Of a DNA stretch of 64,000 nt, positions 1-64,000 are shown piece after piece. The stretch is from Mobula hypostoma (lineage: Eukaryota). How positions within the stretch are numbered: position 1 is the first letter of the stretch; each line of letters opens with the position of its first letter. The position numbers and the translations under genes are program-made. The stretch lies in contig NC_086097.1 of NCBI RefSeq assembly GCF_963921235.1, forward strand, positions 101,062,001 through 101,126,000, given 5' to 3'. The notes under the pieces are model-generated. The model was given only the letters and a program-made list of their open reading frames with translations. It did not search any database and was not told the DNA's origin.

Positions 1-1172
1 GAAGAACTTTCCTCCACCCAGAATACCCAATGTGTGCTCAACAGAGGGCAGAATAAACTGCTCCTGCCTCACTGCATTATTCAACTTTGTTAGATCACCT
101 CAGATCCTCACTCTGCCATCTGACTTGGGAACAGGAACAATGCCCCCACACCAGTCAATAGGTCCATTCACTCTACTTATGATGTCAAGTGCCTCCATTC
201 TCTCAACCTCAGCTTTGATTTTGTTCACCAATGGTACTGGTATAGGTTTCGTTGTGGTCAGAGAGTAGGGTGTCACTCCTGGCTTCAGATGGATAAGGTA
301 CCCCAGGCCCCTGAACAACTTCAGTTACTTCTCCTGCCACTGAACATTGTTTAGCAAAACCAACCTTGCATTGAGGTTCAGCTTCTCGATGGCATGTCAT
401 CCCAGTAGTGGTGAGAAGAGATTCTGATGAACGTAGACATCCTCTTTTAACTGTTTCTCATTTTTACGGATGGAAGTAGTGAACAGTCCTTTCACACTGA
501 GATTGTTTCCGTGGCTCATTGAGCACTTTCATTGTTGGGTTTAGCATAAAGCCTATTTTCTTCACCAGTTTTGTGATTAGACATTTAGAGACAGCTGTGA
601 CATCTGCTCCAGTGTCTATTTTGAATATCACTGCCTCATTTTGCAACAGAACCGTAATACACCAGCCTTGTCTATGTGAATCTGCAGCCCCAAGGAAAGT
701 TCTTTGTCTGAATCATGGTCTTCTTTGACCTCCTGAAGAACTGATTTTGAGTGACACCAGTTTTTATAATGGCCAACTCTATTGCATTGTTGGCATTTCA
801 CTTCTTTCACTGGACAGAGCTCTTTGATGTGGAATGGAGACTACAAAAGTCTTTTCTCTTCCTGAGAGTTTGACTGCCTTCTCTGCTCAGTCTGTGTCTC
901 TGTGCACTTCCTCAGGCTAGTGGCCCACAGATTATTACAATGTATCCACTTTTGGGATGGAGCTTGAAGGCGTTTCCCAGCAATCCTGGCCCATTCTCAG
1001 CTCATGCTTCATGGTGCATACAGTTAGCAAAGGCAATTTAGATTAATAAAACTCTGGATATTTTTCATAGATACATGCGAAAAAGAACAGTCTTATTGTA
1101 AATTCTTTCTTGTTGAAAATCTCACTTGGCCTGTAGAACCAATTCAACAATGATCAACCACTCTTGACACCA
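1..1172 (-). mobile_element. Degenerate Ty3/Gypsy LTR retrotransposon (gag zinc knuckle, protease, RT N-terminus, PBS-like site)
   Basis: Minus-strand ORF pieces in Gypsy order: CQQCNRVGHYKNWC knuckle (628-810), FKIDTGADVTA aspartic protease (464-646), WCGGIVPVPKSDGRVRI RT start (100-318), separated by frameshifts. TGGTGTCAAGAGTGG at 1158-1172 (minus) resembles a tRNA-Leu primer-binding site. Confidence 0.85.
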
Positions 1173-1353
1173 CGCTGTGTTCGATATTGAGCAATAGTGC
1201 AGAGCACACCAGGATGTCAGCATGCAGGATACTCAGCTGAACTTTATCGATAACCCTGCTTCTACAGTGTGTGAACTTCTCCCATGTGGCAATGGCTAAC
1301 TGAGTGGCACAGGAATAACACTTAACTATCACTAAAGCCAGAGTCAGTCAGTG

Positions 1354-1452
1354 TGAGAAAATACGAACTCCTTACAGACAGTGGCGATAAATGAACATAG
1401 GTCACTGGTACTGTAATAGTGTTATGCTAACCACTACGCTACAGTGCCACCC
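1354..1452 (-). mobile_element. tRNA-derived SINE head (V-SINE/HE1-like), truncated
   Basis: Minus strand reads GGTGGCACTGTAGCGTAGTGGTTAGCA (A box), a degenerate GTTCA B box, then TGTAAGGAGTTCGTA, resembling the SINE at 54.4 kb. Confidence 0.6.
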
Positions 1453-1454
1453 AA

Positions 1455-1740
1455 AGTCTGAAAGCACATACCAACAAGCTCAAGGAAAGCTTTTATCTTG
1501 CTGTTATAAGACTACTGAACAGTCCCCTAGTATGACAATAGGGGCTCTTGACTTTGGAACTGGGTTCTGTACTAACTGTAACTGTAACACTTTATTCCAC
1601 ATTGTGTATTTGCTTTTCCTTGTACTACTGCAACACACTGTGATGTCTGTATGGCTTGCAAAACTAACTTTTTCTATTATATCTTTATTATATCTTTATT
1701 ATATCTTCATACATGTGGCAATGATAAACCAACCAATGAG
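1455..1740 (+). mobile_element. Rex1/Babar-like LINE 3' fragment, degenerate
   Basis: Translates to TNKLKESFYLAVIRLLNS, matching the C-terminal motif of the copies at 30.4 kb and 60.8 kb. Confidence 0.5.
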
Positions 1741-1758
1741 ATGAAGACATAGACATAT

Positions 1759-2899
1759 GACAAGGTTCCACACGGTAGGCTTATTCAGAAAGTCAGAAGG
1801 CATGGGATCCAGGGAAGTTTGGCCAGGTGGATTCAGAATTGGCTTGCCTGCAGAAGGCAGAGGGTCATGGTGGAGGGAGTACATTAAGATTGGGGGATTA
1901 TGACTAGTGGTGTCCCACAAGGATCGGTTCTGGGACCTCTACTTTTCGTGATTTTTATTAACGAACTGGATGTGGGGGTAGAGGGGTGGGTTGACAAGTT
2001 TGCAGATGACACAAAGGTTGGTGGTGTTGTAGATAGTGTAGAGGATTGTCGAAGATTGCAAAGAGACATTGACAGGATGCAGAAGTGGGCTGAGAAGTGG
2101 CAGATGGAGTTCAACCCAGAGAAGTGTGAGGTGGTGCACTTTGGAAGGACAAACTCCAAGGCAGAGTACAAAGTAAATGGCAGGATACTTGGTAGTGTGG
2201 AGGAGCAGAGGGATCTGGGGGGTACATGTCCACAGATCCCTGAAAGTTGCCTCACAGGTGGATAGGGTAGTTAAGAAAGCTTATGGGGTGTTAGCTTTCT
2301 TAAGTTGAGGGATAGAGTTTAGGAGCCGCGATGTAATGATGCAGCTCTATAAAACTCTGGTTAGGCCACACTTGGAGTTCTGTGTCCAGTTCTGGTCGCC
2401 TCACTATAGGAAGGATGTGGAAGCATTGGAAAGGGTACAGAAGAGATTTACCAGGATGCTGCCTGGTTTAGAAAGTATGCATTATGATCAGAGATTAAGG
2501 GAGCTAGGGCTTTACTCTTTGGAGAGAAGGAGGATGAGAGGAGACATGATAGAGGTGTACAAGGTAATAAGAGGAATAGATAGAGTGGATAGCCAGCGCC
2601 TCTTCCACAGGGCACCACTGCTCAATACAAGAGGACATGGCTTTAACGTAAGGGGTGGGAAGTTCAAGGGGGATATTAGAGGAAGGTTTTTTACTCAGAG
2701 AGTGGTTGGTGCGTGGAGTGCACTGCCTAAGTCAGTGGTGGAGGCAGATACACTAGTGAAGTTTAAGAGACTACTAGACAGGTATATGGAGGAATTTAAG
2801 GTGGGGGGTTATATGGGAGGCAGGGTTTGAGGGTCGGCACAACATTGTGGGCCGAAGGGCCTGTAATGTGCTGTACTATTCTATGTTCTATGTTCTATG
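1759..2899 (+). mobile_element. CR1 LINE, 5'-truncated young copy
   Basis: ORFs 1900-2265 (GVPQGSVLGP, KFADD) and 2336-2830 (LYKTLVRPHLE); (TTCTATG)3 tail at 2879-2899; nearly identical to 39546-40952. Confidence 0.95.
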
Positions 2900-4671
2900 A
2901 AGATCATAGTTGCCCATAGCTATCTAACTGGTAAATTCATACTGCTTTATAGTTTCAAATGTATGAAAGGACAGAGAAAAACATATCTTACATTCTGTTC
3001 ATACAGATCAATTATTCATTAATAGATGAGTACAAATAGAGAATTTTTTTAAATAGTTACTGTACTGGAATCTGATGCAAAAGAGTGCTAAAAATATCCA
3101 GCAGTTCAGCAGCACTGTGGTAAGAAAACCAAGTTAAATAGATAACCTTACATCAGAACTGGGTGATTTTGATACAAGTGGAGAAAGCTAGTCATCTGAA
3201 ATGGTTCCACTTGATGGCTCCACAGTAGTGCTGATGCTGCAAAACTCCAGCAGCTTGGGTTCATTCCTATGCGTGTGTTCTCTCTGTATGTGTCTCTCAC
3301 TCTCCTCACCCTCGCTGGTCCACTCCTAACACTGGCTTCCCCGCTTATCCTTTTTGTACATTTAAACAAGCATCACCAACCGGTGAGAAATCTCATCGCT
3401 GTGGCCTGCTCCTGATGCTGAATGGGCGGCCGGAATATACACTCAGGTTTAGGATAAAGCGGCAATAGATTTGGAGGGGATCGAAGGAAGAATTTTTTTC
3501 CCCAACTCAGAGGGAGGCTAAACTCTATATTACTTTGCCAGAGTGGGTGATGAATGCAGAGATATTCACAACATTTAAGTAGTATGTAGATCTGCCAAGG
3601 TATGGGAGGTACAAATCAAATGTTGGTAATGTAGATGGATATCCAATGGTCAACGTAAACATGGTGAACAGAAGGGCCCATTTCTGCACTGTATTACCCT
3701 GTCAATCAATGCAATAAATGCAACATGCATGCTCATGGGTGCTGGATAGCTGGATGTATTGTCCAATGCATATCATGTACCAATATTCTCTCACCTTTTT
3801 ATCACTATACCTCTACAGAGAGAGAGCAATACTCCAATCACTTCCAAGTAGGCATAAGGAATATTGGAGTACTACATAATGAACTATACACTGCAAAGCA
3901 CATGTTGGATAGTCTGTATAGTCTGGGCTATTTGCTAGAAAGAAAGTGTTGTCCTAACAAGAGCAACAGGGTTGGTCTGTATTCCATGGAGATTAGAAGA
4001 GAGGTGTCTTTATTGAGATACAAAAGATCCTACTGAGCTTGAGGATAGAAGTAGAGATAATTTCCAAAAAGGAAAGGTCTTGAACAGGGGACATAATTAC
4101 AAGTGGCAGATCATTTTAAAATGAGATACAGAGAAATTTCTTCTGTCAGAGGGCAGTGAATTTCTAGTTCTAAGGGTGCTGGAGGCCAGATCATTTAAAT
4201 ATACAGTACATCATTAAATATTTGAAAGACTGAATTAAAAGCTATAGGGAACTGACATAAGAGGCTGAGGACAGCTCATTCAGCCATGACCACAATGAAT
4301 AGTGGGGCCTGGTGGACTACTCTGCTCCCATTTTCTTGTGCTTGTGTCAAACTATGAATACCCACAATCAGCTTGAGTACTGCATACAACTCACCACATG
4401 ACAGAATGATTGAACTGGAGAGAGTGTTGAAACCCAAAGTTGTTGTTGGAATTGGAAAACTATTTAGGAAGAGAGATTAGTTTGGAATAAAGGAAGCTGA
4501 GGGAAGAATTAGATGAAATATATATAATGATAAGGAGCCTAGATAAAGTAAGTATGAAAGATCTATTTCCAATAGAAGTGTGTCAGAAACAAGGAAAAGA
4601 TATTGTAAGCAACACACATAAAAGTTGCTGGTGAACGCAGCGGGCCAGGCAGCATCTCTAGGAAGAGGTGC

Positions 4672-4707
4672 AGTCGACGTTTCAGGCCGAGACCCTTCGT
4701 CAGGACT
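4672..4707 (-). ncRNA. Minimal type I hammerhead ribozyme motif (PLE 3' region)
   Basis: Minus strand: AGTC-CTGACGA-AGGGTCTCGGCCT-GAAAC-GTC-GACT, with intact core, AGUC/GACU stem I and palindromic ACGU in place of helix III. Confidence 0.85.
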
Positions 4708-5829
4708 AACTGAAGGAAGAGTGAGTAAGGGATTTGAAAGTTGGAGGGAGAGGGGGAGATCCAAAATGATAGGAGAAGACAGGAGGGGGAGGGATGGAGC
4801 CAAGAGCTGGACAGGTGATTGGCAAAAGGGATACGAGAGGATCATGGGACAGGAGGTCCGGGAAGAAAGACAAGGGGCGGGGGACCCAGAGGATGGGCAA
4901 GAGGTATATTCAGAGGGATAGAGGGAGAAAAAGGAGAGTGAGAGAAAGAATGTGTGTATAAAAATAATTAACAGATGGGGTACGAGGGGGAGGTGGGGCA
5001 TTAGCGGAAGTTAGAGAAGTCGATGTTCATGCCATCAGGTTGGAGGCTACCCAGACGGAATATAAGGTGTTGTTCCTCCAACCTGAGTGTGGCTTCATCT
5101 TTACAGTAGAGGAGGCCGTGGATAGACATGTCAGAATGGGAATGGGATGTGGAATTAAAATGTGTGGCCACTGGGAGATCCTGCTTTCTCTGGCGGACAG
5201 AGCGTAGGTGTTCAGCAAAGCGGTCTCCCAGTCTGCGTCGGGTCTCGCCAATATATAAAAGGCCACATCGGGAGCACCGGACGCAGTATATCACCCCAGC
5301 CGACTCACTGGTGAAGTGTTGCCTCACCTGGAAGGACTGTTTGGGGCCCTGAATGGTGGTAAGGGAGGAAGTGTAAGGGCATGTGTAGCACTTGTTCCGT
5401 TTACACGGATAAGTGCCAGGAGGAAGATCGGTGGGGAGGGATTGGGGGGGGACGAATGGACAAGGGAGTCGCGTAGGGAATGATCCCTGCGGAAAGCAGA
5501 GAGGGGGTGGAGGGAAAGATGTGCTTAGTGGTGGGATCCCGTTGGAGGTGGCTGAAGTTACGGAGAATAATATGTTGGACCCGGAGGCTGGTGGGGTGGT
5601 AGGTGAGGACCGGGGAACCCTATTCCTAGTGGGGTGGCGGGAGGATGGAGTGAGAGCAGATGTACGTGAAATGGGGGAGATGCGTTTAAGAGCAGAGTTG
5701 ATAGTGGAGGAAGGGAAGCCCCTTTCTTTAAAAAAGGAAGACGTCTCCCTCGTCCTAGAATGAAAAGCCTCATCCTGAGAGCAGATGCGGCGGAGACGGA
5801 GGAATTGCGAGAAGGGGATGGCGTTTTTG

Positions 5830-5973
5830 GATGGAATATAAGGTGTTGTTCCTCCAACCTGAGTGTGGCTTCATCTTTACAGTAGAGGAGGACGGAATAT
5901 AAGGTGTTGTTCCTCCAACCTGAGTGTGGCTTCATCTTTACAGTAGAGGAGAGACGGAATATAAGGTGTTGTT
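5830..5973 (-). repeat. Tandem reiteration of an internal 61-bp PLE segment
   Basis: 5830-5890 and 5891-5951 copy 5054-5114 (one C>T in the first copy); 5952-5973 copies 5053-5074. Confidence 0.95.
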
Positions 5974-6442
5974 ATAAAGATATTGTAAGTATTTCTTTGC
6001 TAGTGACATCCAACTTCTAAAAATGAATAACAAAGTGAGCATTTATTTTCCATCCCTAATTGCCATTAGAAGATGGGAAAACATCTTCTGGAATCACTAC
6101 GGTTCTTTTAGGTCATGGAACAGAATGGCACAAAACAGACCTTTCAGCTGATAATATCTGGGCCAGACACAATGCTGAATTAAATTAGATCCACATCACT
6201 CCATTCTCTACATATGCACGTGTCTAACAGTGTCTACACCACTATTGTAGCTGCTTTGTCCCGCTGTTCAGCAGCAGTCATCCAGGTAGGTGGAGAGTCA
6301 TACTCTTGACCTATGCTTTGCAGATGATGCAAAGTCCTTGGGACATCAGGGGTCCCCAACCTTTCTCGCACCGCAGACCGGTTTAATATTGACAATATTC
6401 TTGCAGACTGGCCGACCTGGGGGGTGGGGGAGATTGTTCAAG

Positions 6443-7116
6443 TAGGGTTAAACTCACCTCAACATGTCTTTTACAGTTAGGGTTGCCAACTTTCTCACTC
6501 CTAAATAAGGGACAAAAGTAGCAGTCAAATCCTGACGAAGCGTCCCGGCCCGAAACGTCGACTGTACCTCTTCCTATCGATGCTGCCTAGCCTGCTGCGT
6601 TCACCAGCAGTTTTTGTGTGTGTTGACGGGACACTTGTGTTCACCCCGAGAAAGACTACCACGACCATGAAGCCTTGCGCGGGCACCTGTGTGCGCATGC
6701 GTGACGTTCGCATATGTGACGTGCACATGCGCGTATGTGCCAATTTTTTTCCCATTAATTGATTTTGGCTTAATCTTCCCGACTACACTGTAAATACATT
6801 ATTTCTACTTTATATAGGCTGTGTATTTATCATATTATTAATGCGTTTACTATATGTTAGAATTATTTTAGGTTTTATGTGTTATTTGGTATGATTTGGT
6901 AGGTTATTTTTTGGGTCTGGGAATGCTCAAAAATTTTTCCCATATAAATTAATGGTAATTACTTGTTCGTTTTACGCCATTTTGGCACGGAAGGTTTCAT
7001 AGGAATGCTCTACCTTAGCAGGGGAAATACCGGACAAGGGTGGTCCCGTATGGGACAAACCAAATTAGCCCAATATACGGGATGTCCCAGCAAATACAGA
7101 ACAGTTGGCAGCCCTA
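6443..7116. mobile_element. Inner hAT-like non-autonomous element
   Basis: Ends TAGGGTT...GCCCTA with inner TIR pair TAGGGTTGCCAACT (from 6478) and AGTTGGCAGCCCTA (to 7116); 8-bp flanks TGTTCAAG (6435-6442) and TGTTCGAG (7117-7124). Confidence 0.7.
6528..6626 (+). mobile_element. Short PLE 3' fragment starting at a hammerhead motif (6528-6563)
   Basis: CTGACGA...GAAACGTCGACT followed by GATGCTGCCTAGCCTGCTGCGTTCACCAGC, homologous to 4610-4707 and 48050-48147. Confidence 0.85.
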
Positions 7117-7842
7117 TGTTCGAGTTCAACAGTGCGTGACAGGGAATGAGGAAAGCTGTAGCTGACTCATATCGCTTCCTCATGGCCCAGTAGCACATGC
7201 TTTGCGGCCCAGTACCGGTCCACAGCCCGGTGGTTGGGGACCGCTGATTTACATCACCAAAAACCAGTCCTTGTTGCCACCATATTTATATGGCCACTAC
7301 AACTGAGTTTCTGATAACACACTGGATATTAATTATGGGGAGTTCAGCAATTGCAATGCTACTGAAAATGTCAAATGTAGAGAATTAGATTCTCTGTTGG
7401 AGATAATCACTGTGCCTCACTTCCATTATGTGAACGTTATTTGCTACTTATCAGCCCAATTGTCTAGACCTGACTGCATACAGCCATGGGATTCTTCATT
7501 GGCTGAAAAGTAGTGAGCGGAATTGAATACTGTACATTCCTCGGCACAAACACCGTAGTTCTAATATTGTGATTGATGAAGCAGATAAAGATGAGTTTAG
7601 GACCTCTTGCAGTGATGTCCTATGACTGTAACAACTGACTCCCCACAACCATAATTATCTTCCTTTGTACAACACCAGCAATTCTGTAAATCAGCGAGTT
7701 ATTTTGTTATTGTTGGTCTCCCCTCTCGCTGTGCGATACCTCTCTCCCCCTTTATTAGAGAGAGGGATGTTGAATTGGTCAGGTGAACAATCAGTTTTTC
7801 TGTACTGCAGATCCTGGTCCCTCCAGCAGTCTTTGGTGTTAG

Positions 7843-10790
7843 ACCATAACACCACAGATATAGGAGCAGAAGTAGGGTATTCGGCCCATCGAGTCTGCTC
7901 CACCATTCAATCATGGGTTGATCCAATTCTTCCAGTCATCCCCACTCCTCTGCCTTCTTCCCATACCCTTTGATGCCTTGGCTGATCAAGAACCTATCTA
8001 TCTCTATCTTAAATACATCCAATGACTTAGCCTCTACAGGCACTCATGGCAACAAATTCCACAAATTTACCACCTTCTGACTAAAGTAATTTCTCCACAT
8101 CTCTGTTCTAAATGGACTTCCTTCAATCCTGAAGTCATGCCCTCTTGTCCTAGACTCCCCTACCATGGGGGGAAATAACTTTGCTATATCTAATCTATTC
8201 AGGCCTTTTAACAGTCAGAATGGTTCTATGAGATTCCCCCCTCATTCTCCTAAAGTCCAGGGAATACAGCCGAAAAGCTGCCAGATGTTCTTTCAACAGT
8301 AACCCTTTCATTCCACAAATCATTCTCGTGAATCTTCTCTGAACCCTCTCTAACGTCAGTATATCCTTTCCAATATGAGGAGCCCAAAACTGCACACAAT
8401 ACTGCAAGTATGGTTTTATGAGTGCCTCAGCATCTCACCCCTGCTCTTATATTCTATACCTCTAGAAATGAATGCCAACATTGCATTTGCCTTCTTCACC
8501 ACTGACTCAACCTGCAGGACTCCCAAGTCTCTTTGCATCTCTGCATTTTAAATTCTCTCTCCCATCTAAATAATAGTCTGCCCGTTTATTTCTTCCACTA
8601 AAGTGCATGACCATGCACCTTCCAACATTGTATTTCATTTGCCACTTCTTTGCCCATTCCCTTAAACTATCTAAGTCTCTCTGCAGCCTGTTTCCTCAAC
8701 ACTACCTGCTCCTCAACCAATCTTTCAATCATTGGCAAATTTAGCCACAAATCCATTAATCCCATAGTCCAAATCATTGACATACATCGTAAAAAGCAGC
8801 GGTCCCAACACGAGCCCTGTGGAATTCCACTGGTAACTGGCAGCCAGCCAGAATAGGATCCCTTTATTCCCACTCTGTTTTCTGCTGATCAGCCAATGCT
8901 CCACTTACACTAGTAACTTCCCTGTAATTCCATGGGCTAAGCAGCCCCATGAGTAGTACCTTGTCAAAGGCCTTCTGAAAATCTAAGTACACCACAGCTA
9001 CTATATTTCCTTTGTCTACCCTGCTTGTAATTTCCTCAAAAAATTGCAGTAGGTTAGTCGGGTAGGATTTTCCTTTCAGGAAACCATGCTGGCTTTGGCC
9101 TATCTTGTCATGTGCCTCCAGGTGCTCTGTAATCTCATCCCTAACAATCAATTCCAACAGCTTCCCAACCACTGATGTCAGGCTAACAGGTCTATAGTTT
9201 CCTTTCTGCTGCCTTCCACCCTTCTTAAATATTGGAATAACATTTGCAATTTTCCAGTCATCCGGTACAATGCTAGAATCTATCAATTCTTGAAAGATCA
9301 TTGTTAATACCTCCGCAATCTCTCCAGCTACTTCCTTCAGGACCCGAGGGTGCATTCCATCAGACTCAGGAAATTTATCCACCCTCAGACCATTAACCTT
9401 CCTGAGCACCTTCTCTGTCGTAATTTTCACTGCACGTACTTCACTTCCCTGACACTCTTGAATGTCCAGTACATTGCAGATATCCACTGTGAAGACTGAT
9501 GCAAAATATGCATTCAGTTCCTCTGCCATCTCTGTGTCTCTCATTACAATATCTCCAGCATCATTTTCTATTGTCCTATATCTACCCTCGACTCTCTTTT
9601 ACCCTTTGTATACTAAAAAAAAGCTTTTAATATCTTATTTGATATTAGTCGCCAGCTTCCTTTCATAATTCATCTTTTTCTTCCTAATGACCTTCTTAGT
9701 TTCCTTCTGCAAATTTGTAAAAGCTTCCCAAACCTCTATCTTCCCACTAGCTTTGGCTTTCTTGTATGCCCTCTCTTTTGCTTTTACTTTGGCTCTGACT
9801 TCACTACTCAGCCATGGTAGCGTCCTTCTCCCATTTGAAAATTCTTCTTATTTGGAATATATCTGTCTTGCACATCCTTCATTCTTTGCAGATACTCCAG
9901 CCATTGCTGCTCTGCTGTCCTTCCCATTAGTGTCCCTTTCCAGTCAACTTTAGCCAGTTCCCCTATGCCATTGAAATTTCCTTTATTTCACTGAAATACC
10001 AACACATTGGATTTTAGTTTCTCCTTCTCAAATTTCAAAGTGAACTTGATCATATTGTTTTCACTGTTCCCTAAGGGTTCCTTAACCTTAAGTTCTCTTA
10101 TCACCTTCAGATCATTGCACAACACCCAATTCAGCACACCCAATCACCTAGTGGGCTCAACAAGAAGCTGTTCTAAAAAGCCATCCCTTAAACATTCTAC
10201 AACTTCTCTCTCGAGGTCTAGTATTGACCTGGTTTTCCCAATCCACTTTCATGTTAAAATCCCCGATGATTATCATGACTTTGCCCTCTGACATGCCTTT
10301 TCTATCTCCTGCTGTAATTTGAAATCCACATCCTAGCTATTGTTTGGAGGCCTGTATACACTGCCATTAAGGTCCTTTTACCATTACCATTAACTCAACC
10401 TGTAGAGACTCTACACCTTCCGATCCTATGTCATCCCTTTCTAATGATTTAATATTATTTCTTAAACACACAGCCACACCACACCCTCTGCCTACTAACC
10501 TATCTTTCCGATACATCATATATCCTTGGATGTTCAGCTCCCAATGGCAGCCATCCTTTAGCCAAGCTTCAGAGATGTCCACAACGTCATACTTGCCAAT
10601 CTGTAGCTTCAAGATTGTCCCTTTTATTTCTTATGCTGCATGCATTCAAATATAACACTTTCAGTACAGTACTTGTTGTTTTCTGTTTTAACTGCACCAC
10701 GCCTCTATTGCCCTGTAACTCATCCTACTGGCTGTGCTTATGCCTCATATCCTGCCTGTCCTTTCTATCATGTCTGTTGCACCCTATCTT
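7843..10790 (-). mobile_element. CR1 LINE ORF2 (APE + RT), frameshifted
   Basis: ORFs 10367-10612 (APE), 8864-9544 (NYRPVSLTS, DFQKAFD) and 8195-8407 (YCVQFWAP). Confidence 0.9.
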
Positions 10791-10824
10791 TTGATTTATT
10801 TCTGTTTTTCCCCCTTCCTCAGCC

Positions 10825-10960
10825 ATGTATGTGTGCGTAATTTACATATTCTCTGTTACGGCATAGGTATCCCTGTATTTTCCACATGGCTATCCAAAGA
10901 CATGCTGGTTGATAGGTTAATTGACTACCATAAATTTCCCCTGGTATATGTGAGTGTCAG
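10825..10960 (+). mobile_element. Degenerate V-SINE core
   Basis: TCCAAAGACATGCTGGTTGATAGGTTAATTGACTACCATAAATT resembles the V-domain at 54.5 kb. Confidence 0.5.
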
Positions 10961-11564
10961 GAGAATTGAATGAGTTGATGCAAAAGAGAATAATGCAAAA
11001 AGAAATAAATGTGAGGATATGATTGATGGATAAGTTCAAGATTGACGTAATTTAAATGAACATAATAGCCTGCTTTTTTCTCTTGAAAAAAGTATGAGAC
11101 CTATGAGTCCTCAGGGATGCAAAGTACCCTTACGGAAGATGAGATGCTATTCATGAGCTCACATCAGATTTCATTGGAACACTGGAAGAGGACAAAGGTA
11201 GAGAAGTCAGAATGGAGCAAGACAGAAAATTAAAATTACATACAGCTGGAAGCTCAGGTTCACACTTGTAAACTGAGCAAAAATTTCTGCAAAGCAGTAC
11301 CTTGGTGCCTTTGACTTCTCCAATACAGAGCAGAACACAATATTACAATTCCATCATGTCTCTAGGAGTGAAGAGGAGGATTGCCAATCAACATTCCAGG
11401 GTACAGAATTTTAATGTGATGTGGGATGGTGGGAAAAGGTATGCTTTGTGCACTGGAAGCATTAATTAGTATAGAGTCATAGAGAAGTACAGCACAGAAA
11501 CAGGCCCTTGGCCCATCTGGTCCTTTCCAAAACCATTTAAACTGCCTACTCCCATCATCCTTTA

Positions 11565-12795
11565 CCATAGCCTGGAGAGGGACAGGAACAGACAAGTTAG
11601 GAAAGTGTTTATTTGGAGTAAGGGGAAATATGAGGCTATCAGGCAGGAACTTGGAGGCATAAATTGGGAACAGATGTTCACAGGGAGATGTACAGCAGAA
11701 ATGTGGCAAATGTTCAGGAGATATTTGTGTGGCATTCTGCCAAGGTACATTCCAATGAGACAGGGAAAGGATGGTAGGGTACAGGAACCGTGGTGTACAA
11801 AGGCTGTTGAAAATCTAGTCAAGAAGAAAAGAAAAGCTTACAAAAGGTTCAAAAACAAAAACTAGGTAACGATAGAGATCTAGAAGATTATGAGGCTAGC
11901 AGGAAGGAGCTTAAGTATGAAATTAGGAGAGCCAGAAGGGGACTTGGCAAGCAGGATTAAGGAAAACACCAAGGCATTCTACAAGTATGTGAAGAGCAAG
12001 AGGATAAGATGTGAGGGAATAGGACCAATCAAGTGAGACAGTGGAAAAGTGTGTATGGAAACAGAGGAGATAGCAGAGATACTTAATGAGTACTTTGCTT
12101 CAGTACTCACTATGGAAAAGGATCTTGGTGATTATAGGAATGACTTACAGCAGACTGAGAAACTTGAGTATATAGTTAACAGTGGGATTGAGTTTAAGAG
12201 CTGAGAGGTAATGTTACAGCTATATAGGACCCTGGTCAGACCCCATTTGGAGTACTGTGCTCAGTTCTTGTCCCCTCACTACAGGAAGGATGTGGAAACC
12301 ATAGAAAGGGTGCAGAGGAGATTTACAAGGATGTTGCCTGGATTGGGGAGCATCCCTTATGAGAACAGGTTGAGTGAACTTGGCCTTTTCTCCTTGGAGC
12401 AATGGAGGATGAGAGGTGACCTGAAAGAGGTGTATAAGATAATGAAAGGCATTAATCACGTGGATAGTCAGAGGATTTTTCCCAGGGCTGAAATGGTTAA
12501 CATGAGAGGGCACAGTTTTAAGGTACTTGGAAGTTGGTACAGAGGAGATGTCAGGGGTAAATTTTTTTCCCCTCTCCACACAGAGAGTGGTGAGCGTGTG
12601 GAATGGCTGCCAGTGACAGTGCTGGAGGCAGATATGATAGGGTCTTTTAAGAGACTCCTTGATAGGTACATGGAGCTTAGAAAAACAGAGAGCTATGGGC
12701 AACCTCAGGTAATTTCTAAGTAAGTACATGTTCGGCAGAGCATTGTAAGCCGAAAGGCCTGTATTGTGCTGTAGATTTTCGATGTTTCTATGCTT
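11565..12795 (+). mobile_element. CR1 LINE with internal RT deletion, nested in a minus-strand CR1 3' end (about 11470-11563 and 12796-12988)
   Basis: ORFs 11605-11865 (linker) and 12211-12723 (C-terminus); sequence jumps from linker to post-RT near 12175; TTTCTATG tail. Confidence 0.85.
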
Positions 12796-13009
12796 CTAAC
12801 CTGCACCAGAACCCTCCATGTCTTTACTATCCATGTACCTATCCAAACTTCTCTTAAATGTTGAAATTGAACTCGCATGTACCATTTGTGCTGGCAGCTC
12901 ATTCTACACTCTCACGACCCTTTGGGTGAAGAAGTTTCCCCTCATGTTCCCCTTAAACTCCTTACCTTTCATCCTTAACCCATGTCCTTCATAATAGTCA
13001 GCATGATAC

Positions 13010-16000
13010 TCTTTGCATCTGTATTTATTTGGGAGATGGACAGAGAGTCTATAGCAGTGAGGCAAAGCAGTATCAACTTCATGGACTCTGTACAGTTAAC
13101 AGATGAAGAGGAGTTTGCTACCCCGAGGCAAATCAGGATAGATAAATCCCCAGGGCTTGACAGGGTGTTCCCTCAGACCCTATGGGAAGCAAGTGCAGAA
13201 ATTGCCGGGACCCTAGCAGAGATATTTAAAACATCCTTAGCAACAGGGGAGCTACCACAGGATTGAAAGACTGCCAAAGTTGTTCTGTTGTGTAAAAAAG
13301 GCTCTAAACAGAAACCAGGAAATTAGAGGCCAGTGAGTCTGACATCAGTTGTGGAAGGTATTCCAAGGGACCGGATAAATAAGTATTTGAATAGACATAG
13401 GCTAATTAAGGATAGTTGGCAGGCCCTGTGAGTGGTAGGTCACAAGATCACAAGACAAAGGAGCTTCGGTTCCTCTTCGAATCTTCGATTCGGCCCATCG
13501 AGTCTGCTCCACCACTCCACTATGAGCTAAACTATTCTCCCATCTAGTTCCAATTTCCGGCTTTTTCTCTATATCCCTTGCTACCCTGACTAACTAGATA
13601 CCTATCAATCTCCTCCTTAAACACCCTCAATGATCGGGCCTCCACAGCTGTATGTGGCAACGAATTCCATAAATCCACAACCCTCTGGCTAAAAAAATTT
13701 CTCCTCATCTCTGTTTTAAATGGGTATCCTCTAATTCTAAGACTGTAGCCTCTTGCCCTGGACTCACCCACCAAGGGAAGCAACCTTTCCACGTTAACTC
13801 TGTCCAACCCTTTCAACATTCGAAATGTTTCTATGAGATCCCCTCTCATTTTTCTATACTCTAATGAATACAGTCCAAGAGCCGACAAATGCTCCTCATA
13901 TGTTAGCCCCTGCATTCCAGGAATCATCCTCGTAAATCTTCTTTGAACTCTCTCCAACATCAGAACATCCCTTCTAAGATAGGAGCCCCAAAACTGCACA
14001 CAGTATTCCAAATGAGGTCTCACCAGTGCCCCATAGAGCCTCATCAACACCTCCTTACTCTTATACACTATTCCTCTTGAAATGAATGCCAACATAGCAT
14101 TCGCTTTCCTTACTGCTGATCCAAACTGATGGTTAACCTTTAGGGTATCCTGCACAAGGACCCCAAGTTCCTTTGCACTTCCGATTTTTGCATTTTCTCC
14201 CCATCTAAATAATAATCTGCCCGATTATTTCTTCTTCCAAAATTATTTCTTCTTCCAACATTTCTCAACATTGTATCTCATCTGCCATTTCTTTGCCCAC
14301 TCTCCTAAACTGACCAAGTTTCTCTGCAACCTTTCCATTTCTTCAACACTTCCTGCTCCTCCACCTATCTTGGTGTCGTCCGCAAACTTAGCCACAAAAC
14401 CATTTAATCCATAATCTAAATCATCGATATATATTGTAAAAAGAAGCGGCCCCAACACCAACCCCTGCGGAACACCACTAGTAACCGGCAACCAATCAAA
14501 ATAGGATCCCTTTATTCCCACCCTTTGCTTTCTGCCTATCAGCCAATGCTCCACCCATTCCAATATCTTTCCTGTAATTCCATGGGCTCTCATCTTATTA
14601 AGCAGCCTCTTATGTGGCACCTATTGAAGGCCTTTTGAAAATCCAAATACACAACATCCACAGCCTCTCCCTTGTCGATCTTATTTAAGATTGCCTCAGA
14701 AAATTCCAATAGGTTGGTGAGGCAGGATCTTCCCTTCATGAAACCATGCTGGCTTGGGCACATCTTGTCATGCACCTCGAGACATTTCATAACCTTGTCC
14801 TTGAGGATTGACTCCAATAACTTTCCAACTACTGATGTCAGACTAATAGGTCTGTAATTTTCGTTTTGTTGCCACCCTCCTTTCTTAAACAGCAGAACTT
14901 GCGACCTTCCAGTCTTCCGGAAACATGCCAGAGTCTATTGATTCCTGGAAGATCATTTCCAATGCCTGCACAATCTCCAAAGCTACCTCTCCTAAACTGA
15001 CCAAGTTTCCGTGGGTGCACCTCATCCAGTCCAGGAGACTTATCTATTCTTAGTCCAATTTAGCTTCCTAAGTACTTTCTCTCTAGTAATCTTGACTGTA
15101 CCTAACTCTATTCCCTGAGACCGCTGGCTATCAGGTATGTCTTCCACTGTGAAGACTGATGCAAAATACTCATTTAGTTCCTCTGCCATTTCTTTGTTAC
15201 CCATTATAATTTCTCCAGCATCATTTTCAATTGGTCCTATATCTACCTGTGTCACTCTTTTACTCTTCATATATTTTTTTAAAAACTCTTAGTATCCTTT
15301 TTAATGTTAATTGCCAACTTCCTTTCATTATTCATCTTTTCTTTCGTAATGATTTTATTAGTTTCCTTCTGTAAGTTTTTAAAAGTCATCCAGTCCTCAG
15401 TTTTCCCACTAAGTTTTGCTTCCTTGTACACTGTCTCTTTTGCTTTTATTTTAGCATTAACCTCTCTCATTAGCCACAGTTGTTTCATTTTTCCATTCAT
15501 GATTTTCTTTTTTCTTAGAATATATTTTTCCTGCACTTTCCTTATTTCTTGTAGGAATTTCATCCAATTCTGCTCTACCGTCCCTCCATCTAGCTTACTT
15601 TTCCAATCTACTTGGGCCAGTTCCTCTCTCATACCACTGTAATTTCCTTCGTTCCACTGAAATATCGATACACCTGATACCAGCTTCTCCTTTTCAAATT
15701 TGAAACTGAACTCAATCATATTATGATCACTCCTTCCAAGGAGTTCCATTACCTCCAGCTCCCTAATCGCCTCAGGTTCATTACACAGCACCCAATCCAA
15801 AACAGCTGATCCCCTGGTGGGCTCATGGACAAGCTGCTCCAAAAAGCCATCCCATAGGCATTCTACAAACTCCCTCTCCTGAGATCCAGTACCTTCCTGA
15901 CTTTCCCAATCCACTTTCATATTAAAATCCCTCATAATTACCTTGACATTTTCCTTCAGACACACTTTTTCTATTTCCAGCTGTAACTTGTAGTCCACAT

Positions 16001-17860
16001 CCCAGCTGCTGTTTGGAGGCCTGTATATTAGTGTCTTTTTACCCTTGCCATTTTTTAACTCGACCCATAAGGATTCTACCTCTTCTGATCCTATGTCCCT
16101 TTTTTCTAGTGATTTGATATCATTGCTTACCATCAGGGCCACGCCACCCCCTTTGCCTACCTTCCTATCTTTCCTATACACTGTGTATCCTTGGATATTC
16201 AGCTCCCAATCACATCCATCATTTAGCCATGACTCAGTGATAGCCACAACGTCATACCTTTTAACCTGTAGCTGTACAACAAGGTCATCCACTTTATTTC
16301 TAATGCTGCGTGCATTTAAGTATGGTACATTTAGATCAGTATCTGTTACCGATTTTGCTATGTTTCTATCGCACAGCAAATTATCCTGTCTATTCACCTG
16401 CTTGTTCTTCTTGCCATCTTTGCTGTACAGTATCTTTGACTTATTTCTATTTTCCTCTTCCTCGACCCTAACACCCTGATTTCCTTCCCCCTGCCAACTT
16501 ACTTTAAACCCTCCCTAACAGCGAGATTAAACAATCCCGCCAGGATATTAGTACCCTTTGAGTTCAGGGGCAATCAATCGTTTTTGTATAAGTCATACCT
16601 CCCCCAAAATAGATCCCAATGATCCAGAATTTGAAGCCCTGCCCCCTGCACCAGTTACCAGTTAGGTCATGTCTGTTATTTTTTCAAGGAAGTTACCAGG
16701 AGAATGGATGAAGGCAGGGCAATGGATGTTGTCTATATGAACTTTAGTAAGGCTTTTGACAAAGTCCCACATGGGAGGCTGGTCAAGAAAGTTCAGTCAT
16801 TCGACAATCAGGATCAGGTTGTAAATTGGATTGGATATTGGCTTTGTATGAGAAGACAGAAAGTGGTAGTAGAGGGTCACCTCTCTGACTAGAGGTCTGT
16901 GACTAGTGGTGCACCACAGGGATTGGTGCTGGGTCCATTGTTGTTTGATAATGTGGTTAACTGGATCAGCAAATTTGTGGATGTTAGCAAAATTTGGGAT
17001 GTTGAGGACAATGAGGAAGGCTATCATGGTTTCTAGAGGGCTCTGCTTCAGCTGGAAAAATGGGTTGAACAATGGCAGATGGAATTGAATGCGGTCAAGT
17101 GCAAGGGTTTGTACTCCAGTAGGGCCAATCAGGAGAAGTCTTACACAGTAAACAGTAGGGCACTGAGGAGTATGGGCAAGCAAAGGGATCTCTACATAAT
17201 TCAGAGAAAGTGGTGTCACAGGTAGATAAAGTCGCAAAGAAAGCTTTAGGCACATTGGCCTTCCTAAAACAATGCATTGAGTACAGAAGATGGGATGTTA
17301 TGTTGAAGCTGTATAAGATGTTGGTGAGATGTAATTTGGAGTATTGTGTGCAGTTTTGGTCACCTACATACAGGAAAGATTAAGCGAGGTTGAAAGAGAA
17401 AATTTACGAGGATGTTGGCTGGTCTGGGGACCTGAGTTATAAGGAAAGATTGAATTGGTTAGGACTTTATTCCTTGGAATGTGGAAGATGCAGGGGAGAA
17501 TTGAGAGAGGTAGACAAAACCATGAGGGGTATAGATACAGCAAATGTAAGCAGGTTTTTCCGCTGAGGTTGGGTGGGACTCTAACCAGAGGTCATGCTTT
17601 GAGGGTGAAAGGTGAAAAGTTTAAGGGGAACATGAGGGGAAGCTTCTTCACTCAAAAGGTCTTGAAGAGTGTGGAATGAGATACCAGCACAAGTGGTGTA
17701 TGGGCACTAGATTTCAATGTTTAAGGGAAGTTTGGATAGGTACATGGATAGTAGGGATATGGTCCTGCTGCAGGTCAATGGGCCTGGGCAGCACAAATGG
17801 TTCCGCATTATCTAGATGGGCTGAAAGAGCCTGTTTCTGTGCTGTACTCTATCATTCAAT
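13010..17860 (+). mobile_element. Old CR1 LINE split by the 13443-16662 insertion
   Basis: DKSPGLDRVFP (12982-13266) continues as DVVYMNFSKAFDKVPHGRL (16704-16892) after the insertion. Confidence 0.85.
13443..16662 (-). mobile_element. CR1 LINE (ORF1 end + ORF2) with 7-bp TSD-like repeat
   Basis: 372-aa APE ORF 15279-16397, RT pieces 14243-14817, C-terminus 13544-14155; TAGGTCA at 13436-13442 and 16663-16669; (TCTTGTGA)2 tail. Confidence 0.92.
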
Positions 17861-20800
17861 GACAATAGACAATAGGTGCAGGAGTAGGCCATTCAGCCCT
17901 TCGAGCCAGCACCACCATTCACTGTGATCATGGCTGATCATCCACAATCAGCACTCTTTTTCTGCCTTCTCCCCATATCCCTTCACTCCACTATCTTTAA
18001 GAGCTCTATCTAACTCTTTCTTGAAAGAATCCACAGAACTGGCCTCCACTGCCTTCTGAGGCAGAGCATTCCACAGAACCACAACCCTCTGTGTGAAAAA
18101 GTTCTTCCTCAACTCCGTTCTAAATTGTCTACCCCTTATTCTTAAAGTGTGGCCTCTGGTTCTGGACTCCCCCAACATCGGGAACATGTTTCCTGCCTCT
18201 AGTGTGTCCAATCCCTTAATAATCTTATATGTTTCAATCAGATCCCCTCTCATCCTTCTAAATTCCAGTGTATACAACCCCCGTCACTCCAATCTTTCAA
18301 CATATGACAGTCCCGCCATCCCGGGAATTAACTTTGTAAACGTACGCTGCACTCCCTCAATAGCTAGAATGTCCTTTCTGAAATTTGGAGACCAAAACTG
18401 TACACAATACTCCAGGTGTGGTTTCACCAGGGCCCTGTACAACTGCAGAAGGACCTCTTTGCTTCTATACTCGACTCCCCTTGTTATGAAGGCCAACATG
18501 CCATTAGCTTTCTTCACTGCCTGCTGTACCTGCATGCTTACTTTCAGTGACTGATGAACAAGGACACGTGGATCTCATTATACTTCCCTTTTTCCTAACT
18601 TGACGCCATTCAGGTAGTAATCTGCCTTCCTGTTCTTGTCACAAAAGTGGATAACCTCACATTTATCCACATTAAACTGCATCTGCCATGCATCTGCCCA
18701 CTCACCCAACCTGTCCAAGTCACCCTGCATTCTCATAACATCCTCCTCACATTTCACACTGGCACCCAGCTTTGTGTTATCTGCAAATTTGCTAATGTTA
18801 CTTTTAATCCCTTCATCTAAATCATTAATGTATATTGTAAATAGCTGAGTTCCCAGCACCGAGCCTTGCGGTACCCCAGTAGTCACTGCCTGCCATTCAA
18901 AACTGACCCATTAATCCCTACGCTTTGTTTCCTGTCTGCCAACCAATTTTCTATCCCTGTCAGTACCCTACCCCCAATACCATTTGCTCTAATTTTGCAC
19001 ACTAACCTCCTATGTGGGACCTTATCAAAGGCTTTCTGAAAGTCCAGGTACACTACATCCACTGGCTTTCCCATGTCCATTTTCATAGTTACATTCTCAA
19101 AAAATTCCAGAAGATTAGTCAAGCATGATTTCCCCTTCGTAAATCCATGCTGACTCGGACCTATCCTGCCACTGCTATCCAAATATGCCGCTATTTCATC
19201 TTTTATAATTGATTCCAGAATCTTCCCCACCACTGATGTCAGACTAACTGGTCTATAATTGCCTGTTTCCTCTCTCCCTCCTTTCTTAAAAAGTGGGATA
19301 ACATTAGCTACCCTCCAATCCGCAGGAACTGATCCTGAATCTATAGAACATTGGAAAATTATTACCAATGCGTCCATGATTTCTAGAGCCACCTCCTTAA
19401 GTACCCTGGGATGCAGACCATCAGGCCCTGGGGATTTATCAGCCTTCAGTCCCATCAGTTTACCCAACACCATTTTCTGCCTGATGTGAATTTCCTTCAG
19501 TTCCTCTGTTACCTTAGGTCCTCTGACCACTATTACATCTAGGAGATTGTCTGTGTCTTCCCTAGTGAAGACAGATCCAAAGTACCTGTTCAGCTCATCC
19601 GCCATTTCCTTGTTCCCCATAATAATTTCGCCCGTTTCTGTCTTCAAGGGCCCAACTTTGGGCTTAAGTAATTTTTTCCTCTTCACATACCTAAAGAAGC
19701 TTTTACTATCCTCCTTTATATTCTTGGCTAGCTTACCTTCAAATCTCATCTTTTCCCCCCGTATTGCCTTTTTAGTTATCTTCTGTGGCTCCTTAAAAGT
19801 CTCCCAATCCTCTGGCTCCCCACTCATCCTTGCTACGTTATACTTCATCTCTTTTATTTTTATACTGTTCTTGACTTCCCTTGTCATCCACGGTCGCCCC
19901 TTACTCCCCTTAGAATCTTTCTTCCTCTTTGGAATGAACTGATCCTGCACCTTCTGTATTATTCCCAGAAATACCTGTCATTGTTGTTCCACTGTCATCC
20001 CTGCTGGGGTACCTTTCCAGTCAACTTTGGCCAGCTCCTCCCTCAAGGGTCCATAGTCCCCTTTGTTCAACTATAATACTGACACTTCCGATCTTCCCTT
20101 CTCCCTCTCAAATTGTAGATTAAAACTTATCATATTATGGTCACTACCTCCTAATAGCTCCTTTACCTCGAGTTCCCTTATCAAGTCTGGCTCATTACAC
20201 AACACTAAATCCAGAATTGCCTTCTCCCTGGTAGGCTCTAATACAAGCTGCTCTAAGAATCCATCTCTAAGACATTCCACAAACTCCCTTTCTTGGGGTC
20301 CAGTACCAACCTGATTTTCCAAGTCTACCTGCATGTTGAATTCCCCCATAACAACCGTAGAATTACCTTTGCGACATGCCAATTTTAACTCTTGATTTAA
20401 CTTGCACCCTATGTCCAGGCTACTGTTTGGGGGCCTGTAGATAACTCCCATGAGGATCTTTTTGCCCTTACAGTTTCTCAGTTCTATCCATACTGATTCT
20501 ACATCTCCTGATTCTATGTCCCCCCTAGCAAGTGACTGAATTTCATTCCTCACTAACAGAGCCACGCCACCCCCTCTGCCAAGCTGTCTGTCCTTTCGAT
20601 AGGACGTATATTCCTGAATATTCATTTCCCAGCCCTGGTCCTCTTGCAGCCATGTCTCTGTTATCCCCACAACATCATACTTGCCAATTTCCAACTGAGC
20701 CTCAAGCTCATCCACTTTATTTCTTATACTCCGTGCATTCATATATAATACTTTTAGTCCTTTTAAAGTAATACTTTTACTCCCCTCACCTTTCACATTG

Positions 20801-21443
20801 ATTCCTACTGCACTCGACCATACTCTCCGATCCCCTCCTAATCTTTCTGCCCCTTTAATTCTGTTGTCTTTCTTAACTTTTCTTATTCTTTCATTCCCTT
20901 TAACTCCATCCTTATATTTCCCCTCCCCCCCCCGCCCAACTACTTAGTTTAAACACACCCGTGTAGCAGTGGCAAACCTGCCAGCCAGAATGCCGGTCCC
21001 CCATCTGTTAAGGTGCAACCCGTCCCCTCTGTACAATTCATCCTTACCCCAAAACAGATCCCACAGGTCCAAGAATCTAAATCCCTGCTTCCTGCACCAG
21101 CTCCTTAGCCACACATTCAGATCCCCTATCTCCCTGTTCCCGTCCTCTTCAGCACAAGGAACTGGAAGCAAACCCAAGATAACCACCCTGGAGGTCCTGC
21201 TTTCCAGCCTTCTTCCGAGTTCTCTGAAGCCACGCTGCAAAATGTCTCTCATCTTCTTCGCGACGTCATTTGTACCGACATGCACCACCACCTCCGGCTG
21301 ATCACCTTCTCCCTTGAGGATGCCCTGCAATCGGTCTGTGATGTCCTGGATCCTGGCACCAGGGAGGCAACACACCATCCTTAAATCTCACCTGTTGCTG
21401 CAGAAACCCCTATCTGTACCTCTCACTATGGAGTCCCCCTACT
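17860..21443 (-). mobile_element. CR1 LINE with esterase ORF1 fragment and frameshifted ORF2
   Basis: ORF 20944-21378 (HVGTND, DGLHL; SGNH esterase), 20071-20796 APE, 18578-19950 RT; (CTATTGT)2 tail; same subfamily as 33582-37805. Confidence 0.95.
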
Positions 21444-23348
21444 ACCAGAGAGGATGCAGAGGTGATTCAACACCATGCTACCTAAAATGGAATGTTTCAA
21501 TAATGAGGAAAGACTGGTTAAGGTGAGTTTGTTTTACTTGTAATGGAAGAAGCCAAGAGTGGATCTGAGAAAGAACTTCTTCACTCAGAAAATGGCTGGA
21601 ATCTCAAGAATACTACCTGAATGGATGGTGGAGACAAGTACTCTCAACATCTGAGAATTATCAAAATGAGCACTTGAATTGCCAAGACTATGACTGTTGG
21701 TTCATAAAAGACTATGAACCAACAGTACTGAACAGGATTTATATAGGATGCAACTTGGAGCTGGCATGAACATGGTGGGGCTGAGCCTATTTCTGTGCTG
21801 TATCACTAACTTCAAAATAACATACAAGAAAGAAACTTCATATGACTATGCTCAGTAATAGACATGCTAGAAAAAACATAGGTAAAACATGAACAGAACA
21901 AAAGAGTTCAAGTATATTTGAATGGGAATGTGAACATTTTTCTCCCCCACCCTCCAGTATTATCATGGTTCACTAATATTAACTTGTCACCAGTTTTCCA
22001 TTCTCAGCTGACACAAAGAGACAAAAGAATCTACAGCTGTTCTACAATTCAAAGATAGTACTGCACAATTCAGAAAAAAGCATGATAGCATAAATAAAAT
22101 CATTTTAATTGTAAACCCAACTGTCACACTACGATTTTTATGACAATAATACCTCAATGGCTAGCTGGTGGAATACCTAATACCACTATCTTTTTTGCAT
22201 TCAACTCAAGAGAGCAAATGCATAGTCGTAATAGTCTGACAGCTGCTTGTTCTAGGAATAGGATCCCTTTCTTGTACCGTCACTCTTTAGTTTGAGTCCA
22301 CTGATAACTGACCTCCCACTAGGGAGAGTTTGATATATTATTTAAAAATACACACATATATTCCTCCTCAAACAGACCCAGACACACAGATCAAACATTA
22401 TCAGCATTCAATCCTGCAACCAGAACAGCTGTAACCAGAACTCAGCTGATCAACCAGCCTGAAAATGGCTGGTACTACCTTCCATTTAATAAGTAATTTC
22501 TATTTTATTTAAATACAGATCTATATTCTGTTCTACTCTGCCTTATGGAGCACAACTTACTTTGCAACTCAGCTGTTATAAAGATTACCTTGGTCTTTTA
22601 AAATACAAACCAAAATACTCACAGCTTTTTGCATTTTGTGTATGTGCAATCCTGGGCTTCTTCCAAACAGCTTCTAGAGGCATCGGTCAGTATCCCAGTA
22701 GTAACTGCATGGTGATCGTGATCATGCTTTGATTACAAAAGCCTGCGGGCTTCAAGCCAAGTGCCTAGGCAGCTTAACAAATGCTCTGCATAGGGTATTT
22801 TACATCGTCACTTCTACATATACGCTTACGATTAAAAGCCACAATTCCATGGACACAATTTAACAGACAATATCCATATTATGGATTCCAAGACAAAAAT
22901 TCTAACAGCCACAATTTGAACCCACCATTCCTGTTTCCTTACAGTTCCCCCCGCTAACCCCTCTGTCATGAACCACCCCCCACTGATTTGGAAAGCTCCA
23001 TGTATTTTGAATATAATAACGAGATGTCTGGTGCACTGCACACATCAGCCACTATTTTCAGGCACATAAAAGAATAACTTGCACAGAGCAACTTTGAAAG
23101 GGATCAGATTACTTCCAGTTTAAATCTAATCCACATTAAGATTTAAGAAGAATATATAGGATAGGGCTATGACTATCTATACTCCAGATAAAAACATTAC
23201 TTCCATACAGATTTAAATCACCCTTAATATTATATCAATCCAGAGAAACAACAAAATATGAACAGGTTCCATGAAATGACCTCCAGTCACCTCACTGATA
23301 AGTACGAATACAAAGATCTCCAGTGAGTCAGATCTTTTACTCACTTAC

Positions 23349-23403
23349 TTTAGACATGCCGACACAGCACCAGTAATTGGGCAGCAGAAGTTGTACAGAT
23401 TAT
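23349..23403 (-). CDS. Candidate 55-nt exon of an unidentified host gene: (D)NLYNFCCPITGAVSACL
   Basis: Acceptor tccctctcttttgcag, donor gtaagt; only one frame is open (phase 1 to 2); lies in a repeat-poor island. Confidence 0.65.
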
Positions 23404-24442
23404 CTGCAAAAGAGAGGGATGGAGAATTCCGAGCAGACTGCAAAATGACAGAACATTGCAGAAATAAGGAATAAGTCAATTCTGGAGACAACAAAGGCCT
23501 GGGCAAGGTTTTCATGAACATGGACAAAGATTGGGGCAGAAGTAGGCAACCTTTGTTTTCATTATTCCAAAATTATATCTCAAATTAAACTGTGCCATAC
23601 AATTTAGGATAATCAACTGAAATTGTTCTGCATTGTAAATCATTCTAATGAGGCACAGTCCTTTGTTAAGTGCAGTTTAGCTGATATCACTCCGAATGGC
23701 CAAGAACAGCATGCACATGTATTCAGAAGTAACACCTTAGGAAAACCAACTCAATATGCTTCTATTCTAATAAAACTCCAGAGAAATCTGTTGGCTCCAA
23801 TTATTCAAAAATGGACTTTCAAAATATGAAAAGATAAATATTACATAATTAGCCCTCAATACCAAAATTATATCAAAACACTGTTTAATGCAGTGAAATC
23901 AAAACCAGCCCTTATTTTTACATTTTGCTCAAGCTCTTTTGTGGTAGATGTCATTTTAATAGAACATAAAGCAGCACAGCACAGAAACAGGCAACTTGAC
24001 ATCTATCGCCTGTACATGGTCTATATACCTTGCCTTGCCCTTTCATGTACCTGCAAATATCCTCTTAATTGTGGCTACCATGTCTGCTTCAACCACCTCA
24101 CATGGTAATGCATACTCTACGTGTAAAAATAAACTTCTGCCCTCTCATCTCAAAGCTATTCTCTCCAATATTTGTCCATCCCGTCAATGCTGCTCAATTT
24201 TATATTCTCCTGTCAGGTTCACCCCCAGACTTCAATGCCCCAGAGAAAACAATCCTAGTTTGTTCAATGAGAACAGTAATGCTAATACTCTAAACCAGAT
24301 AGCATCCTCTTCTGCACCCTCTCCAAAACCTTTATAGTCTTCTGTAATGCAGTGACTAGATCTGTGCCTAATACACCAAATGTAGCTTACTAAGTTTTAT
24401 ACAGTTGTAACATGATGCTGTCTTTTCCACTCAATTTCCAAT

Positions 24443-25030
24443 GCAGATTGGGAGACCACTTCGCCAAGCATCTACGCTCTGTCCGCTAGAACAAGCAGGA
24501 TCTCCCAGCGGACACCCAGTTTAATTCCACTTCCCATTCCGATATGTCTATCCATGGCCTCCTCCACTGTCGGGACAAGACCACACTTAGGTTGGATGAA
24601 CAACCATTTATATTCCATTTGGGTAGCCTCCAACCTGATGACACAAACATCAATTTCTCAAACTTACAGTAATGCCTCCACTTCTCCCCCTCACCTTCAC
24701 CATTTTCCATCCCCTTAACCCTCTCTCATGTTAACTCCTGCCCGCCCATCACCTCCCTCTGGTGCTCCTCCCCCCATCCCCTTTCTTCCACGGCCTTCTG
24801 TCTCTTTCATTAATCAACTTCCTAGCTCTTTGCTTTATCCCTCCCCCTCCAAGTTTTACCTATCGCCTGGTGTTTCTCTCTCTCATCCCCCCACCTTTCA
24901 AATCTACTGCTCAGCTTCTTTTTCTCCAGTCCTGCCGAAGGGCTTTGGTCCAAAACATTGACTGGACTTTTTTTTTCCCATAGATGCTGCCTGGCCTGCT
25001 GAGTTCCTCCGGCATTTTGTGTGTGTTGAA
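24443..25030 (+). mobile_element. PLE 3' fragment with decayed hammerhead (24928-24963)
   Basis: Homologous to the end of the 26183-28354 ORF; core mutated to CTGCCGA and AAAAC. Confidence 0.85.
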
Positions 25031-25985
25031 TGTAGAAATCTGCAGCACATTACAGGCCCTTCGGCCCACAATGTTGTGCCGACCATGAAACCTACTCTAG
25101 AAACTGCCTAGAATTTCCCTACCTCATAGCCCTCTAGTTTTCTAAGCTCCATGTGCCTATCCAAGAGTTTTTTAAAAGACCCTATTGTATCTGCTTCTGC
25201 CACCGTCGCTGGTAGTGCATTCCACGCACCTACCACTCTGTGTGAAAAATGTACCCCTGACATCCCCTCTTGTATCTACTTCCAAGTGCCTTAAAACTAT
25301 GCCCCCTTATGTTAGCCATTTCAGCCCTGGGAGAAAGCCTCAGGCTATCCACATGATCAATGCCTCTCATTACCTTATATACCTCTATCAGGTCACCTCT
25401 CATCCTACAGTGCTCCAAGGAGAAACAGCCAAGTTCACGCTACCTGTTTTCATAAAGAACACTCCCCAAATTGAGGAAATCATGTCTCAAACCTGTTGAG
25501 CATTTCTTCAAAGAGGCAACTAAGCAGATGAATGAGGACAGTGAGACAGTGGATGTTATCTATATGGACTTCAGCAAGAACTTTAACAAGGTTTCCTTGG
25601 GAAGCTAGTCTAGAATGTTAGATCACAGGTGATCCAGGGAGAGCTGGCTAAGTGGATACATAATTGTGTTGCTCGACTTTCCAGCTTCTCCAGATTTTCT
25701 CTTGTTTGTGCTACTCAATACACTGACCAAGACAAGCATGCCATACATCTTCTTTACCACCCTGTCTATTTGTGTTACCACTTTCAGCCGTGGACTTGTA
25801 TCTCAAGATTCCTTTGTGATAAATGTTCCTAATGTTACCGCCAATCCCCTTACATTTCACTTTCCAAAAAGCAACATCTCACATTTTTCCTGGTTAAACT
25901 CCATCTACCATTTCTCCACCCACATTTCCAACTGGTTTATATCTTGCTGTATTTTCTGATAATCTTCTTCACCATCCACAACTCC
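25030..25985. mobile_element. CR1 fragments in both orientations
   Basis: ORF 25230-25418 (minus, RGDLIEVYK); plus-strand RT remnant about 25480-25670; minus remnant about 25670-25985. Confidence 0.7.
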
Positions 25986-26182
25986 AGATTTAGATTAGAT
26001 TATGAGGACACGCAGTCCTCGTTAATTGTCATTTAGTAATGCATGCATTAAGAAATGATACAATGTTCCTCATTGCTCCTCCATTCCTCTGATCCCTCAT
26101 CCTCCCCTAACCCCACTCTCCCAGAATATCGCAACCCCCCCTCCCTCCTGAGAACTCCCACCCTTCACCCTCCTCTGACCCC

Positions 26183-28354
26183 ATGTCCAACCCTTGCCGT
26201 GTCTTCACCATCCCCTCTGACCTTCCCCTCTCTGAGGTAGAACATTCTGTTCTTAGCAAGGGCCTCATTTTTGTCTCCCTCCGTCCACACCTCAGTGAGT
26301 TCCGTGCCCGCCATGACGCTGAACTCTTCTTCCATCACCCACGTCTCCGAGCCTACTTCTTTGGCAAGGATTCCCCTCCCCTTACTGAGGACCCCTTCTC
26401 CCGTCTTCAACCCTTGTCCTCCTCCTCCTGGGCGCCCCACCCGGGCCTTCTGCCTGCACTCGATCTTTTTATCTCCAACTGTCGCCGAGACATCAACCGT
26501 CTCAACTTCACCACTCCTCTCTCCTGTTCCAACCTCATTCCCTCTGAACGCACTGCCCTCCACTCTCTCCGCACTAATCCCAACCTCACCATCAAACCTG
26601 CTGACAAAGGTAGTGTTGCAGTAGTCTGGCGGACGGACCTCTACCTCACTGAGGCCAAACGGCAGCTCTCTGACACCACCTCTTACTTACCCCTGGAACA
26701 GGACCCCACTAAAAAACATCAAACCATTGTCTCCTGTACCATCACCGCCCTTATTTACTCTGGAGACCTTCCATCCTCAGCCACTAAACTCATAATTCCC
26801 ACACACCATACCGCTCGGTTTTACCTCCTCCCCAAGATCCACAAGCCTGACTGTCCTGGTAGCCCCATAGTTTCTGCCTGCTCCTGTCCCACTGAACTTG
26901 TATCTGCCTACCTGGACTCCATTTTGTCACCCATAGTTCAGTCCCTCCCCACCTACATCCGGGATACATCCCATGCCCTCCACCACTTCAATAACTTCCA
27001 GTTCCCCGGTCCGAACCGCTTCATTTTCACTATGGATGTCCAATCCCTATACATCTCCACTCCCCATCAAGAAGGCCTCAAAGCCCTCTGCTACTTTCTG
27101 GATAACAGACCTCACCAGTTCCCCACCACCACTACCCTCCTCCAGTTGGCGGAACTGGTTCTCACACTCAATAACTTCTCTTTTGGCTCTTCCCATTTTC
27201 TTCAGACCAAGGGTGTAGCTATGGGAACTCGCAAGGGCCCTAGCTATACCTGCCTCTTCGTTGGTTATGTGGAACAGTCTGTGCTCCAAACCTATTCTGG
27301 TACTGCTCCCCAACTTTTCCTTCGGTACATTGACGACTACATTGGTGATGCTTCCTGCACCCATGCTGAGCTCATCAATTTCATCGACTTTACTTCTAAC
27401 TTCTACCCAGCCCTCAAATTCACTTGGTCCATCTCGGACACTTCGTTCCCCTTTCTCGATCTCTCGATCTCCATCTCTGGAGACAGACTGTCCACTGACA
27501 TCTTCTACAAGCCCACTGACTCTCATAGCTACCTCAACTATACCTCTTCCCACCCCCCCACATGCAAAAATGCCATTCCCTATTCCCAGTTCCTCCGTCT
27601 CCACTGCATCTGTTCCGAGGATGAGGTTTTCTGTTCCAGGACATCTCAAATGTCCTCTTTCTTTAAGGACCATGGTTTCCCTTCTGCTGTCATCAATGAT
27701 GCCCTCACCCGCATCTCCTCCATTTCCCACACTTCGGCTCTCACCCCATCCTCCCGCCACCACAACAGGGACAGAGTTCCCCTTGTCCTCACCTACCACC
27801 CCACCAGCCTCCGGATCCAGCACATTATCCTCCGCAACTTCCACCACCTTCAACAGGACCCCACCACTAAGCACATCTTTCCCTCTCCACCCCTCTCCGC
27901 TTTCCACAGGGATCGGTCCCTCCCCACGGATCTCCCACCTGGCACTTATCCCTGTAAGCGCAAGTGCTACACCTGTCCCTACACCTCCTCTCTTGCCACC
28001 ATTCAGGGCTCCAAACAGTCCTTCCAGGTGAGGCAACACTTCACTTGTGAGTCTGTTGGGGTCATCTATTGCATCCGGTGCTCCAGGTGCGGCCTCCTCT
28101 ACATCGGTGAAACCCGACGCAGATTGGGGGACCACTTCATCAAGCACCTCTGCTCCGTTCACCAAAACAGACAGGATCTCCCAGTAGCCACCCAGTTCAA
28201 CTCTGTTTCCCACTCCCATTCAGATATGTCCATATATGGCCTCGTCTACCGCCATGATGAGGCTAAACTCAGGTCGGAGGAGCAACACCTCATATACCGT
28301 CTAGGTATTCTCCAGCCCCTTGGTATGAACATAGAATTCTCCAACTTCCAGTAA
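26183..28354 (+). CDS. PLE polyprotein: reverse transcriptase + Cys-rich linker + GIY-YIG endonuclease (723 aa, uninterrupted)
   Basis: KPADKG, YLLPKIHK, FTMDVQSLY, GVAMG, RYIDD, DIFYKPT, CKRKCYTC, VIYCIRCSRCGLLYIGET, GMN motifs. Confidence 0.93.
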   Translation: MSNPCRVFTIPSDLPLSEVEHSVLSKGLIFVSLRPHLSEFRARHDAELFFHHPRLRAYFFGKDSPPLTEDPFSRLQPLSSSSWAPHPGLLPALDLFISNCRRDINRLNFTTPLSCSNLIPSERTALHSLRTNPNLTIKPADKGSVAVVWRTDLYLTEAKRQLSDTTSYLPLEQDPTKKHQTIVSCTITALIYSGDLPSSATKLIIPTHHTARFYLLPKIHKPDCPGSPIVSACSCPTELVSAYLDSILSPIVQSLPTYIRDTSHALHHFNNFQFPGPNRFIFTMDVQSLYISTPHQEGLKALCYFLDNRPHQFPTTTTLLQLAELVLTLNNFSFGSSHFLQTKGVAMGTRKGPSYTCLFVGYVEQSVLQTYSGTAPQLFLRYIDDYIGDASCTHAELINFIDFTSNFYPALKFTWSISDTSFPFLDLSISISGDRLSTDIFYKPTDSHSYLNYTSSHPPTCKNAIPYSQFLRLHCICSEDEVFCSRTSQMSSFFKDHGFPSAVINDALTRISSISHTSALTPSSRHHNRDRVPLVLTYHPTSLRIQHIILRNFHHLQQDPTTKHIFPSPPLSAFHRDRSLPTDLPPGTYPCKRKCYTCPYTSSLATIQGSKQSFQVRQHFTCESVGVIYCIRCSRCGLLYIGETRRRLGDHFIKHLCSVHQNRQDLPVATQFNSVSHSHSDMSIYGLVYRHDEAKLRSEEQHLIYRLGILQPLGMNIEFSNFQ

Positions 28355-28602
28355 TTCCTTCCCCCTCCCTTCCTCTATCCCTATGTCACTCTGCAGCCTC
28401 CCCTAGCTGCCTATCACCTCCCTCATGGTCCCGCCTCCTTCTACTACCCATTGTGTGTTTCCCCTATTCCTTCTTCACCTTTCCTGCCTATCACCTCCCT
28501 GCTTCCCCTCCCCCACCCCGGTTTTTCACCTGGCACCTACCAGCCTTCTCCTTCCCACCCTCCCCCCACCTTCTTTATAGGGCCTCTGCCCCTTCCCTCT
28601 AC

Positions 28603-28638
28603 AATCCTGATGAAGGGTTCCGGCCCGAAACGTCGACC
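28603..28638 (+). ncRNA. Minimal hammerhead motif, weakened stem I
   Basis: AATC-CTGATGA-AGGGTTCCGGCCC-GAAAC-GTC-GACC. Confidence 0.75.
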
Positions 28639-29345
28639 GATCTTTTCCACGGATGCTGCCCGACCTGCTGAGTTCCTCCAGCGTGTTGTGAGTGTTGCTT
28701 TGACCCCAGCATCTGCAGATTATTTTGTCTTTACAATGTTCCTCTAGTATGATATCACAGAAACACAAGACAGACCAAGACTAAAAAAACTGACAAAAAC
28801 CACATAATTATAACATATAGTTACAACAGTGCAAAGCAATACCGTAATTTGATAAAGACAGACCATGGGCATGGTAAAAAAAAAGTCTCAAAGTCTCGAA
28901 AGTCCCATCATCTCATGCAGACAGTAGAAGGAAGAAAACTCTCCCTGCCATGAACCTCCAGCGCCGCAAACTTGTCGATGCAGCACCCTGGAAGCATCTG
29001 ACCACAGCCGACTCTTGAGTCAGTCTGAAAACTTCGAGCCTCCGACCAGCCCTCCAACACCGAGCACCGAGCACCATCTCTGCCGAGTGCTTTGACCCCG
29101 GCCCCGGCCACCAAGCCACAGGCAAAGCCGAGGATTCGGGGCCTTCCCCTCCGGAGATTCTTGATCGCACAGTAGCAGCGGCAGCGAAGCGGGCATTTCA
29201 GAAGTTTCTCCAGATGTTCCTCCGTGCTTCTCACGTCTGTCTCCATCAAATCAGGATTGTGCACGGCATCCTACTTGACAAATACAGATATCATTCACCG
29301 GAGAGGCCACCCATGCTGCATCGTGCTGCCATCTTCTCCTCCTCC

Positions 29346-30130
29346 TTTTGTGTAATCTGGAAACTTTCTAATCAGATCATCTACAGTTTTGACCAAAATA
29401 ACTTCCAAACACTAATCCTGGTGGAACACCACTGGTTACAGTCCTCCAGTCAGGCTAACCCTCCAACACTAACTATCTTAATCTTCTGGATCACCCCATC
29501 ATTAGAGACCTGTCACATGCCCTACTAAAGTCTGCACAGACAACAACCATTACCTTACAATCATCTTCATCACCTCCTGAAATAACTCAATCACGTTCAC
29601 AAGACATGATCAGCCTCATATAAAGCCATGTTGTCACTATTAAACACATGCTTTTCCATGTAAGTAAATCCCATGTCTGAGAATCCTTTAAAATGGTTAC
29701 CATACCATTGATGTAAGGTTCACCAATTTATAATTTGCTGGATTATCTAAACAAAGAATCAACATTGACTACTTGAGTCCTCTGGAAACTCATCAACGCT
29801 CCAGTAATCTCCTTTCTTGATTCTCTGAATAACCTGGAACAGACCCCATCAGGCCCTGGGCCTTGATCCGTCTTAACATTCTTCAATAGATCCTTCTCCT
29901 TGATATCAACATACTCTAGAATATCAGCATACACCAAAATGATCTTACTACCCTCCAGGCCAGCCCTTCTCCTTGATGAATACCAATACAAACCAGTAAT
30001 TTAGTACCACACGTGCTTCCTCTGGCTTCAGGCACAATTTCCTACTTTAGCCTTGAATGGTCCTACCCTCTCTAGCTACCCTTTGTTCTTCCTCCATGCA
30101 TAACATGTCTCGCTTATTCCTTAATCCTCT
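29346..30130 (-). mobile_element. Old CR1 fragment
   Basis: ORF 29743-29991 carries GPGPDGVCSRLFRE, the CR1 pre-RT motif. Confidence 0.65.
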
Positions 30131-30375
30131 TGTCCAGGACACTACCTTTTAAATCTGTACTCATAAAACATTCACAAACAGAATTTTTCCACTTAAAAGG
30201 TTAAATTAAATGAAATCCAATTGCATTATATTTAATTTAATCTTTTCTTTTAATTTCACCCTCCTTTCAAAAATATGCATCTTATTCAATACCATTTTAA
30301 ATGACATACACCCCATATCGTGTAAAAATCATTGTAATTGATTATGAAATCACAATACATAGGTATTACCATCAG

Positions 30376-30836
30376 CTTCAAGGTAAGCACAGCCCAGCAC
30401 ATCACACAAACCAATCTTCCATCCTTGGACGCACTTAACACCGCACGCTGTTGGAGCAGTGCTGCCAGGATAATCAAGGACACGATCCACCCAGCCAACA
30501 CACTTTTTGTCCCTCTTCCCTCCAGGAGAAGGCTCAGGAGCTTGAAGACTCATACGGCCAGATTTGGGAACAGCTTCTTTCCAACTGTGATAAGACTGCT
30601 GAACGGATCCTGACCCAGATCTGGGCCGTACCCTCCAAATATCTGGACCCGCCTCTCAGTTTCTTTTGCACTACCTTACTTTCCATTTTCTATTTATGAT
30701 CTATAATTTAAATTTTTAATATTTACTATCGATTTGTACTCCAGGGAGCATGAAGAGCAGAATCAAATATCGCTGTGATGATTGTACGCTCTAGTATCAA
30801 TTGTTCGGCGACAATAAAATATAAAGTATAAAGTAT
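30376..30836 (+). mobile_element. Rex1/Babar-like LINE 3' fragment
   Basis: ARIIKDTIHPANTLFVPLPSRRRLRSLKTHTARFGNSFFPTVIRLLN; AATAAA followed by a TAAAGTA repeat tail. Confidence 0.8.
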
Positions 30837-30947
30837 CAGATCATGTTACTGGAGGTTCAGAAATATAATCTTGTTTTAATAATTTTCAACCCACAGAAAC
30901 CTCAAAAAAATCTCCAGAATCATTGAGGTGTAAACCAATTTACATAC

Positions 30948-30984
30948 CATGTATTAAATCACCAACAGACAACCCCATCCAAAG
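30948..30984 (-). CDS. Candidate 37-nt exon: LWMGLSVGDLIH
   Basis: Acceptor ctattgctttgctaatag, donor ATG|gtatgt; only one frame open (phase 0 to 1), bridging the 39- and 55-nt exons. Confidence 0.55.
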
Positions 30985-31339
30985 CTATTAGCAAAGCAAT
31001 AGCTATGTAGACACTAAAAAACTCCAAAATAGTTCAGACACATGACCTTTTATCTCAATTTTTCACTTTTTTGCTTTTCTCACCACAGATGTTGCCTGGC
31101 TTGATGAGCACTCCCAAATTCTCTGATCTATTTCAGATTTCCAAAATGTAGTATTTTACTTTCCAAACAACCAGCCAGCGGCTCTATAAGAGCACAGTTT
31201 TATATACTTCAACACAGCTGGAGAAGTTGGGATTACTTTAGAAAGAAATGGGGGATAAAAGATATTACAAATGGATTGGCACAATTTTTCAAATATATCA
31301 TGGAAAAATAATTGTGATACAGTATTTCTGCACACTTAC

Positions 31340-31378
31340 CATAATTTCACTATATTCATGTATCCTTTCAATTTCTCC
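31340..31378 (-). CDS. Candidate 39-nt exon: GEIERIHEYSEIM
   Basis: Acceptor atttgtccttgcag, donor ATG|gtaagt; phase 0 to 0. Confidence 0.65.
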
Positions 31379-32644
31379 CTGCAAGGACAAATTTTAAAAT
31401 TAACCATCATACATCTCAAAAATTGTAAATGAATTACTCCACAGAAAAAGCACATAGGCAAAAGTATGAGAAAGCATACTTAAAACTACATCTTCCTCTT
31501 TAAACAGACTGCAGAAGACTAGGTAGCCTATAATATCCAAACAATTGTACAAGTAATACTATAAAACTGTGAAGATCACACACAACCAGAGCCCCTGCTT
31601 AGAGGCCAAAATGTACAGGAAATACAAGAACATGGTGGGTTGCAGATTTTCTTTTAAAAACATTGATGCAGAGGAAAAAATAGTTTTGAATATGCATTTA
31701 TACAGGGATGAAAGTAATACTATTAAAAGGAGATTTTTTCCCCTTTTTTTAAAAAAACATCAGAGAGATACAACCCAGAAAAAAGGCCCTTCGGTCCATC
31801 GTCCATACCAACCATCAATCAGATATTTACACGAATCAGACATTAATTCCACATTTTATTCTCACCAAATTATACCAATTACCAAACCACACATATCTGG
31901 TTTGTTCATCCTGCGGCATGTGGGAAATCAGGGATACTTCCAGTGTCCCTGACGACTGTGTGTACAGGAAATGTGTCCAGCTGCAATTTCTGGCAGACCG
32001 CATTGAGCGGTTGGAGCTGCGAATGAATTCATACCGGAGCATCCGCGATGCTGAGAAAGTCGTGAATAGCACGTTCAGTGAGTTGGCCACACCGCAGGTA
32101 AAGGTTACACAGGCAGAAAGGGAATGGGTGCCACTAAACAGCGTAGCAGTAGGCAGCTAGTGCAGGAGTCCCCTGAGGTCTTCTCCCTCCTAAACAGATA
32201 TACTGTTTTGGATACTGTTGGGGGAGATGTCTCAACCGGGGAAGGCAGCAGCAGCCGAGTTCACGGCACCATGGGTGGCTCTGCGGCACAGGAGGGAAGG
32301 AAAAGGAGTGGGAGAGCTATAGTAATAGGGGATTCAATTGTAAGGGGAATAGATAGGCGTTTCTGCGGCCACAAACGAGACTCCAGGAGGGTATGTTGCC
32401 TCCCTGGTGCAAAGGTCAAGGATATCTCTGAGGGGCTGCAGGACATTCTGGAGTGGGAGGGTGCACAGCCAGTGGTCGTGGTGCACATAGGTACCAACGA
32501 TATGGGAAAAAATGGGATGAGGTCCTACAAGGTGAATTCAGGGAGTTAGGAGATAAACTAAAAAGTAGGACCACAAAGGTAAAAATCTCTGGATTACTAC
32601 CAGTGCCACATGCTAGTCAGAGTAGAAATAGGAGGATATATCAG

Positions 32645-32832
32645 TGGCCATCAAACTTTACAACTCCTCCCTTGAAGGGTCAGACACCCTGAGCCAATAG
32701 GCTGGTCCTGGACTTACTCCTGGCATAATTTACATATTACTATTTAACTATTTATGGTTTTATTACTATTTATTACTTATGGTGCAACTGTCACAAAAAC
32801 CAATTTCCCCCCGGATCAATAAAGTATGACTA
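32645..32832 (+). mobile_element. Short Rex1/Babar-like 3' end inserted in CR1 ORF1
   Basis: VAIKLYNS remnant, AT-rich UTR, GGATCAATAAAGTATGACTATGA tail; CR1 ORF1 resumes afterwards. Confidence 0.6.
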
Positions 32833-35800
32833 TGAATACGTGGCTTGAAAAATGGCGCAAGGGGGAGGGATTCACTAAGGGGCAGAAAACGCTGGTGGGA
32901 GTTGTGTACAGGATACCTAACAGTAGTAGTGAGGTTGGGGATGGCATTAAACAGGAAATTAGAAATGCATCCAATAAAGGAACAGCAGTTATAATGGGTG
33001 ACTTCAATCTACATATAGATTGGGTGAACCAAATTGGTAAGGGTGCTGAGGAAGAGGATTTCTTGGAATGTATGCGGGATGGTTTTCTGAACCAACATAT
33101 CGAGGAACCAACTAGAGAGCAGGCCATTCTAGATGGGATATTGAGCAATGAGGAAGGGTTAATTAGCAATCTTGTTGTGAGAGGCCCCTTGGGTAAGAGT
33201 GACCATAATATGGTGGAATTCTTCATTAAGATGGAGAGTGACACAGTTAATTCAGAAACAAAGGTTCTGAACTTAAAGAATGGTAACTTTGAAGGTACGA
33301 AACGTGAATTAGCTAAGATAGACTGGCAAATGATACTTAAAGGGTTGACGGTGGATATGCAATGGCAAGCATTTAAAGATCGCATGGATGAATTACAATA
33401 ACTGTTCATCCCAGTTTGGCAAAAGAATAAACCAGGGAAGGTAGTGCACCCATGGCTGACAAGGGAAATTAGGGATAGTATCAATTCCAAAGAAGAAGCA
33501 TACAAATTAGCCAAAAAAAGCCGCTCACCTGAGGACTGGGAGAAATTCAGAGTCCAGCAGAGGAGGACAAAGGGCTTAATTAGACAATAGACAATAGATG
33601 CAGGAGTAGGCCATTCAGCCCTTCGAGCCAGCATCGCCATTCACTGTGATCATGGCTCGTAATCCACAATCAGTATCCAGTTCCTGCCTTATCCCCATAA
33701 CCTTTGATTCCGCTATCTTTAAGGGCTCTATCCATCTCTTTCTTGAAAGCATCCAAGAGACTTGGCCTCCACAGCCTTCTGGGGCAGAGCATTCCATCCA
33801 TCCACCACTCTCTGGGTGAAAAAGTTTTTCCTCAACTCCGTTCTAAATGGCCTACCCCTTATTCTTAAACTGTGGCCTCTGGTTTTGGACTCACCCATCA
33901 GCGGGAACATGCTTCCTGCCTCCAGCGTGTCCAATCCCTTAATAATCTTATATGTTTCAATAAGATCCCCTCTCAGCCTTCTGAATTCCAGAGTATACAA
34001 GCCCAGTCGCTCCAATCTTTCGACATATGACAGTCCTGCCATACCGGGAATTAACCTTATGAACCTACTCAATAGCAAGAATGTCCTTCCTCAAATTTGG
34101 AGACCAAAACTGTACACAGTACTCCAGGTGTGGTCTCACCAGGGCCCTGTACAGCTGCAGAAGGACCTCTTTGCTCTTATAACCAATTCCCCTTGTTATG
34201 AAGGCCAGCATGCCATTAGCTTTCTTCACAGCCTGCTGTACTTGCATGCTTGCTTTCAGTGACTGATGTACAAGAACACCAAGATCTCGTTATACTTCCC
34301 CTTTTCCTAACTTGACACCATTTAGATAATAATATGCCTTCCTGTTCTTACCACCAAAGTGGATAACCTCACATTTATCCACATTAAACTGCATCTGCCA
34401 TGCATCTGCCCACTCACCCAGCCTGTCCAAGTCACCCTGCATTCTCACAACATCCTCCTCACATTTCACACTGCCACCCAGCTTTGTGTCATCGGCAAAT
34501 TTGTTAATGTTACTTTTAATTCCCTCATCTAAATCATTAATATATATTGTAAACAGCTGCGGTCCCAGCACTGAACCCTGCAGTACCCCACTGGTCACCG
34601 CCTGCCATTCCGAAAGGGACTCATTAATCGCTACTCTTTGTTTTCTGTCAGCCAGCCAATTTTCTATCCATGTCAGTACTCTGCCCCCAATACCATGTGC
34701 CCTAATTTTGCCCACTAATCTCCTATGTGGGACTTTATCAAAGGCTTTCTGAAAGACAAGGTACACTACATCCACTGGCTCTCCCTTGTCCATTTTCATA
34801 GTTACATCCTCAAAAAATTCCAGAAGATTAGTCAAGCACGATTTCCCCTTCGTAAATCCATGCTGATTCGGACTGATCCTGCTACTGCTATCCAGATGTG
34901 TCGTAATTTCATCTTTTATAATTGACTCCAGCATCTCTCCCACCACAGTCAGGCTAACTGGTCTATAATTCCCTGTTTTCTCTCTTCCTCCCTTCTTGAA
35001 CAGAGGGACAACATTAGCCACCCTCCAATCCACAGGAACTAATCGTGAATCTATAGAACATTGGAAAATGATTAAGATCATTAGGTCCCGGGGACTTATC
35101 AGCCTTCAGACCCAACAGACTATCCAACACCATTTCCTGCCTAATATAAATTTCCTTCAGTTCATCCATTACCCTTGGTCCTTTGGCCACTATTATATCT
35201 GGCAGATTGTTTGTGTCTTCCCTAGTGAAGATAGATCCAAAGTACCTGTTCAACTCATCTGCCATTTCCTTGTTCCCCATAATAAATTCACCCATTTCTG
35301 TCTTCAAGGGCCCAATTTTGGTCTTAACTATCTTTTTCCTTTTCACATACCTAAAGAAGCTTTTACTATCCTCCTTCATACTCTTGGCTAGTTTACCTTT
35401 GTACCTCATTTTTTCTCTGCGTATTGCCTTTTTAGTTACCTTCTGTTGCTCTTTCAAAATTTCCCAATCCTCCAGCTTTCCACTCGTCTTTGCTATGTTA
35501 TACTTCTCTTTTATTTTTATACTGTCCATTACTTCCCTTGTTAGCTACATCCTCCCCTTACTCCCCTTAGGATCTTTCTTCCTCTTTGGAACGAACTGAT
35601 CCTGCACCTTCCTCATTATTCCCAGAAACACTTGCCATTGCTGTTCCTCTGTCATCCCTGCTAGGGTATTGTTCCATTGAACTCTGGCCAGCTCCTCCCT
35701 CATAGCACCATTGTTCCCTTTATTCAACTGTAATACTGACACTTCTGAGTTTCCCTTCTCCCTCTCAAATTGTAGATTAAAACTTATCATATTATGGTCA

Positions 35801-36572
35801 CTACCTCCTAATGGCTCCTTTACCTCGAGGTCCCTGATCAAATCCAGTTCATTGCACAACACTAAATCTAGAATTGCATTCTCTCTGGTAGGCTCCAGTA
35901 CAAGCTGTTCTAAGAATCCATCTCGGAGGGACTCCACAAACTCCCTTTCTTGGGGTCCAGTACCAACCTGATTTTCCAAGTCTACCTGCATGTTGAAATC
36001 CCCCATAACAACCGTAGAATTACCTTTGCGACATGCCAATTTTAACTCTTGATTTAACTTGCACCCTATATCCAGGCTACTGTTTGGGGGCCTGTAGATA
36101 ACTCCTACCCTTAGAATTTCTCAGTTCTATCCATACTGACTCTACGTCTCCTGATTCTATGTCCCCCCTCGCAAAGGACTGAATATCATTCCTCACTAAC
36201 AGAGCCACCCCACCCCCTCTGCCCATCAGTCTGTCCTTTCGATAGGACGTATACCCTTGAATATTCATTTCCCAGGCCCTGTCCGCTTGAAGCCATGTCT
36301 CTGTTATTCCCACAACATCATACTTACCAATTTCCAACTGTGCCTCAAACTCATCCACTTTATTTCTGATACTCCGTGCATCCATATACAATACTTTTAA
36401 TTCATTACTCCCCTCACCTCCCATATCAATTCCTATTTCACTTGGCCATACTGGATGATCCCTTCTTGAGCTTTCTGCTCTGTTGATTCTGCTGTCTTTC
36501 TTAACTTTTCTTATTCTCACTTTCCCTTTAACTCCATCCTTACATTTCCAGTTCGTCCCCTCCCCCCACTAC

Positions 36573-37511
36573 TTAGTTTAAACACACCCGTGTTGCAGAG
36601 GCAAACCTGCCTGCCAGAATGCTGGTGCCCCACTTATTAAGGTGCAACCCGTCCCTTTTGTACAATTCATCCTTACCCCGAAACATACCCCAATGGTCCA
36701 GGAATGTAAATCCTTGCTTCCTGCACCAGTTCCTCAGCCACACATTCAGATCCATTATCTCCTTGTTCTTGCCCACTTCAGCATGAGGAACTGGAAGCAA
36801 ACCAGAGATAACCACCCTGGAAGTCCTGCTTTTCAGCCTTCTTCCGAGTTTTCTGAAGTCACGCTGTAGAATGTCCTTCCTCTTCTTCCCCACAAGATTT
36901 GTGCTGACATGCACCACCACTTCCGGATGTTCCCCTTCACTGTTCAGGATTCCCTGCAATCGGTCCGTGACATCCTGGATCCCGGCACCAGGGAGGCAAC
37001 ACACCATCCTCAAATCTCGCCTGTTGCCACAGAAACCCCTTTCTGTACCTCTCACTATGGAGTCCCCTACAACCACGGCTCTGCCTGACGTCTGTCTCCT
37101 CGGCTTTGCTTCAGCGCCAATTGTTGACTCACAGACCCGACCGCCTCTCAGGCTGGCATCATCTTCTGTCCCGACAGCTTCCAAGAGGGTGAACCTGTTT
37201 ACAAGAGGCACATCCCCCAGGGTCTCCTGTACTTCAAGCATCCTTTCCTTCCTCGCCTCCCTTATCTCTTCCGGTATCCTCGGTATAATGACCTCACTGT
37301 AGGTCCTGTCCAAAAAACTCTCGTTTTCCCGGATGAACCTAAGGTCATCCAGTTGCCTCTCCAGTGCTGCAACACGGTCCTTCAGAAGCTGAAACTGGAC
37401 ACATTTTCTACGGGTGTAGGAGCCAGAGGCACTATCAGTGTCCCTGACCTCCCACTTCATGCACGCAGCACATTGAATCAGCCTAGCGGTCATCTCTTCA
37501 CCACTTCTCAC
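36573..37511 (-). CDS. CR1 ORF1 protein: zinc finger/coiled coil + SGNH esterase (312 aa)
   Basis: CAAC N-terminus, GDSIVRG block I, HVSTN (degenerate GTND), DGLHL block V. Confidence 0.9.
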   Translation of the reverse strand: MRSGEEMTARLIQCAACMKWEVRDTDSASGSYTRRKCVQFQLLKDRVAALERQLDDLRFIRENESFLDRTYSEVIIPRIPEEIREARKERMLEVQETLGDVPLVNRFTLLEAVGTEDDASLRGGRVCESTIGAEAKPRRQTSGRAVVVGDSIVRGTERGFCGNRRDLRMVCCLPGAGIQDVTDRLQGILNSEGEHPEVVVHVSTNLVGKKRKDILQRDFRKLGRRLKSRTSRVVISGLLPVPHAEVGKNKEIMDLNVWLRNWCRKQGFTFLDHWGMFRGKDELYKRDGLHLNKWGTSILAGRFASATRVCLN

Positions 37512-37664
37512 CCTCTCTAACTGTGGCGTAGTCTCCTCTCTCAGCCTCCTTGCGAAGACTCTCGAGGGGTCCTCACTTGGAGTGAAGCTCGTCCTCAGCC
37601 TCTCGAGCCAAAGCCTTCCTACTCTGTCTCCCTCTGTCTCCCTCTACTCCATCGCCCGCTCCGT

Positions 37665-37805
37665 CAAACTGCTCTCTTTTAAATACTCCCACTGACTCAC
37701 AGACTGACTTGCACGCACTTATGCAGTCCTATCCCAATCAACCGCCAAGAAAAATGGCTGACTTCCACAAACTGCTCTCTTTTAAATACTCCCGCTGACT
37801 CACAG
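37665..37805 (-). promoter_or_regulatory. Duplicated 38-bp module at the CR1 5' end (AP-1-like + TATA-like)
   Basis: 37665-37702 and 37768-37805 are 37/38 identical; minus strand reads TGAGTCA-N6-TATTTAAAA with ATTGG between the copies. Promoter function is inferred. Confidence 0.55.
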
Positions 37806-39545
37806 TCATTGAAAGTGGGCATGCAGGTACAGCAGGCGGTGAAAAAGGCGAACGGTATGCTGGCATTCATAGCAAGAGGATTCGAGTACAGGAGCAGGGA
37901 GGTACTACTGCAGTTGTACAAAGCCTTGGTGAGACCACACCTGAAGTATTGTGTGCAGTTTTGGTCCCCTAATCTGAGGAAAGACATTCTTGCCATAGAG
38001 GGAGTATAAAGAAGGTTTGCCAGATTGATTCCTGGGATGGCAGGACTTTCATATGATGAAAGACTGGATCGACTCGGCTTTTACTCGCTGGAATTTAGAA
38101 GATTGAAAGGGGATCTTATTGAAACGTATAAAATCCTAAAGGGATTGGACAGGCTAGATGCAGGAAGATTGTTCCTGATGTTGGGGAAGTCCAGAATGAG
38201 GGGTCACAGTTTGAGGATAAAGGGGAAGCCTTTTAGGACAGAGATTAGGAAAAACTTCTTCACACAGAGAGTGGTGAATCTGTGGAATTCTCTGCCACAG
38301 GAAACAGTTGAGGCCAGTTCATTGGCTATATTTAAGAGGGAGTTAGATATGGCCCTTGTGACTAAAGGGATCGGGGGTATGGAGAGAAGGCAGGTACAGG
38401 GTTCTGAGTTGGATGATCAGCCATGATCATACTGAATGGCAGTGCAGGCTCAAAGGGCTGAATGGCCTACTCCTGCACCTATTTTCTGTGTTTCTATGTT
38501 TCTATGGGATGAGGAGGGTGTGCAAGCACCACAAAGGTAGCAGCAGAGGTCAGTACTGAATCCTGATTTCTGGTATAATGAGAATGTGGCTCTACTAGCT
38601 GCACCACTGGTCTGTATCTTTGATAATACTGATAATAAATGGTATTGCTGCAGAACATACATCTTGCATTCAGAGTTCTATTTTCAAAATGTATATAAAC
38701 CCTTGGCCAATCCTACATATCCATCAGATGCACTTGTACTGCCATCATGCAATGGAGAGAAAAGTGGAACAAAATTACAGGCAGACATAGGGGGAATACC
38801 GTGGATTCCAGTTAATTGGGCCATCGGTTAATGAGGACATCTGCTTATTTGGGAAAACTCTTAACGAACAGAAACCAATCAAGAAAATAGCCCGTATTCC
38901 CTTTGTGTACTTGGGACATTATGCCACTTAATTGGGGCCGGAGACTGTTGCTGAACAGTTTCTAACTATCATCAGACATGTGGCTGTTAGACCTTTATTG
39001 GCTACGCAGGCACTGAAAGCGTTGGCGTCAGAGGCCTACCAAAGTTTGAAGTGCGAGTATAAAAAGGGCAGACTCAGGTAAAACCTGTCTTTTTTCGGCA
39101 GCTCAGGCAGGAGGAGTGCAAGTGTCAGTGCCAGAGTCCTATGGAAATTGGGTAAGGATAAAAGAAGCTGATTCAGGCAAAGCCAGTTCATTGGGGCTGC
39201 GCAGGCACAGACAGTGTCTGCGTCAGAGCCCTAAAATCAGCTGCAAATAAAAGCAGGGTAGGCTCAAGCAGAGCAGCCATTGTCGGAGCGTGCCTGTGAA
39301 AGAGTGTGAAGGCTTAGGCTTAACAGGCTTCAATGTGAACAGGTGGAGGCACAGTTAGGAAGATATAAGTGGTTTTTGTTCTTTTTTAGTTTAGTCAGGA
39401 TGGAATGCTGCTCCTGTCAGATGTGGGAATTCAGGATATCTGATTGTTTCTCTGATGAATACGTCTACGGAAAATGAACCAACTTCAGTACCTAACTGAC
39501 CAGGTCAGGGAGTTGGGAGCTGGAGTGGAATGTACTCAGGATCAT

Positions 39546-40952
39546 TTGTTCAAAAAAGGTAGTAGGGATAGTCCGGGTAATTATAGACCAGTGAGCCTTA
39601 CGTCTGTGGTGGGAAAGCTGTTGGAAAAGATTCTTAGAGATAGGATCTCTGGGCATTTAGAGAATCATGGTCTGATCAGGGACAGTCAGCATGGCTTTGT
39701 GAAGGGTAGATCGTGTCTAACAAGCCTGATAGAGTTCTTTGAGGAGGTGACCAGGCATATCGATGAGGGTAGTGCAGTGGATGTAATCTATATGGATTTT
39801 AGTAAGGCATTTCACAAGGTTCCACACGGTAGGCTTATTCAGAAAGTTAGAAGGCATGGGATCCAGGGAAGTTTGGCCAGATGGATTCAGAATTGGCTGG
39901 CCTGCAGAAGGCAGAGGATGGTGGTGGAGGGAGTACATTCAGATTGGAGGATTGTGACTAGTGGTGTCCCACAAGGATCTGTTCTGGGACCTCTACTTTT
40001 CGTGATTTTTATTAACGACCTGGATGTGGGGGTAGAAGGCTGGGTTGGCAAGTTTGCAGACGACACAAAGGTTGGTGGTGTTGTAGATAGTGTAGAGGAT
40101 TGTCAAAGATTGCAGAGAGACATTGATAGGATGCAGAAGTGGGCTGAGAAGTGGCAAATGGAGTTCAACCCGGAGAAGTGTGAGGTGATACACTTTGGAA
40201 GGACAAACTCCAAAGCAGAGTACAAAGTAAATGGCAGGATACTTGGTACTGTGGAGGAGCAGAGGGATCTCGGGGTACATGTCCACAGATCCCTGAAAGT
40301 TGCCTCACAGGTGGATAGGGTAGTTAAGAAAGCTTATGGGGTGTTAGCTTTCATAAGTCGAGGGATAGAGTTTAAGAGTCGCGATGTAATGATGCAGCTC
40401 TATAAAACTCTGGTTAGGCCACACTTGGAGTTCTGTGTCCAGTTCTGGTCCCCTCACTATAGGAAGGATGTGGAAGCATTGGAAAGGGTACAGAGGAGAT
40501 TTACCAGGATGCTGCCTGGTTTAGAAAGTATGCATTATGATCAGAGATTAAGGGAGCTAGGGCTTTACTCTTTGGAGAGAAGGAGGATGAGAGGAGACAT
40601 GATAGAGATGTACAAGGTAATAAGAGGAATAGATAGAGTGGATAGCCAGCGCCTCTTCCCCAGGGCACCACTGCTCAATACAAGAGGACATGGCTTTAAG
40701 GTAAGGGGTGGGAAGTTCAAGGGGGATATTAGAGGAAGGTTTTTTACTCAGAGAGTGGTTGGTGCGTGGAATGCACTGCCTGAGTCAGTGGTGGAGGCAG
40801 ATACACTAGTGAAGTTTAAGAGACTACTAGACAGGTATATGGAGGAATCTAAGGTGGGGGCTTATATGGGAGGCAGGGTTTGAGGGTCGGCACAACATTG
40901 TGGGCCGAAAGGCCTGTACTGTGCTGTACTATTCTATGTTCTATGTTCTATG
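39546..40952 (+). mobile_element. Young 5'-truncated CR1 ('B') with an uninterrupted RT-to-stop frame
   Basis: ORF 39474-40883 has NYRPVSLTS, GVPQGSVLGP, KFADD; (TTCTATG)3 tail at 40932-40952. Confidence 0.95.
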
Positions 40953-41974
40953 AATCTGAAGATATTATAGACAAGTCTTTTGAGAAGGTGGTCACAATCA
41001 GAGTACAGGCTTTGTACAGTGGATAGTGAACCACCAGAAGAGGCAAAGAGATTAAGAAGTCAGTACAGGGTTCCCTGTGGCCTTTCCCCTCAGCAAAAAG
41101 TATACCTCTTCGGATATAGCTGGAGTGGATGACCCATCAGATCACAGCAACAGCAGCCAGGCTGGTGGCATTGTGGCCAGCTCTGAGGCTCAATAGGAAA
41201 GAGTAAAGTCAGGCAGTGCAGTAGTTAGTGCAGTTCCCAGCCCCCTGCAAATCTAGTTTAAGCATAATAGAAGGGTCAGACACAGAGTCCATTTGGGTGG
41301 AATTCAGGAATGGGAATGGTGCAATCACAGTGATAGGACTATACTACAGACCCCCTAATATCTACCAGGATATTGAGCAGAGATATGTAATCAAATTAAG
41401 GAAATGTATAAAAATAATAAAAATAATAGGGTTGTTGTCAGAGGAGATTTCAACTTCCCTGATAAGCTGGGACATTCTCAGTGCAAGGGGCTTAGATGAG
41501 CCAAAATTTGTTAAGTGTATCCAGGAGGGATTCTTAAATCAATATGTGGAGAGTCCAATGAGAGGGGCCGTACTGGACCTGGGGTTGGGTACTGTGCCTA
41601 GCCAGGTGACAAACCTTTCAGTGGGTGAACAGCTAGGGAACAGTGACCATAACTCCTTAACTTTAAGGAATACTATAGACAAGGATAGTTATGGTCCTTG
41701 TGAGATAGTTTTAAATTGGTGTAGGGCAAATTACGAGACCATTAGGCAGGAACCAAGAAGCTTTAATTGGGAACACCTTTTCTCCGGCAAGTCCACATCA
41801 GACGTGTGGAGGGTGTTTAAAGATCAATTTTACAGGGTACAGGAAAGGTATGTTCCTGTTAGAAGGACAGGAATGGAAAGATGAGAGAACCTTGTTTGTC
41901 CAGAGAGGTGATGAATTTAGTCAAGAAGAAAAAGGAAAAGTGTCTAAAGCTTCAGAAGTAGGGATCAAACAAAG

Positions 41975-44900
41975 AGTTAACTTATTTAACTCTTGAGAGA
42001 ATAGGGGCATGTCTACAGACCCAGTATTCTGTTCTGTGTGTCAGCTGTGTGATTTCCAGGAGACTTCCAGCCTCCCCAATGGCCACACCTCCACCAGGTG
42101 CATCAAGATGCAGCTCCTTAGAGACCCATGTTAGGGAACTGAAGCTGCAGCTCGATAACCTTTGGCTTGTTAGGGAAAGTGAAGTGGTGGTAGACAGGAG
42201 CTACAGGGAGGTAGTCACCCCAAGGCTACAGGAGACAGATAAATGGGTGACTGTCAGGAGAGGGAAGGGAGATTGTCAGATAGTGGAGAGCACTGCTGTG
42301 GCTGTCCCCCTCAACAATAAGTTGTACTCCACTTTGAGTACTGCTGGGGGGAAGCAACAGCGGCCGTGCCTCTGGCACTGAGGTCCTGAAAAAAGAATAC
42401 AGGGAGGATAGGAATTAAATGAGGTAGCAGATAAATGCATGGCTGAAGAATTGGAGCTAAGGGCAGGGATTCAAATTTCTGGATATTGGACCTCTCCTGG
42501 GGCAGGCAGGACTTGTACAAAAGAGGCAGGCTGTACTTGAATTCGCGGGGGACCAATATCTTTGCAGGCAGGTTTACCGGAGCTGTTGGGAGTGATTTAA
42601 ACTAATATGGCAGGAGGATGGGAACCAGTATGATAGAGCTGAGGATGAGCCAGCAGGTTTACAAGTAGGTTAAGGAAGTAACAATAATGTAAGTAAGGAC
42701 AAGCCAATGATTGGATACAAATGCAGACAGAGTAGAGTTCAATCGTACTACAGAGGCAAAATTCAAAAGGACAACAAATGCAGAACTGAAGGTGCTGTAC
42801 TTAAATGCACAGAGCATTTGGAATAAGGTGGACGAACTTGTGGCGCAATTAGAGATTGGTCAGTATGACATTGTGGACATCACTGAGTTGTGGGTGAAAG
42901 AAAGCCATAGTTGGGAGCTTTGTATCAAGAGACAGACAGGAAGGCATAAGTGGTGATGTGGCTCTGTTGGTAAGGGATGGAATTATATCTTTAGAAAGAG
43001 GTGACATAGGGTCACAGAATGTTGAATTTTGTGGGTGGAGTTATAAACTGCAAGGGTTAAAAAAAACATGTGCATCACATATAGGCCTCCAAATAGTAGC
43101 CAAGATATGGGATTGAGTTTGCAAAGGGAGCTGGAAAAAGCATGCAATGAGGGTAATGACACAATTGTAATAGGGATTTCAATATGCAAGGGGATTGGGA
43201 AAATCAGGTTGGCGTCTGATTGCAAGAGAGGTAATTTGTTGAATGCATATGAGATGGCTTTTTACATCAGATTCTGCTTGAGCCAACTCAGGGAAAGGCT
43301 ATCTTAGATTGGCTGTTGTGTAATAACACAGATCTTATTAGGGAGCTTAATGTAAAGGAACACTTAGGAGACAGGGATCATAATATGATTGAACTCCTAC
43401 TGCAGTTTGAGAGGGAAAAGTCCAAGTCAGATATATCAGTATCGCAATGGAATAAAGGAAATTACAGAGGCATGAGAGAGAAGCTTGCCCAGTGGATTGG
43501 AGGAGGATACTAGCGGAAATGACAGTAGAACAGAGATGGCTGTTGTTTCTGGGAATAGTTCACAAGGCGCAGGTTAGATAAGTCCCAAAGAAGTTGTTCT
43601 CAAATGGCAGGGGTAGGCAACCGGGGCTGACAAGGGAAGTTAAGGACTGCATAAAAGCCGAGGAAAGGGCATATAAGGTAGCAAAAGTGGGTGGGAAGTT
43701 GAATGATTGGGAAGCTTTTAAAATCCAACAAAAGACAACTAAAAAGCTATAAGAAGGGAAAAGATGAAATATGAGGTCAAACTAGCCAATAATATAAAGC
43801 AGGATACCAAAAGCTGTTTCAGTTATAAAAAGTAAAAGGGAGGTTAGAGTTGACATTGGACCACTGGAAAATGATGTTGGTGAGGTAGTAATGGGGGACA
43901 AAGAAATAGAAGGTGAACTTAAAGGTACTTGCAATCAGCCTTCACTGTGGAAGACACTAGCAGTGTGCCAGAGGTCTGTGAGTGTCAAGGAGCAGGAGTG
44001 ATTGCCATTGCTATTATGAAGGAAAATATGCTAGGCAAACTCAAAGGTCTTAAGGTAGATAAGTCACCTGGACCAGATGGACTACATCCCAGAGTCCTAA
44101 GAGAGGTTGCTGCAGAGATAACAGATGCATTGGTCATGATCTTTCAAGAATTACTTGATTCTGGCATGGTCCCAGAGGACTGGAAGATTGCAAGTGTCAC
44201 TCCACTCTTTAAAAAGGGAAAAAGGCAAAAGAAAGGAAATTATAGGTCAGTTAGCCCTTCCTCAGTGGTTGGGAAAGTGTTGGAGTCCATTATTAAGGAT
44301 GAAGTTTCGGAGTACTTGGAGACTAATGATAAAATAAGTCAAAGTCAGCATGGTTTCTGTGAAGGGAAATCTTGTCTGACAAATCTGTTAAGAGTTCTTC
44401 GAGGAAGTAACAAGCAGGCTGGACGAAGGAGAGGCAGTGGATGTCATTTACTTGGATTTTCAGAAGATATTTGATAAGGTGCTACATGTGAGGTTGCTAA
44501 ATAAGACAAAATGCTATGTCATTACAGGAAAGATACTGGCATGAATAGAGGAATGGCTTACAGGCAGGATGCCATGAGTGGAATAAAAGGGGTCTTTTCT
44601 GGTTGCTTGCCAGTGACTAGTGGTAGGGAGGCAAAAGAGATGGGGGCATGGCATTGCTAATCAGGGATAGTATCATAGCTGAAGAAAAGGAGGAAGTCAT
44701 GGAGGGATTGTCTACTGAGTCAGTGTGGGTGGAAGTCAGAAACAGGAAGGCCAATAACTACTGGGTGTCTTCATAGACCCCCCCTCCCCCCCAATAGTAA
44801 CAGGGATATCGAGCAGAAAGGGAGACAGATTCTGGATCGGTATAATAATCATAGGGTTGTTGTGATGGGTTATTTTAACTTTCCTAATATTGACTTGCAT

Positions 44901-47652
44901 CTCCTTAGAGCAAGGGGTTTAGATGGGATGGAGTTTGTTAGGTGTGTTCACAAAGGTTTCCCTGACGCAATATGTAGAAAAGCAAACTAAAGGAGAGGCT
45001 GTACTTGATCTGGTATTGGGAAATGAACCTGTTCAGGTGTCAGATCTCACGGTGGGAGAGCATTTTGGAGGTAGTGATCACAACCATCTCCTTTACCATA
45101 GTGCTGGAGAGGGACAGGAGCAGATAACCTGGAAAAAACGCAATTGGGGTAGGGGAAAATATGATGCTATTAGGGAGAAATTTGGGAGCAAATGTTCTCA
45201 AGGAAATTCAAGGCAGAAATGTGGCAAATGTTCAGGGAACATTTGCACGGTGTTCTGCAAAGGTATGTTCAATTGAGGTAGGGAAAGAATGGTAGAGTAA
45301 AAGAATCAAGGTGTACAAAGGATGGAGAAAATCTAGTTAAGAAGTAAAGAAAAGCTTACAAAAGGTTCAAGAAACTAGGTACTGTTAGAGCTCTAGAAAA
45401 TGACAAGATTGTCAGGAAGGAGTTTAAGAATGAAATTAGGAGAAGTAGAAGGGGCCATGAGAAGGCCTTGGCAAGCAGGAACAAGGAAAAGCCCAAGGCA
45501 TTCTACAAGAGGGTGAGCTGTGTGGGAATAGGACCAATCAGATGCAATAGCGGAAACCTGCATGGAGTCAGAGGAGGTAGTGGAGGTACTTAATGAATAC
45601 TTTGCTTCAGTATTCACCAGGGAAAAGGACCTTGGCAATTGCAGACTGAAACACTTGAGCATGTAGACAACATGAAAGAGGATGCACTGGAGCTTTAGAA
45701 AGCATTAAGTTAGATAGGTCGCCAGGTCCGGACAAGATATACCCAGGACTACTATGGGAAGTAAGAGAGGAGATTGCTGAGCCTCTGGTATCATCATGAG
45801 GGATGGGAGAAGTACCGGAGGATTGGAGGGTAGCAAATATTGTTCTCTCGTTCAAGAAAGGGAGCACAGATAACCCAGGAAATTATAGACCAGTGAGTCT
45901 TACTTCAGTGGTGGGCAGGTTGTTGGAGAAGATTTTGAGAGGCAGGATTTATGAGCATTTGGAGAGACAATCTGATTAGGGATAGTCAGCATGGCTTTGT
46001 CGAGGACAAGTCGTGCCTTATGAGCCTGATTGAATTCTTTGAGGATGTAGCAAAACACATTGATGAAGACAGAGCAGTAGATGTAGTGTATATGGATTTC
46101 AGTAAGGCATTTGATAAGGTTCCCCATGCCAGGCTCATTCAGAAAGTAAGGAGGCATGGGATCCAATGAGAACTTGTTTTATGGATCCAGAAATGACTTG
46201 CGCACAGAAGGAAAAAAGTGCTTGTAGATGGTTCGTTTTCTGCACGGAGGTCGGCAACCAGTGCAGTTCTGCTGGGATCTGTTCTGGGACCCTTCCTCTT
46301 CGTGATTTTTATAAATGACCTGGATGAAGAAGTAGAAGGGTGGGTTAGTAGTTTGCTGATGACAAAGATTGGGGATGTTGCGGATAGTCTGGAGAGTTGT
46401 CAGAAGTTATAGCGGGATATCGATAGAATGCAGAACTGGGCTGAGAAGTTAAACCCAGATAAGTGTGAAGTGGTTCATTTTGGTAGGTCGAATTTGAAGA
46501 CAGAATATAGTATTAATGGCAAGACTCTTGGCAGTGTGGTGGATCAGAGAGATCTTGGGGTCTGTGTCCATAGGACACTCAAACCTACTGTGCATGTTGA
46601 CATTATTGTTAAGAAAGCATATGGTGTGTTGGCCTTCACCAACCGTGGGATGGAGTTCAAGAGCTGTGGGGTAATGTTACAGCTATATAAGACCTTAGAT
46701 AGACCCCACTTGGGAGTATTGTGTTCAGTTCTGGTTACCGCACTACAGGAAGGATGTGGATACTATGAAGAGAGTGTAGAAGAGATTTACAAGGATGTTA
46801 CCTGGATTGGAGAGTGTGCCTTATGAGAATAGGTTGAGGGAATGTGGCCTTTTCTCCTTGGAGTGACGGACGTTGAGAGGTGACCTGATAGAGGTGTTTA
46901 AGATGAGAGGCATTGATTGTGTGGATAGCCAGAGGCTTTTTCCCAGAGCTGAAATGGCTAACATGAGGGGACATAGTTTTAAGGTGCTTGGAACTAAGTA
47001 CAGGGGGGATGTCAGAGGTAAGTTTTTCCACACAGAGAGTGGTGGGTGTGTGGAATGCACTGCCAGCAACAGTAGTAAAGGTCTTTTAAGAGACTCTTAG
47101 ATAGGTACATGGAGCTTAGAAAAATAGAGGGCTATGCGGTAGGGAATTCTAGGCAGTTTCTAGAGTAGGTTACATTGTCAGCACAACATTGTGGGCCAAA
47201 GGGCCTATAATGTGCTGTAAATTTCTATGTTCTATGTTCTAATGCGGGGGGGGGGGGGCAGGGAATCTCATTCAAGCCTACCAAATATTGAAAGGACTAG
47301 ATGGGGTGAATATGGAGAGGGTGTTTCCTATGATGGGGACATCCAGAACTAGAGGGTACAGCCTCAAAATTGAGGGGCGACCTTTTAGAACAGAAGTAAG
47401 GAGGTACTTTTTTTAGCCAGCGAGTAGTGAATCTGTGGAATGCTCTGCCACAGACTGCAGTGGAAGCCAAATCCACGGGTATATTTAAGGTGGAAGTTGA
47501 TCATTTTCTGATCGGTCAAGGCATCAAAGGATATGGTGAGAAGGCAGGTGTATGGGGTTGGGTGGGATCCGGGATCAGCTATGATGGAATGGCAGAGTAG
47601 ACTCGATGGGCTGAATGGCCTAATTCTGCACTTAGATCTTATGGTATTATGG
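41975..47652 (+). mobile_element. CR1 'C' (ORF1, APE, RT, 3' end) containing CR1 'D' at about 44626-47240
   Basis: C: ORFs 42049-44474, then 3' end 47240-47652. D: APE 44923-45276, RT 45951-46412, TTCTATG tail near 47240. Confidence 0.8.
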
Positions 47653-47995
47653 AAGCAATGGAGTGTAGAGAAGCCAGAAAAAAAAAATAAAGGAAGGAAT
47701 TAGGAAAGTCAGGAGGGGCCATGAAAAGTCCTTGGCAAGTAGGATTAAGGTGAATCCAAAGGCATTCTATACATACATCAAGAGTAAGTGGATAACTAGG
47801 GAGAGGGTAGGACTACTCAATGGGTAAAGGGGGGAACATTTGTTTGGATGCAGGGAATGTACATGAGGTACTTAATGGGTACTTTGCTTCAAGATTTATC
47901 AATGAAAAGGAAATGAACAACAAGTAGATCAGGTAACACACATCAAAGTTGCTGGTGAACACAGCAGGCCAGGCAGCATCTCTAGGAAGAGGTAC

Positions 47996-48031
47996 AGTCA
48001 ACGTTTCGGGCCGAGACCCTTCGTCAGGACT
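47996..48031 (-). ncRNA. Minimal hammerhead motif (GUU cleavage triplet)
   Basis: Minus strand: AGTC-CTGACGA-AGGGTCTCGGCCC-GAAAC-GTT-GACT. Confidence 0.82.
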
Positions 48032-48050
48032 AACTGAAGGAACAGCTAGT

Positions 48051-48086
48051 AGTCCTGACGAAGGGTCTCGGCCCGAAACGTCGACT
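48051..48086 (+). ncRNA. Minimal hammerhead motif (GUC triplet, fully intact)
   Basis: AGTC-CTGACGA-AGGGTCTCGGCCC-GAAAC-GTC-GACT. Confidence 0.88.
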
Positions 48087-50381
48087 GTACCTCTTCCTAG
48101 AGATGCTGCCTGGCCTGTTGCGTTCACCAGCAACTTTGATGTGTGTTGCGTGAATTTCCAGCATCTGCAGAATTCCTCGTGTTTGCGTGAATCAGTAGAT
48201 CAGAGCTGAGTATATAAATATGTTAGGGCATTTCGAGGTCAAGGAGGGGAAAGTGTTGGGCCTTCTAATGAGGGCCTGATGGGATTTATCTCATATTATT
48301 GAAGGAGGCAAGAGACAGGATTGCTGAGCCCTCGACCAGTATCTTTGTATCCTCTCTAGCCACAGGCAAGGTCCCAGAGGACTGGCAGGTGGCTATTGTT
48401 GTACCTCTATTTAAGTAGGGAACAAGGGAAAATCCTGGGAACAATAGACCAGTGAGTCTCACGTCAGTTGTAGGGAAATTGCTGGAGAAAATTCTGAGGG
48501 ATAAGATATATGAGCATTTAGAAACCCAGGACTAATTAGGGAGAGCCAGCACAGCTTTGTGTGTGGCAGGTCATGCCTTACCAAGTTGATTGAGTTTTTT
48601 GACAAGATGATGAGGTTAGGGCAGTGGTTGTTGTCTACATGGATTTGTGTAAGGTGTTTGATGAATTCCCTCATGGGAGGCGAATCCAGAAGATTAAGAT
48701 GCACGGAGTCCGTGGTAAATTGGCTGATTGGAATCAGTACCGACTTGCACACAGAAGGTAGAGGGTACTGGTTGAAGGGAGTTATTCGAGTTGGAGGTCT
48801 GCAATTAACGGAGTTCTGCAGGCATCTGTGCTGAGCCCTCTGCTGTTTGTGATGTATATAAATGACCTGGATGAAAATGTAAGTGGGTGGATTAGTAAAT
48901 TTGCAAATGATACCAAGATTGGTGGAGTTGTGGATAGTGAACAAGACCGGGAAAGATAACAGCACAATATAGATCAGTTACAGATTTGGGCAGAGAAATG
49001 GCAGATGGAGTTTAACCCAGATAAATGTGAAGTGTTGCATCTCGGTAGAGCAAGTGCAAGGAAACAGTACACTGTTAAGGGCAAGATCCTTAACAGTGTT
49101 GCTGAGCAGAGAAATCTTGGGATCAAAATTCATAGCCCCTTGAATATGGCTACACAGGTCAATAAGGTGGTTTAAAAGGCTTATGAAATGCTTGCTTTTA
49201 ATGCTCGACTAATGAGTTTAAAAGTCAGGAATTATGTTGCAACTTTATAAAACTGGTTAGGCCAAATCTGGAGTATTGCATACAGTTCTGGTTGCCTCAC
49301 TTTAGAAAGGATGTTGAGGCTTTGGAGAGGTTTACTAGGATGATGCCTGGTTTAGAGGGTATGTGCTATCATGAGAGGCTGGATAAACTTGGGCTGTTTT
49401 CTTTGGAGTGTAGGAGGCTGAGGGCAGATCTGATAGAAGTTTACAAGATTATGAGAGGCATAGAGAGTAGACGGGGAGCATCTGTTCCCCTGGGTTGAAG
49501 TATCTAATACCAGAGGGCATGAGTTTCTGGTGAGAAGCTTTAGGCTCCGGGGGGGGGAGGGGATGTGAGGGGTAAGATTTTTACTCAGAGAATAACGGAT
49601 GCCTGGAATGCCCTGCCTGCTGTGGTGGTAGAGACTAATACATTAGAACCTCTCAAGAGACGTTCGGATAGGCACGTGGATGTGAGGAAGATGGAGGGAT
49701 GTAGACATTGTGCAGGCCAGAGGGATTAGTGTTTGGGTGCTTAGCTGGTTCAGCACAACATTGTGCGCGGAATGGCCTGTTCCTGTGTTGTACTGTTTTA
49801 TGTCTTACTACGTCATGCTTAAAGCAAACAGTTTTTAAATAGCATCAGTTGTGTTTGGATTCAAAAGGCAGTGACTTTTGTCACTGATATTTGGTGAGAA
49901 ATTTGGTAAGATAATTCACAACTGCTTTACTCACTATGGTTTCAAGCATTCAGGCTTGGAAACAGAAGAAACAGCTGGGAGTGATATGAAATGATATTAC
50001 TACTTCATTAAGAACCACAAAGAACTTGAAGATGTCGACAATTATCTTCAAATACTACAATGAAAATGAAGATTTGGAGGATACAATCATTGATAGCATT
50101 GTATGTAGTCAGTCCATTATCTACACTAGATATCTCTGCTGAGTTTATTCATTTATAGTCAATCAAAGGAATATGCCAGCGTACAATGGATGAATTCCTC
50201 TGCTGATAACTATTAGAAACTAATAGATTTACATTACTGTACTTGTTCTGTATTTCATTTAAATACATAATTTGTTACTTAGTTAAATGGTAGTTTCTCT
50301 TTTTATACCTTTTTAACTATTTCCATGAAATTTCAGTTAATTGGGCAGCTGCTCAATTGGGCCAATTAACTGGATTCCACT

Positions 50382-52086
50382 TTTTTTTGCATCTGTGTTT
50401 ACTAAGGAAACTGGCATGAAGTCTATGGAATTAAGGGAAACAAGTAGTGAGATCATGGAAACTGTACAGATCGAAAAGGAGGAGGTCCTTGCTGTCTTGA
50501 GGAAAATTAAAGTGGATAAATCCCCGGGACCTGACAGGGTGTTCCCTCGGACCTTGAAGGAGACTAGTGTTGAAATTGCAGGGGCCCTGGCTGAAATATT
50601 TAAAATGTCGCTGTCTACAGGTGAGGTGCCGGAGGATTGGAGAGCGGCTCATGTTGTTCCGTTGTTTAAAAAAGGATCGAAAAGTAAACCGGGAAATTAT
50701 AGGCCAGTAAGTTTAACGTCGGTAGTAGGTAAGTTATTGGAGGGAGTACTAAGAGACAGAATCTATAAGCATTTGGATAGACTGGGACTTATTAGGGAGA
50801 GTCAACATGGCTTTGTGCATGGTAGGTCATGTTTGACCAATCTATTGGAGTTTTTCGAGGAGGTTACCAGGAAAGTGGATGAAGGGAAGGCAGTGGATAT
50901 TGTCTACATGGACTTCAGTAAGGCCTTTGACAAGGTCCCGCATGGGAGGTTAGTTAGGAAAATTCAGTCGCTAGGTATACATGGGGAGGTGGTAAATTGG
51001 ATTAGACATTGGCTCGATGGAAGAAGCCAGAGAGTGGTGGTAGAGAATTGCTTCTCTGAGTGGAGGCCTGTGACTAGTGGTGTGCCACAGGGATCAGTGC
51101 TGGGTCCATTGTTATTTGTCATCTATATCAATGATCTGAATGATAATGTGGTAAATTGGATCAGCAAGTTTGTTGATGATACAAAGATTGGAGGTGTAGT
51201 AGACAGTGAGGAAGGTTTTCAGAGCCTGCAGAGGGACTTGGACCAGCTGGAAAAATGGGCGAAAAAATGGCAGATGGAATTTAATACTGACAAGTGTGAG
51301 GTATTGCACGTTGGAAGGACAAACCAACGTAGAACATACAGGGTTAATGGTAAGGCACTGAGGAGTGCAGTGGAACAGAGGGATCTGGGAATACAGATAC
51401 AAAATTCCCTAAAAGTGGCGTCACAGGTAGATAGGGTCGTAAAGAGAGCTTTTGGTACATTGGCCTTTATTAATCAAAGTATTGAGTATAAGAGCTGGAA
51501 TGTTATGATGAGGTTGTATAAGGCATTGGTGAGGCCGAATCTGGAGTATTGTGTTCAGTTTTGGTCACCAAATTACAGGAAGGATATAAATAAGGTTGAA
51601 AGAGTGCAGAGAAGGTTTACAAGGATGTTGCCGGGACTTGAGAAACTCAGTTACAGAGAAAGGTTGAATGGGTTGGGACTTTATTCCCTGGAGCGTAGAA
51701 GAATGAGGGGAGATTTGATAGAGGTATATAAAATTATGATGGGTATAGATAGAGTGAATGCAAGCAGGCTTTTTCCACTGAGGCAAGGGGAGAAAAAAAA
51801 ACAGAGGACAAGGGTTTAGGGTGAGGGGGGAAAAGTTTAAAGGGAACATTGGGGGGGGCTTCTTCACACAGAAAGTGGTGGGAGTATGGAATGAGCTGCC
51901 AGACGAGGTGGTAAATGCGGGTTCTTTTTTAACATTTAAGAATAAATTGGACAGATACATGGATGGGAGATGTATGGAGGGATATGGTCCGTGTGCAGGT
52001 CAGTGGGACTAGGCAGAAAATGGTTCGGCACAGCCAAGAAGGGCCAAAAGGCCTGTTTCTGTGCTGTAGTTTCTATGGTTTCTATG
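50382..52086 (+). mobile_element. Young 5'-truncated CR1 with long RT frame
   Basis: ORF 50341-51819; catalytic motif reads KFVDD; frameshift in the A-run near 51793; TTTCTATG(G) tail. Confidence 0.95.
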
Positions 52087-53844
52087 GTATTTGCAATTAC
52101 ATAAAGATAATGGTTTTGCCTAAGTTAACCACGAGGAATATTTCTCAAACTTATGTCATTTGGAAGAAATTATGCGAGCTTTCTCAGGTGTTCAACCAAG
52201 CAATTAACAGCTTCCACAAAAGAAAACAACAGCTATTTTCATTGACTGGATCCCTTTCACTACTCAGCCCGCTGCATGGCAGACACTTTATTTCAACTCC
52301 CATTCACATCTGAATAAAACAGCTACGATGATTAAATCCAATACCTCTTTCAAAGCAGAGTTAAGAACAAATATCAGCATGTCTAATAATTGCCACGAAT
52401 CCAACACGCACTATTATAAAATCAAGATAAATACACTTCAAATTAAACACCTTCTCATATAGCTTGAAGAATTGATATGAAGACATATATCATCTCATAC
52501 TTATTTTGTTTGAGTTGCTCTTTTAGTTGACTGAAACTTTAATTTTAATAACTTTTTTTTAAATTTAGAAACAGAAACAAGTGTTACTGAAAAGTTTAAG
52601 CCCTGGAATTGCATGATGGAGTGGAAGAAAGAAAGTGATAGAACAAGTGTGGACATTAAGAAACAGATTGGTGATAGCAAGTGAGGAGCCACCTTCCATC
52701 AAGCTAGTTCTGTATGTATCCAATCGACAAGTACCATGGATCCCTTGTGATCTAACATAACCCACTAGCCTACCATTCAGGACCCTATCAAAGGCCCTGA
52801 TAAAGTCCATGCAGACAACATTCACCAACCAATCTTCTGGGTCGCCCATCAAAAAGCAATTAAACTCAGGAGACTTGACCTCCCATGCACAAAGTCATAC
52901 TGACTATCCCTAATCAGTGTTTGTTTTTTCAAATATAGGTAAATCCGGTCTCTCAGAATCCTTTCTGGTAACTTTCCCACCACTAATGTTAGGCTGACTA
53001 GTCAATAGTTTCTTGGCTTATCCTTGTGACCCTTCTCAAATAATGTTATAGAGCGACACAAGTTGATGGAAGAACATAACAATAAGTTTTCTTTTCTCTC
53101 CACAAATGCAAATAACTTCCTGATTATTTCCAACAATTTATTTTTATTTCACCTCATTTCTGTACTTTTCTATTGGGAATGATAAGAATCCTATTAACTA
53201 GCTTTCAGATGACAGATGTTAAATATAGATTCATTGTTGATTACTGAGCATTTAATATGCTCAATGTATCAATAGAAAATCTACCAATTCTTTCAATTAA
53301 TCTTAGGTTAAGGTGGAATCATGGTTAAGCTACTGCACCACCAGTCAAAGTATTAAGCCATTGACCCGGAGACTTAAGCTCAAATCTCTCCATAATAGTT
53401 AGGGAGTGTGAATCATTAATAAATCTAAAATATGGTTTTGAAACAAAACCAGACTCAGTAATGATGACCAAATTGTCATAATGTAATTCATTACTATCCT
53501 TTAATATTTTTGTTCCCATCCTATTCCTGCCTGTTAGCCATCAGGTTCAGAATGCTGCAACAAGATTAAGATGGCAGTGTCTATAATTTGCTTCTATATC
53601 CACTGCTATTTGAGATCATCATCCAAGGCTCTTTTTTGGGCTAAGGTAGAAACTTCATCCATGTTGAATCAATATGGAAGCATCTCAGACAAACATTAAG
53701 ATATTTCAGATACATAGAGGATGAGCACAAAGGTAACAGAGAGATTTTTGTTTTAAAACATGACTGATGCTGTGATTTCACCTATCAGACGAATAAATAG
53801 TGAAAGAGGGAGGGCTATTCCCACAGAATGGCTGGTGTACATAC

Positions 53845-53875
53845 CACAGAAAATTTAATATTCTGTAGAGTTACT
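53845..53875 (-). CDS. Candidate 31-nt exon: VTLQNIKFSV
   Basis: Acceptor ttgtttgtattgctatag, donor GTG|gtatgt; only one frame open (phase 2 to 0). Confidence 0.5.
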
Positions 53876-54395
53876 CTATAGCAATACAAACAATGTTTGA
53901 GGCTATTAGTAGTGTACTCTATGATAATTATGGCATGACATTCCACATAGGTCTGCTGTGGCCAGTTTTTGACGTGTTGTAATCATATCAATAGCACAAA
54001 GGACCACCATAGAATAAGAGAGTATGACTCTACCAGGCAAGCACCTTCCCTGCTTATTATTCAAATAAAGCATAATCAAATCAATGTGCATTACAAAGGG
54101 GGAACCCCACAACAAGCAGTAAACACTTGCTCGGCTTGATTATGAGAACATAAGACATAGGAGCAGAATTGGGCCATTCAGCCCATCAAAACTGCACTGC
54201 CATTCCATCATGGCTAATTTATTATCCCTTTCAAACCTTCTTCGCGTAACCTTTGATGTCCTGACTCATCATGAACCTATCAACCTTCACTTTATATATA
54301 CTCAATGACTTAGACTCCACAGCTCTCTGTGGCATTGAATTCCAGATTCACTACCCTCTGGCTAAAGAATTTCCTCCTCATCACTGCTCTAAACA

Positions 54396-54640
54396 TGCCA
54401 TGGTAGTGGTTAGCTTGGTGCTATTGCAGCTCGGAATGTCCTGGAGTTGGGAGTTCAATTCCAGTGTCAGGCTGTACAGAGCCTCTGTACGTCCTCCCCA
54501 TGGAATGCATGGGTTTTCTCCAGATCCTCCAGTTTCCTCCCACAGTCCAAAAATGTACAGTGTAGGTTAATTGGTCATTGTAAATTATCCTGTGATTAGG
54601 TTAGGGTTAATCAGGCTTGTCGGGAGTTGCTGGGATGAAA
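54396..54640 (+). mobile_element. V-SINE (HE1-like)
   Basis: TAGTGGTTAGC A box, GTTCAATTCC B box, V-domain GTTTCCTCCCACAGTCCAAA...GGTTAATTGGTCATTGTAAATT. Confidence 0.8.
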
Positions 54641-54644
54641 CAGA

Positions 54645-57060
54645 TACTCTTTGTACACTCTATGCTTCTCATAATCTTGTGAACCTCTATCAGATCTCCC
54701 CTTGGCCTCTGGCACTCTAGAGAAAACAATCTTGATAGCACATACTCTCTAAGCCAGGCAGCATCCTGGTAAACCTCTTCTGTACCCTCTTCAAAGCCTC
54801 AACATAGTGGGGCAACCAGAACCGTACGCAAACTCCAGATGTGGCCTAACCAGAGTTTTATAAAGTTGCAACATAACTCCTGACTTTTGAACTCAATGCT
54901 TGAATAATAAAAAGCATTCCATAACCTTTCTTAACCACTTCATCGACCTACGTAACTGCTTTCAAGGAGCTAAGAACTTCGATCCCAAGATCTTTCTGCT
55001 CAGCAACATTGTTAATGATCTTGCCCTTAACAGTGTGCTGTCTTCTTCCATTTGCCCTACCAAGGTGCAACACCTCACATTTATCTGGGTTAAACTCCAT
55101 CTGCCATTTCTCAGCCCATATCTGCAACTGATATATATTATGCTGTAATCTTTGCCAGTCTTCCGCACTCTCCACAACTCCGCTAATCTTGGTATCATCC
55201 ACAAATTTACTAACCCATCCATCTACATTTTCATCCAGGTCATTTATACTCATCACAAACAGCAGATATCCCAGCACAGATTCCTGCGGAACTCCACTAA
55301 TTACAGACCTCCAACTAGAATAAGTCCCTTCAATCACTACCCTGTCTTCTATGCACAAGCCAATCCTGAATCCAAACAGCTAATTCACTGCATATCCAGG
55401 CATCTCTTGTGTCACCTTGTCAAAAAGACTCAGTCATGTTGGTAAAACATAACATGCCCCGCACAAAGCTAGGCTGGTTCTCCCTAATTAGGCCATAGGT
55501 CTCCAAATGCTCATATATCCCATCCCCTCAGATTTTCTCCAGCAATTTCCCTACAACTAACACAAGACTCACTGGTCTATAGACCCCAGGATTTTCCCTT
55601 TTTCCTTACCTAGAGGTACAACATTCGCCACTCATCAGTCCTCCGATACTTCACCTGCAGCTAGGTAGGGCATGAAGATACTCGTCTCTTGCCTCCTCCA
55701 AAAACCTGGGGTAAATCCCAACAGGCCCTGGGGACTTATCCACCTTAATAGTCAGTAGGAGGCCCAACACCTTCTCCTCCTTGACCTCTAAATGCCCTAA
55801 TGTATTGAATCAAAGTACTCATTAAATACCTCAATCACATTCTCTGCAAATGCTCCCCCCCTTTATCTTCAACTGGTCCAATCCTCTCCCTAGTTATCCT
55901 CTTGCTCTTGATGTATGTATAGAATGCCTTAGTGTTCGCCTTAATCCTAGTTACCAACGATTTTTCATGGCCCCGCCTAGCTTTCTAACTTCCCTTCTTT
56001 AGTTCTTTTCTGGCTTCTATATACTCATGTGCCTAGTTTGATCCTAAATTCTGAAGCTTTACATACTTTTCCTTTTTCTTCTTGACTAAATGCATCACCT
56101 CTCTGGACATTCAAGATTCTCTTATCTTTCTACCCGTGTCCTTCCTTCTAACAGGAACATATCTTTCCTGTACTCTGTGCAAATAATCTTAAACACCCTC
56201 CACATGTCTGATGTGGACTTGCCAGAGGAAAAAGTGTTCCCATTTAATGCTTCTTAATTCCTTTCTGATGCCTTCATAATTTACCCTACTCCAACTTAAA
56301 ACTCTCCCACAAGGACCATAACTATCTTCATCTATATCCAGCCTGAAAATTAAGGAGTTGTGGTCACTGTGTTCCCTAACTGTTCATCCACTGAAAGGTC
56401 TGTCACCTGGCCAGGCTCATTACCCAACACCAGGTCCAGTACAGCCCCTCCTCTTGTTGGACCTCCCCACCATACATTGATTTAAGAAACCTTCCTGGAA
56501 TCACTTAAGAAATTCTGCCCCATGTAAACCCCTTATACTAAGAAGGTCCCAGTAGGGAAGCTGAAATTCCCTGTGATAACAACTGTATTATTTTTACACA
56601 TTTCCTTAATTTGATTATATAGCAGTTCCTCAATGTCCCAGGAGTCTGGAGGACAGTTCCATCAATGTGATTGCACCCTTCCTGTTCCTGAGTTCCATCT
56701 AAATGAACTCAGAGTCTGATGCCTCCATTATTAATCCCGAGTGCAGCTGTGATATTGTCCCTGATTAGCAGTGCAACTCCACCAACTTCCAATCAGCCCT
56801 AGCCTACTCCTCTCTCATGCTTCTCTAATTCCCTTTACTCTACTTAATACACACACATCTGATTTCAGCCTTTCCCTTTCAAACTGTACGGCGAATTCTA
56901 TCATATTATGATCATTGCATCCTAAGGGTTCTTTTACCTTTAGATCCCTAATCAAATCTGGTTCATTACACAACATCCAATCCAGAATCGCCTTTCCCCG
57001 ATGGGCTCAACCACAAACTGCTCTAAAAAACCATAGTGTAGGTGTTCTACAAATTCCCTA
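54645..57060 (-). mobile_element. Old CR1 ORF2 fragments
   Basis: ORF 54948-55358 (GVPQESVLG, KFVDD); APE remnants towards 57060. Confidence 0.85.
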
Positions 57061-57100
57061 TTTCTTTTTCAGTCAATCTTAATAGCATGTGTTGACTTAC

Positions 57101-57114
57101 TCACCTTCTTTACA
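57101..57114 (-). CDS. Candidate microexon (14 nt CKEG[E], or 10 nt with the alternative donor)
   Basis: Acceptor ttttatttttaattatag with upstream TAAC and TGC; overlapping donors AAG|gtgagt and TGA|gtaagt. Confidence 0.35.
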
Positions 57115-57652
57115 CTATAATTAAAAATAAAATTTGCAGTTATACATAATAACCTTGTCACTTTTTTAATAATATTATATTTCTTCTCACTACATCAGAT
57201 TTGGACAGTGTGAAGAGAAACTGAGATCAATTGGCCCTGCACACTACTCCCCATGAGTATCTGGGGACAGGTCTAAATCAAGAGAAATGTACTTCAATTT
57301 ATCAAATTATGATTTTAAAGTAATCTTGATAAATGCTGTCTTTCAGACTCCACCATCACAAACTCTCTTCATGGTAGGACAGACTCAAAGAGGGAGTGGT
57401 CCGAGGAGTTTCAGTAGTACATGAAGTTTCATGGCATTAGTTGAATAGCAATGTTTGCATTCCCTCAGCTGATGGTACTATGTAAAGAAGGGGCACAGAG
57501 TGTACTGGAGTGTCTACATTCAGAGCATAGAAGATACTGTAGAACAGTACAGAATGCGAATAGGCCCTTTGGCCCACAATTTTGTGTTGAACTGAATAAA
57601 CTAGTAAATTCTTCTGCACCCACTCTAAAACCTCCACATTCTTCCTCTAATG

Positions 57653-57728
57653 CAGGAGTTCCCAACCTAGAGTCCATATACCCACTTGTTTAATGGTACT
57701 GGTCCATGACATTAAAAAAAAAACCCTG
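57653..57728. mobile_element. 76-bp hAT-type MITE with perfect 8-bp TSD
   Basis: CAGG...CCTG ends; CTCTAATG at 57645-57652 and 57729-57736. Confidence 0.8.
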
Positions 57729-59159
57729 CTCTAATGGGATGACCAAAATTTGGAGCAACTCCAAAACAATCCTAAGCTTAAAAAGCATATCAAATGAATT
57801 ATAAAGATGCATATTAAGCAGCAAAAGCAATACAGCATTTGGTGATCCCATATTCAACAGAACAAATTAAGAAGTTCTGCAGTACTGCTATATACAATCA
57901 TTATGGTGACAGAACATTAAATGAGTGACAGAAAACTGTTGAAATGAAAGGGAAAGAGATCCCATGAGCAACACTATCCTCAGTGATGGTGAAGCCCAGC
58001 AGGAAAATGCAAAAGAAAAGGCTTGTGTGTTTACAAACAACTTCAGCCACAGATGCCAAATGATTAATACATGTCAACTTCCTGAGGGCTATTAGAAACT
58101 AGTCTACAGCCAATTTAACTCTTCCCACATAATCTCAAAAAATAGCCAAGGCAATAAATTTAGTAAATGCTGAGTCCCAACAATATATAAAAGTAGCACT
58201 GAAGACCTGCTTTAGCATAACTTAGGTATTCGTATAATAACAAGAACACAATAAAATGGAAGCAGGAGTACTTCAATAGGCCTTGTAACATGATTATGGC
58301 CTGTCTATGCTGGCCTCCACTGTTCTGTGCCAGTTCCAATAAACAATTCTCAATCTTTAAGAATTTATCTCCTTAAATAAACAATATAACATGGTGTCTA
58401 TGTTGACTATGATGCCTATTCAAATTAATCGCATCTGCCTGTCCATGTGCCTATCTAAATGCCTCTTAAACATGACTATCACATCTGTTTCCACCACCTG
58501 CCCCGGCACTGATATCTGTGGAACACCTCTCCAAGTCAAAATATAGCCCTTCCACCATTAGCCCTTTTCTTCGACAGCTAAGCCAATTTTGAAATCAATC
58601 TACCAAGTCTCTGGAGATTCTATGTGCCATAAATTTCTGAATCAGCATACCACAAGAGACTTTGTCCATATAGACAACATCCACTGTTCTAACCTCATCA
58701 ATCATTACTTCCTAAAAAGAAAATTAAGATTTTAAGACATTATCTCCTCTGCACCAAACCATGCTGCCTAACCCTAATAAACCTATGCTTTTCCAGATGC
58801 AAGTTCTCAATCAGACCTCCTTTTAGCTTTCCCTCCTCTAATAAAAACTTCATTTTCTCTCATCTATAGATACAAGAATTTCTCATTATTTGAATCACAG
58901 AAGGAGCAACAAAGGCCATTTAAAAAGCATATTTCAGGTGAGGAATTGTTGAGAGAAATTAAGTGCAGATAAAAAGGCCTGTATTGAGGGTGGAAGAGCA
59001 AATGTTGAGGTCAAAGTGCAGACTGCAGTGAGGTGGGCTGGCAGCAGCAGGAATTGTTTGAAGAGTGTGTTAGGTATGCAGAAAAATGCAAGGCTGAGGA
59101 ATGGATGCAGGAGGAAGGCACTCATATTCTTGGGTCATCGCGATCTCTTCTGGTACAAA

Positions 59160-60180
59160 GATGAGCGGTACAAGAATCCATTATTGGTATCCTCTCCGCA
59201 ACTTTTGCATTTTGCACACGTCTGCCCTTACTCCATCCTCCTGCCACCCCAACAGGGATAGGGTTCCTCTTGTCCTCACCTACCACCCCACCAGCCTCCA
59301 CATCCAGCCTATAATTTGTAAATTCCGCCATCTCCAATGGGATCCCACCACCAAGCACATTTTTCCCACCCACTCCCCTCTGCTTTCTACAGGGATCCTA
59401 TGTTCACTCATCCATCCACACTGATCTCTCTCCTGGTACTAACCCTTGAAAGCAGAACAAATGCCACACCTGCCCTTCACCTTCTTCCTCACTACCATTC
59501 AGGGCCCCAAAACGTCCTTGCAGGTGAGGTGACACCTGGTGCGGCCTGCTGTTTATCGGTGAGACCCGATGTAGATTGGGAGACCGTTTAACAAGCACCT
59601 TCGTTCTGTCCACCAGGAAAAGCAGGATCTTCCAGTGACCACCAATTTCAATTCTACTTCTCATTCCCATTCTGACATGCCAGTCCATGACCTCCTGTAC
59701 TGTCACGATGAAGTCACATGGGGGTTGGAGCAGTAGCACCTTATATTCTGCCTGGGTAGCCTTCAACCTGATGGCATTACCAGCAATTTCTCGAACTTCT
59801 GGTAATGCCCCCTCCCACCTTTCTCCTTCACCATACCCCATTCCCTTTTCCCCTCATCTCCTTACCTGCCTATCCCCTCCCGCTGGTGCTCCTCCCCCTT
59901 CCATGGTCTTCTACCGTCTATCAGATTTCCCCTTCTTTAGTCCTTTATCTCTTTTACCAGTCATCTTCCCTGCTCTTTACTTCACCCTTCCCCCTCTCCT
60001 GGTTTCTCCTATCACCCATCACCTTGTACTTCTTCCTCCCCTCCTCCACCTTCTTAATCTGACTTCTCATTTCTTTTTCCAGTCCTGATGACAGGTCTTG
60101 GCCTGAAACGTCAATTATTTACTCTTTTACATAGATGCTGCCTGGCCTGCTGAGTTCCTCCAGCATTTTGTGTGTGCTGC
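59160..60180 (+). mobile_element. Older PLE 3' half nested in a degenerate CR1
   Basis: NRDRVPLVLTYHPTSL motif shared with the 723-aa ORF; terminal GATGCTGCCTGGCCTGCTGAGTTCCTCCAGC. Confidence 0.88.
60081..60116 (+). ncRNA. Hammerhead motif with variant stem II
   Basis: AGTC-CTGATGA-C-AGGTCTTGGCCT-GAAAC-GTC-AATT. Confidence 0.7.
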
Positions 60181-60516
60181 ATAAGAAAGACAAACCTGAA
60201 CTGCAGGGAGACCAATATCCTGGTGAGGAAGTTTGCTAGGACTACTCAGGAGAGTTTAAACTAATCTAGCCAGGGTTGGGACCCAAGGCAAGACAAATGA
60301 GAAAGATGAGGAAATTTTAGAAGTTAAAGTTCAGAAGGCCTGGTAGGCAGGCGTAGTACTTGGGAAGGATATTCCTGGGAATTACTCATTGAGGCTATTT
60401 GGGTGGAACATCACTGATGGGATTATACTATAAACCCCCTAATAGTCAGCAGGAACCAGAGGAGCAAATAGGGAGACCATTGATAGCTATAATAATAATG
60501 AGTTGTATTAATGTGT

Positions 60517-63040
60517 AATCAGAATCAGGTTTATTATCACCACATGTGATGTGAAATTTGTTAACTTAGCAGCAGTACAATGCAATACATAATCTAGCAG
60601 AGAAAAAAATAGTAACAAATAAAATAAAAAAGAAAATAACAATAACAAGTAAATCAAGTACGTATATTGAATAGATTTTAAAAATGTGCAAAGACAGAAA
60701 TACTGTACATTAAAAAAGTGAGGTAGTGTCCAAAGAGTCAACATCTATTTAGGAATCAGATGGGAGAGGGGAAGAAGCTGTTCCTGAATCGCTGAGTGTG
60801 TGCCTTTAGACTTCTGTATCTCCTAACCGATGGTAACAGTGAGAAAAGGGCATGCCTTGGGTGCTGGAGGTCATTAAAAATAGACGTTGCCTTTCTGAGA
60901 CACTGCTCCCTAAAGATGTCCTGGGTACTTTGTAGGATAGTACCCAAGATGGAGCTGACTAGATTTACAACCTTCTGCAGCTTCTTTCGGTCCTGTGCAG
61001 TATCCCCTCCATTCCAGACAGTGATGCAGCCTGTCAGAATGCTCTCCACGGTACAGCTATAGAAGTTTTTGAGTGTATTTGTTAACATGCCAAATCTCTT
61101 CAAACTCATAATAAAGTATAGCCACTGTCTTGCCTTCTTTATAACTACATCGATATGTTGGGACCAGGTTAGATCCTCAGAGATCTTGACACCTAGGAAC
61201 TTGAAGCTGCTCACTCTCTCCACTTTTGATCCCTCTATGAGGATTGGTATGCATTCCTTCATCTTACCCTTCCTGAAGTCCACAATCAGCCTCTTTCGTC
61301 TCAATGACATTGAGAGTCAGGTTGTTGCTGCGGCACCACTCCACTAGTTGGCATATCTCACTCCTGTACACCCTCTCGTAATTCTACCAACAATGGTTAT
61401 ATTGTCAGTAATTTTATAGATGGTATTTGAGCTATGCCTAGCCACACAGTCACGTGTATATAGAGAGTAGAGCAATGGGCTAAGCACACACCCCTGAGGT
61501 GTGCCAGTGTTGATCATCAGCAAGGAGGATATGTTATCACCAATCCGCATGGATTGTGGTCTTCTGGTTAGGAAGTCGAGGATCCAATTGCAGAGGGAGG
61601 TACAGAGGCCCAGGTTCTGCAACTTCTCAATCAGGATTATGGGAATGATGGTATTAAATGCTGAGCTATAGTCGATGAACAACATCCTGACGTAGGTGTT
61701 TGTGTTGTCTAGGTGGTTTAAAGCCGTGTGGAGAGCCATTGAGATTGCGTCTGCTATTGACCTATTGTGGTGATAGGCAAATTTCAATGGGTCCAGGTCC
61801 TTGCTGAGGCAGGAGTTCAGTCTAGTCATGACCAACCTCTCAAAGAATTTCATCACTGTTGATGTGAGTGCTAGTCATTATTCTTCTTAGGCATTGGTAT
61901 AATTGTTGCCTTTTTGAAGTAGGAACTTCCACCCGTAGCAGTCAGAGGTTGAAAATATCCTTAACACTCTCGCTAGTTGGTTGGCACAGGTTCTTAGAGC
62001 CTTACCAGGTACTCCATCGAGACCTTCCGCCTTGTGAGGGTTCACACTCTTTAAAGACAGCCTAACATTAGCCTCTGAGACGGAGATCACAGAATCAGCA
62101 GGTGCAGCAAGGATCTTCATAGCTGTAGTTGCGTTCTCCCTTTCAAAGAGTTCATAAAAGGCATTGAGTTCATCTGGTAGTGAAGCATCGCTGCCATTTA
62201 TGTTATTGGGTTTTGCTTTGTAGGAAGTAATGTCTTGCAGACCCTGCCAGAGTTGCCGTGCATATGATGTCACCTTCAACCTCGTTCGAAATTGTCTCTT
62301 CCCCGTTGAAATAGCCCTCTGCAAATCACACCTGGTTTTCTGGTACAGGCCTGGGTTGCCAGACTTGAATGCCACAGATCTAGCCTTTAGCAGACAACGT
62401 ACCTCCTGGTTCATCCATGGCTTTTGGTTTGGGAATGTACAGTAAGTCTTTGTGGGCACACACTCATCCACACAGGTTTTAATGAAGTCAGTAACAACTG
62501 CAGCATACTCATCCAGGTTCAAAAAATACAGTCCAGTCCACCGATTCAAAGCAGTCCTGTCGGTGCTCCTGTGCTTCCCTCGTCCATACCTTCTTGGTTC
62601 TCACTGCTGGTGCTGCAGTCTTCAGTCTCTACCTATACTCGGGGAGTAGAAGTATAGCCAGGTGAACAGACTTCCTGAAGTGAGGGCATAGAAATAGCAT
62701 GGTAGGCATTCTTGATGGCGGTGTAGCAATGGTCTGGTGTGTTGTTTCCTCTAGTGATCTGTTGATGGTGGTTGCTTAGTGAGTTTTTCAGACTGGCCAG
62801 GTTAAAATCTCCCAAAATGATGGTGAAGGCATTAGGGTGCACTGTTTCATGCCTGTTGATCCCATTACTCAGATCATCGAAAGCCTGCTTGATATTAGCC
62901 TGAGGTGGAATGTAAACTGCTACCAAAATGACCCCAGAAAACTCCCATGCTAGGTAAAAAGGACGGTACTTTACTACTAGATATTCCAGGTCTGCTGAGC
63001 AGAATTGGGACAGCACTGATATATTTGTGTACCAAGATAT
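60517..63040 (-). mobile_element. Rex1/Babar-type LINE, frameshifted
   Basis: ORFs 62633-63016 (VYIPP, LGDFN; APE), 61887-62549, 61344-61856 ([27 protein letters not shown]), 60756-61310; (TGATTC)n tail. Confidence 0.92.
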
Positions 63041-63684
63041 TAACTTCCATAATATTGACTGGGACTACCATAGAGCCAGCGTGGATGACTTCACTCACCT
63101 TAATGCTGAAGTGATTCCACAACCTATAGACTCACTATGATGAACTCTACAACTCAGTATTACTTATTTCCTTTTTTACTATTATTTGCATGACTTGTCT
63201 TCTTTTGCATATTGGCTTTGCCAGTCATTGTTAATAAAAGTTTTTCACAAAATCTACTGTATTTATTATCTTGAAAATGTCTGCAACAAAACTAAATTCA
63301 AGGTAATATATGGTGACATATGCATATACTAATAATAAATTTACTTTGAACTTTAAAGGACTTCAGAAGGCAGAATGTGTTAAGCATGCCAAGGAAAGTT
63401 TTCTCAAGCAACATGTAGTTGACCCTACAAGACAGGAAGCACACTGGATCTTCTCATGGGAAATTAGGCAGGAAAAGTGACTAAAGAAATGGTAGGGGAG
63501 AACTTTTGGCAATGATTATATTCTATTAGCTTTAAAATAGTCATCGGAAAAGACAGGACTAGTTCATAAGCTAATGTCCTAATTTGGGGCATGGCTAACT
63601 TTGGTGGCATTAGAATGGAACTTGCAAAGATTGATTAAGAGAGGTTGGTTGCAAGTACGGAAACGCCTGGCAAGTGGGATTATT

Positions 63685-64000
63685 TCACTCAACATCTCTC
63701 TCTATATTAGCAAAACTAAACAGCTGATTATTGACTTCAAGAGGAAGAAGTCAAAGGTCCATGAGCCAATCCTCATTAGAGGATCAGAGTTGGAGAGGGT
63801 CAGTAGTTTTAAATTCCTTGCTGTTATCATATAAGAGGATTTATCTTGGAACCAGCAAGTAAGTGTCATCACAAAGGTGCCCCTACTTTCTTAAAAATTT
63901 GCATAGATTGAGCATATCTTCTAAAATGTTGACAAACTTCTACAGGTGGAGTGCACAGTATCTTGATTGGTTGCATCACAGTCTGGTATGGAAACAGCAA
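63685..64000 (+). mobile_element. Rex1/Babar-type fragment running off the window
   Basis: SKTKQLIIDFKR...ERVSSFKFL, homologous to 60756-61310. Confidence 0.8.

What the first reader, a model, noticed from the sequence alone, without database searches (positions are those of the whole stretch)
47923..48203. 261-bp TSD-flanked hairpin element with a hammerhead ribozyme on each strand
Seen: 98-bp inverted arms (3 mismatches), a 17-nt spacer, a perfect 10-bp TSD and no coding sequence. The arms carry intact hammerhead cores at 47996-48031 (minus) and 48051-48086 (plus). Known: PLE insertions often have inverted terminal segments and minimal hammerheads. Inference: a transcript from either strand contains a ribozyme plus its own antisense, so it could fold as a long dsRNA (Dicer/ADAR substrate, ribozyme off) or expose the ribozyme co-transcriptionally. 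It could be an endogenous siRNA source against this PLE family, or a MITE-like non-autonomous PLE.
Basis: partly seen in the sequence, partly recalled or inferred. Interest (0 to 1): 0.75.

Follow-up and report, generated by a model that had tools for sequence, protein, structure and literature searches.

The report
Double-primed Penelope retrotransposon hairpin stub
This 261-base hairpin is real but is one of thousands of stubs left by a very common Penelope-type jumping gene, not a self-copying ribozyme element; such stubs likely form when both cut DNA strands copy the same short RNA end, which makes them a record of how these elements probably insert.

Summary
Observation confirmed: 98-bp arms with 3 mismatches, 17-nt spacer, 10-bp TSD, a minimal hammerhead on each strand (the minus one has GUU at the cut site). 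It is two head-to-head copies of the pLTR end of a high-copy Neptune/Nematis-type Penelope-like element (PLE); only the right arm carries the 39-nt tail. At least 1,341 similar hairpin junctions exist, but only 3 share this junction, so it is not a MITE copied as a unit. In 143 sampled insertions, 64 of 64 two-arm ones had exactly one tailed arm. The arms share subfamily variants and tend to be both short or both long. 5' ends pile up about 14-fold at the hammerhead's 5' edge, not at its cut site. Best reading: both target nicks prime cDNA from one RNA at two start sites, run off near the RNA start, and are end-joined. The ribozyme-switch idea is weak: the antisense arm is always transcribed first, and lone minimal hammerheads do not cleave. 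Small-RNA and editing claims were untestable here. The anatomy is a published PLE hallmark; this scan has already noted such hairpins in at least 40 genomes.

The parts
47923..47932 (+). left target-site duplication (10 bp)
   Evidence: empty paralogous site
47933..48051 (-). tail-less arm: pLTR end, family coordinates +97 to -21 (0 = window 48052); includes the 17-nt 'spacer', which is upstream parent sequence in antisense
47996..48031 (-). minimal type I hammerhead motif, GUU at the cut site
48050..48051 (.). 2-nt overlap (microhomology) at the arm-arm junction
   Evidence: arms end at -21 and -2 and overlap here
48050..48149 (+). tailed arm, pLTR end, family coordinates -2 to +97
48051..48086 (+). 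minimal type I hammerhead motif; predicted cut after 48082
   Evidence: min-HHR description
48150..48188 (+). 39-nt PLE tail, the sequence between the 5' pLTR and the ORF in full-length copies
48189..48193 (+). 5 extra bases between tail and TSD
   Evidence: against the parent
48194..48203 (+). right target-site duplication (10 bp)
4609..5830 (-). longer 5'-truncated copy of the same family: GIY-YIG coding end, 3' UTR, hammerhead, no tail

Best explanation
The element is a dead-end, head-to-head insertion of two short copies of the end of a high-copy Penelope-like retrotransposon, likely made afresh at this site when both strands of one staggered cut primed reverse transcription. Shown: family identity, TSD, one tailed and one tail-less arm, independent junctions, shared variants between arms, and a pile-up of 5' ends at the hammerhead's 5' edge. 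Inferred: the GIY-YIG endonuclease makes two nicks about 13 nt apart; one 3' end primes at the tail end (about +133), the other about 35-40 nt upstream (about +97); both copy the same uncleaved RNA; short products run off at or near the RNA 5' end beside the hammerhead; host end-joining fuses the two cDNA ends by microhomology or small insertions. The hammerheads are passengers and are predicted to be silent in any read-through transcript.
For: Parent found: copies with RT, CX4CxxC linker and GIY-YIG in one frame (L284, L353), Pfam GIY-YIG and weak RVT_1 (below cut-off), arranged as inverted copy + pLTR + tail + ORF + pLTR. 64 of 64 two-arm insertions have exactly one tail (43 of 43; 21 of 21). 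Tail-less ends also occur alone (21 of 54 single insertions), so that start site is independent. The tail-less arm reaches further upstream in 25 of 64, the tailed arm in 22, within 5 nt in 17. Arm mismatch 4.4% within vs 7.0% between elements; 51 of 51 pairs agree at position +37, 0.59 expected. Arms share fate: 11 both long, 49 both short, 4 mixed, Fisher p 8e-9. 5' ends at -12..+10: 1.95 per 100 nt vs 0.14 upstream, seen in both samples (2.0 and 1.84); 5 of 12 short TSD-confirmed single insertions begin exactly at 0. Junctions: 36 overlap, 22 insertion, 6 blunt of 64. In vitro the Anolis PLE protein cuts and extends both strands, starts at two sites bounding the tail, and uses uncleaved RNA (PMC11167929).
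Against: No transcription start was mapped, so run-off is inferred. In this very element one arm reaches -21 while the other stops at -2, which needs spread-out starts or trimming. A predicted -10.5 kcal/mol stem at about -16..+14 overlaps the pile-up and could cause stalling or annealing. Arm similarity could also come from conversion between arms or from one source locus dominating at a time; at +70 concordance was only 43 of 57 (0.70 expected). PMC11167929 saw no difference in start site between strands in vitro, so the strict one-tail rule is not explained by it. Full-length copy L108 has no tail at either outer end. Samples come from the first ~6.3 Mb of one contig, and BLAST ends are blurred by several nt at palindromic junctions. 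This copy's TSD (10) is shorter than the mode (13).
Confidence: 0.75

Rival explanations
1. Double priming is right, but the short products come from RT stalling at the stem around -16..+14 or at a bound protein, or from annealing of the two cDNA ends at this quasi-palindrome, not from the RNA 5' end.
For: Predicted stem overlaps the pile-up; shoulder of ends out to -50; several junctions use the quasi-palindrome.
Against: Single insertions with no partner arm also pile up there (12 of 46 at risk), five exactly at 0. Independent stalling would not give the both-short or both-long pattern.
Confidence: 0.3
2. A single cDNA folds back on itself, or an antisense RNA self-primes (the hypothesis in PMC3846280), and the second arm is copied from the first.
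For: Short palindromes and overlaps at many junctions; arms are more alike than random copies.
Against: Fold-back from the tailed arm cannot let the tail-less arm reach further upstream, yet it does in 25 of 64 and in this element; fold-back from the tail-less arm cannot make the tail.
Confidence: 0.1
3. A non-autonomous MITE-like PLE that is transcribed and re-inserted as a 260-bp hairpin unit.
For: Many near-full-length look-alikes at 89-96% with different TSDs.
Against: 3 exact copies of this junction; the same junction geometry recurs in another subfamily, 2 copies; 61 distinct end pairs of 64; lengths form a continuum up to full-length elements.
Confidence: 0.04
4. The hairpin has a role as an endogenous siRNA or ADAR substrate that restrains this PLE family, or as a ribozyme switch.
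For: A near-perfect 100-bp stem forms if transcribed; about 38% of sampled insertions (49 of 130) are short hairpins, so the class could supply dsRNA in bulk.
Against: No evidence that this locus is transcribed; it lies in a decayed LINE; three substitutions incl. the cut-site base suggest neutral decay; antisense arm precedes the ribozyme on both strands.
Confidence: 0.1
5. Assembly artefact.
For: No listed short-read contig spans the whole palindrome.
Against: TSD, arm mismatches and asymmetry; contigs bridge the right junction in run X1 (0 differences) and both outer junctions in run X5; the same architecture at over a thousand other sites.
Confidence: 0.01

Closest known systems
EN+ Penelope-like elements with an inverted 5'-truncated copy and one-sided 30-40-bp tail (PMC8557442 Fig. 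2 legend and text; Adineta vaga Pen2a, PMC3846280)
   Same: Head-to-head inverted pLTR, tail on one side only, TSD of similar size, heavy 5' truncation, hammerhead in the pLTR.
   Different: Here both arms are so short that no ORF remains, and about half of all sampled insertions are two-armed; the passages read call the tail optional and give no counts.
Poseidon of Anolis carolinensis (PAc), in vitro (PMC11167929)
   Same: Tail lies at the pLTR-ORF junction between two start sites; both strands cut and extended; uncleaved RNA used.
   Different: This family has the CX4CxxC linker (Neptune/Nematis type) and its hammerhead lies upstream of the first ATG; the text read does not link two-strand extension to inverted arms.
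Metazoan minimal hammerheads of PLEs (PMC4209133)
   Same: Short helix I, extra base before stem II, palindromic vestigial helix III; opposite-strand pairs 100-700 bp apart were noted in Schistosoma.
   Different: Here the pair is about 20 bp apart inside one TSD; opposite orientation cannot form the tandem dimer.
L1 twin priming
   Same: Both target nicks prime cDNA on one RNA; 5' inversion joined by microhomology.
   Different: L1 arms copy different, non-overlapping parts of the RNA; here both arms copy the same stretch, giving a palindrome.

Membership tests
EN+ Penelope-like element (parent family) | RT with C-terminal GIY-YIG endonuclease in one ORF | tested here: met
   Pfam GIY-YIG at cut-off, RVT_1 E 3e-5 below cut-off; RT motif and EN in one frame in L284, L353 and others. 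L106-L108 935-aa frames shift before EN.
EN+ Penelope-like element (parent family) | pLTRs, partial tandems, inverted 5'-truncated copy | tested here: met
   (L106, L107, L108)
EN+ Penelope-like element (parent family) | 30-40-bp tail at one end | tested here: met
   39 nt here; 64 of 64 two-arm insertions
EN+ Penelope-like element (parent family) | minimal hammerhead in the pLTR | tested here: met
   motif; cleavage activity not tested
Neptune/Nematis type | CX2-5CxxC motif in the RT-EN linker | tested here: met
   CKRNKCYTC; definition
Neptune clade proper | RT phylogeny | not tested
   no reference PLE set was fetched; no tree built
MITE-like non-autonomous element | many copies of one fixed unit (same ends and junction) | tested here: not met
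Endogenous hairpin-siRNA locus | transcription through both arms and 21-23-nt reads or editing | not testable with these tools
   only assembled contigs available
Retrozyme | tandem same-strand hammerheads bounding a circle-forming repeat (definition recalled) | tested here: not met
   one hammerhead per strand, opposite orientation

The most novel reading that the evidence does not exclude
The thousands of hairpins are in vivo 'strong-stop' products that spell out the PLE insertion mechanism: a dimeric protein primes both nicks on one RNA, one strictly at the tail end and one strictly 35-40 nt upstream, and products started on the RNA's 5' leader run off at a transcription start at the hammerhead's edge. 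The same strong-stop DNA could jump to the 3' pLTR to build partial tandems, and an upstream stem would keep the ribozyme off in read-through RNA but not in RNA started at its edge.
Probability: 0.4. Interest if true: 0.65.

Novelty: new member of a known kind. Interest (0 to 1): 0.38.

Why it matters
As a locus it is ordinary. As a class it bears on an open question: PMC8557442 names the formation of tandem and inverted PLE structures as still unexplained. The strict one-tail rule, the shared fate of the arms and the pile-up of ends give concrete predictions for the existing in vitro PLE system. Several thousand near-perfect 100-bp hairpins may also be a bulk source of dsRNA, and they can be mis-annotated as MITEs or miRNA precursors.

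Tried and rejected
Rfam: nothing at gathering in the whole window; at E<=10 only sub-threshold hairpin miRNA models, best MIR6136 58 bits vs 99, a ginseng miRNA by paper titles (listing only); treated as generic hairpin similarity. Ribozyme cut site as an end point: 3 of 35 ends between +11 and +60 fall at +30..+32, p 0.35; no peak here, though the sample is small. Spliced copies (the pyrimidine tract plus AG before the hammerhead looks like a 3' splice site): 0 of 251 hammerhead matches in fetched DNA, duplicates included, showed a skip from upstream family sequence. First sign of a pile-up in the random 984 kb was partly false: older families break alignment at -1 because their UTR differs, so only motif-anchored young copies were counted. 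Expression: no RNA holder listed; the runs guessed as RNA are contigs and cannot show start, strand or level. Orthologous empty site: pieces in runs X9 and X10 stop at the left flank but cannot be told from LINE paralogs. The protein search used a partly off-frame query and so favoured frameshifted copies; no conclusion drawn from those frameshifts. An older related family was counted but not sampled, so the rules were not tested on it. Literature: five searches aimed at this point found no paper on PLE hairpins in cartilaginous fish or on double priming in PLEs; subscription journals are mostly outside the library and supplements were not opened.

Full report
Observation. Inverted arms 47935-48032 and 48050-48147 have 3 mismatches, the spacer is 17 nt and an exact 10-bp repeat flanks the insert. 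The RNA folds at -211 kcal/mol, z -27. A paralogous LINE copy has the target once and no insert, so the repeat is a true TSD; the host sequence is a decayed LINE on the + strand (the name CR1 is recalled from its motifs). Each strand carries a minimal type I hammerhead motif matching the description in PMC4209133 (parts 1-2 of 4 read). The minus copy has GUU at the cut site. Rfam does not detect either.

What it is. The genome is 3.48 Gb. The same sequence lies at window 4609-5830 behind a GIY-YIG frame. Full-length copies show an inverted truncated copy, a 5' pLTR with hammerhead and tail, the ORF and a 3' pLTR; RT, a CX4CxxC linker and EN occur in one frame in L284 and L353, which is the Neptune/Nematis type as defined in PMC8557442 (passages). 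The 39 nt found only on the right arm is the pLTR-ORF junction sequence, the PLE tail. With 0 at window 48052, the left arm spans +97 to -21 in antisense and the right arm -2 to about +136; they overlap by 2 nt. The family is very large: 94,687 exact matches to a 14-mer of the hammerhead, older families included, and 45,164 to a 26-mer of the young family.

Not a unit that copies itself. An exact pattern for back-to-back hammerheads with 0-30 nt between gives 1,341 sites, control 0, and the listed spacers vary widely. This junction occurs 3 times and the same geometry twice in another subfamily.

Sampling. I took the first 100 of 45,164 matches (92 insertions: 43 two-arm, 37 single, 8 other, 4 cut by the locus edge) and the first 30 each of 14,087 and 14,611 matches of two variants (9 duplicates dropped, 51 insertions: 21 two-arm, 17 single, 4 other, 9 edge). 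The anchors lie at +73..+98 and do not select for the 5' structure, but all come from the first ~6.3 Mb of contig C1. A random 984 kb from ten contigs plus the window showed the same forms. TSDs were found in 90 of 130 non-edge insertions, mode 13, mostly 13-15 with one mismatch allowed.

Rules. All 64 two-arm insertions have exactly one tailed arm; tailed ends cluster at +132..+134 and tail-less ends at +95..+99 with a wider spread. There are 61 distinct end pairs; junctions are 36 overlaps, 22 insertions and 6 blunt. The tail-less arm reaches further upstream in 25, the tailed arm in 22, and 17 are within 5 nt, which excludes simple fold-back from either arm, the self-priming idea of PMC3846280 (passages) in its simplest form. 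Arms of one insertion differ by 4.4% (57 pairs) against 7.0% between insertions and agree at diagnostic sites, 51 of 51 at +37, though not above chance at +70. They are both long in 11, both short in 49, mixed in 4 (p 8e-9), and 4 of the 11 long pairs end within 25 nt of each other. 5' ends fall at -12..+10 at 1.95 per 100 nt against 0.14 further upstream, in both samples. Five of 12 short TSD-confirmed single insertions start exactly at 0. There is no peak at the ribozyme cut site (3 of 35). One full-length copy, L108, has no tail at either outer end.

Mechanism. PMC11167929 (parts 1-2 of 4 read) shows that a PLE protein cuts and extends both strands, starts at two internal sites bounding the tail, uses uncleaved RNA and is predicted to be a dimer. 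The simplest reading of the rules above is double priming on one RNA, one nick per start site, followed by end-joining. The pile-up is best read as run-off at an RNA start beside the hammerhead, because it also appears in single insertions and because arms share fate. This step is inferred (about 55%); a predicted stem at -16..+14 is the main rival, and this element's own arms (-21 and -2) need spread-out starts or trimming.

On either strand the antisense arm is transcribed before the hammerhead, and freeing it costs about 67 kcal/mol. A single min-HHR showed no cleavage in vitro and the Anolis one needed protein. A ribozyme switch is therefore unlikely. dsRNA could form if the site is transcribed; no RNA evidence could be obtained.

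Known and new. An inverted truncated copy with a one-sided tail is a published PLE hallmark, and opposite-strand min-HHR pairs were noted in 2014. My searches found no paper stating the one-tail rule, the shared fate of arms or the pile-up; supplements were not opened. This scan has reached similar readings on other DNA (485 notes in at least 40 genomes); they are unchecked and not counted as support, and their cut-site peak was not seen here. Verdict: real, a new member of a known kind, ordinary as a locus, moderately useful as a mechanistic record. Interest 0.38.

Noticed in passing
window 4609-5951: Tail-less 1.2-kb copy of the same PLE family on the minus strand, with two extra ~60-bp repeats of its EN-coding part at the 5' junction (5830-5951).
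   Followed up: partly
window 6530-6625, 24813-25028, 28605-28719, 59961-60180: Four more hammerhead-bearing PLE ends: one of the young family starting at +1 and three of older families at 69-80% identity.
   Followed up: partly
window 48146-48155 and 48183-48192: The same 10-mer stands at both start sites of this copy; the 5 extra bases after the tail may be a short false start at one site followed by a jump to the other.
   Followed up: no
window 48030-48052 and equivalent in all families: A pyrimidine tract ending in AG directly precedes the hammerhead in young and old families alike; it fits a 3' splice site (as reported for D. virilis Penelope) or an initiator. No spliced genomic copy was found.
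   Followed up: partly
L108:6583-6612 (minus strand): A predicted stem at about -16..+14 pairs the hammerhead's CUGA core with upstream sequence, so read-through RNA would hold the ribozyme off while RNA starting at its edge would not.
   Followed up: partly
L322:1250-1528 and L336:1496-2036: Copies that carry the first ~150 nt of the ORF joined to pLTR ends, in tandem; possible alternative start sites further into the ORF.
   Followed up: no
window 45700-51950: At least three decayed LINE RT fragments in the same orientation; the hairpin sits inside one of them. Target preference was not tested.
   Followed up: partly
L110:8779-9999: A reading frame that looks like an MHC class I exon (recalled resemblance) about 2 kb from a long PLE copy on a small contig.
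   Followed up: no
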